Assembly (NCBI GenBank): GCA_033722135.1
Contig: JAWVZO010000001.1
Span: forward strand, 1-54,173
DNA length: 54,173 nucleotides
From: Gammaproteobacteria bacterium
Lineage (GTDB): Bacteria; Pseudomonadota; Gammaproteobacteria; QNFN01
Direction of reading: 5' to 3'
Under the pieces are notes generated by a model that saw only the letters and a list, made by a program, of their open reading frames with translations, searched no databases and had not been told where the DNA came from. The first letter of the stretch is position 1. Each line of letters starts with the position of its first letter. The position numbers and the translations under genes are program-made. Below are positions 1 to 54,173 of this stretch, one piece after another.

Positions 1-651
1 CAGCGCCGAGAAGACGAAGATCTGGCTCTTGGTCCGCGCCGTGTCGACCCCCATGGTCTGCGCGGCGACCTCGGAGCCGTGCACCGCGCGCAGCGCGCGC
101 CCGGCCCGCGAGTCGATGATGTTCAGCGAGACCAGGACCGTCGCCAGCACCACCACGGTCATGACCGCGTACCACTCGAGGTCGCTGTCGATCACGTGGC
201 CGAACAGCGAGAGCGACGGGATGCCGCCCATGCCGTCGGGCCCACCGGTCCAGTTGGTCGCCTGGACCATGATGATGTTGACGATGATGCCGAAGCCGAG
301 CGTCGCCATCGCCAGGTAGTGCCCCTTGAGCTTGAGGATCGGCCGCGAGATCACGGTGGCGACGACGTAGACGACCGCCAGCCCGAACGCCATCGCCAGC
401 CACGGGCTCCACCCGTAGCGGGTGGTGAGGATCGCGGAGGCGTAGGCGCCCATGCCGAAGAAGGCGGCATGGCCGAGCGAGATCTGCCCGGCGTAGCCGA
501 TGAACAGGTTCAGGCCGACGGCGAGCACGATGTTGAAGCCGATGGTCACGCCGACCACGGTCACGAAGTAGTTGTCCGGGAAGAACACCGGCAGCAGGGC
601 GACCGCAACTGCGAACGCGAGGAAGCCGCGAAGTCGGCGGAAGCTCGTCAT
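1..651 (-). CDS. livM: ABC transporter permease, LivM family (N-terminal part only; the gene runs off the left edge)
   Basis: Missing from the ORF track because it is truncated. Manual minus-strand translation from the ATG at 651 gives MTSFRRLRGFLAFAVAVALLPVFFPDNYFVTVVGVTIGFNIVLAVGLNLFIGYAGQISLGHAAFFGMGAYASAIL..., which is typical LivM. The ATG overlaps the livH stop (ATGA, 648-651). Confidence 0.85.
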   Translation of the reverse strand, partial: MTSFRRLRGFLAFAVAVALLPVFFPDNYFVTVVGVTIGFNIVLAVGLNLFIGYAGQISLGHAAFFGMGAYASAILTTRYGWSPWLAMAFGLAVVYVVATVISRPILKLKGHYLAMATLGFGIIVNIIMVQATNWTGGPDGMGGIPSLSLFGHVIDSDLEWYAVMTVVVLATVLVSLNIIDSRAGRALRAVHGSEVAAQTMGVDTARTKSQIFVFSAL

Positions 652-1523
652 ACCCGGTCCGAGGCCTTGCGTCCGAAGAGACCGCTGGGGCGGAAGATCA
701 GCACCAGCAGGATGATCGTGAAGGCAATCGCGTTCTTGTAGCCCGACGAGATCAGCCCGGCGCCGAGCGACTCGAGGACGCCGAGCAGCAGGCCGCCGGC
801 CACCGCGCCCATCGGGTTGCCCATGCCGCCGAGGATCGCCGCGGAGAAGCCCTTGAGGCCGACCATGATCCCGGCGTCGTAGGAGGTGAACGCGATCGGC
901 GCGAGCAGCACCCCGGCCACCGCGCCGAGGAAGGCGGCGAGGCCGTAGGAGAAGAGCAGCATCATGCGCACGTTGATGCCCATCAGCTGGGCGGCGGTGA
1001 CGTTGCTGGCGCAGGCCAGGATCGCCTTGCCCATCAGCGTGCGGTCGAAGAAGAAGCGGACCACGAGCACCATCAGCGCCGTGATCCCCATCACCCACAA
1101 GTTCTGCGGCAGCATCGTCGCCGAGCCGATCGAGATCGGCTCCTCGCCGGAGAAGGAGGGCAGCGCGTGGATGTCCTTGCCCCAGATCAGCAGCGCGGCG
1201 CCGCGCAGGAAGATCGCGGCGCCGATGGTGATGATGATCGTCGAGATCACCGTCGCTCCGCGCGCCGGCTCGATCGCGAATTTCTGCAACGCCATGCCGA
1301 TCCCGGTGGTGATCATCACCGCGCCGAACAGCGCCACCGGGTAGGGCATGCCGACCGCGAGCAGCGACACCGCGCTCATCGCCCCGATCATGACGAACTC
1401 GCCCTGGGCGAAGTTCACCACGCCGGAGGCGTTGTAGATGATCGCGAAGCCGAGACCGACCAGCGCGTAGGTCGAGCCGACCGTGACGCCGGTGATCAGG
1501 AACTGCAGGATCTGGTCGAACAT
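648..1523 (-). CDS. livH: ABC transporter permease, LivH family
   Basis: 291-aa ORF MFDQILQFLITGVTVGSTYALVGLGFAIIYNASGVVNFAQGEF..., a polytopic LivH-type sequence in a livK-livH-livM gene order. Confidence 0.9.
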   Translation of the reverse strand: MFDQILQFLITGVTVGSTYALVGLGFAIIYNASGVVNFAQGEFVMIGAMSAVSLLAVGMPYPVALFGAVMITTGIGMALQKFAIEPARGATVISTIIITIGAAIFLRGAALLIWGKDIHALPSFSGEEPISIGSATMLPQNLWVMGITALMVLVVRFFFDRTLMGKAILACASNVTAAQLMGINVRMMLLFSYGLAAFLGAVAGVLLAPIAFTSYDAGIMVGLKGFSAAILGGMGNPMGAVAGGLLLGVLESLGAGLISSGYKNAIAFTIILLVLIFRPSGLFGRKASDRV

Positions 1524-1539
1524 GGGCGTAGGGGCTCCT

Positions 1540-1568
1540 GCCCCCTGCCGCGCGAGGCGGCAGGGGGC
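1540..1568 (-). other. Intercistronic stem-loop between the binding-protein gene and the permease genes
   Basis: Perfect 11-bp stem GCCCCCTGCCG (1540-1550) / CGGCAGGGGGC (1558-1568) with a 7-nt loop, inside the 77-nt livK-livH spacer. Hairpins here commonly stabilise the upstream binding-protein message in ABC operons. Confidence 0.5.
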
Positions 1569-1600
1569 GTCGTGGCCGAAAAGGTCACGAGCCGGTCAGC

Positions 1601-2749
1601 TCAGTTGACGAGCGTCCAGTCGCCGTTCTGGATCTCGAGCATCTTGAATGCATCGAGGTCCAGGCCGAGGTGGTCGTCCGGGCCCATGTTGAACACGCCC
1701 CCGGTGCCGATGAAGCCGCTGGTGTTCTCGATCTCGGTGCGCACCTTCGCCTTGTCGGTCCCGCCGGCGCGGGCGATCGCCTCGATGGCGATGAACAGAC
1801 CGTCGTAGGCGTGGCCGCCAAAGGTCGAGACCGGGCCGTGGACCGCTTCGTAGGTGTTCTTGTAGGCGAGCAGCACGTCCTTCTGCGGATCGCTGTCGGG
1901 CAGCTTGTCGGCGACCAGCAGTGCGGCGGCCGGCAGGCGCACGCCGTTGGCGGCGTCGCCGGCGAGCTCGATGAACTTCTTCGACGCCACGCCGTGCGAC
2001 TGGTAGACCGGCAGGTCGATGCCGAGCTGGCGGACGTTCTTGGTGACGATCGCCGGACCGGTGCCGAAACCGAAGTTGAGGATCGCCTCGGCGTCGGTCG
2101 CGCGGATCTTGGTCAGCTGGGTCGTCATGTCGGTATCCTTGTTGCCGTACGTCTCGTCGGCGACGATGGAGATACCGTACTCGGGCGCCAGTTCCAGGCT
2201 CTGCTGGCGACCCGACTTGTCGAAGCCGCCGTCGCCGCTGATCAGGGCGACCTTGGAGATGCCGCGGGCCTTCATGTCCTCGTAGATCTTGGCCGCGGCC
2301 ATGCGGTCGGTGTGCGGCGTCTTGAACACCCACTTCTTGACCGGCTCGACGATCTTGATCGACCCGGCGAGGGAGATGAACGGGATGCCGGCCTTCTCCA
2401 CCTCGGGGATCACCGCGAGCGTCTCGCCGGAGGCCGAGCCGCCGACGATGACGTCGACGCGGTCGCGCTGGATCAGGCGCTTGGCGAAATCGACCGCCTT
2501 CTGCGGGTTGGCGCCCGAGTCGTAGTGCACGAGCTCGACCTCGCGACCGAGGACGCCGCCGTCGGCGTTGACGATGTCGACGTACATCTGCAGCGTCTTG
2601 AGTTCCGGGTCACCGAGGAACGAGGCGGGACCGGTGACGGCGAGGAAGGTGCCGATCTTGATCGGCTCGGCGGCCTGGAGCGGGCTGACCGCCAGCACCA
2701 TTGCGACGAGGCCGGTGGCGAGAGCCGATACGAGGCGTTGCTTGACCAT
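1601..2749 (-). CDS. Periplasmic substrate-binding protein, Leu/Ile/Val-binding (LivK-like) family; true ligand unknown
   Basis: 382-aa ORF with a signal peptide (MVKQRLVSALATGLVAMVLAVSPLQAAEP) and type-I periplasmic binding-protein features. It is the first gene of the liv-type operon. Confidence 0.85.
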   Translation of the reverse strand: MVKQRLVSALATGLVAMVLAVSPLQAAEPIKIGTFLAVTGPASFLGDPELKTLQMYVDIVNADGGVLGREVELVHYDSGANPQKAVDFAKRLIQRDRVDVIVGGSASGETLAVIPEVEKAGIPFISLAGSIKIVEPVKKWVFKTPHTDRMAAAKIYEDMKARGISKVALISGDGGFDKSGRQQSLELAPEYGISIVADETYGNKDTDMTTQLTKIRATDAEAILNFGFGTGPAIVTKNVRQLGIDLPVYQSHGVASKKFIELAGDAANGVRLPAAALLVADKLPDSDPQKDVLLAYKNTYEAVHGPVSTFGGHAYDGLFIAIEAIARAGGTDKAKVRTEIENTSGFIGTGGVFNMGPDDHLGLDLDAFKMLEIQNGDWTLVN

Positions 2750-2827
2750 GTGATCTCCTCCTGGGATGCGGTTGTTGTGCGATCGCGTCCTGGGCTTATC
2801 TGCTCGTTGGCGGCCCCTCGAGCGATC

Positions 2828-2851
2828 GTTGACGTTTACGTAAAGGTCAAC
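2828..2851. promoter_or_regulatory. Operator-like nested palindrome, site 1 (GTTGACGTTTACGTAAAGGTCAAC)
   Basis: 24-nt palindrome with one symmetric mismatch pair. The core TTTACGTAAA is perfectly self-complementary. It forms an AT-rich island in GC-rich DNA about 90 bp upstream of the livK-like ATG (2749). Confidence 0.55.
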
Positions 2852-2964
2852 AGACCAGGCTCTACTCTAGCGGCGATTCCCGGCAGGCGCAATACCTTTC
2901 GCTCGCCGGGCACCGCGACGCTATTCTGCTCCGGGAGGTCGACACGACGCCACCTCGTGCGGGG

Positions 2965-2994
2965 TTGTGTATTACGTTTACGTAAAGGTAAGCT
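2965..2994 (+). promoter_or_regulatory. Candidate sigma70-type promoter of the thioesterase/Mo-enzyme operon (-35 TTGTGT, 18-nt spacer, -10 TAAGCT)
   Basis: Hexamers at 2965-2970 and 2989-2994. Operator site 2 fills the spacer. The start codon is 64 nt downstream of the -10 element. Assigned by motif inspection only. Confidence 0.3.
2972..2991. promoter_or_regulatory. Operator-like nested palindrome, site 2 (TTACGTTTACGTAAAGGTAA)
   Basis: Shares the 16-mer ACGTTTACGTAAAGGT with site 1 (2832-2847 and 2974-2989). The centres are 142 bp apart. Site 2 lies about 76 bp upstream of the thioesterase ATG (3058). Confidence 0.55.
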
Positions 2995-3057
2995 AGCCAC
3001 CTTCCAGGGGCCTGCCAATGGAGCGTGCCCCGACCGCACAACCGGAGGAGATACCCG

Positions 3058-3462
3058 ATGAAAGAGAGCCTCGCCAAAGGGGTGACGACCACCACGCGCG
3101 TCGACATCGACGCCGGACGCACGATCGACTTCATGGGCGAGGAGGGGCGCGTCTACGCCACGCCCGAGCTGGTCCGCGACATCGAGATGACCTGCCGCAA
3201 CCTGCTCCTCGAGCATCTCGACGAGGGCGAGGACTCGGTCGGCACCCGCGTCGAGATCGACCACATCGGTGCGACGCTGATGGGCATGTGGGTCGAGATC
3301 ACGGTGACCGTGAGCGCCGTCGAGGGCCGCGCGGTGAGCTTCGACGTCACCGCCCGCGACAACGTCGAGGACGTGGCCCGCGGCAAGCACAACCGCTTCG
3401 TCATCGACGTCGCGAAGACCGCCGAGCGGCTCAAGGGCAAGGCGGCCAAGGCCGGGCTGTGA
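3058..3462 (+). CDS. Hotdog-fold acyl-CoA thioesterase (FlK-like family)
   Basis: MKESLAKGVTTTTRVDIDAGRTIDFMGEEGRVYATPELVRDIEMTCRNLLLEHLDEGEDSVGTRVEIDHIGATLMGMWVEITVTVSAVEGRAVSFDVTARD... fits the FlK/hotdog thioesterase pattern. I prefer the ATG at 3058 to the track start at 3025. Confidence 0.7.
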   Translation: MKESLAKGVTTTTRVDIDAGRTIDFMGEEGRVYATPELVRDIEMTCRNLLLEHLDEGEDSVGTRVEIDHIGATLMGMWVEITVTVSAVEGRAVSFDVTARDNVEDVARGKHNRFVIDVAKTAERLKGKAAKAGL

Positions 3463-6194
3463 GCGCGCCCGCGGAGAAGACCGTCAGGAAGGTCCCGACC
3501 TACTGCTACCAGTGCGTGGCGGGGCCGGACCTGCTGACGGTCAAGGTGGTCGACGGCGTCGCCACCGAGGTCGAGCCCAATTTCACCGCGGCCGAGGTCA
3601 CTCCCTCGGCCGGCAAGGTGTGCGTGAAGGCGTTCGGGCTGGTGCAGAAGATGTACAACCCGAACCGCATCCTGACGCCGATGAAGCGCACCAACCCGAA
3701 AAAGGGCGTCGACCAGGACCCGGGCTTCGTGCCGATCTCCTGGGACGAGGCGCTCGACGCCATCGCCGAGCGGCTCAAGACGGTGCAGGCGCGGGGTGCC
3801 AACGACGAGTCGGGCTACCCCCGTATCGCCGCGAGCTTCGGCGGCGGCGGCACACCGACCTACTATATGGGCACGCTGCCGGCGTTCCTCGCCTCGATCG
3901 GCCCGATCGATTTCGGCTTCGGCAGCGGCCAGGGCGTCAAGTGCTACCACTCGGAGCACCTCTACGGCGAGCTGTGGCACCGCGCCTTCACGGTCGCGCC
4001 CGACACGCCGAACACCGAGTTCATGCTCTCGTTCGGCTACAACGTCGAGGCCTCCGGCGGTGTGTGCGGCGTCAAGCGCCACGCCGACGCGCGGGCGCGC
4101 GGCGCCAAGCGGGTGCAGATCGAGCCGCACCTGTCGGTGACCGGCGCCTGCTCGGCCGAGTGGGTGCCGATCCGGCCGAAGACCGATGCGGCCTTCATGT
4201 TCGGCCTGCTGCACGTGATGCTCCACGAGCAGCGCAACCGCCTGGACATCCCGTTCCTGAAGCACCGCACCACCTCGCCGTACCTGGTCGCGCCGAACGG
4301 TTTCTTCCTGCGCGATCCCGCGACCCGCAAGCCGCTGGTCTACGATCTCTCGGGCCAGCGCGCGGTGCCCTTCGACACGCCCGGCATCGACCCGGCGCTG
4401 GAAGGATCGTTCAAGGTTTCGGGCCTCGAGATCGGCGCCGACGACGACGTCTGGGAACACCGCCTGGAGAAGGTCCAGCCGGCGTTCCAGAAGCTGATCG
4501 ACCACACGGCGGAATACACCCCCCTCTGGGCCGGCCGGATCTGCGACGTGCCGCACAAGGTGATCCGGCGCCTCGCGCTGGAGTTCCTCGACCACGCCCG
4601 CGTGGGCGAGACCGTCGAGGTCGAGGGCCGCGAACTGCCGTACCGGCCGGTGTCCATCGCGCTCGGCAAGACCGTCAACAACGGTTGGGGCGGGTTCGAC
4701 TGCTGCTGGGCGCGCACGCTGATGGCCTGCCTGGTCGGCGCGCTCGAGGTCCCGGGCGGGACGCTCGGCACCACGGTGCGACTGAACCGGCCGGCGACCG
4801 ATCGCAACCTCAGCGTCAAGGCGCATCCCGACGGGTTCATGGACTACCCGATGAACCCGACCGACAAGGCCGGCTGGCTCGCCAAGCCCGACGTGCGCAA
4901 CGCCAACCGGACACTGATCCCGCTGGTCGCCAACTCGCCGTGGAGCCAGGCGCTGGGACCGACCCACCTCGCCTGGATGCAGCAGCAGAAGGCACCGGAG
5001 CACTGGCCGCAGGCGACGCCGCCCGACATCTGGTTCGTCTACCGCACCAACCCGGCGATCTCGTTCTGGGACACCCGGCAGATCACCGAGGTGATGGCCC
5101 GGTTCCCGTTCACGGTCTGCTTCGCGATGACCGCCGACGAGACCAACCACTTCGCCGACATCCTGCTGCCCGACGCCACCGACCTGGAGGGGCTGCAGCT
5201 GATCCGCGTCGGCGGCACCAAGTTCATCGAGCAGTTCTGGGACTACCAGGGCTTCGCGCTGCGCCAGCCGGTCGCCGAGGCGCAGGGCGACGCGCGCGAC
5301 TTCACCTGGATCGCCACCGAGCTCGCCCGGCGCAGCGGCGTGCTCGACAAGTACGTCAAGGCGGTCAACCGGGGCGCGGCCGGCGTGCCGCTGAAGGGTG
5401 AGAACTACGACTTCTCGCTCGCCGATGACGAACCGCCCAGCGTCGAGCAGGTCTGGGACGCGACCTGCCGCGCGGCAAGCGCCGAGATCACCGACGGTGC
5501 CGAGGACCAGGGGCTCGACTGGTACCGCGAGCACGGCTTCCGGCTCGCCCCGTTCCCACGGTTGAAGTGGTACCTCTATGCCGCGATCGAGGACGCCGGC
5601 CTGCGCTTCGAGCTGCCCTACCAGGAGCGGCTGATGCGCATCGGCAAGCAGCTCGGCCGCCGTCTCCATGAACACGGCATCAGCTGGTGGGACGAGCAGC
5701 TCGAGGAGTACGACCCGCTGCCCGAGTACAAGAACTACCCGGAGATGTGGGAGAAGGCGCTCGAGCGCAACTTCAACGTCGACATCCGCGACTACCCGTT
5801 CTGGGCGGTCACCGCGCGCAGCATGCAGTATGCCTGGGGCGGTAACGCCGGCATCCAGATGATCCGCGAGGTGGCCGAGAACATAGGCGGCCACGGTGGC
5901 GTGGTGATCAACAGCGGCAAGGCCGCCGAGCTCGGGCTCGCCGACGGGGACCTGGTCGAGATCCGCTCGCCGCTCAACGCCACCCGCGGCCGGGTCGTGA
6001 CGCGCCAGGGCATCCGTCCGGACACGCTGCTGATGATCGGCCAGTTCGAGCACTGGGCGACGCCGTTCGCCAAGGATCTCGAACTGCCGAGCCTCAACAA
6101 GCTGGTGCCGATGCTGCTCGACCTGACCGACTCCACCGGATCGGGTTCGGACCTCGCCCGGGTAAGCATCTCGCGCGTGGAGAAGGCGCCATGA
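3459..6194 (+). CDS. Molybdopterin oxidoreductase catalytic subunit (DMSO-reductase superfamily), PadB-like, no Tat signal
   Basis: The 911-aa reading starts at the GTG at 3459, which overlaps the thioesterase stop (GTGA). The N-terminus is VSAPAEKTVRKVPTYCYQCVAGPD.... The sequence has molybdopterin-enzyme length and organisation. The upstream part of the 1058-aa track ORF is Arg-rich junk that overlaps the thioesterase gene. Confidence 0.8.
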   Translation: MSAPAEKTVRKVPTYCYQCVAGPDLLTVKVVDGVATEVEPNFTAAEVTPSAGKVCVKAFGLVQKMYNPNRILTPMKRTNPKKGVDQDPGFVPISWDEALDAIAERLKTVQARGANDESGYPRIAASFGGGGTPTYYMGTLPAFLASIGPIDFGFGSGQGVKCYHSEHLYGELWHRAFTVAPDTPNTEFMLSFGYNVEASGGVCGVKRHADARARGAKRVQIEPHLSVTGACSAEWVPIRPKTDAAFMFGLLHVMLHEQRNRLDIPFLKHRTTSPYLVAPNGFFLRDPATRKPLVYDLSGQRAVPFDTPGIDPALEGSFKVSGLEIGADDDVWEHRLEKVQPAFQKLIDHTAEYTPLWAGRICDVPHKVIRRLALEFLDHARVGETVEVEGRELPYRPVSIALGKTVNNGWGGFDCCWARTLMACLVGALEVPGGTLGTTVRLNRPATDRNLSVKAHPDGFMDYPMNPTDKAGWLAKPDVRNANRTLIPLVANSPWSQALGPTHLAWMQQQKAPEHWPQATPPDIWFVYRTNPAISFWDTRQITEVMARFPFTVCFAMTADETNHFADILLPDATDLEGLQLIRVGGTKFIEQFWDYQGFALRQPVAEAQGDARDFTWIATELARRSGVLDKYVKAVNRGAAGVPLKGENYDFSLADDEPPSVEQVWDATCRAASAEITDGAEDQGLDWYREHGFRLAPFPRLKWYLYAAIEDAGLRFELPYQERLMRIGKQLGRRLHEHGISWWDEQLEEYDPLPEYKNYPEMWEKALERNFNVDIRDYPFWAVTARSMQYAWGGNAGIQMIREVAENIGGHGGVVINSGKAAELGLADGDLVEIRSPLNATRGRVVTRQGIRPDTLLMIGQFEHWATPFAKDLELPSLNKLVPMLLDLTDSTGSGSDLARVSISRVEKAP

Positions 6195-6838
6195 CCCGTT
6201 ACGTCATGGTCGCCGACCTCGAGCGCTGCGTCGGCTGTCAGACCTGCACCGCCGCGTGCAAGCACACCAATGCCACCGCGCCCGGCGTGCAGTGGCGGCG
6301 GGTGCTCGACATGGAGGTCGGCGAATACCCCGACGTGCGCCGCGCGTTCGTGCCGGTCGGCTGCATGCACTGCGCGGATCCGCCCTGCATGCACGTCTGC
6401 CCGACGACCGCCACCGGGCAACGCGCCGACGGCCTGGTCACCATCGACTACGACATCTGCATCGGCTGCAGCTACTGCGCCGTGGCCTGCCCCTACCAGG
6501 CACGCTACAAGGTCGACCGTCCCGCCCAGGCCTACGCGGAGGGACGCATGCGCAACGAGACCAACCGCGAGGATCCCGGCCGCCAGGGCGTGGCGCAGAA
6601 GTGCACCTTCTGCATCGAACGCATCGACTACGGCCAGGCCCACGGCCTGACGCCGGGGATCGACCCCGAGGCCACGCCGGCCTGCGTCAACGCCTGCATC
6701 GCCAGCGCGCTGCAGTTCGGCGACATCGAGGATCCGGAGAGCAACGTCAGCCAGCTGCTGGCCACCCACAAGCACTTCCGCATGCACGAGGAACTGGGCA
6801 CCGAGCCCGGCTTCTACTACCTCTGGGAGGACCAATGA
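6191..6838 (+). CDS. 4Fe-4S ferredoxin-type electron-transfer subunit (DmsB/PadC-like)
   Basis: 215 aa with four Cys clusters: CVGCQTCTAAC, CMHCADPPCMHVCP, CIGCSYCAVACP and CTFC...CVNAC. There are ATGA overlaps at both ends. Confidence 0.9.
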   Translation: MTRYVMVADLERCVGCQTCTAACKHTNATAPGVQWRRVLDMEVGEYPDVRRAFVPVGCMHCADPPCMHVCPTTATGQRADGLVTIDYDICIGCSYCAVACPYQARYKVDRPAQAYAEGRMRNETNREDPGRQGVAQKCTFCIERIDYGQAHGLTPGIDPEATPACVNACIASALQFGDIEDPESNVSQLLATHKHFRMHEELGTEPGFYYLWEDQ

Positions 6839-7707
6839 GCGCCGACGGCAAGCCCTGGCTGCAGGCCCACTGGGACGGGCATGTGGCCGTCAATTTCCTC
6901 ACCGGGGGCAGCGGGAGCGGCCTGCTGGTGATCGCCGGGCTGGCCGCGCTCGCCGGGCAACCTCTGGCGCTGGCCTCCTGGATCGGCCTGCTTCTGGTCG
7001 CCGGCGGTCTCGCCCAGGTCTCGCTCCACCTCGGACGCCCCGTCCGCGGCTGGCGGGCGCTGACCAACCTGCGCACCTCGTGGATGACCCGCGAGGCCTA
7101 TGCGGCCGCGGCACTGATGCCCTGCGCGCTGCTCGCCGCCCTGACGGACTCGCCCCTGGCGGGGATGCCGGCCGCGCTCGCAGCCGCCGCGTTCCTGTAC
7201 TGCCAGGCGCGCATCCTGAAGGAGTCCCGGGGCATCCCGGCGTGGCGCGAGCCGCGCATCGTGCCGCTGATCGTGCTCACCGGCCTCGCCGAGGGCGCGG
7301 CGATCTACCTGCTGATCCTGCTGCCCGGCGCGCACACGTTCGCCGTGCTCGTCGTCGGCGCGGTGCTGCTCGCGGTGCTGGCGGCCCGCTACGTCGCCTG
7401 GAAGCAGTACCGCACGGCGCTGCATGGCAGGGCCCCGCGCGCTTCCGAGGAGGTCCTCGAACGCGCGGAGGGCCCGTTCACGGGTGCGGGTCACGTCGCC
7501 CCGGTCCTCCTGCTGCTGGTCGCCGCGGGCGTGCCTCAGGCCCAGGGGATCCTGGCGACGCTCGCGGCCGCGACCGTGCTCCTCGCCGGCTGGGGAGTGA
7601 AGTTCGCGATCGTGACCCGGGCCGGCTACAACCAGGGATTCGCGATCGACCACACCCCGTCGCGCGGCTCCGGCACGGGCGGCGTCGGCAGCAAGCCAGG
7701 CTGGTGA
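6835..7707 (+). CDS. Integral membrane anchor subunit (DmsC/NrfD/PadD-like)
   Basis: The ATG at 6835 overlaps the preceding stop. The product MSADGKPWLQAHWDGHVAVNFLTGGSGSGLLVIAGLAAL... is 290 aa and hydrophobic with multiple helices. Confidence 0.75.
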   Translation: MSADGKPWLQAHWDGHVAVNFLTGGSGSGLLVIAGLAALAGQPLALASWIGLLLVAGGLAQVSLHLGRPVRGWRALTNLRTSWMTREAYAAAALMPCALLAALTDSPLAGMPAALAAAAFLYCQARILKESRGIPAWREPRIVPLIVLTGLAEGAAIYLLILLPGAHTFAVLVVGAVLLAVLAARYVAWKQYRTALHGRAPRASEEVLERAEGPFTGAGHVAPVLLLLVAAGVPQAQGILATLAAATVLLAGWGVKFAIVTRAGYNQGFAIDHTPSRGSGTGGVGSKPGW

Positions 7708-7810
7708 CCCCGGAGAGTGACGTGCCGTGAAATCAACGCATGGCGGTCGAGCCGCCTTGTGCGAAGTCGAGAACATCAAATAAAACATGAAGTCTGAGGA
7801 GGAGCTTCCG

Positions 7811-9121
7811 ATGAGCGACAGTCCGTACCACTTCCAGCCCGACATCGAGACGCTGCCGCGCGAACAACTGGCCACGCTCCAGCTCGAGCGCCTGCAGAAG
7901 ACCCTGGCCCACGCCTACGCCAACGTGGACCATTTCCGCGAGCGCTTCGACGAGGCGGGTGTCAAGCCGGGCGACCTGACCGCGCTGGAGGATCTCGCGC
8001 GCTTCCCGTTCACCGTCAAGGACGACCTGCGCGCCAACTACCCGTTCGGCATGTTCGCCGTGCCCCGCGAGCAGGTGGTGCGCGTGCACGCCTCCTCGGG
8101 CACCACCGGCAAGCCGACCGTGGTCGGCTACACGCGCGACGACATCGCCACCTGGGCCAACCTGATGGCGCGCTCGATCGCGTCGGCCGGCGGACGGCCC
8201 GGCGACATCCTGCACAACGCCTACGGCTACGGGCTGTTCACCGGCGGTCTGGGCGCCCACTACGGGGGCGAACGGCTCGGCTGCACCGTCACGCCGATGT
8301 CCGGGGGCAACACCGAGAAGCAGATCGTGCTGCTTCAGGATTTCGGCGCGCGCGTGCTCTGTGCGACGCCTTCCTACGCGCTCAACATCGCCGAGGTGGC
8401 CGAGTCGGAGGGCATCGACCTCGCCGCCGGCCCCCTGAAGATCGGCGTGTTCGGGGCCGAACCGTGGTCCGAGGCGATGCGCGAGGAACTCGATCGGCGC
8501 CTCGGCATCCGGGCCGTGGATATCTACGGCCTCTCGGAGATCCTCGGGCCCGGCGTGGCCGCGGAGTGTGTCGAGGAGCGCGCCGGCCTGCACGGCTGGG
8601 AGGACCACTTCCTGTTCGAGATCATCGACCCCGAGACGGGCGAGCCGAAACCGATGGGCGAGTCGGGCGAACTGGTGATCACGACGCTGACCAAGCAGGC
8701 ACTGCCGATGATCCGCTACCGCACGCGCGACATCACCCGCCTGAGCAACGAGCCGTGCAGCTGCGGACGCAGCCACGTGCGCATCCTGCGCGTGACCGGT
8801 CGTAACGACGACATGCTGATCATCCGCGGCGTCAACGTCTACCCGTCGCAGATCGAGGCGGTCATGGTCGGGTTCGCGGGCATCGCGCCACACTACCAGC
8901 TGGTGGTGAGCCGCGAGGGCTCGATGGACACCCTCGCCGCGGAGATCGAGGCCGCGCCCGAGACTTCGGCCAGCGACTACCCGAAACTCGCCAGCGAGAT
9001 CCGCCACCACATCAAGTCGATGATCGGCGTCACCTGCGACGTGATGCTCAAGGCGCCGGGCGAAGTGCCGCGCTCCCAGGGCAAGGCGATCCGGGTGCGC
9101 GACGAGCGGCCGAAAAGCTAG
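7811..9121 (+). CDS. paaK: Phenylacetate-CoA ligase
   Basis: [46 protein letters not shown]...[17 protein letters not shown]... is the classic PaaK pattern. The ATG at 7811 follows a GAGGAGGAG Shine-Dalgarno sequence. Confidence 0.9.
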
Positions 9122-9145
9122 CCCGCCACGCGGCAATCCAACCAA

Positions 9146-9173
9146 GGGGCGGCCCAAGGGTCGCCCCTTTCTC
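9146..9173 (+). terminator. Rho-independent terminator after paaK
   Basis: Stem GGGGCGGCC / GGTCGCCCC (9146-9167, one G-U pair, 4-nt loop) followed by TTTCTCGTT. Confidence 0.65.
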
Positions 9174-9402
9174 GTTGGCGAATCGCACATCACTGAGACC
9201 GGATGGCCTTCCCGGGGCATGGCTTGCCGTGGCTCGCGGCCACGCGGGGCTCGCCGAACGGGGCCTCCTGCCCCGTTGGCGAGCGCGCGCGTCCCTGCGC
9301 GCACCCTTCGGGCTGTTCCCGCCGCGGCTGCGAGGCTGCCCTGCATCGACGGGATTCGTCGCCCTCGAACCGGGCGTTCATCCCGGGGTTGTGCGAAGAA
9401 CC

Positions 9403-9434
9403 AAAAAAAGAGGGCGGCCCGTGGGCCGCCCTCT
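9403..9434 (-). terminator. Rho-independent terminator after the OmpA-family gene
   Basis: The minus strand reads AGAGGGCGGCCCACGGGCCGCCCTCTTTTTTTGG, giving an 11-12 bp perfect GC stem followed by a run of seven T. Confidence 0.85.
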
Positions 9435-9456
9435 GACCTCGTGAGGTCGTCGAGTC

Positions 9457-10041
9457 TTACTTGGACTCGATGATCACCGCGATAACGCGACGGTTCTTCT
9501 GGCGGCCCTCGCGGGTCTCGTTGGTGGCCACCGGACGGCTCTCGCCGTAACCGACCGTCTTGATGCGATCGGCGGCGATGCCCTCGTTCTTGACGAGGTA
9601 GTCACGGACCGAGTTCGCGCGACGCTCGGACAGCCCCTGGTTGTACTGGTTCGTACCGATGCTGTCGGTGTGCCCCTCGAGGGTCGCGACCGCGCTCTTG
9701 TGCTTCTTCATGAACGCGGAGACATCACCCAGCGCAGCATGGTACTGCGGGCGGATTTGGGCACTGTCGAAGTCGAACAGGACCTTCAGCTCCATGCGCT
9801 CGGGCGCCATCATCTCGGGGCAGCCGTTGGCGTCGACCTTGGTGCCCTTCGGTGTGTTCGGGCAGTTGTCGCGGCTGTCCGGGACGCCGTCGCCGTCGGT
9901 GTCGGCCGGCGGCATCGGTGCCGGTTCCGCCTTGGGTACGGGCGCAGGTGGCGGCTCCGTCTGTTTCGGGGCGGTGCTGCAGCCCGCCAGGACCACGGTC
10001 ATGATCGCAGCGCCCAGCAGCGCGGTAAGAATCTTCTTCAT
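9457..10041 (-). CDS. OmpA-family lipoprotein with a thrombospondin type-3-like Ca-binding repeat
   Basis: MKKILTALLGAAIMTVVLAGCSTAP contains a lipobox. It is followed by DTDGDGVPDSRDNCPNTPKG and a C-terminal OmpA domain (TLEGHTDSIGTNQYNQGLSERRANSV). The ATG at 10041 has a GGGAG Shine-Dalgarno sequence. Confidence 0.88.
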   Translation of the reverse strand: MKKILTALLGAAIMTVVLAGCSTAPKQTEPPPAPVPKAEPAPMPPADTDGDGVPDSRDNCPNTPKGTKVDANGCPEMMAPERMELKVLFDFDSAQIRPQYHAALGDVSAFMKKHKSAVATLEGHTDSIGTNQYNQGLSERRANSVRDYLVKNEGIAADRIKTVGYGESRPVATNETREGRQKNRRVIAVIIESK

Positions 10042-10171
10042 CGGTAACTCCCTGACACTTCTTTGGTTGCTACGCCCAGTGATCGCGCAGTTCCGCGCGC
10101 CCTCCCTCGCGTAGATGAAATGAAGCATAGTCAAGGACGATAACGCTGTCACTATTCAATGTTGTCTTGTG

Positions 10172-11107
10172 TCAATGCAGGACATAGCCGAACTGCTCGC
10201 GGAACCGATCCTCGAACTCGTCGCGCTCGAAGGCGTGGTTCTGCGTGCCGTGGTGGGCCACCTTCAGCGCGCCCATCAGGCTCGCGACCCGGCCGGTGGT
10301 CGGCCAGTCGAGCCCCTGTTCGAGCCCGTACAGCAGACCGGCACGGTAGGCGTCACCGCACCCGGTCGGGTCGACGGCCGTCGCGACCTCGACCGGTGGC
10401 ACGGCGATCTCCTCGCCACCGGTGTAGATGGTGGAACCCTCGCCGCCCCGGGTAATCACGACCGCGTCGAGGCGACGGGCCAGCTCGGCGAGGGACAGGC
10501 CGGTGCGTTCGAGAAGGAGTCGCGACTCGTAGTCGTTCAGGGTCAGCCATCGCGCCTGATCGATCATTTCGAGCAGCATCGGGCCATCGAACAGCGGCAG
10601 GCCCTGGCCGGGGTCGAGGACGAAGGGGATGCCCGCCTCCGCGAACTGGGCCGCGTGGTCGATCATGCCCTGGCGGCCGTCCGGCGAGACGATGCCCAGG
10701 GTGACGCCGGCAGCCTGGTCCACGCGATTCATGTGCGAGGCGTTCATCGCCCCCGGGTGGAACGCGGTGATCTGGTTGTCGTCGAGATCGGTGGTGATGT
10801 AGGCCTGCGCGGTGTAGGTGTCCGGCACCCGGGTGACGTGGCGGCGATCGATCCCGCGTGAATCGAGCCATTCGGCGTAGGGTGCGAAATCCTCGCCGAC
10901 GGTCGCCATCGGCAGCGGGCGCCCACCGAGCAGGTCGAGGCCGTAGGCGATGTTTCCGGCGCAACCGCCGAACTCCCGTCGCATCTCGGGCACGTGGAAC
11001 GAGACGTTCAGGATGTGCACCTGGTCGGGAAGGATGTGATTCCGGAACCGGTCCTGGAAGACCATGATGGTGTCGTAGGCGATCGAACCGCAGATCAGCG
11101 TGGCCAA
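10172..11107 (-). CDS. PfkB-family carbohydrate/nucleoside kinase (adenosine kinase-like)
   Basis: LATLICGSIAYDTIMVFQDRF...DPTGCGDAYRAGLLYG is the PfkB signature. The start is uncertain. I chose the TTG at 11107 behind an AGGGAGAAGG Shine-Dalgarno sequence, because the track start at 11188 adds a Pro/Arg-rich extension. Confidence 0.8.
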   Translation of the reverse strand: MATLICGSIAYDTIMVFQDRFRNHILPDQVHILNVSFHVPEMRREFGGCAGNIAYGLDLLGGRPLPMATVGEDFAPYAEWLDSRGIDRRHVTRVPDTYTAQAYITTDLDDNQITAFHPGAMNASHMNRVDQAAGVTLGIVSPDGRQGMIDHAAQFAEAGIPFVLDPGQGLPLFDGPMLLEMIDQARWLTLNDYESRLLLERTGLSLAELARRLDAVVITRGGEGSTIYTGGEEIAVPPVEVATAVDPTGCGDAYRAGLLYGLEQGLDWPTTGRVASLMGALKVAHHGTQNHAFERDEFEDRFREQFGYVLH

Positions 11108-11223
11108 GACCTTCTCCCTGGTTGCTGGAGGAGCGGGCCGGAACCGGCCCGGCGGGGGATGGTAGCGAGCGGCCACCGCCCCCGGCAAGACGACGGCTTA
11201 CGGCGCGGTGCGGTCGTCCCGAC

Positions 11224-11682
11224 TCAGATCGCGCCCTCGATCACCCGCCTGAGCAACGCCTCGATCGCCTCGCGTTCGGGGGTCGCGCCGCCGGCCGTCG
11301 GCCGTGGGTAGGCGAGGTAGACGGTCCCCGGCCGGGCCCGGAGCGTGTAGACCGCGATCCGGTAAGGACAGTGGACGAGGTCGTGCGGGTCGGCGTCGGT
11401 CAGCGCCTGGGTCAGCGGCGCGCTGCAGAACTCGACGACCACGGCTTCGCCGTAGACGCTGGTGGTGCCGAGGTCCCTGCCGGTCCGCTCCAGCATCTCG
11501 CCGACCCTGGAAGTGCCGCTCTCGACCAGCCCCTCGCCGATGATCGCGTTCTCGAGATTGAAGCGCACGTCGGCGAAGATGCCCTCGACGTCGACCACCA
11601 CCCGGTCCGGCTCGACCAGCCACCCGGCGGGCAGCGGCCCCGTAGCGACCGCCAGCAGTGCGCCCAGCAGAATCCGTCCCAT
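11224..11682 (-). CDS. DUF302-domain protein with an N-terminal signal-like segment
   Basis: MGRILLGALLAVATGPLPAGW...YGEAVVVEFCSAPLTQALTDADPHDLVHCPYRIAVY... resembles DUF302. The ATG at 11682 has a GGGAGGG Shine-Dalgarno sequence. Confidence 0.6.
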   Translation of the reverse strand: MGRILLGALLAVATGPLPAGWLVEPDRVVVDVEGIFADVRFNLENAIIGEGLVESGTSRVGEMLERTGRDLGTTSVYGEAVVVEFCSAPLTQALTDADPHDLVHCPYRIAVYTLRARPGTVYLAYPRPTAGGATPEREAIEALLRRVIEGAI

Positions 11683-11733
11683 CTCGACACCCTCCCGTTC
11701 CGCGCGATCCGGCATGACGCGCACGATTGGGAG

Positions 11734-11739
11734 TATAAT
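11734..11739 (+). promoter_or_regulatory. Perfect TATAAT -10 hexamer upstream of the radical-SAM/ubiUV operon
   Basis: GGGAGTATAATGCG lies 47 nt before the ATG at 11786. No convincing -35 element is present. Confidence 0.35.
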
Positions 11740-11785
11740 GCGCGGCCCACGCAGCGTCTCGCCGAACCGGCAACCCGCCCAGCGC

Positions 11786-12418
11786 ATGTCCACCCAACCC
11801 GCCAGCACGCCGACCCACGCCGAGCAGACGATCGCCTACCGCATCGGGGATCGGCTGTACCTGAGCATCACGGACCGGTGCACGCTGGTCTGCGATTTCT
11901 GCCCGAAGACCCTCGGCTCGCGCCGCGTGCACGACTACGACCTGACCCTCGACCACCGTCCCGAGTTCGACGAGGTCGTCGCGGCGATCGGCGACCCGAC
12001 CGACTACGCCGAGGTGGTCTTCTGCGGCTACGGCGAGCCGACGCTGCGCCTGAACCTCCTCCTCGAGGTGGCGGGCTGGATCAGGGCGCGTGGCGGACGC
12101 GTGCGGCTCAACACCGACGGCCTGGGCAGCCTGGTCAACAAGCGCAACATCCTCCCGGAGATGGCCGGCCTCGTCGACGCGGTCTCGGTGTCGCTGAACG
12201 CCCAGTCCCCGGAGGTCTACAACCGCCACTGCCAACCGGCTCTGCCCGGGGCCTACCAGGCGGTGCTCGCCTTCCTGCAGGAGGCGCCGCGCTACATTCC
12301 CGACGTCACCGCGACGGCGATCGACGGCCTCGAGGGCGTCGACATCGAGGCGTGCCGGCGCGTGGCACGGATGTGCGGTGCGCGCTTCCGCCGCCGCGAA
12401 CTCGACGTGGTCGGCTGA
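11786..12418 (+). CDS. Small radical SAM protein (resembles the TatD-associated rSAM family)
   Basis: The 210-aa product begins MSTQPASTPTHAEQTIAYRIGDRLYLSITDRCTLVCDFCPK, which contains the CX3CX2C motif. It also has FCGYGEPTLRL and VSVSLNAQSPEVYNRHC. The family assignment is from memory. Confidence 0.7.
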   Translation: MSTQPASTPTHAEQTIAYRIGDRLYLSITDRCTLVCDFCPKTLGSRRVHDYDLTLDHRPEFDEVVAAIGDPTDYAEVVFCGYGEPTLRLNLLLEVAGWIRARGGRVRLNTDGLGSLVNKRNILPEMAGLVDAVSVSLNAQSPEVYNRHCQPALPGAYQAVLAFLQEAPRYIPDVTATAIDGLEGVDIEACRRVARMCGARFRRRELDVVG

Positions 12419-12435
12419 ACCAAGGAGCCCTTGCG

Positions 12436-13431
12436 ATGGATCTCGTCTGCCCCGCCGGCAACCTGCCCGCCCTCAAGGGCGCCGTCGACCAGGGTGCCAA
12501 CGCCGTCTACATGGGATTCCGGGACGACACCAACGCGCGCTCGTTCCCCGGCCTGAACTTCAGCGAGGGCAACGCGCGCGAGGGCATCCGCTACGCGCAC
12601 GACAGGGGCACCGCCGTCTACGTCGCGATCAACACCTACCCCCAGCCGGACGGTTTCGCGCGCTGGCAGGCGGCGGTCGACCATGCCGCCGAGCTCGGCA
12701 TCGACGCCCTGATCGTCGCCGACATGGCGGTCCTGGACTACGCCATGCGCGCCCATCCCGAACTGTCCCGCCACCTGTCGGTGCAGGGATCCGCCAGCAA
12801 TTACGAGGCGATCCGCTTCTACCACGAGGAGTTCGGCGTGAAGCGCGTCGTGCTGCCCCGGGTGCTCTCGCTGGCCCAGGTCGCCCGGGTCATCGAGCAG
12901 GTGCCCGTCGAGGTCGAGGTGTTCGGCTTCGGCGGCCTCTGCGTGATGGTCGAGGGGCGCTGCACCCTCTCCTCCTACGCCACCGGCCAGTCGCCGAACA
13001 GCTGCGGCGTCTGCTCCCCGGCCAGCGCCGTGCGCTGGACGGAGACCGAGCAGGGCCTGGAGTCGCGCCTCGGCGAACTGCTGATCGACCGCTACGCCGA
13101 CGGCGAGCACGCCGGCTACCCGACCATCTGCAAGGGGCGCTACAAGGTCGACGAGGCCACCTACTACGCCATCGAGGAGCCGAGCAGCCTGAACACCCTC
13201 GAACTGCTGCCCGAGCTGCAGGCGATGGGCGTGCGCGCGATCAAGATCGAGGGACGCCAGCGCAGCCCCGCCTACGTGCGCCAGGTGGCGAAGGTGTGGC
13301 GCGAGGCGCTCGACGCCGTGGCCCGCGACCCCGACGGCTTCGCGCCGCGCCCCGAGTGGCGCGCGGCGCTCGGCAAGGTCTCGGAGGGCGCGCAGACCAC
13401 GCTGGGTGCCTACCACCGGCCCTGGCAGTGA
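12436..13431 (+). CDS. ubiU: O2-independent ubiquinone biosynthesis protein UbiU (peptidase U32 family)
   Basis: MDLVCPAGNLPALKGAVDQGANAVYMGFRDDTNARSFPGLNF...KIEGRQRSPAYVRQVAKVWREA...TLGAYHRPWQ is nearly collinear with E. coli YhbU. An AAGGAG Shine-Dalgarno sequence sits at 12422. Confidence 0.93.
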   Translation: MDLVCPAGNLPALKGAVDQGANAVYMGFRDDTNARSFPGLNFSEGNAREGIRYAHDRGTAVYVAINTYPQPDGFARWQAAVDHAAELGIDALIVADMAVLDYAMRAHPELSRHLSVQGSASNYEAIRFYHEEFGVKRVVLPRVLSLAQVARVIEQVPVEVEVFGFGGLCVMVEGRCTLSSYATGQSPNSCGVCSPASAVRWTETEQGLESRLGELLIDRYADGEHAGYPTICKGRYKVDEATYYAIEEPSSLNTLELLPELQAMGVRAIKIEGRQRSPAYVRQVAKVWREALDAVARDPDGFAPRPEWRAALGKVSEGAQTTLGAYHRPWQ

Positions 13432-13457
13432 CCGCCGTGCCCTCCACGACGTCCACG

Positions 13458-14369
13458 ATGCCCCGCCGGCTGTCTCTCGGTCCGGTGCAGTACCACTGGC
13501 CGCGGGAGCGGCTGGAGGCGTTCTACGATGAGGTCGCCTCCGGTCCCGCCGACGTGGTCTATCTCGGCGAGACGGTCTGCTCGAAACGGCGCGCGCTGCG
13601 CCTCGACGACTGGCTGGGACTGGCCGAGTCGCTGCAGGCGGCGGGCAAGGAGGTGGTGCTCTCCAGCCTCGCGCTGATCGAGGCCGAGTCCGAGCTCAAG
13701 CGCCTGCGGCGCCTCTGTGCCAACGGCCGGTTCGCCGTCGAGGCCAACGACGTCGGCGCCGTGCGCCTGCTCAGCGAGCAGGACGTGGCGTTCGTCGCCG
13801 GCCCCTCCGTGAACATCTACAACCAGCACACGCTGGGCCTGCTCGCGCGGCGCGGCTTGCGTCGCTGGGTGATGCCGTTCGAGCTGTCGCGCGCCACGCT
13901 GGCCGGGATCCTCGCCGACGCCCCCGAGGGGGTCGAGACCGAAGTCACCGTGTACGGCCGCATTCCCCTGGCCTGGTCTGCCCGCTGCTTCACCGCACGG
14001 CACCACGACCTGCCCAAGGACGCCTGCGAGGAGATCTGCGACCGCTACGCCGACGGCCTGCTGGTGCGCACCCGCGAGGAGGCGCCGTTCCTCGCCTTCA
14101 ACGGCATCCAGACCCAGTCGGCGCAGACCTACACCCTGGTCGAGGAACTCGTCGACATGGCCGGGCTCGGCGTCGACCTGGTACGCATCTACCCGCAGGC
14201 GGAAGGGACCCACGACATCCTCGCGACCTTCGCCGAGCTGCGCGCGGGCCGCGTTGCGGTCGCCGACGCGAGGCGTCGTCTCGAGGAGCGGATGCCGGTC
14301 GGGCCCTGCCGCGGTTACTGGCACGGCCAGGCGGGCATCGAGTCGGAACTGGCCGGCGCGCTCAGTTGA
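13458..14369 (+). CDS. ubiV: O2-independent ubiquinone biosynthesis protein UbiV (peptidase U32 family)
   Basis: MPRRLSLGPVQYHWPRERLEAFYDEVASGPADVVYLGETVCSKRR...ARCFTARHHDLPKDACEEIC matches E. coli YhbV. An alternative GTG at 13428 (GTGA overlap with ubiU) cannot be excluded. Confidence 0.9.
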   Translation: MPRRLSLGPVQYHWPRERLEAFYDEVASGPADVVYLGETVCSKRRALRLDDWLGLAESLQAAGKEVVLSSLALIEAESELKRLRRLCANGRFAVEANDVGAVRLLSEQDVAFVAGPSVNIYNQHTLGLLARRGLRRWVMPFELSRATLAGILADAPEGVETEVTVYGRIPLAWSARCFTARHHDLPKDACEEICDRYADGLLVRTREEAPFLAFNGIQTQSAQTYTLVEELVDMAGLGVDLVRIYPQAEGTHDILATFAELRAGRVAVADARRRLEERMPVGPCRGYWHGQAGIESELAGALS

Positions 14370-14871
14370 CCCGGGCGCCGAACAGCCGCCGGTAGGCGGC
14401 CAGCGCGCCGTCGATCCAGGTGCGGGTGGACTCGGGCAACGCGTGGACGCCGAGATCGAGGCCGTCGAGGAGGTTCTTGACCTGCAGGCCGAGCGCGGTG
14501 TCGCCGCTGATCCGCAGCCGGCGCTGGAAGAAGAGCGTGTCGGGATCCTCCTCGCCCGTCGCCAGGACCAGGAAGTCGTAGAGCGTGCCGTGCATCGTGA
14601 CGTCGGCCTCGCGCTCGGTGCTGCCGGCGTAGAAGCCCCCGACACCGAGGAACAGCCGGTACTCGACCTGCGCGTCCTCGACCCGGATTGCCACGGTGCG
14701 CCCGAACAGGAACTCCAGCTCGCCGTCGGCCAGCGGCCGCTCCAGCACCCGGTCGAGGACCGTCGCGAGCGCGGTCGAGTGGACCACGCCGGGGACCAGG
14801 CGCAACGGCAGGGCCAGCAGGCCCGGCAGGCGCGCACCGCCTTGTTCGGTCTCGGGCGTCTCGGTCGGCAT
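14362..14871 (-). CDS. ubiT: SCP2-domain ubiquinone biosynthesis accessory factor UbiT
   Basis: ...LADGELEFLFGRTVAIRVEDAQVEY...GEEDPDTLFFQRRLRISGDTALGLQVKNLLD matches E. coli YhbT. The ATG at 14871 is preferred to the GTG at 14889, based on N-terminal length relative to YhbT. Confidence 0.88.
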   Translation of the reverse strand: MPTETPETEQGGARLPGLLALPLRLVPGVVHSTALATVLDRVLERPLADGELEFLFGRTVAIRVEDAQVEYRLFLGVGGFYAGSTEREADVTMHGTLYDFLVLATGEEDPDTLFFQRRLRISGDTALGLQVKNLLDGLDLGVHALPESTRTWIDGALAAYRRLFGARVN

Positions 14872-14879
14872 GGCGCCGG

Positions 14880-14885
14880 ATTCTA
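14880..14885 (-). promoter_or_regulatory. Candidate -10 hexamer TAGAAT only 8 nt upstream of the ubiT ATG
   Basis: The minus strand reads GCTAGAATCCGGCGCCATG. There is no Shine-Dalgarno sequence between the hexamer and the ATG. Confidence 0.3.
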
Positions 14886-14926
14886 GCACGGCACTCCGCC
14901 GGCCGATCGGGCGCCGGACCCTCTGT

Positions 14927-14932
14927 TAAGCT
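14927..14932 (+). promoter_or_regulatory. Candidate -10 hexamer TAAGCT upstream of glgP
   Basis: GTTAAGCTAGCC lies 40 nt upstream of the ATG at 14972. The 10-mer TAAGCTAGCC is identical to the one at 2989-2998. Confidence 0.25.
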
Positions 14933-14971
14933 AGCCGGCATCCGGCGCGCGACCGACAGGGAACCGGGGCC

Positions 14972-17449
14972 ATGCCGCGTGACGACGCCTTCCACGACGA
15001 CCCGCTCGGCTGCGACGCCGATGCGCTGCGCCGCTCGATCGCCCAGCGGCTCACCTACACCATCGGCAAGGACCCGATCACGGCGACCCCGCGCGACTGG
15101 CAGCTCGCCCTGGCCCACGTCGTCCGCGACCGGCTCACCGACCAGTGGATGCGCACCATGCGCGCGCTCTACCGGACCGGCACGAAGCGGGTCTACTACC
15201 TGTCGCTGGAGTACCTGACGGGACGCCTGCTGCACACCAGCCTGCTGAACACCGGCCTGCTCGAGGCGGCCGAGGAGGCGCTGGACGCACTCGGCCTCGA
15301 CTTCGACACGCTGCGCCTGATCGAGCCCGACGCCGCGCTCGGCAACGGCGGGCTGGGGCGCCTGGCGACCTGCCTACTCGACTCGATGGCCACCCTGCGC
15401 CTGCCCGGCTACGCCTACGGCATCCGCTACGAGTACGGCATGTTCTACCAGCGCATCGAGGGCGGCTGCCAGGTCGAGCATCCGGAGAACTGGCTGCGTT
15501 ACGGCAACCCGTGGGAGTTCGCCCGGCCCGAGGTGCTCTACCCGGTCAAGTTCGGTGGCCGGGTGGTCGACTACCGCGACGACCGCGGGCGGGACCGCCA
15601 CCAGTGGCTCGACACCGAGGAGGTCATGGCGATGGCCTACGACACGCCGGTGCCCGGCTACCGCAACGGAACCGCGCTCAACCTGCGGCTCTGGTCGGCG
15701 AAGGCGTCGCGCGACTTCGACCTGCGCTACTTCAACGAGGGCGACTACATCAAGGCGGTCGAGGACAAGAACCGCTCGGAGAACCTCGCCCGGGTGCTCT
15801 ACCCGGTCGACACCACCAGCATGGGCCGCGAACTGCGCTTCAAGCAGCAGTACTTCTTCGCCAGCGCCTCGCTGCAGGACATCCTGTTCCGTTTCACCCG
15901 GCAGCACGACGACCTCGCGCTGCTGCCGGACAAGGTGGCCATCCAGCTCAACGACACCCATCCGTCGATCGCCATCGCCGAGCTGATGCGCCTGCTGGTC
16001 GACGTCCACGGGCTCGACTGGGACACGGCCTGGGGGCTGACGGAACGCACCTTCGGCTACACCAACCACACGCTGCTGCCAGAGGCGCTGGAGACCTGGC
16101 CGGTGCCCCTGTTCGAGCGGCTGCTGCCGCGCCACCTGCAGATCATCTACGACATCAACCACCGCCACCTCGAAGCGGTCCGTCACCACTTCCCCGGCGA
16201 CGTGGACCGGCTGCGACGCATGTCGCTGATCGACGAGGCGGGCGAACGACGGGTGCGCATGGCCGGGCTGGCGTGCGTCGGCAGTCACCACGTCAACGGC
16301 GTCTCGGCGCTGCACACCGACCTGCTCAGGCGCCGCACCTTCGCCGACGCCGAGGCGCTCCGACCCGGCCACATCGTCAACGTCACCAACGGCGTCACAC
16401 CACGGCGCTGGCTCCACCAGGCCAACCCTGGGCTGTCGGCCCTGGTCAGCGAGGTGCTCGGCGAGGGCTGGGTCACCGACCTCGACCGGCTGGGCGATCT
16501 CGCGCCGCTCGCCGGGGATGCCGCGTTCCGCGCCCGCTTCCGGGCCGCCAAGCAGGCCAACAAGGCGCGCCTCGCCGCGCTGGTCTTCCAGCACACCGGC
16601 GTGCGGATCCGCGACGACGCGCTGTTCGACGTGCAGATCAAGCGGATCCACGAGTACAAGCGCCAGCTTCTCAACCTGCTGCACGTGATCACCCTCTACA
16701 ACCGCATGCGCCTGGCGCCCGGCGATGGTCACGTGCCCCGGGTCTGCATGTTCGCCGGCAAGGCGGCGCCGAGCTACGCGATGGCCAAGCTGGTGATCCG
16801 CCTGATCAACGATGTCGCCGACGTGATCAACAACGATCCGCTGGTGGGCGACCGGCTGCGCGTGCTGTTCGTGCAGAACTACGACGTCTCGACCGCGGCG
16901 GACATCATTCCGGCCGCAGACCTCTCCGAGCAGATCTCGTTGGCCGGGACCGAGGCATCGGGGACCGGCAACATGAAGCTCGCGCTCAACGGCGCGCTGA
17001 CCATCGGCACCCTCGACGGCGCCAACATCGAGCTCCGCGAGCGGGTCGGCGAAGAGAACTTCTTCGTCTTCGGGCTCGACTGCGACGGGGTCGCGCGCCT
17101 GCGCGAGGAAGGGTATCGCCCGGGGACGATCTACCGCGAGGACGAACGACTGCAGCAGGCGCTGGACATGATCTGCACCGGCTACTTCTCGCCGCGGGAA
17201 CCGACGCGCTACCTGGGACTCGCCGACCGCCTGCTCGACGACGGCGACCGCTTCCTGATCCTGGCCGATTTCGCCGCCTACCTCGACGCGCAGGCGCGGG
17301 TCGAGGCGCTGTGGCGGGACCCGGAGGCGTGGAGCGCCGCGGCGATCCGCAACGTGGCCGCGATGGGCCACTTCTCGAGCGACCGGACGGCGCGCGAGTA
17401 CGCGCGGATCTGGCAGGTGGAGCCGTTGCCGGCCGACGCGTCGGAATGA
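14972..17449 (+). CDS. glgP: Glycogen/maltodextrin phosphorylase
   Basis: 825 aa with YYLSLEYLTGRLL, GNGGLGRLA and EASGTGNMKLALNGALTIGTLDGANIE (the pyridoxal-phosphate site). Confidence 0.95.
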   Translation: MPRDDAFHDDPLGCDADALRRSIAQRLTYTIGKDPITATPRDWQLALAHVVRDRLTDQWMRTMRALYRTGTKRVYYLSLEYLTGRLLHTSLLNTGLLEAAEEALDALGLDFDTLRLIEPDAALGNGGLGRLATCLLDSMATLRLPGYAYGIRYEYGMFYQRIEGGCQVEHPENWLRYGNPWEFARPEVLYPVKFGGRVVDYRDDRGRDRHQWLDTEEVMAMAYDTPVPGYRNGTALNLRLWSAKASRDFDLRYFNEGDYIKAVEDKNRSENLARVLYPVDTTSMGRELRFKQQYFFASASLQDILFRFTRQHDDLALLPDKVAIQLNDTHPSIAIAELMRLLVDVHGLDWDTAWGLTERTFGYTNHTLLPEALETWPVPLFERLLPRHLQIIYDINHRHLEAVRHHFPGDVDRLRRMSLIDEAGERRVRMAGLACVGSHHVNGVSALHTDLLRRRTFADAEALRPGHIVNVTNGVTPRRWLHQANPGLSALVSEVLGEGWVTDLDRLGDLAPLAGDAAFRARFRAAKQANKARLAALVFQHTGVRIRDDALFDVQIKRIHEYKRQLLNLLHVITLYNRMRLAPGDGHVPRVCMFAGKAAPSYAMAKLVIRLINDVADVINNDPLVGDRLRVLFVQNYDVSTAADIIPAADLSEQISLAGTEASGTGNMKLALNGALTIGTLDGANIELRERVGEENFFVFGLDCDGVARLREEGYRPGTIYREDERLQQALDMICTGYFSPREPTRYLGLADRLLDDGDRFLILADFAAYLDAQARVEALWRDPEAWSAAAIRNVAAMGHFSSDRTAREYARIWQVEPLPADASE

Positions 17450-17465
17450 CGCGGCGCGGACCGGC

Positions 17466-18722
<1,257 letters not shown>

Positions 18723-18865
18723 CTTGGGTTCGGTGGGCGTGGGGAATTCAGGGTGGGCCTCCAGGCGGAATACACGGCCTGGGGCGACGAGGATCGTCGT
18801 GATGAAGGGACGGGTAGTCAGGGTGCCGGCGCTGTTGCCGGCGTGGGCGCCGGTCGCGGCGCTCC
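18723..18865 (-). promoter_or_regulatory. Long C-rich, G-poor rho leader (possible autoregulatory attenuator region)
   Basis: The plus strand here is strongly G-rich, so the rho mRNA leader is C-rich (...CCCTTCATCACGACGATCCTCGTCGCCCCAGGCC...CCCACGCCCACCGAACCCAAGATG). No obvious Shine-Dalgarno sequence is present. Confidence 0.4.
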
Positions 18866-18871
18866 TTTATA
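18866..18871 (-). promoter_or_regulatory. Candidate rho -10 hexamer TATAAA
   Basis: The minus strand reads GGTATAAAGGAG, in the spacer between the trxA stop (18941) and rho. The -35 element is weak (TTCCGT, 16-nt spacer). Confidence 0.3.
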
Positions 18872-18940
18872 CCGATCGGAAGTTAGCACGGAACCCCGAC
18901 CGGGTCCATACCCGCCGGGACCGGCACCGTGGAACGGCGT

Positions 18941-19267
18941 TCAGAGGCTGCTGTCGATGAACGCGGTCAGCTGCGACTTGGAGACGGCGCCGACCTTGGT
19001 CGCCTCGACGTTGCCGTCCTTGAACAGCATCAGCGTGGGGATCCCGCGGATCCCGTAGCGCGGCGGGGTGTTGGGATTCTCGTCGATGTTGAGCTTGGCC
19101 ACCCGGAGGCGCTCGCCGTACTCCTCGGCGATCTCCTCGAGGATCGGTGCAATCATCTTGCACGGTCCGCACCACTCGGCCCAGAAGTCGACCAGCACCG
19201 GCTGCGCATGCTGGATGACATCGCTCTCGAAACTGTCGTCGGTGACGTGAACCAGACTGTCGCTCAC
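18941..19267 (-). CDS. trxA: Thioredoxin 1
   Basis: GTG start at 19267 behind a GGAGG Shine-Dalgarno sequence. The product [46 protein letters not shown]... carries the WCGPC motif and is 108 aa. Confidence 0.97.
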
Positions 19268-19438
19268 CCGCTCGCCTCCATCGTTCCGGTCCCGGAAGCC
19301 CCGTCCAGGGACAGAATAGCCCCCAGCACCCTCGTCCCGAGGATACAGGAGGCCGTGACGAGCGACATTTGAGCCGAATCTGTGGCATATTTCAACCCCG
19401 CTCGCTACCGGCAAAAATGTCGCAAAGATCAGGCCAAA

Positions 19439-20686
19439 ATGGCGCAAACCGTACTTACAGAGACCACTTTCGAATCGCTCGACCTCCCGGAGACCCTCCT
19501 CAGGGGGATCCGGGAGGCCGGATTCACGCACTGCACGCCGATCCAGGAACTCGCCCTGCCCCCCGCGCTGCGCGGCGAGGACGTGGCGGGACAGGCCCAG
19601 ACCGGGACCGGAAAGTCGGCCGCTTTCCTGCTCGCCACCATGGCCCGCCTGCTGCGCAGGCCGGTGGCCGAGGAGCACGCCGGGCAACCGCGGGCGCTGA
19701 TTCTCGCCCCGACCCGCGAGTTGGCCATCCAGATCCACCGCGACGCCGAGGTGCTCGGCAAGTTCAGCGGCCTGCGCCTGGCCCTGGCCTACGGCGGCAC
19801 CGGCTACCACGAGCAGCGCGAGGCGATCGCGGCCGGTTGCGACATCCTCACCGGCACCCCGGGCCGGGTCATCGACTACTACAAGCAGGGCGTGTTCCAC
19901 CTCAAGGCGACCGAGGTGATCGTCCTCGACGAGGCGGACCGGATGTTCGATCTCGGCTTCATCAAGGACATCCGCTACGTGCTGCGCCGGCTTCCGCCGC
20001 CGTCGAAGCGGCTCAGCATGCTGTTCTCGGCGACCATGTCGGCACGCGTCAGCGAGCTGGCCTACGAGCACATGAACGAGCCCACACCCCTCGCGGTGGA
20101 GGCCGACAAGGTGACGGCCGACCGGGTCCGCCAGACCGTCTACCACACGGCGATGGAGGAGAAGCTGCCGCTGCTCCTCGGCCTGCTGCAGCACCAGGAT
20201 CCGCGCCGCAGCATCGTCTTCGTCAACACCAAGCGGATCGCCGACCGGCTGCAGGGCTACCTCGAGGGCAACGGCATCGAGTCGGCCGTGCTCTCGGGCG
20301 ACGTGCCGCAGACCAAGCGCCAGAAGCTCCTGCTCCGTTTCCAGCGCGGCGAACTGCCGGTGCTGGTCGCGACCGACGTCGCCGCGCGCGGCCTGCACAT
20401 CCCCGACGTCAGCCACGTCTTCAACTACGACCTGCCCCAGGACGCCGAGGACTACGTGCACCGGATCGGGCGTACCGCGCGCCTCGGCAAAGAGGGCGAC
20501 GCGATCAGCTTCGCCTGCGAGGAGTACGCCTACTCGCTGCCCGAAATCGAGCAGTTCATCGGACACAAGATCCCGGTCGAGCCGGTCGAGAGCGACATGC
20601 TCGTCACGCCCAAGCCGCCGGTGCGCCGACCCCGCCGGCGCAGCCAGGAGGGTCCGGGCGGACGCCGTCGTCGACGCAGGAACTGA
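19439..20686 (+). CDS. rhlB: ATP-dependent DEAD-box RNA helicase RhlB
   Basis: [60 protein letters not shown]..., plus the DEAD and SAT motifs and an Arg-rich tail. It is divergent from trxA-rho, as in E. coli. Confidence 0.92.
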
Positions 20687-20724
20687 GCGCGCCTCCCGAG
20701 CCGTCCACGTGCGACCGTAGCCTG

Positions 20725-22293
20725 ATGCCCCAGCCGCCCCAGCTGCAGTTCCCCACGGTCAACGAATTCGAGAACCCGACCTTCGAACGCCGCGAGTCCA
20801 CGGTCCGCCGCTGGGCCGCCGACCTCCCGGTACTGAACCTCGTCAAGACCGTCCCCGAGCTCCGCGACCAGCTGCCCCTGCTGGTCAGCGAGCCCCTCGC
20901 GGCGGGCGAGAAACTCCGGCTCCTCGAGCACTTCCGCGGCCCGGTCAACAGCGTCGTCGCGGCGGCCGAGAACCGGCGCCTGCGCCAGATCCCGATCTCC
21001 TCCAGCGTGCGCAAGAGGATCAAGGACGACGTCCTCGCGCTCTGCTACGACATGGCCAACGGCTACAAGGCCGTCATGCAGGACCTGTTCGAGCGCGACC
21101 GGCGGCCGGACTCGGACAAGTCGCTGCACTTCTGCATCCAGCGTACGCTCGAGCAGCTGCGCAACGCGCTGATGCACTCGTTCCGCATCTACCGGGCCGT
21201 ACCGCCCAAGCACTACCAGCAGATGCACCAGCTGCACCTCTACGCCGACATGTGCGGCGTCGCCACCAAGCAGGTCGCCGACGACGACCACACCCCCGCG
21301 GAGGACCGCACCCCGCAGCTCGTCTACCTGCGCGCCATGCTGCTCGCCGTGGCCGATCCGTTCCGGCTCGTCGACGGCGCCATCGAGGAGCTCTACCAGT
21401 TCCTCGCGCGCCACGGCCAAAGTTGCCGCATCGTCGCCGGTATCGCCGGGGACGCCCACTCCGACGGGCTGTTCCTGTTGCGCACCGAGAGCGACCTCCC
21501 CCCCGCCCTGTTCGGCCGCGCCCAGCTCGACCGCGCCGGCGAGGCGCCCTACACCCTCGACGCGAGACCGCTGATGGAGCTGCTCAACCAGCCGGCGGGC
21601 TCGACCGACGAACCGCTCGAAACCTACGCGAAGTGGTTGTTGCCCCGTTTCAAGGTGGCCTGGGAGCGCAGCCAGCCGAGGCGCCAGGTCGACAAGAAGG
21701 CGCGCGTGGCCGGCGGACTCGAGGCGGCCGCCTACCTGCTCTCGCCCGCGGGACGCCAGTCGCTGGCCAGCACCGGCAGCGGCGACCGGTTCGGCATCGA
21801 GGTCCAGGAGATCGACGACGAGCAAGCGGTCGCTCACACCCTGGAGCGCTGGCAGGTGGTCAACGAGAGCCTCAATGGCTTCATGCTCCGCCACCCGGTG
21901 CAGACCGGCCTCGGCCTCCGCGTCGGCGATCTCGCGCTGATCATCGTCGAGCGCGAGGATCGCGTGCAGATGCAGCCGGTCATCACCGTGGTGCGCTGGT
22001 TCGGCGTCAAGGACCGCAACATGCAGTGCGGCGTGGAGATCCTTCCCGGGCACCCGGTCGCCGTCGCGCTCGAGTCCGTGCTGCCCAATCCCGAGGTCCC
22101 GTCCGGCCCGGGGCTCTACCTGCCCGGGATCAAGTCGATCCAGGTGCCGCCGTCGCTGGTGGCGCCCCACGGCATGCACAAGCCCCTGCGCAACCTGCGC
22201 GTGGACCTCGGCACCAAGAAACAGGTCGTCAGCTGCGGCGAAGTGCTGACCGCGACCGAGTACTTCACCCGTTTCCGCTTCGGACGCGCCTAG
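20725..22293 (+). CDS. Uncharacterised 522-aa protein with a C-terminal PilZ-like beta-barrel region (degenerate motifs)
   Basis: The composition looks like real coding sequence. N-x-S-x-x-G (NESLNG, nt 21862-21879) is followed by beta-rich sequence ([42 protein letters not shown]). A possible Arg motif ([10 protein letters not shown]) lies about 60 aa upstream, which is not the canonical spacing. Confidence 0.45.
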
Positions 22294-22307
22294 CGGAGCC
22301 GTCGATC

Positions 22308-22685
22308 ATGACCGAACTCAACGTCGCCCTCGACAAGTGCAGCCGCTGCCACGGCCGGCTCTGCTGCAACTACATCACCCAGTGGATCCCGACGCCGCGC
22401 AGCAAGCGGGACTTCGAGTTCCTGCTCTGGCAGGTGGCCCACCGGGGGGTCCGCGCCTACCAGGACGACGACGGCTGGTACCTGCTGTTCGAGACCCGCT
22501 GCGGCCACCTTGGCGACGACGGCCTGTGCGCCATCTACGAACAGCGACCGTACATCTGCCGCGAGTACGACCACACGTTCTGCGAGTTCGACGAGCCCGC
22601 AGAGAAGCACTTCAAGCGCTACTTCCCGGATTACGACGCGCTGCTCGCCTACTGTCGCGAGCGCTTCAGGCGCTGGGACCGCTGA
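22308..22685 (+). CDS. YkgJ/UPF0153-family Cys-cluster (zinc/iron-chelating) protein
   Basis: 125 aa with CSRCHGRLCCNY and CGHLGDDGLCAIYEQRPYICREY. It starts 14 nt after the preceding gene. Confidence 0.75.
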   Translation: MTELNVALDKCSRCHGRLCCNYITQWIPTPRSKRDFEFLLWQVAHRGVRAYQDDDGWYLLFETRCGHLGDDGLCAIYEQRPYICREYDHTFCEFDEPAEKHFKRYFPDYDALLAYCRERFRRWDR

Positions 22686-23334
22686 GCGGGAGCAACTCGG
22701 CGAAACCGTCGATCGCGGGAAACTCGGTCACCTCGCGCGGCGGTCGCCGGCTGTCCGGGCGGCGCACCGCGAGCAGTTGGGCAATGCCGTGCCGGGCGGC
22801 GCTGCGCAGCACCGGCAGGCTGTCGTCGACCAGCAGCGTGGCCTCCGGGTCGAACGGCTCGCGCGCCTGCAGTCGCGACCAGAAGCCCGACTCCTCCTTC
22901 GGCAGGCCGAGATCGTGGGCGCAGACCACGCCGTCGAGGTGCCCGCCGAGGCGGGTGCGCCGCATCTTCAGCGCCAGGCTCTTGCCGTGCGCGTTGGTCA
23001 CCAGAACGGCCCGCCGCCCGGAACCGCGCACCGCGGCGAGGAACTCGACGACGTCGGGATGCACGGCGATGAGGTGCTCGACCTCCTGCTTGAGCCGCGC
23101 GATGTCGAGGCCGAGCTGCTCGCTCCAGTAGTCGACGCAGTACCACGCCATCGTCCCCTCGACCGCGCGGGTGCGCTCGTGGAGCAGCGCCCGCGCCTCG
23201 TCGAGGGGCAGCGCGTGCCGCTCGGCGTAGCGGCGCGGCACGTGCTCGAGCCAGAAGTGGTTGTCGTAGTGGAGGTCGAGCAGGGTGCCGTCCATGTCGA
23301 GCAGCACCGTGCGGACCGCCTGCCAGTCGACCAT
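22666..23334 (-). CDS. yrfG: HAD-family GMP/IMP nucleotidase
   Basis: MVDWQAVRTVLLDMDGTLLDLHYDNHFWLEHVP...WYCVDYWSEQLGLDI...LVTNAH...LLVDDS is closely collinear with E. coli YrfG. Confidence 0.88.
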   Translation of the reverse strand: MVDWQAVRTVLLDMDGTLLDLHYDNHFWLEHVPRRYAERHALPLDEARALLHERTRAVEGTMAWYCVDYWSEQLGLDIARLKQEVEHLIAVHPDVVEFLAAVRGSGRRAVLVTNAHGKSLALKMRRTRLGGHLDGVVCAHDLGLPKEESGFWSRLQAREPFDPEATLLVDDSLPVLRSAARHGIAQLLAVRRPDSRRPPREVTEFPAIDGFAELLPLSGPSA

Positions 23335-23367
23335 CGCGTCGCCCGTCCCGAGGCCAGCATCGGGGCC

Positions 23368-23373
23368 ATTCTA
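23368..23373 (-). promoter_or_regulatory. Candidate -10 hexamer TAGAAT (as TAGAATGGCC) for yrfG
   Basis: The minus strand reads GGGGTAGAATGGCCCC, with the hexamer ending 33 nt upstream of the ATG at 23334. Confidence 0.35.
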
Positions 23374-23449
23374 CCCCTCCGGGGCCGCCCGTCGGGGTCG
23401 CGCGCGGTGTGGCACAATGCCGCCGCACCGTCGCGCTACCGACCGAAAG

Positions 23450-23988
23450 ATGCCATCCCCACCCAAGATCCTCCGCCGGCGGACCGTCGCCACGTCCAGG
23501 CTGTTCCGCGTCGAGCAGCTCGACCTCCGCTTCGCCAACGGCAACGAGGTGACCTTCGAGCGCCTCGGCGGGACCACCGATGGAGCGGTCATCGTCGCCG
23601 CGGTCGACGCCGACGGGCAGGTGCTGTTGGTGCGCGAGTACGCCGCCGGCCTGGAACGCTACGAGCTGGGGCTCCCCAAGGGCCTGATCGAGGCGGGCGA
23701 GACGCCCGAGCGGGCCGCCCTGCGCGAACTGCGCGAGGAGACCGGCCACGGGGCGCGCCGTCTCGAGGCCCTGCAGATGCTGACCCTGGCCCCGGCGTAC
23801 ATGAAGCACGGCACGCGGCTGGTGCTCGCCATGGAGCTCTACCCGGACCCGCTCGACGGCGACGAGCCCGAGCCGCCGGAACTGGTACGCTGGCCGCTGG
23901 CCCGCCTTCCCGAGCTGGCCGAACGTCCCGACGTCACCGAGGCGCGGACGCTGGCCGCGCTCTTCCTGATCCGCGAGAAACTGAACGC

Positions 23989-23992
<4 letters not shown>
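23450..23992 (+). CDS. nudE: ADP compounds hydrolase NudE (Nudix)
   Basis: MPSPPKILRRRTVATSRLFRVEQLDLRFANGNEVTFERL...LVREYAAGLERYELGLPKGLIEAGETPERAALRELREETG...GDEPEPPELVRWPL matches E. coli NudE. Confidence 0.9.
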
Positions 23993-24831
<839 letters not shown>

Positions 24832-24862
24832 GATTGGAGGCATCCCCCGGCGGAGTGCGCGC

Positions 24863-25567
24863 ATGGAAGTGATCGACAGCGTCGCCCTGAGCCTCGGCGC
24901 GGCCTGGGCCAGCGGCATCAATCTCTACGCCGCGCTGTTCATGCTCGGCTTCATGCACGCCGGCGGCTACGTCGAACTGCCGCCCGACATGCAGGTCTTG
25001 GCCGACCCCCTGGTCCTGGCCGCGGCCGGCTTCATGTACTGCGTCGAGTTCTTCGCCGACAAGACCCCCGGCGTCGACAACCTGTGGGACGGCCTGCACA
25101 CCTTCGTGCGCATCCCGGCGGGCGCGCTGCTCGCCGCCGGGGCCGTGGCCGAGGTGGGGCCGGCCGCGGAACTGGCGGGCCTGCTGATCGGCGGAGGCCT
25201 CGCGGCCGGGGCGCACACGCTGAAGGCCGGCAGCCGGGTCATGATCAACACCTCGCCCGAACCCTTCTCGAACTGGGGGGCGTCGATCGGCGAGGACCTG
25301 GTGGTGATCGGTGGCCTCTGGGCGGCGCTGAACCACCCCTGGCTCTTCCTGGTCCTGTTGGTGCTGTTCCTCGGGCTGCTCGTCTGGCTGCTGCCCAAGC
25401 TGCTGCGCGCCATCGTCTCGCTCTTCTCCCGCCTGACCCGCTGGCTGCGCGGGGAACACCCCCCGCCGCCAGGCGAGCCGGAGCCCCCCGACGTGGCCGG
25501 GAGCCCGCGTGAGTCCGCAGGGCCGCCCGCCGAGGAGAAGCGGCTCCCCCCGCCCGACGGACGATGA
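24863..25567 (+). CDS. DUF4126-family membrane protein with a Pro-rich C-terminal tail
   Basis: [32 protein letters not shown]...[17 protein letters not shown].... The tail is [38 protein letters not shown]. Confidence 0.7.
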
Positions 25568-26337
25568 CCGCGTTCGCGGTCGTGGCGGACGGCGAGGCGC
25601 ATGAGCCCGCCGCCCGGGCGCTGGCCCTCGAGCTCGGCCTGCCCCTCGCCGACGGGGTCCTGGCGACCAACCTCCTGCTCCGTGTCGGGGCGGACGGCCT
25701 GAGCCTGGTCGCGGCCGACGGCGGTCCCGGGCTGCGCTGCGAGCTGGCCGGGGGGCGCACCGGGTACCGGAGGCGCCACGGCGGTGGCCGTTCTCAGGCC
25801 CTCGCCCGCGCGGTGGGCCTGCGCGCCGGCGCCCGCCCCCGGGTTCTCGACGCCACCGCGGGCCTCGGCCGCGACGGCTACGAGCTGGCCGGCCTCGGCT
25901 GCACGGTGACCCTGGTCGAGCGTTCCCCGGTGATCTTCGCCCTGCTGCGCGACGGCCTGGCGCGGGCGGCCCTGCACGACGGCCCGGCCTGCGCGCGCAT
26001 CGAGCTCGTGCGGGCCGATGCCGGGGCGCGGCTCGCGGCGATCGCACGCGGGCGATGCCTTCCGCGGCCCGACGTCGTCTACCTCGACCCGATGCATCCC
26101 GAAAGGACCAAGTCCGCGCTGGTGCGCAAGGAGATGCGCCTGCTCCGCGCCGCCGTCGGCGACGACCGCGACGCCGACGCCCTGCTCGCAGCGGCGCTGG
26201 CGGCGAGCGGCGGCCGGGTGGTGGTCAAACGCCCGCGCCGTGCCGGCCCCCTGGCCGACCGCGCGCCGGACTGGACGGTGGCCGGCCGGACCACCCGCTA
26301 CGACGTCTACCGCGGCCTCGCGGCAGACGCGGGCTGA
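25564..26337 (+). CDS. rsmJ: 16S rRNA (guanine1516-N2)-methyltransferase RsmJ
   Basis: ATGA overlap with the preceding gene. Motifs present: [54 protein letters not shown] and VVVKRP. Confidence 0.88.
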
Positions 26338-26386
26338 ACGGAAGAATTCGCGCGGCCAGGAATCCCGACGGCTCCAGACGGCGCCG

Positions 26387-27214
26387 TCAACCGGGCCGCA
26401 GCACGCCCCGGCAGTCGACCTGCCAGCGCCCGCCCGGCGGGTCGAGCCGGACCGCGGTGAGCGTGCCACCCCACAGGCAGCCGGTGTCGAGGACCAGCAG
26501 GTCGTCGCGCTCGACGAGGCCCAGCGCCGACCAGTGGCCGCAGACCACGCGCGACCCCGCCGAGGCCCGGCCGGGCACGTCGAACCACGGCATGAAGCCG
26601 GGCGGCTGGCTTCCGGGCGGCCCCTTCGAGGCCAGGTTCATGCGCCCTTCGGCCGTGCAGAAACGCAGCCTGGTCAGGCAGTTGGTGATGAAACGCAGGC
26701 GCTCCCACCCGGTCAGGCCGGGATCCCAGCGATCCGGCGTGTCGCCGTACATGTGACCGAAGAAGGCGTCCCGGTCGCCGTCCCGGAGCACCTGCTCCAC
26801 CTCCGCGGCCCGCGCCCGTGCCTCGTCGAGCGACCACTGCGGCGGCAACCCGGCGTGCAGCAGGGTTACGCCGAGCCCGGCGTCGTGGTGCAGCAGAGGG
26901 CGCTCCGCCAGCCACTCGAGCAGCTCGTCGCGGTCGGGGGCGTCGAGCACCGCCTGCAACGTGTCCTTGCGCTTCAGCGGCGAGCGTGCCGCGGCCACCG
27001 CGAGCAGATGCAGGTCGTGGTTGCCGAGCACGGTCACGGCCCGCTCGCCGAGCTCGCGCACGAGGCGCAGCGTGGCGAGGGATTCGGGACCGCGGTTGAC
27101 CAGGTCGCCGGTGAACCAGAGGGTGTCCGCGGCGGGATCGAAACGGAGCGACTCGAGGAGCTCGAGCAGCTCCGCGCGGCACCCCTGGACGTCGCCGATG
27201 GCGTAGTGCGCCAT
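26387..27214 (-). CDS. apaH: Bis(5'-nucleosyl)-tetraphosphatase, symmetrical
   Basis: MAHYAIGDVQGCRAELLELLESLRFDPAADTLWFTGDLVNRGPESL...GNHDLHLL... Confidence 0.95.
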   Translation of the reverse strand: MAHYAIGDVQGCRAELLELLESLRFDPAADTLWFTGDLVNRGPESLATLRLVRELGERAVTVLGNHDLHLLAVAAARSPLKRKDTLQAVLDAPDRDELLEWLAERPLLHHDAGLGVTLLHAGLPPQWSLDEARARAAEVEQVLRDGDRDAFFGHMYGDTPDRWDPGLTGWERLRFITNCLTRLRFCTAEGRMNLASKGPPGSQPPGFMPWFDVPGRASAGSRVVCGHWSALGLVERDDLLVLDTGCLWGGTLTAVRLDPPGGRWQVDCRGVLRPG

Positions 27215-27223
27215 GCCCCGGTA

Positions 27224-28222
27224 TCAGGCCGCGAGGCGCCGGGCGTCGCGGATCGCCAGGCGCGCCGCGCCGAGCAGGCCGACCCGCGGCTCGTTGACGA
27301 CGGCCAGCGGCAGCCGCGCCACCAGGGCCGACATCGGCCCCTGGTCGCGGAACGCCTCCAGGAATCCGCCGTGCAGCGTCTCGACGATGCACGGCGCGAT
27401 GCCGCCGGCGATGAAGACCCCGCCGGTCGCCAGGCTGGTCAGGGCGAAATGGCCGGCGTGGGCTCCGTAGATGCGCGTGAACAGGGACAGGGTGCGCGAC
27501 GCGACCGGGTCGCTGCCGTTCAGCGCGCGGGTGGTGATCGCCTCGGCGGCGACGCCGGGTCCGGGCCAGCTCGTCGCCTCGCCGCCCGCCTCTCGGCTCT
27601 CGAGGAAACGGTAGATGCGCATCAGCCCCGGACCCGAGAGGACGTGCTCGCAGGAGACGCGGCCGAACTCGCCGCGCAGCCACTCCCACAGGTCGCGCTG
27701 CAGGTCGTCGAGCGGCGCGAAGGCGACGTGGCCCGCCTCGGAGGGCAAGCAGCGGAGCTGTTCGCCGCGTCCCACCAGGATGGCGTGGCCGAGCCCGCTG
27801 CCGGCGCCGACCACGGCCCGCGACCCACCCGCCTCGGGCTCCCCGGGCTGCAGCACCGTCAGGTGGCCGGCGTCGACCTCGTCGACCCCGTAGGCGGCGG
27901 CGACGAAGTCGTTGACCAGGCGGCAGCTGGCGACCCCGAGCCGCTCGGCGAGGGCCCGGCTGTCGAGGGTCCACGGCAGGTTGGTGACGTTGGCGACCTG
28001 GCGCCCCTCGCGGGTGGTCACCGGGCCGGCGACGGCGATGCAGGCGGCCTGCAGGCCGTGGATGTCGGCACGCTCGACGAAATGCTCCAGCAACGCCTCG
28101 AAGCTCTCGAAATCGGCGCTGGGGTAGCGCCGCTCGCAGGTCACGAGCGGCCACTCGCCGCCGATCTCGACCAGTTGCGCCAGGGTCTTGGTGCCCCCCA
28201 GGTCGACTGCCAGTACCTTCAT
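27224..28222 (-). CDS. glk: Glucokinase
   Basis: The ATG at 28222 gives MKVLAVDLGGTKT. Also present: VTNLPWTLD, LVNDFVAAAYG, GAGSGLG, PSEAGHVAFAP and RVSCEHVLSGPGL. The gene ends 9 nt upstream of apaH. Confidence 0.88.
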   Translation of the reverse strand: MKVLAVDLGGTKTLAQLVEIGGEWPLVTCERRYPSADFESFEALLEHFVERADIHGLQAACIAVAGPVTTREGRQVANVTNLPWTLDSRALAERLGVASCRLVNDFVAAAYGVDEVDAGHLTVLQPGEPEAGGSRAVVGAGSGLGHAILVGRGEQLRCLPSEAGHVAFAPLDDLQRDLWEWLRGEFGRVSCEHVLSGPGLMRIYRFLESREAGGEATSWPGPGVAAEAITTRALNGSDPVASRTLSLFTRIYGAHAGHFALTSLATGGVFIAGGIAPCIVETLHGGFLEAFRDQGPMSALVARLPLAVVNEPRVGLLGAARLAIRDARRLAA

Positions 28223-28346
28223 GCCCCCCCCGAGGCGCGTCCCGCGCCCTCGCCATGACGACCCGACCTGCCCGGCCGGACCCATGAGCATACCGCAACC
28301 GCCGTTCGGCAGGAGCCGCCGGTTCCACCGCCCGGGGACGGCGCGC

Positions 28347-28352
28347 TAGAAT
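28347..28352 (+). promoter_or_regulatory. Candidate -10 hexamer TAGAAT (as TAGAATGGCC) for dacC, with a possible -35 TTCCAC at 28323-28328
   Basis: GCGCTAGAATGGCCGGG, with the hexamer ending 65 nt upstream of the ATG at 28418. The spacer is 18 nt. Confidence 0.35.
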
Positions 28353-28417
28353 GGCCGGGCCCGCGGCGCCGCGCCCGCACGCGCGCCGCTCCACAGCCGC
28401 TTGTTCCAGGGATTCCG

Positions 28418-29563
28418 ATGGCCAACCCCCTCCGCGCCCTCGCGCTGACCGCGCTCGTTCTCTTCTCCGCGGCCCTCGCCGCCGCGCCGCTCCCCGTTCC
28501 GTCGCCCCCGCAGCCCGCGGCACGCAGCTGGCTCCTGCAGGACATGCACAGCGGCCGCGTGCTCGCCGAGCACGGCATCGACGACCCGGTCGAACCGGCG
28601 AGCATCACCAAGATCATGACCGTCTACGCGGTGCTCCACGAGATCCGCGCCGGCAACCTGACGCTCGACGAGCAGGTCACGGTCAGCGAGAAGGCGTGGC
28701 GTATGGAGGGCTCGCGGATGTTCATCGAGGTCGGCACCCAGGTCGACGTCGAGGCCCTGCTCAAGGGCGTGATCATCCAGTCCGGCAACGACGCCAGCGT
28801 CGCGCTGGCCGAGCACGTCGCCGGCGACGAGGCGACCTTCGCCGCGTTGATGAACCGCCACGCCGCGCGCCTCGGCATGAGCGGCACGCACTTCGTCAAC
28901 AGCACCGGTCTGCCGCACCCGGAGCACCTCACCACGGCGCGCGACATCGCCACCGTCAGCCGGGCGCTGATCGCCGAGTTCCCCGAGTACTACGGCTGGT
29001 TCGCCGACCGCGAGATGACCTACAACGGCATCAAGCAGCACAACCGCAACCGCCTGCTCTGGCGCGACCCGTCCGTGGACGGCATCAAGACCGGCCACAC
29101 CGAGTCGGCCGGTTACTGCCTCGCCTCGTCGGCCGAGCGCGACGGCATGCGCCTGATCGCGGTGGTCCTCGGCGCCGACAGCGAGCAGGCGCGCGCCGGG
29201 CAGAGCCTGAGCCTCCTCAACTACGGCTTCCGCTTCTTCGAGACCCACCGCCTCTACCAGGCCGGCGAGACGGTGACCGAGGTGCGCACCTGGATGGGCG
29301 CCGCGCAGAGCGTGCCCGTCGGCCCGGCCTCCGGTGACCTGTGGATCACCGTGCCGCGCGGCCGCTACGACCAGCTCCAGCCGAGCATGGAGGTCGAGCG
29401 CCAGGTCCGCGCCCCGGTCCGGCAGGGCCAGACGCTGGGCACCCTGTCGGTGCGCCTCGGCGACGAGGTCGTCGCACGCACCCCGCTGGTCGCCCTGCGC
29501 GACGTCCCGGAGGGCGACCTGTGGCAGCGCCTGAGCGACACCGTGCGCCTCTGGTTCGAGTGA
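28418..29563 (+). CDS. dacC: D-alanyl-D-alanine carboxypeptidase (PBP5/6, peptidase S11)
   Basis: Signal peptide MANPLRALALTALVLFSAALAAAP, plus SITKIMT (SxxK), SGND and KTGHT motifs. The symbol is assigned from the family and from synteny with ybeD-lipB. Confidence 0.9.
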   Translation: MANPLRALALTALVLFSAALAAAPLPVPSPPQPAARSWLLQDMHSGRVLAEHGIDDPVEPASITKIMTVYAVLHEIRAGNLTLDEQVTVSEKAWRMEGSRMFIEVGTQVDVEALLKGVIIQSGNDASVALAEHVAGDEATFAALMNRHAARLGMSGTHFVNSTGLPHPEHLTTARDIATVSRALIAEFPEYYGWFADREMTYNGIKQHNRNRLLWRDPSVDGIKTGHTESAGYCLASSAERDGMRLIAVVLGADSEQARAGQSLSLLNYGFRFFETHRLYQAGETVTEVRTWMGAAQSVPVGPASGDLWITVPRGRYDQLQPSMEVERQVRAPVRQGQTLGTLSVRLGDEVVARTPLVALRDVPEGDLWQRLSDTVRLWFE

Positions 29564-29573
29564 ACGCGCCGCG

Positions 29574-30452
29574 ATGACCCCCGACGCGCCGTCCATCGCC
29601 TGGCTCGACGGCGACTTGCTGCCCCTCGACCAGGCGCGCGTTCCGGTCCTCGACCGCGGCTTCCTGTTCGGCGACGCCGTCTACGAGGTGATCCCGGTCT
29701 ACGGCGGCCGCCCGTGCCGCATGGACGCGCACCTGCAGCGGCTCGCGGCCAGCCTCGCCGCGACGGCGATCCCCCCGCCCCACGACGACGCCGGCTGGCG
29801 CGACCTCCTCGGACGGCTGATCGAGGCCAACGGCGGCGGCGACTTGGCCCTCTACCTGCAGGTGACGCGCGGAGTGGCCCCACGGCGCGACCACGCAGTC
29901 GCCCCCGGGCTGGTGCCGACCGTGTTCGCGATGGCCATGCCGCTGCCGCCCCGCGACCCCGAGATCGCGGCGCGCGGCCTGCACGCCGTGACCGTCGCCG
30001 ACAGCCGCTGGGCGCGCTGCCAGGTCAAAGCCACGACGCTGCTGCCGAACGTGCTGCACAAGCTCGAGGCGGCCGGGACCGGCGCCGACGACGCGATTCT
30101 GGTGCGCGACGGCCGCGTGATCGAGGCGACCGCGAGCAACGTCTTCGCCGTCGTCGCGGACGGGACGCTGGTCACGCCGCCCGTCGACCTCGCGATGCTG
30201 ACCGGGGTGACCCGCAACCTGGTCATCGAACTCGCCGCGGAGGCCGGCATCGAAACGGAAGAGAGGGCGCTGCCGGTGACGGAGCTCGTCGCGGCCTGCG
30301 AGATCTGGATCACCAGCTCGACCCGGGAGGTCTGCCCGGTGACACGGCTCGACGGGCGTCCGGTCGGCGACGGGCGACCGGGTCCCCTCTGGCGCACCGT
30401 GGACCGCCTCTACCAGGAGTACAAGGCCGCGCTTTCCGACCCGGAACGATGA
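29574..30452 (+). CDS. Class IV (fold type IV) aminotransferase, D-amino-acid aminotransferase-like
   Basis: 292 aa: [30 protein letters not shown]...LYLQVTRG...EATASNVF... This sequence alone does not distinguish D-amino-acid aminotransferase, branched-chain amino acid aminotransferase (BCAT) and PabC. Confidence 0.75.
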
Positions 30453-30718
30453 CCACCGACACCGAATCGCCGTTCGATTTCCCCTGCACGTTCCCGGTCA
30501 AGGCGATGGGGCGCGACGAGGAGGGGTTCGAGGCGACGGTGGTCGGCATCGTGCGCCGCCACGCGCCGGACCTCGGCGAGGGCGCGGTGACCACCCAGGC
30601 GAGCCGGCGCGGCCGCTACGTCTCGGTCACCGTGACCATCACCGCCACCAGCCGCGAGCAGCTCGACGCCATCTACAACGACCTGACCGCGCACCACCAG
30701 GTGCTGATGGCGCTGTGA
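30449..30718 (+). CDS. ybeD: YbeD/DUF493-family protein
   Basis: [41 protein letters not shown]..., 89 aa. ATGA overlap with the preceding gene. Conserved position upstream of lipB. Confidence 0.88.
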
Positions 30719-31371
30719 TCCTCGCCGACGACCCGGTCACCCGCCGCCTCGGCCGGCGCGACTACCTGCCGACCTGGGAGGCGATGCAGGCCTTCACCGA
30801 TCGGCGCGACGCCGATACCTCCGACGAGATCTGGCTCGTCGAACACCCGCCGGTCTTCACGCAGGGGATGAACGGGCGGCCCGAGCACCTCCTCGACCCC
30901 GGCGACATCCCGGTGGTCCAGGTCGACCGCGGCGGCCAGGTCACCTACCACGGCCCGGGCCAGCTGGTGGTCTACCCGCTGCTCGACCTGCGCCGCCGTC
31001 AGCTCGGCATCCGCGACCTGGTGCAGCGCCTGGAGTTCGCGGTCATCGACCTGCTCGCCGGGTATGGCATCGATGCCGTCGGCCGGCGCGACGCGCCCGG
31101 CGTCTACGTCGCGGGGCGCAAGATCGCCTCGCTGGGCCTGAGGGTCAGACGCAGCTGCAGCTACCACGGCCTGAGCCTCAACGTCGACCTCGATCCGGCC
31201 CCCTTCGCGCGCATCAACCCGTGCGGGCACGCCGGCCTCGAGGTGACCCGGACCGCGGACCTCGGCGGCCCGTCGGACTGGGACGAGGCCGCCACCGCCC
31301 TGCTGCCCCACCTGCTGCGCCAGTTGGCGCGCCCCACGGCGCCCCCGCCACGGCGGCAGACCCCGGCCTGA
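30715..31371 (+). CDS. lipB: Octanoyltransferase LipB
   Basis: The GTG start overlaps the ybeD stop. Motifs present: [37 protein letters not shown] and HGLSLNV. Confidence 0.93.
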
Positions 31372-31410
31372 ATCACCGACCGGCCGCGGTGCCGGACGGG
31401 CCCCTGCGGC

Positions 31411-31941
31411 TCAGGCCTCGCCGCGTGCCGGGTAGTCCTTCTTCAGGATCATCTCCAACGCGCCGAGGATGTCCTTGAAGTGGGTCCGGGCGAACGGCAT
31501 GGTGTTCACCGAGGCCATGTAGAGTGTCCCGTCCGGACGCACCGCGAAGACCCCCGGCTCGCTGAACCGCTCCGGCTCCTCGATGCCGATCGAGCTCGTG
31601 CCGATGCCGGCGGAGATGTAGAGCCCCCACTCGCGGGCCTTGTCGAGGTCCAGCCCGTAGCCGACCGCGAGGTTTTCGAGCCCCCAGTCGGCGACCGCCT
31701 GCTCGGCGCGCTCCCGGACGTCGCTGCTGATCGCGACCGTGTCGACGCCGAGCCCGGCGAAGTCCCCGACCAGCCGGTCGAACTCCCGGATGTAGGTCCT
31801 GCAGATCGGGCAGTGCAGTCCCCGGTAGAAGCTGATCAGCGTGAAATTCTCCGGCCGGCGCTCGGCCAGGCGCCACGTGCCGCCCCCGACGAGGGGGACC
31901 TCGAGTTCGGGCACGGGCTGTCTCGGCATCAATCGGTTCAT
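31411..31941 (-). CDS. AhpC/TSA-family peroxiredoxin-like protein
   Basis: 176 aa: TLISFYRGLHCPICRTYIREF...VDTVAISSD... Confidence 0.8.
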   Translation of the reverse strand: MNRLMPRQPVPELEVPLVGGGTWRLAERRPENFTLISFYRGLHCPICRTYIREFDRLVGDFAGLGVDTVAISSDVRERAEQAVADWGLENLAVGYGLDLDKAREWGLYISAGIGTSSIGIEEPERFSEPGVFAVRPDGTLYMASVNTMPFARTHFKDILGALEMILKKDYPARGEA

Positions 31942-32047
31942 GTCGTCTCCCGGTCGTCGCGGCGACGATCACCGCGTCCACACAGCTTAGTCCCCGCGGG
32001 GGGCGCGACCAGTCCGGTCGGCCGGCCCGCCCCGGAGGCCGGGGCCT

Positions 32048-33121
32048 TCAGGCGAGCCAGCGCTCGAGGTCGGCGGCCACCGTCCCGGCGCCGTCCGGGA
32101 CCGGCCGTGGTGGCGCGGGCTGCTCCCAGAGCGCCTCGAGCGCCCCGGCGAGATCGCCGCTGCGCGCCTGCGCCAGGCTCACCTCGATGCACCGGCCGTG
32201 CCGCTTCAGCCAGTCGAGCAGGGCCGCCGACTCGGGCCATCCGCCGCGCGGCAGCGCGAGGACCGGCAGCCCGTGGCACGCCGCCTCGGCGAAGAGGCCG
32301 TAGCCGGGCTTCGCGAGAAGCGCGTCGCAGGAGGCGACCAGGTCCAGGAACGGCATCTCCAGCCGGTCGAACGGGTGGCTGTCGGCGCGCGTCACGCCCC
32401 AGTCGGCCTGGACCAGCCAGTGCACCCCGGGGACCGACGGCCACGCCTCCATCGGCAGGCGGGTCGGCACGCCGCCGAGCGCGACCAGCACCAGCCGCGC
32501 GCCCGGCGCGACGCCGAGCCGCTCGCGAAGCTCCCGCCCGCGCGGGCGGCCGAGGCCGGCGATCGGCCCGACCTCGACCGCGTTGGCCAGTTCGGGCATC
32601 GGCATGGCCGGCGCCGGGCGGTAGAAACAATGCGCGGCACGGTAGGCGGCGAGGATGGTCTCGCGCAACGCGGCGTCCTCCGGACCGTGGCAGTAGGCGG
32701 CATGGATCGCGCCCCAGTGTAGCGAGCAGACCGCGGCGGCCGGCAGGTCGACCCGTGCCGCCGCGGCGAGCGGCAGGTAGGGCACGTCGGCGAGCACCAG
32801 GTCCGGCGCGGCCTCCGCGAGTCGCCGCGCGGCCGCCTCGACCCGGCGCTCCAAGGCGGCGTGGAAGTCGCGGTAGGCGGCGCAACTCGCCGCTGCGTCG
32901 ACCTCCAGCGCATCGCGCATGCGCATGCCGACGTCGGGTCCGGACGCGACGTGGTCGAACGGCGGCGCCAGGTAGCGGGACGCCAGCAGGGAGCCCGGCA
33001 AGGCCGTCTCGACCGTCAGGCGCAGGTCGGGCCGGCGCGCGCGCAGCGCGGCGACGATCGGTGCCGCCTGGGCCGCGTGTCCGAAGCCGTGCGCCGACAG
33101 CGCGAGCCAGAGGTGCGCCAC
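32048..33121 (-). CDS. GT-B fold glycosyltransferase-like protein (MurG/GT28- or MJ1255-like), uncharacterised
   Basis: GTG start at 33121, 8 nt after the upstream stop. Sequence features: VAHLWLALSAHGFGHAAQAAPIVAALRARRPDLRL, LVLVALGG, CDALLAKPGYGLFAEAACHGLPVLALPRGGWPE. The family call is at fold level only. Confidence 0.55.
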   Translation of the reverse strand: MAHLWLALSAHGFGHAAQAAPIVAALRARRPDLRLTVETALPGSLLASRYLAPPFDHVASGPDVGMRMRDALEVDAAASCAAYRDFHAALERRVEAAARRLAEAAPDLVLADVPYLPLAAAARVDLPAAAVCSLHWGAIHAAYCHGPEDAALRETILAAYRAAHCFYRPAPAMPMPELANAVEVGPIAGLGRPRGRELRERLGVAPGARLVLVALGGVPTRLPMEAWPSVPGVHWLVQADWGVTRADSHPFDRLEMPFLDLVASCDALLAKPGYGLFAEAACHGLPVLALPRGGWPESAALLDWLKRHGRCIEVSLAQARSGDLAGALEALWEQPAPPRPVPDGAGTVAADLERWLA

Positions 33122-33129
33122 CGCGGGGA

Positions 33130-34164
33130 TCAGCGCGGCGCGAGCGTCGCCGGGTCGACCCGCTCCATCAGGTAGCAGAGGCAGTCCTGGCGGATGATCT
33201 CGGTGTTTACGGTCAGCATCGACGGCATCACCGGCTGGCGGGTCACGAGGCGGTCGCCGTCCACGTCGAAGTAGGCTCCGGTGACGTCCCTCCCGTCGAT
33301 GTCCCGCGCCGCGACGCACGCCCCGCCGTCGCAGCGGACCCAGCCGAACTGGGTCCCGGGCGGCAGCTCGCGGAAGTTCAGGTGGTCGAGGTCGCGCACC
33401 AGGTGGAGGCCCCGCTCGACCGGCTCGAAGTCGAACGGGATCCGCTCGGGCACCTTGACCACGGCTACGGTGTGGAACAGGTCCATGTCGTGCGGGGCGA
33501 CCGGGTGGTCGGGAACCTCGACCAGGTGCAGGCAGGCGTCGAGGTACCGCTCGGCGTGCTCGACACCGAGCGCCTGGCCGACCTGACCGCACTCCAGGGT
33601 CACCGCGGGGCAGATCTCGCCGAGCGCCATCGACTGCACACCGGCCGGGCGCGTGAAGTAGACCACGGTGCGGCCGAACAGCGTGGCGAGCTGGAAATAA
33701 CGGTCGTCGATGTAGTTGACGCAGGCGTAGTGGGGATTGAGTCCGGAGTTGTTGTGGACGTCGACGCTGGCGAACAGCCCGCGAGCGCGCAGCAGGTCGA
33801 CGACCTCGCGCATCATCCCCGCCTCGGGGCTGTCGCGGTCCTCGCCGCCGGGCCAGATGCGGTTGTAGTCGGGCTGGCCCGCGAGGCGACGCACGCCGCG
33901 GCGCGCCGCGGCGACGTTGCCGACGAACAGCGCGAGGCCACGCGGCAGCGGCTTCTCGCCGCCGCCGGGCGCGTAGCGGCGCAGCAGCGACTGCACCGCC
34001 AGCAGCCCGGTGGTCTCGTTGCCGTGCAGCAGCACCGTGACGAACAGCGCCGGTTCCCGCCGCCCCCCGAGCAGGAACAGCGTCGGCCCCGGCACGATGC
34101 GGTGCAGGTCCCGCGCGTCGCAATCGAGGAATCCCTCCGGGAGCCGTTCGGCGACGGTCAGCAT
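33130..34164 (-). CDS. AstE/AspA-family zinc hydrolase (succinylglutamate desuccinylase/aspartoacylase-like, M14-related)
   Basis: 344 aa with VTVLLHGNETTG (HxxE zinc motif) and ASVDVHNNSG (third His ligand). The ATG at 34164 lies 1 nt from the upstream stop. Confidence 0.7.
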   Translation of the reverse strand: MLTVAERLPEGFLDCDARDLHRIVPGPTLFLLGGRREPALFVTVLLHGNETTGLLAVQSLLRRYAPGGGEKPLPRGLALFVGNVAAARRGVRRLAGQPDYNRIWPGGEDRDSPEAGMMREVVDLLRARGLFASVDVHNNSGLNPHYACVNYIDDRYFQLATLFGRTVVYFTRPAGVQSMALGEICPAVTLECGQVGQALGVEHAERYLDACLHLVEVPDHPVAPHDMDLFHTVAVVKVPERIPFDFEPVERGLHLVRDLDHLNFRELPPGTQFGWVRCDGGACVAARDIDGRDVTGAYFDVDGDRLVTRQPVMPSMLTVNTEIIRQDCLCYLMERVDPATLAPR

Positions 34165-34165
34165 G

Positions 34166-35587
34166 TCACCCGAGCCCCCACTCGTGGACCGGCCGTCCCC
34201 TGGCCTGCTCGGCCAGGTAGGCCTCGGCCAGCCCCTGCATGTCCCGACCGTGGACGGCGACCCAGGCCCGCTGCCAGTCGCTGCCGGTGCGCCGTCCCCG
34301 CACGCGGGCCTCGATCACCTCGAGGTAGTCCATGCGGTCGCCGCGGTCGACCTCGAGCCGCTCGAGACCGCGCCGCGCGGCCGGCAGCAGGTAGGCCGTG
34401 AACAGCTCCACGGCCGGTCCGCTGCGGCCGTCGAACCAGCCGAGCTCGGCGTCGAGCCCGAGGCGGGCGGCGGCATAGAAGTTGGCGCGGGCCACGCTGA
34501 AGGGCAGGCGGTTGACGAGCTCCCGGCCCGCCTCCGAGAGCGCCTGCACCAGGCCGAAGAAGAGCGCGGCGTTGCAGATGCAGTCGATCATGCTCGGCCC
34601 GGCCGGCAGGGTGCGGTGCTCGATGCGCAGCTGCGGACGGCCGTCCTCTCCGAACCCGACCAGCGGACGGTTCCAGCGCCAGATGGTCCCGTTGTGGAGG
34701 CAGACGTGGTTGAACGCCTCCACCGGGCCGTCGGCGATCACCGGCAGCATGACCGGGAAATCGCGCCGGTTGCGCTCGAACAGCTCGTGCACGCTCCGGT
34801 CGAGGTAGCCGTGGCCGAACGTGACCCGCTTGGGCCCGCCGCCGGCGGAGACGTCGACGGCCTGCTCGAACAGCGGCACCCGGGTCTCGCACCACAGGTC
34901 GTGACCGAACAGGTACGGCGAGTTCGCAGCCGCGGCGACCAGCGGCCCGCTCGCCGCCACGGCGGCGTTGAAATCGGCGACCACGCGCGCGGGCGAGGTC
35001 TCGAGGTGGATCTGGAAGGAGGTCGCCATCGACTCGAGCATCACGCCGTCGTGGTGCATGTGCAGCGGGTCGTAGCCGTCGATGTCGATCTCGGTCGGCG
35101 CACCGCCGCGCAGGCGCGTGAGCTGGTCGTTCAGAGCGCGGTAGCGGTGCTGGTCGGACATGTTCTCCAGGACCAGATCCTCCTCCCGCGCGGCCGGCCA
35201 GATGCCGACCATCGCCAGCCGCGCGCCGAGCGTCGCGGCGACCCGGCCGCACTCGGCCCAGGTCCCCGCGAGCTCCTCGCCGAGACGGCGCAGACCGCTG
35301 CCGCCGAGTTCCTGCGGCACGCCGTTGAGCTCGACGTTGAAGCGCGCCAGCTCCTGGACCACCAGCGGGTTGGCGAGCCGCTCGAGGAAGACCTCGTTGC
35401 ACGGCGCGGGCCGCGCCGCGGCATCGACCAGCCACGCCTCGAGCTCGAAGCCACCCCGCTCCGCGCCGGAGAGCACCCGGCCGGACGCCAGGTAACGGCT
35501 GAGCAGCGCGGTCTCTTCCTCGAGCCTGCGCGAGAACCGCAGGAAGTCACCGGGCGTGAACTCCGAGGTGCCGATCTCCTTGCCCAC
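34166..35587 (-). CDS. GCS2-family carboxylate-amine ligase (glutamate-cysteine ligase family 2-like)
   Basis: GTG start at 35587, 8 nt after the murU stop. 473 aa: GGFELEAWLVD...RFNVELNGVPQEL...SFQIHLE...NSPYLFGHDLWCETRVPLFEQ...LRIEHRTLPAGPS... Confidence 0.7.
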   Translation of the reverse strand: MGKEIGTSEFTPGDFLRFSRRLEEETALLSRYLASGRVLSGAERGGFELEAWLVDAAARPAPCNEVFLERLANPLVVQELARFNVELNGVPQELGGSGLRRLGEELAGTWAECGRVAATLGARLAMVGIWPAAREEDLVLENMSDQHRYRALNDQLTRLRGGAPTEIDIDGYDPLHMHHDGVMLESMATSFQIHLETSPARVVADFNAAVAASGPLVAAAANSPYLFGHDLWCETRVPLFEQAVDVSAGGGPKRVTFGHGYLDRSVHELFERNRRDFPVMLPVIADGPVEAFNHVCLHNGTIWRWNRPLVGFGEDGRPQLRIEHRTLPAGPSMIDCICNAALFFGLVQALSEAGRELVNRLPFSVARANFYAAARLGLDAELGWFDGRSGPAVELFTAYLLPAARRGLERLEVDRGDRMDYLEVIEARVRGRRTGSDWQRAWVAVHGRDMQGLAEAYLAEQARGRPVHEWGLG

Positions 35588-35595
35588 GGCCGACC

Positions 35596-37271
<1,676 letters not shown>

Positions 37272-37309
37272 TTGCCGGGGGTTGCGTGGAAGCGGGTCTG
37301 GCGGGCGGT

Positions 37310-37334
37310 TAGAATGGCCCCCCGCGCCATTCTA
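37310..37334 (+). promoter_or_regulatory. Candidate lptD -10 hexamer (TAGAAT, as TAGAATGGCC) embedded in a perfect 9-bp inverted repeat
   Basis: TAGAATGGC (37310-37318), then CCCCCGC, then GCCATTCTA (37326-37334). The repeat ends 16 nt before the lptD ATG at 37351. Confidence 0.4.
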
Positions 37335-37350
37335 TGCGGCATTCGCCACC

Positions 37351-39663
37351 ATGAGAACCAAGCCCGGCCCACGCCGCTACGCGCTGTTCCTGCTGCCCTG
37401 CCTGGCCCTCGCCCGCCCCGTCGTCGCCGCCGGGCCCTGCCCGGACGCGAGCGACCCCGCCTGCCGCGCCGACAGCGGCTGGACGATGTGCCGGGCGCCG
37501 CTCGCCTCGCCGCTGGACCGTCCCTCGCCCGAGGCGAGGCTCCGCGCCGAGCTGCTGATCGAGGCCGGCAGCGCCGAGTACGTCGCGGGCACCCGCGCGG
37601 AGCTCGACGAGGGCTTCGAGATGTCGCGCCTCGACCAGCGGCTGCAGGCCACGCGGGGCAGCTACGACCGCGCGACGGGCACGTTCCGCGCCACCGGGGA
37701 CGTCTACTACCGCGAGACCGGCATCGCGCTGACCGGCGACGCGTTCCGGCTGCAGCTCGACAGCAATGCCGGCCGCATCGAGCAGGCCCGCTACGCCCTC
37801 GTCGAGCAGCACGCCCGCGGACGCGCCGATCGGGCCGCCTGGGACGGCGCCGGGCACGCCGACCTCGAGCGCGCGACCTACACCACCTGCGATCCCGGCG
37901 ACGGCAGCTGGCTGCTCACCGCCACGCGCATCGACCTGGACTTCGACGAGGGTCTGGGCGAGGCGGAGGACGCGGTGCTGCGCATCGCCGACGTGCCGGT
38001 GTTCTACACGCCCTGGATCCAGTTCCCGATCGACGACCGCCGGCGCAGCGGCCTGCTGATGCCGAGCATCGGCAACTCGAGCGACAGCGGGTTCGACCTC
38101 GCCCTGCCCTACTACTGGAACATCGCGCCCAACCGCGACGCGACGTTCACGCCGCGGGTGATGAGCAAGCGCGGCCTGCAGCTGGGCACCGAGTACCGCT
38201 ACCTCTATGTGACCGACGATGTGCGGCGCTTCATCCAGCAGGGGCAGTTCGATCTCGAGGTGTTGCCGGACGATGACATCTTCGGAGACGACCGTGTCGG
38301 CCTGCGTGTCCAGCACACCGGCCGTCCTGCCGACCACTGGAGTCTCGGCCTCGATGCCGGCTACGTTTCCGATAGCGAGTACCTGCGTGACCTGGGCGGC
38401 ACCCTGGCCGAGTCCAACGCCAATTTCGTCACGCGTCGCGGTTACGCCACCTACGCGGCAGGCGACTTGGGGTTCAGCGCCCAGTTCGACTACCGGCAAC
38501 CCCTAGTCGAATCGCGCCCCTACCAGGCGCTGCCACGACTGCTGTTCGACTACGCCCCCTATGGCGAGGGCCTGCTGCGCTATGGCCTGGATGCCGAGAT
38601 GGTGCGTTACGACCGGAAGGAGGCTCGGAACGGCAACCCGGAGGTGACCGGCTTGCGGCTCGACCTGCAGCCTTGGTTCGGCGCAAGCGCCCAACGCCCA
38701 TGGGGATTCCTGGAGCCCCGCGTGGCACTGCGCCACACCGCCTACCGGCTCGACGACGCCGGACCCGGGAGCGACGGCCGCCCCACCCGGACCCTGCCTG
38801 TGGCCAGTATCGACGGCGGCCTGTTCTTCGATCGCGAGGCGTTTGGCGGCACGCTGCGCCAGACCCTTGAGCCGCGCCTTTTCTACCTCTTCGTTCCGTA
38901 CGAAGACCAACGGGGGCTGATCACGAACTCGCGTGGCAGCGACGTCGTGTTCGATACCGGGCTGCCTCGATTCAGCTGGAACTCGCTCTTTCGCGACAAC
39001 CGCTTCAGTGGCGCAGACAGGGTTGGCGACGCGAACCAGCTGAGCGTCGCGATCACCTCGCGCTTCGTCGACGATCGCAACGGCAGCGAGCGCGCGCGTT
39101 TCGACCTGGGGCAGATCCTCTACTTCCGGGACCGCAAGGTTACGCCGCCCCGACGGGAAGTCGATACCAGCACGACCTCGCCGATCGTCGCGCGCGCCAC
39201 CGCGTACCCCGGGTACGACCTGAGCCTGAGCGGTGAACTGATCTGGGATCCTGACAAGGAACGTACCGAGAGCGGCTCGCTGACGGTCGCCTATCGACCG
39301 GGAGCGCGCCGCCTAGCCCGGGTCGCCTATCGCACGAGCCGAGACACCCGACGCGAAATCATCGAGCAGATCGACGCCGGCATCAGCTGGCCGATCGGTG
39401 GAAGCTGGCACGCCGTCGGCCGCTGGCTCTACTCCATCGAGGCGTCGACCAGTCTCGAAACGTTCGTGGGTTTCGAGTATAAGAGTTGCTGCTGGGCGAC
39501 ACGCCTCGTGCTGCGCGACTTCGTCCGCGACGTGCAGCAACCGGACACCAGGGATACCGCGGTGATGCTCCAGTTCGAGCTCTCGGGGCTCGGCCACCTC
39601 GGTGACGACGTCACCGGTTTCCTCCGCGCGAGCCTGCCCGGCTACACCGGGGCCCGCCCCTGA
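37351..39663 (+). CDS. lptD: LPS-assembly outer membrane protein LptD
   Basis: 770 aa with signal peptide MRTKPGPRRYALFLLPCLALARPVVAA. Sequence features: DVPVFYTPWIQFPIDDRRRSGLLMPSIGNSSDSGFDL and PYYWNIAPNRDATFTPR. Confidence 0.95.
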   Translation: MRTKPGPRRYALFLLPCLALARPVVAAGPCPDASDPACRADSGWTMCRAPLASPLDRPSPEARLRAELLIEAGSAEYVAGTRAELDEGFEMSRLDQRLQATRGSYDRATGTFRATGDVYYRETGIALTGDAFRLQLDSNAGRIEQARYALVEQHARGRADRAAWDGAGHADLERATYTTCDPGDGSWLLTATRIDLDFDEGLGEAEDAVLRIADVPVFYTPWIQFPIDDRRRSGLLMPSIGNSSDSGFDLALPYYWNIAPNRDATFTPRVMSKRGLQLGTEYRYLYVTDDVRRFIQQGQFDLEVLPDDDIFGDDRVGLRVQHTGRPADHWSLGLDAGYVSDSEYLRDLGGTLAESNANFVTRRGYATYAAGDLGFSAQFDYRQPLVESRPYQALPRLLFDYAPYGEGLLRYGLDAEMVRYDRKEARNGNPEVTGLRLDLQPWFGASAQRPWGFLEPRVALRHTAYRLDDAGPGSDGRPTRTLPVASIDGGLFFDREAFGGTLRQTLEPRLFYLFVPYEDQRGLITNSRGSDVVFDTGLPRFSWNSLFRDNRFSGADRVGDANQLSVAITSRFVDDRNGSERARFDLGQILYFRDRKVTPPRREVDTSTTSPIVARATAYPGYDLSLSGELIWDPDKERTESGSLTVAYRPGARRLARVAYRTSRDTRREIIEQIDAGISWPIGGSWHAVGRWLYSIEASTSLETFVGFEYKSCCWATRLVLRDFVRDVQQPDTRDTAVMLQFELSGLGHLGDDVTGFLRASLPGYTGARP

Positions 39664-39697
39664 CCGCGACCGATTCAAACCGACCGAGAACGTCACG

Positions 39698-40990
39698 ATG
39701 CCGCTTCGCCGATTCCTGCTTCCCGCCCTCCTCCTGCTGCTGACCGCGCGCGTCGTCGCCGCCGCGCCCGAGCTCGTCGACCGCGTCGTCGCGGTGGTCA
39801 ACGACAGCGTCATCACCCTGACCGAACTCGAGGACCGCGTGCAGCTGGTCAAGGCGCAGCTCCAGCGCCAGGAGACCCGGCTGCCGCCGGAGAACGTGCT
39901 GCAGCGCCAGGTCCTCGAGCGGATGGTCCTCGAGGAGCTGCAGATGCAGCTCGCGGCGAAGACCGGGATCATCGTCGACGACATCGAGCTCAACAACGCC
40001 CTGCGCGAGATCGCGCGCCGCAACGACATGAACCTGCTCGAGTTCCGCCAGACCATCGAGAAGGACGGCTACGAGTTCAGCCGCCTGCGCGAGGACATCC
40101 GGGTCGACATGACCACGGCGCGGCTGCGCGAGCGGCAGATCAACAACCGGATCACCATCACCGACCAGGAGGTCGATAGCCTGCTCGAGCGCGAGGCCCA
40201 GCTCGGCGACGCCCAGGTCGAATACCATCTGGGGCACATCCTCGTCGCCCTGCCCGAGGCGGCGAGCCCGGTGCAGATCCAGGCCGCCGAGGAGAAGGTG
40301 CGCGACATCGCCGCGCGGCTGGAGGCCGGTGCCGATTTCGCGCAGACCGCCATTGCCGAGTCGGACGGCCAACAGGCGCTCGCGGGCGGCGACCTCGGCT
40401 GGCGCGACGCCGGGCAGATCCCGCGGCTGTTCGTCGATGCCGTCGTCGGCATGGAGGTCGGCGAGGTCAGCTCACCGATCCGCAGCCCCAGCGGCTTCCA
40501 CCTGGTCAAGCTGCTCGACAAGCGCGGCGACGAGAAGCGGTACATCACCCAGACCCGGGTCCGCCACATCCTGATCACGCCCACCGCCGTGATCTCCAGC
40601 GACGAGGCCCGGCAGCGCCTGGAGCGCCTGCGCGACCGGATCGCCAACGGCGAGTCGTTCGCCGCGCTGGCGCAGGCCAATTCCGTCGATGCACGCAGCG
40701 CCAGCCAGGGGGGCGATCTCGGCTGGGTCAGCCCGGGCGAACTGGTTCCCGTCTTCGAGGAGGCGATGAACGCACTGCCTGTCGGCGGCCTTAGCCAGCC
40801 GGTGCGCAGCCAGTTCGGCTGGCATCTCATCCAGGTGGAGGACCGGCGTCAGCAGGATGTCACCGAGGAGGCGCGGCGCAACCGGGCGCGCATGGCGCTG
40901 TTCCGGCGCAAGGTCGAGGAGGAGACCCAGCTCTGGGCCCGGCGCCTGCGCGACGAGGCCTACGTGGACTACCGCCTGGAAGACGAGTGA
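39698..40990 (+). CDS. surA: Periplasmic chaperone/peptidyl-prolyl isomerase SurA
   Basis: Signal peptide [24 protein letters not shown], then [19 protein letters not shown] and two parvulin domains (GGDLGW appears twice). Confidence 0.95.
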
Positions 40991-41976
40991 CCCCGGGGGC
41001 CGTCCGCCTGGCCCTGACGCCGGGCGAGCCGGCCGGCGTCGGCCCCGAGCTCTGCGTGCAGGCAGCCCAGCGGGACTGGCCCGCCGAGCTGATCGTCTTC
41101 GCCGATCCGCGTCTGTTGCGCGAGCGCGCCGAGCGGCTCGGCCTACCCCTCGAGCTTCGCGACCACGATCCCGACCGCCCCGCGATCCCCCAGCCGGCCG
41201 GCACTCTGACCGTCGCCCCGGTGGAACTGGCGGTTCCCGCCGAACCCGGCCGGCTCGATCCGGCGAACGCGGGCTACGTTCTCGAGACGCTGCGCAATGC
41301 GACCGCGGCCTGCCTCGCGGGCCACGTCGCCGGCCTGGTCACCGGGCCGGTGCACAAGGGCGTGATCAATGACGCCGGCATCGCGTTCAGCGGCCACACC
41401 GAGTTCCTCGCCGCTCTGGCCGGAGGGCACCCGGTGATGATGCTCGCCTGTCCCGGGCTGCGCGTCGCGCTGGTCACCACCCACCTGCCGCTCGCCGAGG
41501 TGCCGCGGGCCATCGACGCTGCGACCCTCGAGCGGGTGCTTCGCGTGCTGGTCGGCGACCTCGCCGGCCGCTTCGGCTGCCCGAGGCCGAGGGTGCTGGT
41601 CTGCGGGCTCAACCCGCATGCGGGCGAGGGCGGGCACCTCGGGCGCGAGGAGATCGAGGTCATCACACCGACGCTGGAGCAGCTGCGCGGCGAGGGCCTG
41701 GACCTGGTCGGGCCGCTCCCGGCCGACACCGCGTTCACCCCGTCCGCGCTGGCGGGCGCCGACGCGGTGCTGGCGATGTACCACGACCAGGGGCTGCCGG
41801 TGCTCAAGCACCTCGGCTTCGGCCGGGCGATCAACGTCACCCTCGGCCTGCCGCTCGTGCGCACCTCGGTCGACCACGGCACCGCGCTCGATCTCGCCGG
41901 CAGCGGCCGGGCCGATCCCGGCAGCCTCCACGCGGCGATCGACACGGCCCTGGAGATGGTCGCGGCGGGCGGCTGA
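40987..41976 (+). CDS. pdxA: 4-hydroxythreonine-4-phosphate dehydrogenase
   Basis: The GTG start overlaps the surA stop. Motifs present: [41 protein letters not shown] and RTSVDHGTA. Confidence 0.95.
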
Positions 41977-42076
41977 TCGCGGCGGGCCACGGGCAGGCCG
42001 CGGGGCCCTGGGGCCGTCGACGGACCCCGCCCGTCGCCCTATGCTGGTGGTGACCCCCGAAACACCCGGGAAACGA

Positions 42077-42586
42077 ATGCCCATGAGCCCTGACGCCACC
42101 GCCCGGCTGAGCGCCGCGATCACCGTCGCGCTCGGCGTTGCCGCGATCCTGCTGCCCTACTTCTTCACCACCTTGGCGGTGATGATGCTCGCCGCCGTGA
42201 TGTTCGCCAGCGGGGTCGTTGCTCTGTTCCACGCGCACGCCGCGCGCCGGGCGGGACTCCAGGCCGGCGTGTTCGGTCCGTGGGCGCAGGTCGTCGTCGG
42301 CATCGTGCTTCTCCTGTGGCCCGACGTGGCCCTCTGGCTGGTCGCCATGCTGCTTGGCGGCGGGCTGCTGGTGAACGGCGTCCTGGGGCTGCTCGCGCTG
42401 AGGGAATCCGCCGTGGTCAACCCGCCCCTGATCGAGAGGCTCGAGCCCTGGATCAGCATCGCGCTCGGCGTGCTGCTGATCCTGATGGGGGCGGCCGGCT
42501 CGGCGCTGCTGCTCGGCATCGTGCTCGGCGTCGCGCTGATCGGCTCCGGGCTGCGCCAGTGGCGCGCGGCCGACGCCCGTGGCTGA
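42077..42586 (+). CDS. HdeD/DUF308-family small membrane protein
   Basis: 169 aa with four or more hydrophobic helices ([37 protein letters not shown]...). It is inserted between pdxA and rsmA. Confidence 0.6.
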
Positions 42587-42590
42587 GGCG

Positions 42591-43400
42591 ATGCCGTCCC
42601 GGGACGCTCCCGCCCCGGGGACCGGAGGCGCAAACCACCGCCCCCGGAAACGCTTCGGCCAGAACTTCCTGCGCGACGGGACCGTCATCGAGCGCATCGT
42701 CGCCGCGATCGACCCGCGTCACGGCCAGCGGCTGGTCGAGATCGGCCCGGGAGAGGGCGCGCTCACCGCGCCGCTGCTGGCCGCGGCCGGGCGGCTCGCC
42801 GCGATCGAGCTCGACCGCGACCTCGTCGCCCGGCTCCGCGACCGGTTCCCGCCCGACTCGGGACTCGAGCTGATCGAGGGCGACGCCCTCGCATTCGACT
42901 TCCGCGCACTCGCCGGGGAGGGACCGCTGCGCCTGGTCGGCAACCTGCCTTACAACATCTCCACGCCGCTGCTTTTCCACCTCTTCGCCCAGCGCGACGC
43001 TGTCGCCGACATGCACTTCATGCTCCAGCGCGAGGTGGTCGACCGCCTGGCCGCTTCCCCGGGAACCAAGAGCTACGGCCGGCTCTCGGTGATGGCGCAG
43101 TACGCGTGCGAGATCCGGCCCGTGCTGCAGGTCCCGCCGCGCGCCTTCCGGCCGCCGCCGAAGGTCGACTCGACGGTCGTGCGGCTCGTGCCTCACGCCA
43201 CCCCTCCGGTGACCGTCGACGACCCTGAGCGCCTGCGGCGGCTGGTCTCCGCGGCCTTCGCCCAGCGACGCAAGACGCTGCGCAACAGCCTGCGCGACCA
43301 GCTCGACGCGGAGGCCATGATCCATGCCGGTATCGATCCCGGGCGCCGGGCCGAGACGCTGTCGCTCGCCGAGTTCGCCGCCCTCGCCAACCTGCGTTGA
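42591..43400 (+). CDS. rsmA: 16S rRNA (adenine1518-N6/adenine1519-N6)-dimethyltransferase
   Basis: Sequence features: [32 protein letters not shown] and [15 protein letters not shown]. The ATG at 42591 is preferred to the GTG at 42579. Confidence 0.93.
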
Positions 43401-43475
43401 CCCGGGCTTGCGCCGCGGTCACGCAGGGCGTATGACACCCTCTGTCTCCCGACATCATGCAAAAGGCGAAGAGCC

Positions 43476-43838
43476 ATGGCCGTACGCGGAAAAGCAGTGA
43501 CGATGAATGCGAACCTCGAATTCGGAGGCGGGCGCATGTTGCGCGGCTACGTGAAATCGCTGAGTCCGACGTCGGCCGGCTTCAACAGCGGTGACTTCAA
43601 CAAGTACCGCAACAATCCCCCGAACCCCGGGGACATGGGCATCCTGACCATGACCTACACCCGGAACAGCGTGCCGTTCGACATCAAGCTCGGCTGCCGT
43701 CTCGTGCAGGTCATGGGGACCGCCGCCACCCTGGCCCTGAACCAGGGCGACCTCACCAACACCGACCGCAAGGCGATCAAGAAGATCATGGAGGTGCAGG
43801 TGGCGGAGATCGGCGCCGAGGACGATCACGTCGGCTGA
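43476..43838 (+). CDS. Hypothetical small protein, no family recognised
   Basis: The 120-aa ORF has GC-rich third codon positions and a non-repetitive sequence (…MLRGYVKSLSPTSAGFNSGDFNKYRNNPPNPGDMGILTMTYTRNSVPFDIKLGCRLVQVMGTAATLALNQGDLTNTDRKAIKKIMEVQVAE…). The best ribosome-binding site (GGAGG, 7-nt spacing) precedes the internal ATG at 43536, which would give 100 aa. Confidence 0.5.
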   Translation: MAVRGKAVTMNANLEFGGGRMLRGYVKSLSPTSAGFNSGDFNKYRNNPPNPGDMGILTMTYTRNSVPFDIKLGCRLVQVMGTAATLALNQGDLTNTDRKAIKKIMEVQVAEIGAEDDHVG

Positions 43839-43977
43839 GCGACCCCGTAGCGCGCGGCATGCCGGGGCGCCCCAGAGGCGGGAAGCGGACCGGCCGCCCT
43901 CACGCCACGCTCAGGGCTCCCCAGGAACCGGGCGTTCCCGTGGAAGTCCAAGGGATACCCGGCACGGTCGAGGCGCC

Positions 43978-45015
43978 ATGCACCGCATTCCAGCATCACA
44001 CACGCTGTTCGTCTTGCTGCTGGTGATCCTCGGCCCCGTCCACGCGGCCGATGCGCCACGCGGCAGCTTCAGCGGCGCCGTGCAGACGACCTACCCCGAC
44101 TGGTTCAAGCCGAGCTTCCTCGACTTCCGGGAGGACATCGCGGACGCCGCCGCCCGGGACCGCCGCTACATGCTCTTCGTCCACCAGGACGGCTGCCCCT
44201 ACTGCAACCGCATGGTCGAGGTGAACCTCGCGCAGAAGGACATCGAGACGACCATGCGCCGACACCTCGACGTCGTCGAGATCAACATGTGGGGCGACCG
44301 GGAGGTGGTGAGCGTGGACGGCGAGACGTTCAGCGAGAAGCGCTTCGCCCGCGCCCTCGGGGTCCAGTTCACGCCGACGCTGATCTTCTTCGACGAAGCG
44401 GGCCGGGTGGCGCTCAGGCTCAACGGCTACGTCCCCCCGGCCGAGTTCCGCGTCGCCCTCGACTACGTGACCCGGCGCGTCGACCGGGAGATGAGCTACC
44501 GTGACTACCTCGCGCGGCGCGCACCTCCGCCCGCGCCCGGCGGGCTGATCCAGGAACCCTTCTTCTCCGAACCGCCCCACGACCTCGCCGCGGCGAGCGC
44601 CGCCGGCAAGCCGTTGGCGGTCTTCTTCGAGCAGACCGAGTGCCCCAACTGCGCGACGCTCCACGACGACGTGCTGGCCGTTCCCGAGACCCGCGCCGAG
44701 CTCGCGCCGTTCCACGCCGTGCAGCTCGACATGTGGGCCGACACGCCGCTGGTCGCCCCGGACGGCCGTCGCACGACGGCCCGCGAATGGGCGCGCCAAC
44801 TCGACATCGCCTACGCGCCGACCGTGGTCCTGTTCGACCCCAAGGGACGGGAGGTGATCCGTTCGGAGGCCTGGTTCAAGGCCTTTCACACCGCCTCGAT
44901 CCTCGCCTACGTCAGCAGTGGCGCCCACCGCACGCAGCCCAGCTTCCAGCGCTACATCTCCGCGCGTGCGGAGCACCTGCGGGAACGGGGCATCGACGTC
45001 GACCTCTGGCGCTGA
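43978..45015 (+). CDS. Secreted protein with two thioredoxin-fold domains (CPYC and CPNC motifs)
   Basis: Signal peptide MHRIPASHTLFVLLLVILGPVHAADA. Domain 1 has FVHQDGCPYCNRM and domain 2 has FFEQTECPNCATL. Each is followed by a ...PT(L/V)(I/V)FFD-like segment. Confidence 0.75.
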   Translation: MHRIPASHTLFVLLLVILGPVHAADAPRGSFSGAVQTTYPDWFKPSFLDFREDIADAAARDRRYMLFVHQDGCPYCNRMVEVNLAQKDIETTMRRHLDVVEINMWGDREVVSVDGETFSEKRFARALGVQFTPTLIFFDEAGRVALRLNGYVPPAEFRVALDYVTRRVDREMSYRDYLARRAPPPAPGGLIQEPFFSEPPHDLAAASAAGKPLAVFFEQTECPNCATLHDDVLAVPETRAELAPFHAVQLDMWADTPLVAPDGRRTTAREWARQLDIAYAPTVVLFDPKGREVIRSEAWFKAFHTASILAYVSSGAHRTQPSFQRYISARAEHLRERGIDVDLWR

Positions 45016-45095
45016 CCCGGCCGGTCGGGCGGGAAGCAGGACGTCGCGGACAGCCTATACTCGAAGGACAGGGATGCTTCGCAAGGCAGGACGCC

Positions 45096-45773
45096 ATGAA
45101 CCTCGAGCTGATCGGTACCCGCACGTGCCCGTTCGCGCAGCGCGCGCGCATCGTGCTCGAGCACAAGCGTGTCCCCTACACCGTCACCGAGGCATCCCCG
45201 GCCCGGCTGGAGACCCTTTCGCCGTCGGGCAAGGTGCCGTTGCTGTGCGTCGACGGGCGTGACGTGGTGTTCGAATCGTCGGCGATCTGCGAGTTCATCG
45301 ACGAGACCCATCCCCCGCCACTGCACCCCGCCGACCCGTGGCGGCGCGCACGCGACAGGGGCTGGATCGCGTTCGCGACCGACCTGCAGCTCGGCCTCGG
45401 CCGGATGGCGTTTGCGGAGACCGAGGCCGCGTTCGGTGCGGCCTGCGGCGACCTGCTCGCGCAGCTCGGCCGGCTCGAGGCGCAGCTCGGCGCCGGACCC
45501 CACTTCGACGGGACCGCCTTCTCGCTGGTCGACGCCGCCTTCGCGCCGTTCTGGATGCGCCTGGCGCTGCTCCAGGCGAATGCGCGCCTGCACGCGCTCG
45601 ACGCGCTGCCGCGCTGTACCGCCTGGAGCAGGCACCTGCTCGACCTGCCGGCGGTGCGGGACTCGGTCGACGCCGACTTCCCGGCGCGGTTCCGGACCCG
45701 CGTCGCTGCCTCCGGGGGCTACGGCGCCCGGCGCTTCGCCAACGGCGTCATGCCGGATCGCGCGGCATCGTAG
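45096..45773 (+). CDS. Glutathione S-transferase family protein
   Basis: MNLELIGTRTCPFAQRARIVLEHKRVPYTV...GKVPLLCVDGRDVVFESSAICEFIDE... Confidence 0.82.
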   Translation: MNLELIGTRTCPFAQRARIVLEHKRVPYTVTEASPARLETLSPSGKVPLLCVDGRDVVFESSAICEFIDETHPPPLHPADPWRRARDRGWIAFATDLQLGLGRMAFAETEAAFGAACGDLLAQLGRLEAQLGAGPHFDGTAFSLVDAAFAPFWMRLALLQANARLHALDALPRCTAWSRHLLDLPAVRDSVDADFPARFRTRVAASGGYGARRFANGVMPDRAAS

Positions 45774-46356
45774 CCTGCAGCGACGGACGGTCGACGAACG
45801 CCTCGTACCAGCGCGCGAGATCGGGCCGGTCGTTCCGCCAGCGCAGGTCGGGGAAGCGGAAATCGAGGTAGCCGAGCGCGACGGCGAAGGTGATCCGGCC
45901 GAGATCCGCCGCGTCGTCGAAGTCGCCAGCCATCGTCTCCATGGCGTCGAGCGCGCGGTCCACGGTGGTGCGCTGCAGCGTTTCCCACCAGGCGCTTCGC
46001 GCGCCCTCGTCACGCTTGTTGCACTCGATGAACACCAGCACCGCGGCATCGAGCACGCCGTCGCCGAGCGCCTCGTTGCGCAGCACGCGCCAGCGCTCCG
46101 TGCCGCCCGGGGGAAGCAGGCGATTGCCGGCGAGGTCGTCGAGATAGGCGCAGATCACCGGGCTGTCGTAGAGGATCTCGCCGTCGTCGAGCAGCAGGGT
46201 CGGCACCTTGCCGAGCGGGTTGTCCTCGGGCAGGTCGGAGGCCGGGTCCCAGGCGTTGGTCGGCACCAGTTCGAGGCGGTCGAGCAGGCCCAGCTCGTGG
46301 GCCGTCGTGGTCACCTTGCGCACGTAGGGCGAGGTGGGCGAGTAGCGCAGGCGCAT
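45748..46356 (-). CDS. Glutathione S-transferase family protein
   Basis: MRLRYSPTSPYVRKVTTTAHELGLLDRLELV...GKVPTLLLDDGEILYDSPVICAYLD... Confidence 0.82.
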   Translation of the reverse strand: MRLRYSPTSPYVRKVTTTAHELGLLDRLELVPTNAWDPASDLPEDNPLGKVPTLLLDDGEILYDSPVICAYLDDLAGNRLLPPGGTERWRVLRNEALGDGVLDAAVLVFIECNKRDEGARSAWWETLQRTTVDRALDAMETMAGDFDDAADLGRITFAVALGYLDFRFPDLRWRNDRPDLARWYEAFVDRPSLQATMPRDPA

Positions 46357-46389
46357 GGCGGACTCCTTCGCGCGGTCGGGCCGTGCGGT

Positions 46390-47517
46390 TCAGGCGTGGG
46401 CGAGGGCCTCGCCGAGCACGCTGCAGACGCGCTCGACCTGGGCCTCGCTCATGCCGGGGAAGATCGGCAGCGAGAGGGTCTCGGTGCAGGTCTGCTCGAC
46501 CACCGGCAGGTCGCCCTTCCGGTAGCCGAGATCGGCGTAGACGGCCTGGAGATGCAGCCCCTCGGGGTAGCACTGCGAGGTGGGCACGTCGGCCTCGCCG
46601 AGGTGCTTGCGCACCGCGTCGCGGCGTCCCCCGGGAATGCGCACCGTGTAGAGGTTGTAGACGTGGCGACCGTCCTCCGCGTCGGACGGCGTGACCACGC
46701 CGTCGATACCGGCGAGCCGCGCGTCGTAGGCCGCTGCGACCGCGCGGCGCGCGGCGATCGCGTCTTCGAGACGCGCCAGCTTCAGGCGCAGCAGGGCGGC
46801 CTGGACCTCGTCGAGCCGGCTGTTGCAGCCGACCGCGTCGTGGACGAAGGGTGCCGACGCGCCGTGATTGCGCAGGTGGCGGACCCGGGCGTCCACCTCG
46901 GCCTCGCGGCAGAAGAGCATGCCCCCGTCGCCGTAGCCGCCGAGGACCTTGGTCGGGTAGAAGCTGGTGCCCCCGGCGTGGCCGAGGCTGCCGGCCCGGC
47001 GCCCGCCCCACTCGGCGCCGAAGGCCTGGGCGAGGTCTTCGATCACCACGAGATCGTGTTTCCCGGCCAGCGCACCGAGCGCGTCCATGTCGCAGGGATG
47101 GCCGAAGATGTGCACCGGCATGATCCCGCGGGTGCGCTCCGTGATGCGCTCGGCGACGCTGGCCGGGTCGAGGTTGAAGCTGCCCGGGTCGATGTCGGCG
47201 AAGACCGGCGTCGCGCCGACGGTCGAGATCGCCTCGGCCGAGGCGAAGAAGGTGAACGGCGACGTGATCACCTCGTCATCCGGACCGATGTCGAGCGCGC
47301 GCAGCGCGAGCACCAGCGCGTCGGTGCCGTTGGCGACGCCGGTCGCGTGGGCGGCCCCGACGTAGTCTGCTGCCTCCTGCTCGAAGGCCTGGACGTTCGG
47401 CCCCAGGATGAACGCACCGCGCGCGCCGATCTCGGCCAGCGCCGCGTGCCACTGGGGCTCGAGCTCGGCGAACTCCTTGCCGAGATCGAGGAACGGGACC
47501 CTGACCGCGTCGCTCAC
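46390..47517 (-). CDS. DegT/DnrJ/EryC1/StrS-family sugar aminotransferase (GnnB/WbpE-like)
   Basis: The GTG start overlaps the upstream stop (GTGA 47514-47517). Motifs present: GTDALVLAL, ITSPFTFFASAEAI and SFYPTKVLGGYGDGG (Lys that binds pyridoxal phosphate). Confidence 0.85.
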   Translation of the reverse strand: MSDAVRVPFLDLGKEFAELEPQWHAALAEIGARGAFILGPNVQAFEQEAADYVGAAHATGVANGTDALVLALRALDIGPDDEVITSPFTFFASAEAISTVGATPVFADIDPGSFNLDPASVAERITERTRGIMPVHIFGHPCDMDALGALAGKHDLVVIEDLAQAFGAEWGGRRAGSLGHAGGTSFYPTKVLGGYGDGGMLFCREAEVDARVRHLRNHGASAPFVHDAVGCNSRLDEVQAALLRLKLARLEDAIAARRAVAAAYDARLAGIDGVVTPSDAEDGRHVYNLYTVRIPGGRRDAVRKHLGEADVPTSQCYPEGLHLQAVYADLGYRKGDLPVVEQTCTETLSLPIFPGMSEAQVERVCSVLGEALAHA

Positions 47518-48467
47518 AACGACCGCTCCTTCCACTCGGCCATGCGCCGGTTGATCAGTTGCGCCACGCGCAGCGCCTCGAGGCCGGCGTGGCCGTCGAC
47601 CAGCGGCGTTCCGCCGTCTCGCACCTTGGCGACGAAATCGGCGAGCTCGGCGTCGAGGGGCTTGCGCGGCACGATGCCGATCGGCTCGCGGACGATCTCC
47701 GGCCACTCCTTGTCGGCGTGGCGCAACGCCCTGATCACCTCGCCCTGCTGCTCGATGAAGTCGAGGGCCTCGTAGCAGTGCGCCTCGAAGATGCGGATCC
47801 GGCGCAGCGTCTGGTTGGAGACGCGGCTGGCGGTGACATTGGCGATGCAGCCGTTCTCGAACTCGAGCCGCGCGTTGGCGATGTCGACGTGCTCGGTGAT
47901 CACCGGCAGGCCGACCGCGGAGACCGTGCGGATCGGCGAGTCGACCAGCGAGAGGATGATGTCGATGTCGTGGATCATCAGGTCGGTGACCACGTCGACG
48001 TCGGTGGCCCGCGCCGGGAAGCCGCCGATGCGGTGGGCCTCGATGAAGCGCGGCTGGTGGACGTGCTCGGCCAGCGCCATGACACCCGCGTTGTAGCGCT
48101 CGACGTGCCCGACCTGGAGCAGCACCCCCGCCTTCTCGGCGAGGCCGACGAGCTCCTCGCCCTCCTCGGTGGTGCGCGCGATCGGCTTCTCGATGAGCAT
48201 GTGGATGCCGGCCTCGAGCAGCGGGCGCGCCACCTCGAGGTGACTGCGCGTCGGCACCACCACGCTGACCGCGTCGACGGCGCCCGGCAGCTCCGCCGGG
48301 TCGGTGGTCCAGGCGCAGCCGTACTCGCCGGCGACCGCCTCGGCCCGTTCGGGATCGGTGTCGACGACCGTGACGAGGTCGACGCCCTCGAGTTCGGAAT
48401 AGATCTTGGCGTGGAACCGGCCGAGGTAGCCGACCCCGACGACGGCGACGCGGAGAGACTCGGACAT
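47514..48467 (-). CDS. Gfo/Idh/MocA-family NAD-dependent sugar oxidoreductase (GnnA/WbpB-like)
   Basis: MSESLRVAVVGVGYLGRFHAKIY (Rossmann fold) and MLIEKPIA. Confidence 0.85.
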   Translation of the reverse strand: MSESLRVAVVGVGYLGRFHAKIYSELEGVDLVTVVDTDPERAEAVAGEYGCAWTTDPAELPGAVDAVSVVVPTRSHLEVARPLLEAGIHMLIEKPIARTTEEGEELVGLAEKAGVLLQVGHVERYNAGVMALAEHVHQPRFIEAHRIGGFPARATDVDVVTDLMIHDIDIILSLVDSPIRTVSAVGLPVITEHVDIANARLEFENGCIANVTASRVSNQTLRRIRIFEAHCYEALDFIEQQGEVIRALRHADKEWPEIVREPIGIVPRKPLDAELADFVAKVRDGGTPLVDGHAGLEALRVAQLINRRMAEWKERSL

Positions 48468-48512
48468 GACTTGGCATCGCGTGGGAACGGTGCGAGATTA
48501 CACCACAGCCAC

Positions 48513-48518
48513 TAGAAT
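48513..48518 (+). promoter_or_regulatory. Candidate -10 hexamer TAGAAT for uspA
   Basis: CCACTAGAATTCAT, with the hexamer ending 33 nt upstream of the ATG at 48552. A GGAGGG Shine-Dalgarno sequence lies in between. Confidence 0.35.
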
Positions 48519-48551
48519 TCATACGCGGCCAGGCGCCGCCGGAGGGCCTCC

Positions 48552-48998
48552 ATGGAAGATTACCGCCACATCCTGCTCGCGACCGACTTCGCTCCCGAGT
48601 CGCATCGCGTCGGTGCCCGGGCGGTCGAGATCGCGCGCCGTTACGACGCCCGACTCAGCCTGCTGCACGTGGTCGACTACGTGCCGCTGGAACTCTCCAA
48701 CGACATGATGCTGGCCGAACCGGTCGACGTGGACGGACGGCTGGTCGAGGAGGCGCGCGAGAGCCTCGACCGCCTCGCCGCGGAGCTCGGCCAGGACGAC
48801 GCCCAGCGCTGGGTCGTGCTCGGCTCCACCGGCGCCGAGATCAAGCGGACCGCCGAGGAGCACGACGTCGACCTGATCGTGGTGGGCAGCCACGGGCGCC
48901 ACGGGCTCGCCCTGCTGCTCGGCTCGACGGCCAATTCCGTGCTGCACGGCGCCCCGTGCGACGTGCTCGCGGTGCGGGTCGGGGCCGACGAGGCGTAG
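48552..48998 (+). CDS. uspA: Universal stress protein (UspA family)
   Basis: MEDYRHILLATDFAPES...LLHVVD...DLIVVGSHGRHGLALLLGSTANSVLHGAPCDVLAVR. Confidence 0.9.
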   Translation: MEDYRHILLATDFAPESHRVGARAVEIARRYDARLSLLHVVDYVPLELSNDMMLAEPVDVDGRLVEEARESLDRLAAELGQDDAQRWVVLGSTGAEIKRTAEEHDVDLIVVGSHGRHGLALLLGSTANSVLHGAPCDVLAVRVGADEA

Positions 48999-49001
48999 CG
49001 C

Positions 49002-49910
49002 CTAGAGCCTCCCGTTGCGATACGGGTCGGCGTCGGGCTCCGGCCGCGTCAGGAAGCGGCGCATGATCCAGAGGTACCCCTCGGGGTGGCGCGCGACCAG
49101 CGCCTCCAGGGCCGCGTTGATGCGGCGCGTGTCCGCCGCCTCGTCCCCGCCCGGGAAGTCGGCCAGCGGCGGATCGATCACCAGCCGGTAGCCGCCGTCC
49201 GCGCGGCGCAGCAGCACGTAGGGCACCACCCGAGCCGCGCCCCGGGCCGCGATCCGCACCGGGTGCGGCGCCGTCGCGGCCGGCACGCCGAAGAACTCGG
49301 CGAAGACCCGCTCCCGCCCTTTGTAGTTGATGTCCGGCGCATACCAGACCGCGCCGCCACGCCGCAGCACGCGGAGCATGCCGCGGACGTCGTGCGACGG
49401 CATGACGCCGTGCTCGGACGTGGTCACGTGCGCGAGACGGTTGGCGTGGATCAGGCGGTCGACCAGGGGGTCCTTGTTCGGCTTGTAGGTGATCACGACC
49501 GGCAGCAGCATGGCCATGAGGCGGCCGCCGAGTTCGAGGTTCGTGAAATGCGGCGTCAGCAGGATCACGCCCCGGCCGTCGGCCTGCGCCGCCTCGAGGT
49601 GCTCGCGCCCCTCGACCTCGAGCAGGCCCCGCAGGGTCTCCGCCCGTCCCCACCACGCCAGGCCGAGCTCGAACAGGCCGATGCCGAGCTCGATGAAGTG
49701 GCGCCGGAGCAGTGCCTCGACACCGGCCTCGTCGAGGTCCGGACGGACCAGGCGCAGGTTGACGCGGGCGACGTGGCGCGGGCGCGGCGCGACGCGGTAG
49801 AGCAGCCGTCCGGCGAGGCGCCCGAGGCGCAGCCGCAGCGGCCAGGGCAGCAGCGAGAGCAGACGCATCAGGCCGAAGCCGGTCCAGGTCAACAGGTCGC
49901 GCGGGCGCAT
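49002..49910 (-). CDS. lpxL: Lipid A biosynthesis late (lauroyl/myristoyl) acyltransferase
   Basis: 302 aa with [23 protein letters not shown] and [11 protein letters not shown], collinear with E. coli LpxL/HtrB. I cannot tell which late acyltransferase paralogue it is. Confidence 0.85.
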
Positions 49911-50024
49911 CGGGCCGGGTCGTCGTACGGCGTGGCAGGGGACGGCGGGACTATACCACCCGGCGGTCCGGACCCCGGACGGCTGCTATGGTTGAGTGGA
50001 ACAGTCGGTTTCCACGGATCACCC

Positions 50025-52019
<1,995 letters not shown>

Positions 52020-52026
52020 GGACGCG

Positions 52027-52059
52027 GGTTACGGAGCCCGAAAAACCGACTCCGTAACC
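52027..52059. terminator. Hairpin between convergent genes (possible bidirectional terminator)
   Basis: Perfect 10-bp stem GGTTACGGAG (52027-52036) / CTCCGTAACC (52050-52059) with a 13-nt loop. There is no clear U tract on either side. Confidence 0.35.
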
Positions 52060-52072
52060 ATTCGAGTTCCGG

Positions 52073-54173
52073 TTACTTCGCGATTCCACACAACGCTACG
52101 GTCGCATCGACCACTTCCCCCTCCGACGGCAGCACCAGCCCCGCGGCCGGCCCGAGCGGCTGGTAGCTGTCCGCGCCGGCCACCAGCCGGATCGGCAGAC
52201 CGCCGCAGCCCGCCTCGACCAGGCCCGTCACCACCCCCTCGCCGATCCCGCCGCTGCGCCGCCCCTCGTCGAGCACCAGCACCCGGCCGCAGTCGTGGGC
52301 GTGCGTGGCGATGGTCTCGTGGTCGAGAGGTGCCAGCCAGCGCAGGTCGAGGATCCGCGCGGCGATCCCGTGCCGCTGCTCCAGCGTGCGCGCCGCGCGC
52401 AGCGCCATCGGCACGCCGTTGCCGTAGGTCACCAACAGCAGGTCGTTCGCCGCCTCGTTCCAGACCCGCCCGGCCCCGAACGGCACCGCCTCGCCGGGCG
52501 GCGGGTAGGCGCTCTCCCAGAGGCCGTCGCCGGGCGCGTGGAGGTCGCGGGTCATGTAGAGCGCGATCGGCTCGACGAAGGTGACCACGCGCCCGTCGAC
52601 CTTCGCCAGCGCCGCGCAGGTGCGCAGCATCCCGGCCGCGTCGTCGCCGCGGCTCGGGCAGGCGATCACCAGCCCCGGAATCTCGCGCAGCGCAGCGAGC
52701 CCGTTGTCGTTGTGGAAGTGGCCGCCGAACCCCTTCTGGTAGCCGAGCCCGGCGATGCGCACCACCATCGGGTTGCGGAACTGCCCCCGCGAGAAGAACT
52801 GCAGCGAGGCGGCCTCGCCGCGCAGCTGGTCGATGGCGTTGTGCAGGTAGGCGAGGTACTGGATCTCGGGGAACGGCAGCGCGCCGAGCAACGCGGCACC
52901 CTGCGCGACGCCGAGGATCGACTGTTCGTCGAGCAGGGTATCGAACACGCGGCGCGGCCCGAAGCGCGCCTGCAGCCCGGGCGTGACGTGGTAGACCCCT
53001 CCCTTGCGCGCGACATCCTCGCCGAACAGCAGCGCCTCGGGGTGCTGCGCGAGCAGGTCTGTCAGCGCGCGGTTGATCTGCACGGCGAGGTGGCGCGGTG
53101 GGCCGGTCTCGGGCAGTCCGGCATCGCCCCAGGCGCGTTCCCGGGCCTCGGCGAAGTCGTTGCGCGTCGCCTCGGCGGAGACGGCATCGGGCGAGTGCGG
53201 CGCCAGCGGCGCCATCACCTCGGCGCGGCTGGCGAGCGGCGCGGCGTCGATGACCGCCTCGGCGGCCGCCGCGACCCGTTCGCGCGCCGCATCCCACAGT
53301 GCGCGCAGCCCTGCCGCGTCACGCGCGCCGCTTTCGAACAGCAGCCGGGCGCTGGCGAGCAGCGGGTCGCGTGCTTCGTCGGAGGTGATCGACGCGGCGT
53401 CGCGGTAGGCGCTCTCGACGTCGCTGCCGGCGTGGCCCAACAGGCGCACCACGGACAGATGCAGGAAGGTCGGGCGGCGCGTGCGCCTGCAGTGGTCGAC
53501 CGCTGCGCGCGCCGCGCGCCAGGCGTCGGCAAGGTCGCAGCCGTCAGCCGCGAACCAGCCGTCGCCGAACTGGGGTTTGAGCCGCGCCTCGATCCAGCCC
53601 TCCGGCGTCGGCACCGAGATGCCGAGCCCGTTGTCCTCGCAGACGAACAGCACCGGCACCGGGAGTTTCTGGCGGGCGGTCCAGAGCGCCAGGTTGAATG
53701 CGCCGGTGGCGGTGCTGTGGTTGGCGCTGGCATCGCCGAAACTGCACAGCACGATGCTGTCGCGCGGGATCGGCAGGTCCGTGCCGCGCCCGAGCGCGAC
53801 CGCGGTGCCGACGGCCTTCGGCAGGTGGCTGGCGATGGTGCTGGTCTGTGGCACGATCCACAGTGGCCGGCTGCCCCACACCTTGTGACGACCGCCGGCG
53901 ATCGGCTCGTCGCGGGCGGCGACCATGCCGAGCAGGGTGTCGCGCACGCCATCGACGGTGGGGTCGTGCCGGCCGCGTTCGAGCACCAGCGCGCCGCTGC
54001 GGTAGTGCAGGAACGCGGGATCGGTCGGGCGGGCCAGGCGCCCGAGCACGGCATTGCCCTCGTGACCGGCGCTGCCGATGGTGTAGTAGCCGACGTCGCG
54101 CCGGCGCAGCGCGCGCGCCGCGTAATCGAGCTCGCGGCTGAGCAGCTGCGACTCGAACAGTTCCACCAGGTCG
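52073..54173 (-). CDS. Fused E1 alpha/beta thiamine-diphosphate-dependent 2-oxoacid dehydrogenase-like protein (N-terminus probably beyond the right edge)
   Basis: More than 697 aa. The alpha-like half contains CSFGDASANHSTATGAFNLA and FVCEDNGLGISVP. The beta-like half contains FGEDVARKGGVYHVT and a transketolase C-terminal-like end. The frame stays open to the window end, and the track start is only a GTG at 54166. Confidence 0.75.
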   Translation of the reverse strand, partial: DLVELFESQLLSRELDYAARALRRRDVGYYTIGSAGHEGNAVLGRLARPTDPAFLHYRSGALVLERGRHDPTVDGVRDTLLGMVAARDEPIAGGRHKVWGSRPLWIVPQTSTIASHLPKAVGTAVALGRGTDLPIPRDSIVLCSFGDASANHSTATGAFNLALWTARQKLPVPVLFVCEDNGLGISVPTPEGWIEARLKPQFGDGWFAADGCDLADAWRAARAAVDHCRRTRRPTFLHLSVVRLLGHAGSDVESAYRDAASITSDEARDPLLASARLLFESGARDAAGLRALWDAARERVAAAAEAVIDAAPLASRAEVMAPLAPHSPDAVSAEATRNDFAEARERAWGDAGLPETGPPRHLAVQINRALTDLLAQHPEALLFGEDVARKGGVYHVTPGLQARFGPRRVFDTLLDEQSILGVAQGAALLGALPFPEIQYLAYLHNAIDQLRGEAASLQFFSRGQFRNPMVVRIAGLGYQKGFGGHFHNDNGLAALREIPGLVIACPSRGDDAAGMLRTCAALAKVDGRVVTFVEPIALYMTRDLHAPGDGLWESAYPPPGEAVPFGAGRVWNEAANDLLLVTYGNGVPMALRAARTLEQRHGIAARILDLRWLAPLDHETIATHAHDCGRVLVLDEGRRSGGIGEGVVTGLVEAGCGGLPIRLVAGADSYQPLGPAAGLVLPSEGEVVDATVALCGIAK

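Follow-up and report, generated by a model that had tools for sequence, protein, structure and literature searches.

A predicted padK-padBCD-padJ operon for alpha-oxidation of phenylacetate or a close arylacetate in a gammaproteobacterial genome lacking PadEFGHI

The window, by which we mean the whole 54,173-nucleotide stretch of DNA that was analysed, contains at 3058–9121 one operon lying opposite a divergent LivK-type ABC importer. Because its proteins are orthologous to the Pad proteins of Aromatoleum (EbN1), we name the operon padK-padB-padC-padD-padJ in that nomenclature. The source of the DNA is an uncultured tidal-flat gammaproteobacterium. The features of this region are as follows.

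1–645, minus strand: LivM-like ABC permease, truncated by the window start (Pfam BPD_transp_2, 107.3 bits)
648–1523, minus strand: LivH-like ABC permease (Pfam BPD_transp_2, 115.4 bits)
1601–2749, minus strand: LivK-type periplasmic binding protein (Pfam Peripla_BP_6, 192.2 bits)
2750–3057, no strand: divergent control region, from direct sequence reading
3058–3462, plus strand: PadK-type (FlK-family) hotdog thioesterase, 134 aa (Pfam FlK PF22636, 109.5 bits)
3459–6194, plus strand: PadB, Mo-bisPGD catalytic subunit, 911 aa, GTG start (PF00384 and PF01568)
6191–6838, plus strand: PadC, four-cluster ferredoxin subunit, 215 aa (16 Cys in four CxxCxxCxxxC-type groups)
6835–7707, plus strand: PadD, DmsC-type membrane anchor, 290 aa, about eight helices (PF04976)
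7787–9121, plus strand: PadJ/PaaK phenylacetate-CoA ligase (TIGR02155, 628.8 bits against a cut-off of 646.3)
9146–9173, plus strand: intrinsic terminator-like hairpin followed by a T run, ending the operon (read as GGGGCGGCCC...GGGTCGCCCC TTTCTCGTT)

As the original prediction had it, the gene order on the plus strand is thioesterase, molybdopterin subunit, ferredoxin, membrane subunit and PaaK-type ligase, with divergent LivKHM-type uptake genes alongside, and direct reading finds the three claimed 4-nt start-to-stop overlaps (GTGA 3459–3462, ATGA 6191–6194 and ATGA 6835–6838), the first of which couples the thioesterase gene translationally to padB. A PaaK-type ligase gene does follow the pad genes, but its start is probably at 7811 rather than the 7787 first given, because a GAGGAAGAG Shine-Dalgarno sequence lies there and the alignment with the Sedimenticola PadJ begins there. 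The divergent control region holds two related palindromes (2828–2851 and 2972–2991, core TTTACGTAAA) and GGAGGAG, the ribosome-binding site of the thioesterase gene. On the importer side, the LivK-type protein falls under every NCBIfam Leu/Ile/Val or urea cut-off and matches no characterised specificity; its orthologues (59–88% identity) are neighbours of pad clusters at about 20 gamma-, alpha- and betaproteobacterial loci, and the system probably serves arylacetate uptake.

The 911-aa catalytic subunit is a PadB orthologue, well apart from the Psr, Phs, Ttr and Arr enzymes. In the PadB tree, the EbN1-like and Thauera-like genomes, Sedimenticola and every other one of the 79 family rows fall into a single clade (local support 100%), and the window protein sits together with Sedimenticola in a starred 23-row clade; PhsA, its best NCBIfam match at 145.7 bits, stays below the cut-off of 694. 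The family is tight, with at least 59% identity across three proteobacterial classes, and many homologues carry the JGI name phenylacetyl-CoA:acceptor oxidoreductase. Inspection of the protein bears out the earlier observation that a twin-arginine leader is missing, and an upstream start with a Tat motif is ruled out by the sequence upstream of padB, where the in-frame extension is off-frame Arg/Gly/Pro junk overlapping the thioesterase gene; homologues of 901–923 aa share a common start position. The unusual motif already pointed out, with Pro replacing the third Cys (C16-x2-C19-x3-P23 ... C55), is invariant at all four positions in 31 homologues, and an invariant Gly occupies the position of the canonical Cys ligand of ArrA, PsrA and FDH.

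These features bear on whether the enzyme might instead be a Psr/Phs/Ttr/Arr-type respiratory reductase minus its Tat signal, with the ligase and thioesterase as unrelated neighbours. ArrA (E = 7.8e-26) and PsrA are the nearest solved structures by sequence, and PadC scores on the DsrO, QrcC, ArrB and NrfC models, but the scores lie far under the family cut-offs, the synteny with ligase and thioesterase is kept across classes, and the separate PadB clade and the Gly at the ligand position also stand against this already contradicted reading, which is almost certainly wrong. What PadBCD does share with ArrA and PsrA (PDB 6cz7 and 2vpz) is the DMSO-reductase-family fold and the alpha/beta/gamma architecture, in which a four-cluster ferredoxin is joined by an NrfD/DmsC-type anchor; those reductases, however, are exported by the Tat system, have four Cys at the FS0 cluster site and bind Mo through a Cys, whereas in PadB three Cys and a Pro stand at the cluster site, the ligand position is Gly and the Tat leader is missing. 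PadD is predicted to be N-in/C-in, with its long loops all on one side and bearing Lys/Arg residues, and by the positive-inside pattern these loops would be cytoplasmic.

The PadB assignment, together with the named relatives, supports the arylacetyl-CoA alpha-oxidising module originally proposed. PadB is 73% identical to its counterpart in Sedimenticola selenatireducens and 60.7% identical to that of the EbN1-like genome, and identities of 60–73% leave substrate specificity unfixed; the corresponding values are 72.6% and 65.7% for PadC, 41.8% and 38.8% for PadD, 72% and 57.4% for PadJ, and 64% and 64.5% for the thioesterase. The EbN1 pad cluster comprises padA, padBCD, padEFGHI, padJ and padK, and the enzyme is classified as EC 1.17.5.1 with a thioesterase step. 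We identify the EbN1-like genome as Aromatoleum aromaticum EbN1; it carries two EbdA copies, each above 2260 bits, and its 12-gene order padA...padJ-x-padK agrees with locus tags C30910–C31020 (PMC9765128 Table S1). In EbN1 as in the window, a three-subunit membrane enzyme is encoded together with a CoA ligase and a thioesterase of FlK type; neither PadB protein has a Tat leader, and the CxxCxxGP motif is common to the two. Unlike in EbN1, where padK comes last, behind padJ and a gene for a 695-aa CoA-binding protein, the thioesterase gene of the window comes first and overlaps padB; the window cluster also lacks both padEFGHI and an FdhD-type padA, and an ABC importer adjoins it. The only FdhD-like gene found, on contig C93, encodes a protein 27% identical to the PadA of EbN1/Thauera. 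The closest cultured relative, Sedimenticola, shares the thioesterase-padBCD head of the window cluster, but has padEFGHI between padD and padJ (PadI at 789.5 bits, above the cut-off), and its pad transcripts and peptides are up on phenylacetate with nitrate or perchlorate (PMC4453571).

The ligase scores slightly below the PaaK equivalog cut-off. Beyond its family name, nothing in our results suggests that its gene is a member of an aerobic paa regulon merely adjoining the molybdoenzyme genes, a reading that is highly improbable and already contradicted: no aerobic PaaA is present in the genome, which is rated 100% complete, the gene lies on the same strand 79 nt past padD with the only terminator-like hairpin seen in the sequence read lying after it, and the ligase gene is syntenic with padBCD in more than 30 loci. 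The original prediction had likewise placed paaK with the pad genes, and the likeness to the Sedimenticola PadJ agrees with this.

The hotdog protein is the orthologue of EbN1 PadK and a candidate phenylglyoxylyl-CoA hydrolase, as originally suggested. This assignment is not new, since EbN1 PadK is already annotated 'predicted thioesterase 3.1.2.-' and is induced on phenylalanine (PMC9765128 Table S1). The window protein belongs to the same Pfam family as FlK, which hydrolyses fluoroacetyl-CoA in Streptomyces cattleya (PDB 3kv7 and 3p2q); FlK residues Thr42/Glu50/His76/Arg120 correspond in a gap-free alignment to T35/E43/H69/R113. Among 27 pad-linked homologues, T35 is kept in at least 90%, while E43, H69 and R113 never vary. 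FlK is only about 30% identical, however, and the context here suggests a 2-oxoacyl-CoA rather than fluoroacetyl-CoA as substrate; by analogy, the conserved Arg may read an alpha-keto group where FlK reads fluorine. The same reaction, phenylglyoxylyl-CoA to phenylglyoxylate, has been proposed for PglD, the benzoylformyl-CoA thioesterase of phenylglycine biosynthesis, which works in an O2-dependent pathway in Streptomyces and is likened here by reaction, its amplified gene fragment of about 800 bp being roughly twice the 405-bp window gene (PMC7089894).

It is unlikely, in our assessment, that the hotdog protein is instead a housekeeping or proof-reading PaaI-like thioesterase that rescues CoA from stalled thioesters while PadB itself releases phenylglyoxylate. 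Enzyme biochemistry reportedly done by Rhee and Fuchs in 1999 with Thauera aromatica is said to have found three subunits only (93, 27 and 26 kDa), although the preparations retained hydrolysis of phenylglyoxylyl-CoA, and three Rhodocyclaceae genomes have a PadB homologue and no FlK-type match at E <= 1e-5. The hydrolase step nevertheless has its own EC number, EC 3.1.2.25. The thioesterase gene, translationally coupled to padB in the window, stands immediately upstream of padB at about 66 of the 80 related loci, the catalytic triad and Arg of its product are conserved, and free phenylglyoxylyl-CoA has been detected in EbN1 (PMC9765128).

The operon likely encodes a module for alpha-oxidation of phenylacetate or a near arylacetate. 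After uptake of phenylacetate or a very close arylacetate, the PaaK/PadJ ligase would form the CoA thioester, which membrane-bound, cytoplasm-facing PadBCD would oxidise at C-alpha in a four-electron step, with oxygen derived from water and electrons passing to the quinone pool; PadB would serve as the Mo-bisPGD subunit, PadC would carry four [4Fe-4S] clusters and PadD would act as the quinone-reactive anchor. The FlK-type thioesterase would then hydrolyse the product, phenylglyoxylyl-CoA, and phenylglyoxylate would be converted by an enzyme other than PadEFGHI to benzoyl-CoA, which could enter the genome-encoded benzoyl-CoA reductase or Box route. This would make the locus an ordinary copy of a known Mo-enzyme module that turns phenylacetate into phenylglyoxylate without oxygen, in a host without the usual next-step enzyme. 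The sequence comparisons establish which genes these are, their orthology and the conservation of synteny and of catalytic residues; the substrate, the way the electrons run, the membrane topology, what the thioesterase acts on and which enzyme follows are inferred.

The original prediction had reported no phenylglyoxylate oxidoreductase genes in the window, and PadEFGHI proves absent from the whole genome (best PadI 193.8 bits and PadG 279–284, both against a cut-off of 700) and from four other short-form genomes. Together with the marginal ligase score and the LivK-type protein's lack of a characterised match, this fits the same chemistry on another arylacetyl- or acyl-CoA (e.g. 4-hydroxyphenylacetyl-CoA or indoleacetyl-CoA), with the short form serving a different pathway. 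Such a reading is quite unlikely, as the PadB family is tight and its tree mixes short with long forms, requiring at least 3–5 changes, and as Sedimenticola, which is proven to degrade phenylacetate, is the long-form relative nearest to the window and has a ligase 72% identical to the one encoded there.

The downstream route had been left open and can now be narrowed. Contig C150 encodes a POR-type gamma/alpha/beta enzyme and a GltD-like flavoprotein fused to a delta ferredoxin, and its gamma, GltD-delta, alpha and beta proteins are 49–68% identical to the products of the same four genes in five relatives, where these lie at a distance of 1–5 kb from a short pad cluster. Of the enzymes that could stand in for PadEFGHI at the missing step, this NAD(P)-type 2-oxoacid oxidoreductase is the best candidate; in the assembly it is unlinked to the pad operon, and a second paralogous set lies on C186. 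The genome search for benzoyl-CoA pathway genes, suggested earlier, gave matches above cut-offs for BcrC (711 bits), BcrB (829), Dch (392) and BoxB (909). Since PadEFGHI is absent and the genome has no Oah match up to the cut-off, a complete route to ring cleavage is not demonstrated in the 301-contig assembly. RNA-library contigs from three sediment studies cover the thioesterase, padB, padC and ligase genes at 88–95% likeness and span the thioesterase/padB and padB/padC junctions, though these contigs come from relatives and are no proof of transcription. The genome also encodes an AorABC-like set, and a UbiU-type U32 peptidase is encoded in the window.

The operon at window positions 3058-9121 is a member of the known pad system, arranged in its commonest gene order. 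Reading its genes and junctions confirms in full the five-gene array, the start-to-stop overlaps (GTGA at 3459-3462, ATGA at 6191-6194 and ATGA at 6835-6838) and the divergent Liv-type genes that the original prediction had described, and supports the interpretation placed on them. The assembly that contains the window, as its contig C1, comprises 2.66 Mb in 301 contigs at ~70% G+C and is rated 100% complete with 3.7% contamination.

Genes of the pad operon and of the divergent importer in the window
3058-9121, + strand, first of five genes: FlK-family hotdog thioesterase (PadK), 134 aa; PF22636, 109.5 bits
3058-9121, + strand, second gene: molybdopterin oxidoreductase (PadB), 911 aa; PF00384 and PF01568
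3058-9121, + strand, third gene: ferredoxin (PadC), 215 aa; 16 Cys in four cluster motifs
3058-9121, + strand, fourth gene: DmsC-type membrane protein (PadD), 290 aa; Pfam DmsC, 28.7 bits against a cut-off of 22.3
3058-9121, + strand, fifth gene, start called at 7787: PaaK-type ligase (PadJ); TIGR02155 match
Divergent to the pad operon: LivK-type binding protein and two LivH/M-type permeases, the last permease cut by the contig end

The sequence reads as a GGAGGAG ribosome-binding site ahead of the thioesterase gene and a hairpin with a trailing T run 3' of the ligase gene (9146-9173), and the start of the ligase is most likely at 7811 rather than at the called position. Between the ABC importer and the operon lie two related palindromes (2828-2851 and 2972-2991) with a TTTACGTAAA core, candidate operators for some regulator. 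The genes past the operon are unrelated and encode an OmpA-family protein, a PfkB kinase, a radical-SAM protein, a UbiU-like U32 peptidase, glycogen phosphorylase and Rho.

PadBCD, phenylacetyl-CoA:acceptor oxidoreductase (EC 1.17.5.1), combines a ~93-kDa PadB of the DMSO-reductase family with a ~27-kDa subunit holding four [4Fe-4S] clusters and a ~26-kDa membrane anchor; the window operon shows PadB orthology, a four-cluster ferredoxin, an integral anchor and a leaderless catalytic subunit. As predicted, PadB has no Tat leader: its N-terminus, VSAPAEKTVRKVPTYCYQC..., contains neither an RR motif nor a hydrophobic region, and the in-frame upstream extension is Arg/Gly/Pro junk, an off-frame reading of the thioesterase gene. 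The EbN1-like and Sedimenticola PadB proteins likewise lack a leader. The replacement of the third motif Cys by Pro also stands, with the pattern C16-x2-C19-x3-P23...C55. Homologue searches returned thousands of PadB relatives (901-923 aa, 60-94% identity) spread over the gamma-, alpha- and betaproteobacteria, many of them labelled phenylacetyl-CoA:acceptor oxidoreductase by JGI; no protein named from Aromatoleum or Thauera was among the hits. An exhaustive HMMER scan, in which the tight PadB family is represented at 63% identity, gave a few neighbours at 39-49% before a drop to ~32%.

The comparison of PadB with Psr/Phs/Ttr-type subunits, proposed earlier as a check, came out on the PadB side. 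In a FastTree phylogeny of 85 rows, all 79 rows of the PadB family, from which the 39-49% relatives are kept apart, fall into a single clade, locally supported at 100%, that includes the EbN1-like and Thauera-like rows, and the window protein falls together with that of Sedimenticola in a starred 23-row gammaproteobacterial clade. No NCBIfam model reaches its cut-off on PadB (PhsA 145.7 vs 694, ArrA 96.6 vs 1600, TtrA 37.3 vs 1750 bits). The solved structures nearest by sequence are ArrA and PsrA, matching over the N-terminal third only; a respiratory reductase of the Psr/Phs/Ttr/Arr kind was nevertheless rejected on these cut-offs, on the missing Tat leader, and on three Cys plus Pro at FS0 and Gly157 at the ligand position. 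As a PadBCD enzyme, the complex would be predicted from sequence to convert phenylacetyl-CoA to phenylglyoxylyl-CoA with quinone as acceptor.

Two anchors link the PadB family to experiment, namely Sedimenticola selenatireducens, the closest cultured relative with a pad cluster, and genome G171, which came out of a scan of 151 Rhodocyclaceae genomes. The Sedimenticola cluster has its own order, thioesterase-padBCD-padEFGHI-padJ, and its pad transcripts and peptides are up on phenylacetate with nitrate or perchlorate (PMC4453571). G171 carries two EbdA copies over cut-off and a 12-gene run, padA-B-C-D-E-F-G-H-I-J-x-padK, that matches EbN1_C30910 to C31020 (PMC9765128 Table S1), and on these grounds we take it to be Aromatoleum aromaticum EbN1. 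Identities of the window proteins to Sedimenticola and G171, respectively, are 64% and 64.5% for the thioesterase, 73% and 60.7% for PadB (the latter over 910 aa), 73% and 65.7% for PadC, 42% and 38.8% for PadD, and 72% and 57.4% for PadJ. The gene before padB in EbN1, padA (ebA5392), is listed by Becker et al. as 'accessory protein' (PMC9765128); the EbN1-like PadA (L103, the pad locus of G171, 3264-4085) is an FdhD/NarQ protein (Pfam, 259 bits) and not the thioesterase, which hints at a need of PadB for a sulfurated Mo cofactor. No padA homologue was found in the window, and the best FdhD-like protein of the genome, on contig C93, is 27% identical; because only 1 of 80 pad loci carries an FdhD-type padA, this gene, which marks the Aromatoleum and Thauera clusters, is not a family-wide feature of pad clusters.

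The original prediction put forward the coupled hotdog protein as a candidate for the glyoxylyl-CoA thioesterase step, and as a candidate it is well supported, both by orthology to the annotated EbN1 PadK and by conservation of the FlK catalytic triad and Arg. The assignment is not new, being already the literature annotation of EbN1 PadK: padK (ebB192) appears as 'predicted thioesterase 3.1.2.-' (Becker et al., PMC9765128 Table S1), padK and padA are both induced on phenylalanine in EbN1, and phenylglyoxylyl-CoA was detected in those cells (PMC9765128). The sole FlK-type gene of G171 sits at the padK position. On the FlK model the window thioesterase scores its 109.5 bits against a cut-off of 27, and when HMMER aligns it, without gaps, to FlK structures, Thr42, Glu50, His76 and Arg120 of FlK fall on T35, E43, H69 and R113, of which the last three are invariant among 27 pad-linked thioesterase homologues and T35 is kept in at least 90%. 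The conserved Arg, tied to the alpha-fluorine in FlK, would read the alpha-keto group in PadK, which would explain why phenylglyoxylyl-CoA is hydrolysed and phenylacetyl-CoA is not, as Rhee and Fuchs reportedly observed in 1999.

By tblastn, the thioesterase lies inside the pad cluster in ~66 of 80 related loci, usually immediately 5' of padB; certain Rhodocyclaceae have it past a padJ in divergent orientation or following a 695-aa CoA-binding protein. This ~695-aa protein, with CoA_binding_2 and Succ_CoA_lig domains and resembling ADP-forming acyl-CoA synthetases, is paired with an FlK-type thioesterase in 11 loci (for example at L103 14763-16847, L048 7182-9263 and L018 7222-9258) that are mostly betaproteobacterial (Rhodocyclaceae and relatives) and also include L016, L018 and L063. 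Three Rhodocyclaceae genomes with a PadB homologue of 59-60% identity (among G128, G069, G152 and G099) have no FlK-type thioesterase at E <= 1e-5. One Rhodocyclaceae genome, G099, holds three PadB copies.

Alignment of PadB points to cofactor peculiarities. C16, C19, P23 and C55 are invariant in 31 PadB homologues, and the CxxCxxGP pattern recurs in the 39-49% identity relatives (proteins P0246-P0264). Pairwise and profile alignments set the Mo-ligand Cys of ArrA, PsrA and one FDH opposite the invariant Gly157, inside GSGQGVKCYHSEH, while a TorA-type template puts its Ser at position 153, so that the templates place the ligand as much as four residues apart; Ser156 and Cys162 of PadB are invariant. 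The PadB clade may use an unusual cofactor set, with a three-Cys FS0 that is probably a [3Fe-4S] cluster and a canonical Mo-ligand position that lacks a side chain. This pairing is reminiscent of arsenite oxidase, which also works in the oxidative direction. Among the 39-49% relatives, at least one, P0253, bears a Tat-like RRRFIKAG leader, and there may be a periplasmic sister enzyme of PadB with the same odd FS0 site.

Neither PadB nor PadC has a signal sequence. PadD has ~8 hydrophobic helices in pairs, with its long loops and both termini on one side, where 18 Lys/Arg are found, and very short turns on the opposite side; applied to this Lys/Arg pattern, the positive-inside rule places the long loops in the cytoplasm. 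Such a topology would give a cytoplasm-facing active site and suit a CoA-ester substrate. DmsC and PsrC are oriented in reverse.

PadJ scores 628.8 bits on TIGR02155, against a cut-off of 646.3, at 72% identity to Sedimenticola PadJ and 57% to the EbN1-like PadJ. Membership of the ligase gene in an aerobic paa regulon, raised earlier as evidence that would count against the proposal, is not the case: no PaaA was found in the genome, which argues that the ligase is not part of the aerobic paa pathway. A genome search for benzoyl-CoA pathway genes, suggested at the same time, located the benzoyl-CoA reductase subunits BcrC (711 bits) and BcrB (829 bits) and a dienoyl-CoA hydratase (392 bits) on contig C208, and BoxB (909 bits) on contig C9. 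Oah (TIGR03200) gave no match over cut-off in the 301-contig assembly, whose fragmentation means that this is not to be read as absence.

The statement that no phenylglyoxylate oxidoreductase genes occur in the window extends to the whole genome, in which the best PadI match reaches 193.8 bits against a cut-off of 700, PadG 279-284 against 700 and a PadH-like protein 287 against 475; Sedimenticola, as positive control for the PadI search, gave 789.5 bits. PadI is also missing from the four other short-layout genomes examined. In about 19 of 80 loci padD and padJ are separated by padEFGHI, and many others have thioesterase-padBCD-padJ directly; ~20 loci, mostly of this short form, have a LivK-type binding protein (59-88% identity) nearby. 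Because short and long forms are interleaved in the PadB tree, a change of substrate between them is argued against. Other contigs of the assembly and one compared locus hold oxidoreductase sets.

Oxidoreductase gene sets outside the window
L101 (contig C150 of the same genome, G000), 2389-6461: POR gamma, GltD-like/delta fusion, POR alpha and POR beta, in that order
Contig C186 of the same genome, 1-2851, and L099 (locus of an alphaproteobacterial relative), 6483-10979: paralogous POR-type gamma/alpha/beta set
L102 (contig C86 of the same genome), 1699-5354: ferredoxin, AFOR-family protein (277 bits, AFOR_N) and PadH-like flavoprotein (287 bits)

The second gene of the C150 set encodes a 546-aa protein in which a GltD-like module (Fer4_20 and Pyr_redox_2) is fused to a two-cluster delta ferredoxin, and the four-gene set recurs, at 49-68% identity, in five compared loci (L018, L025, L034, L063 and L073), where 1-5 kb separate it from a short pad cluster. 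It follows the logic of PadEFGHI, a 2-oxoacid oxidoreductase combined with a flavoprotein that binds NAD(P), although the C150 flavoprotein is a different one. The C150 set is quite possibly, if somewhat short of probably, the enzyme of the missing phenylglyoxylate step, and the short module, comprising the ABC importer and padK-padBCD-padJ, may feed an undescribed NAD(P)-linked phenylglyoxylate oxidoreductase of this type. The combined proposal, that the short module feeds this new oxidoreductase and that the PadB clade runs an unusual cofactor set, is a shade more doubtful and is offered tentatively. In L099, the paralogous POR-type set is followed by its own GltD-like/delta fusion. The C86 set resembles, by layout, an AorABC-like aldehyde oxidoreductase, fitting anaerobic phenylalanine degradation.

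The pad module belongs to a small number of systems that can hydroxylate and oxidise a CoA-activated methylene group independently of O2, and to our knowledge PadBCD has never been solved structurally, nor has the thioesterase step an experimentally assigned gene. The window copy leaves the known picture of the module unchanged. What it contributes is a further lineage (a tidal-flat gammaproteobacterium with a small genome), evidence that translational coupling with the thioesterase gene in first place is the usual arrangement, and a specific candidate enzyme for the phenylglyoxylate step that is missing. Proof of the thioesterase, the Mo/FS0 chemistry and the replacement of PadEFGHI are questions of the whole enzyme family rather than of the window locus.

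Within the window's family, all six further genomes that were searched, five belonging to its genus, have PadB; of 24 other families searched in the same class, only one has it. The tidal-flat metagenome X1, which contains 0.88 of the sampled words, is probably the source sample; it alone was used for naming the habitat, DNA and RNA runs with 5-8% of words being left out. At 88-95% likeness, RNA-library contigs from three sediment studies match the ligase gene as well as those of the thioesterase, PadB and PadC, and they bridge the thioesterase/padB and padB/padC junctions; they derive from relatives and are no proof of transcription. There is almost no such cover of padD, the least conserved gene, or of intergenic regions; with contigs from ~90%-alike relatives, nothing is read into this gap. 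The short pad module is common in uncultured sediment proteobacteria.

Further along, at window positions 11786-14369, the U32 peptidase gene (UbiU-like, Pfam 219.7 bits) comes after a small radical-SAM gene, a pair compatible with O2-independent synthesis of ubiquinone, the reported electron acceptor of PadBCD.
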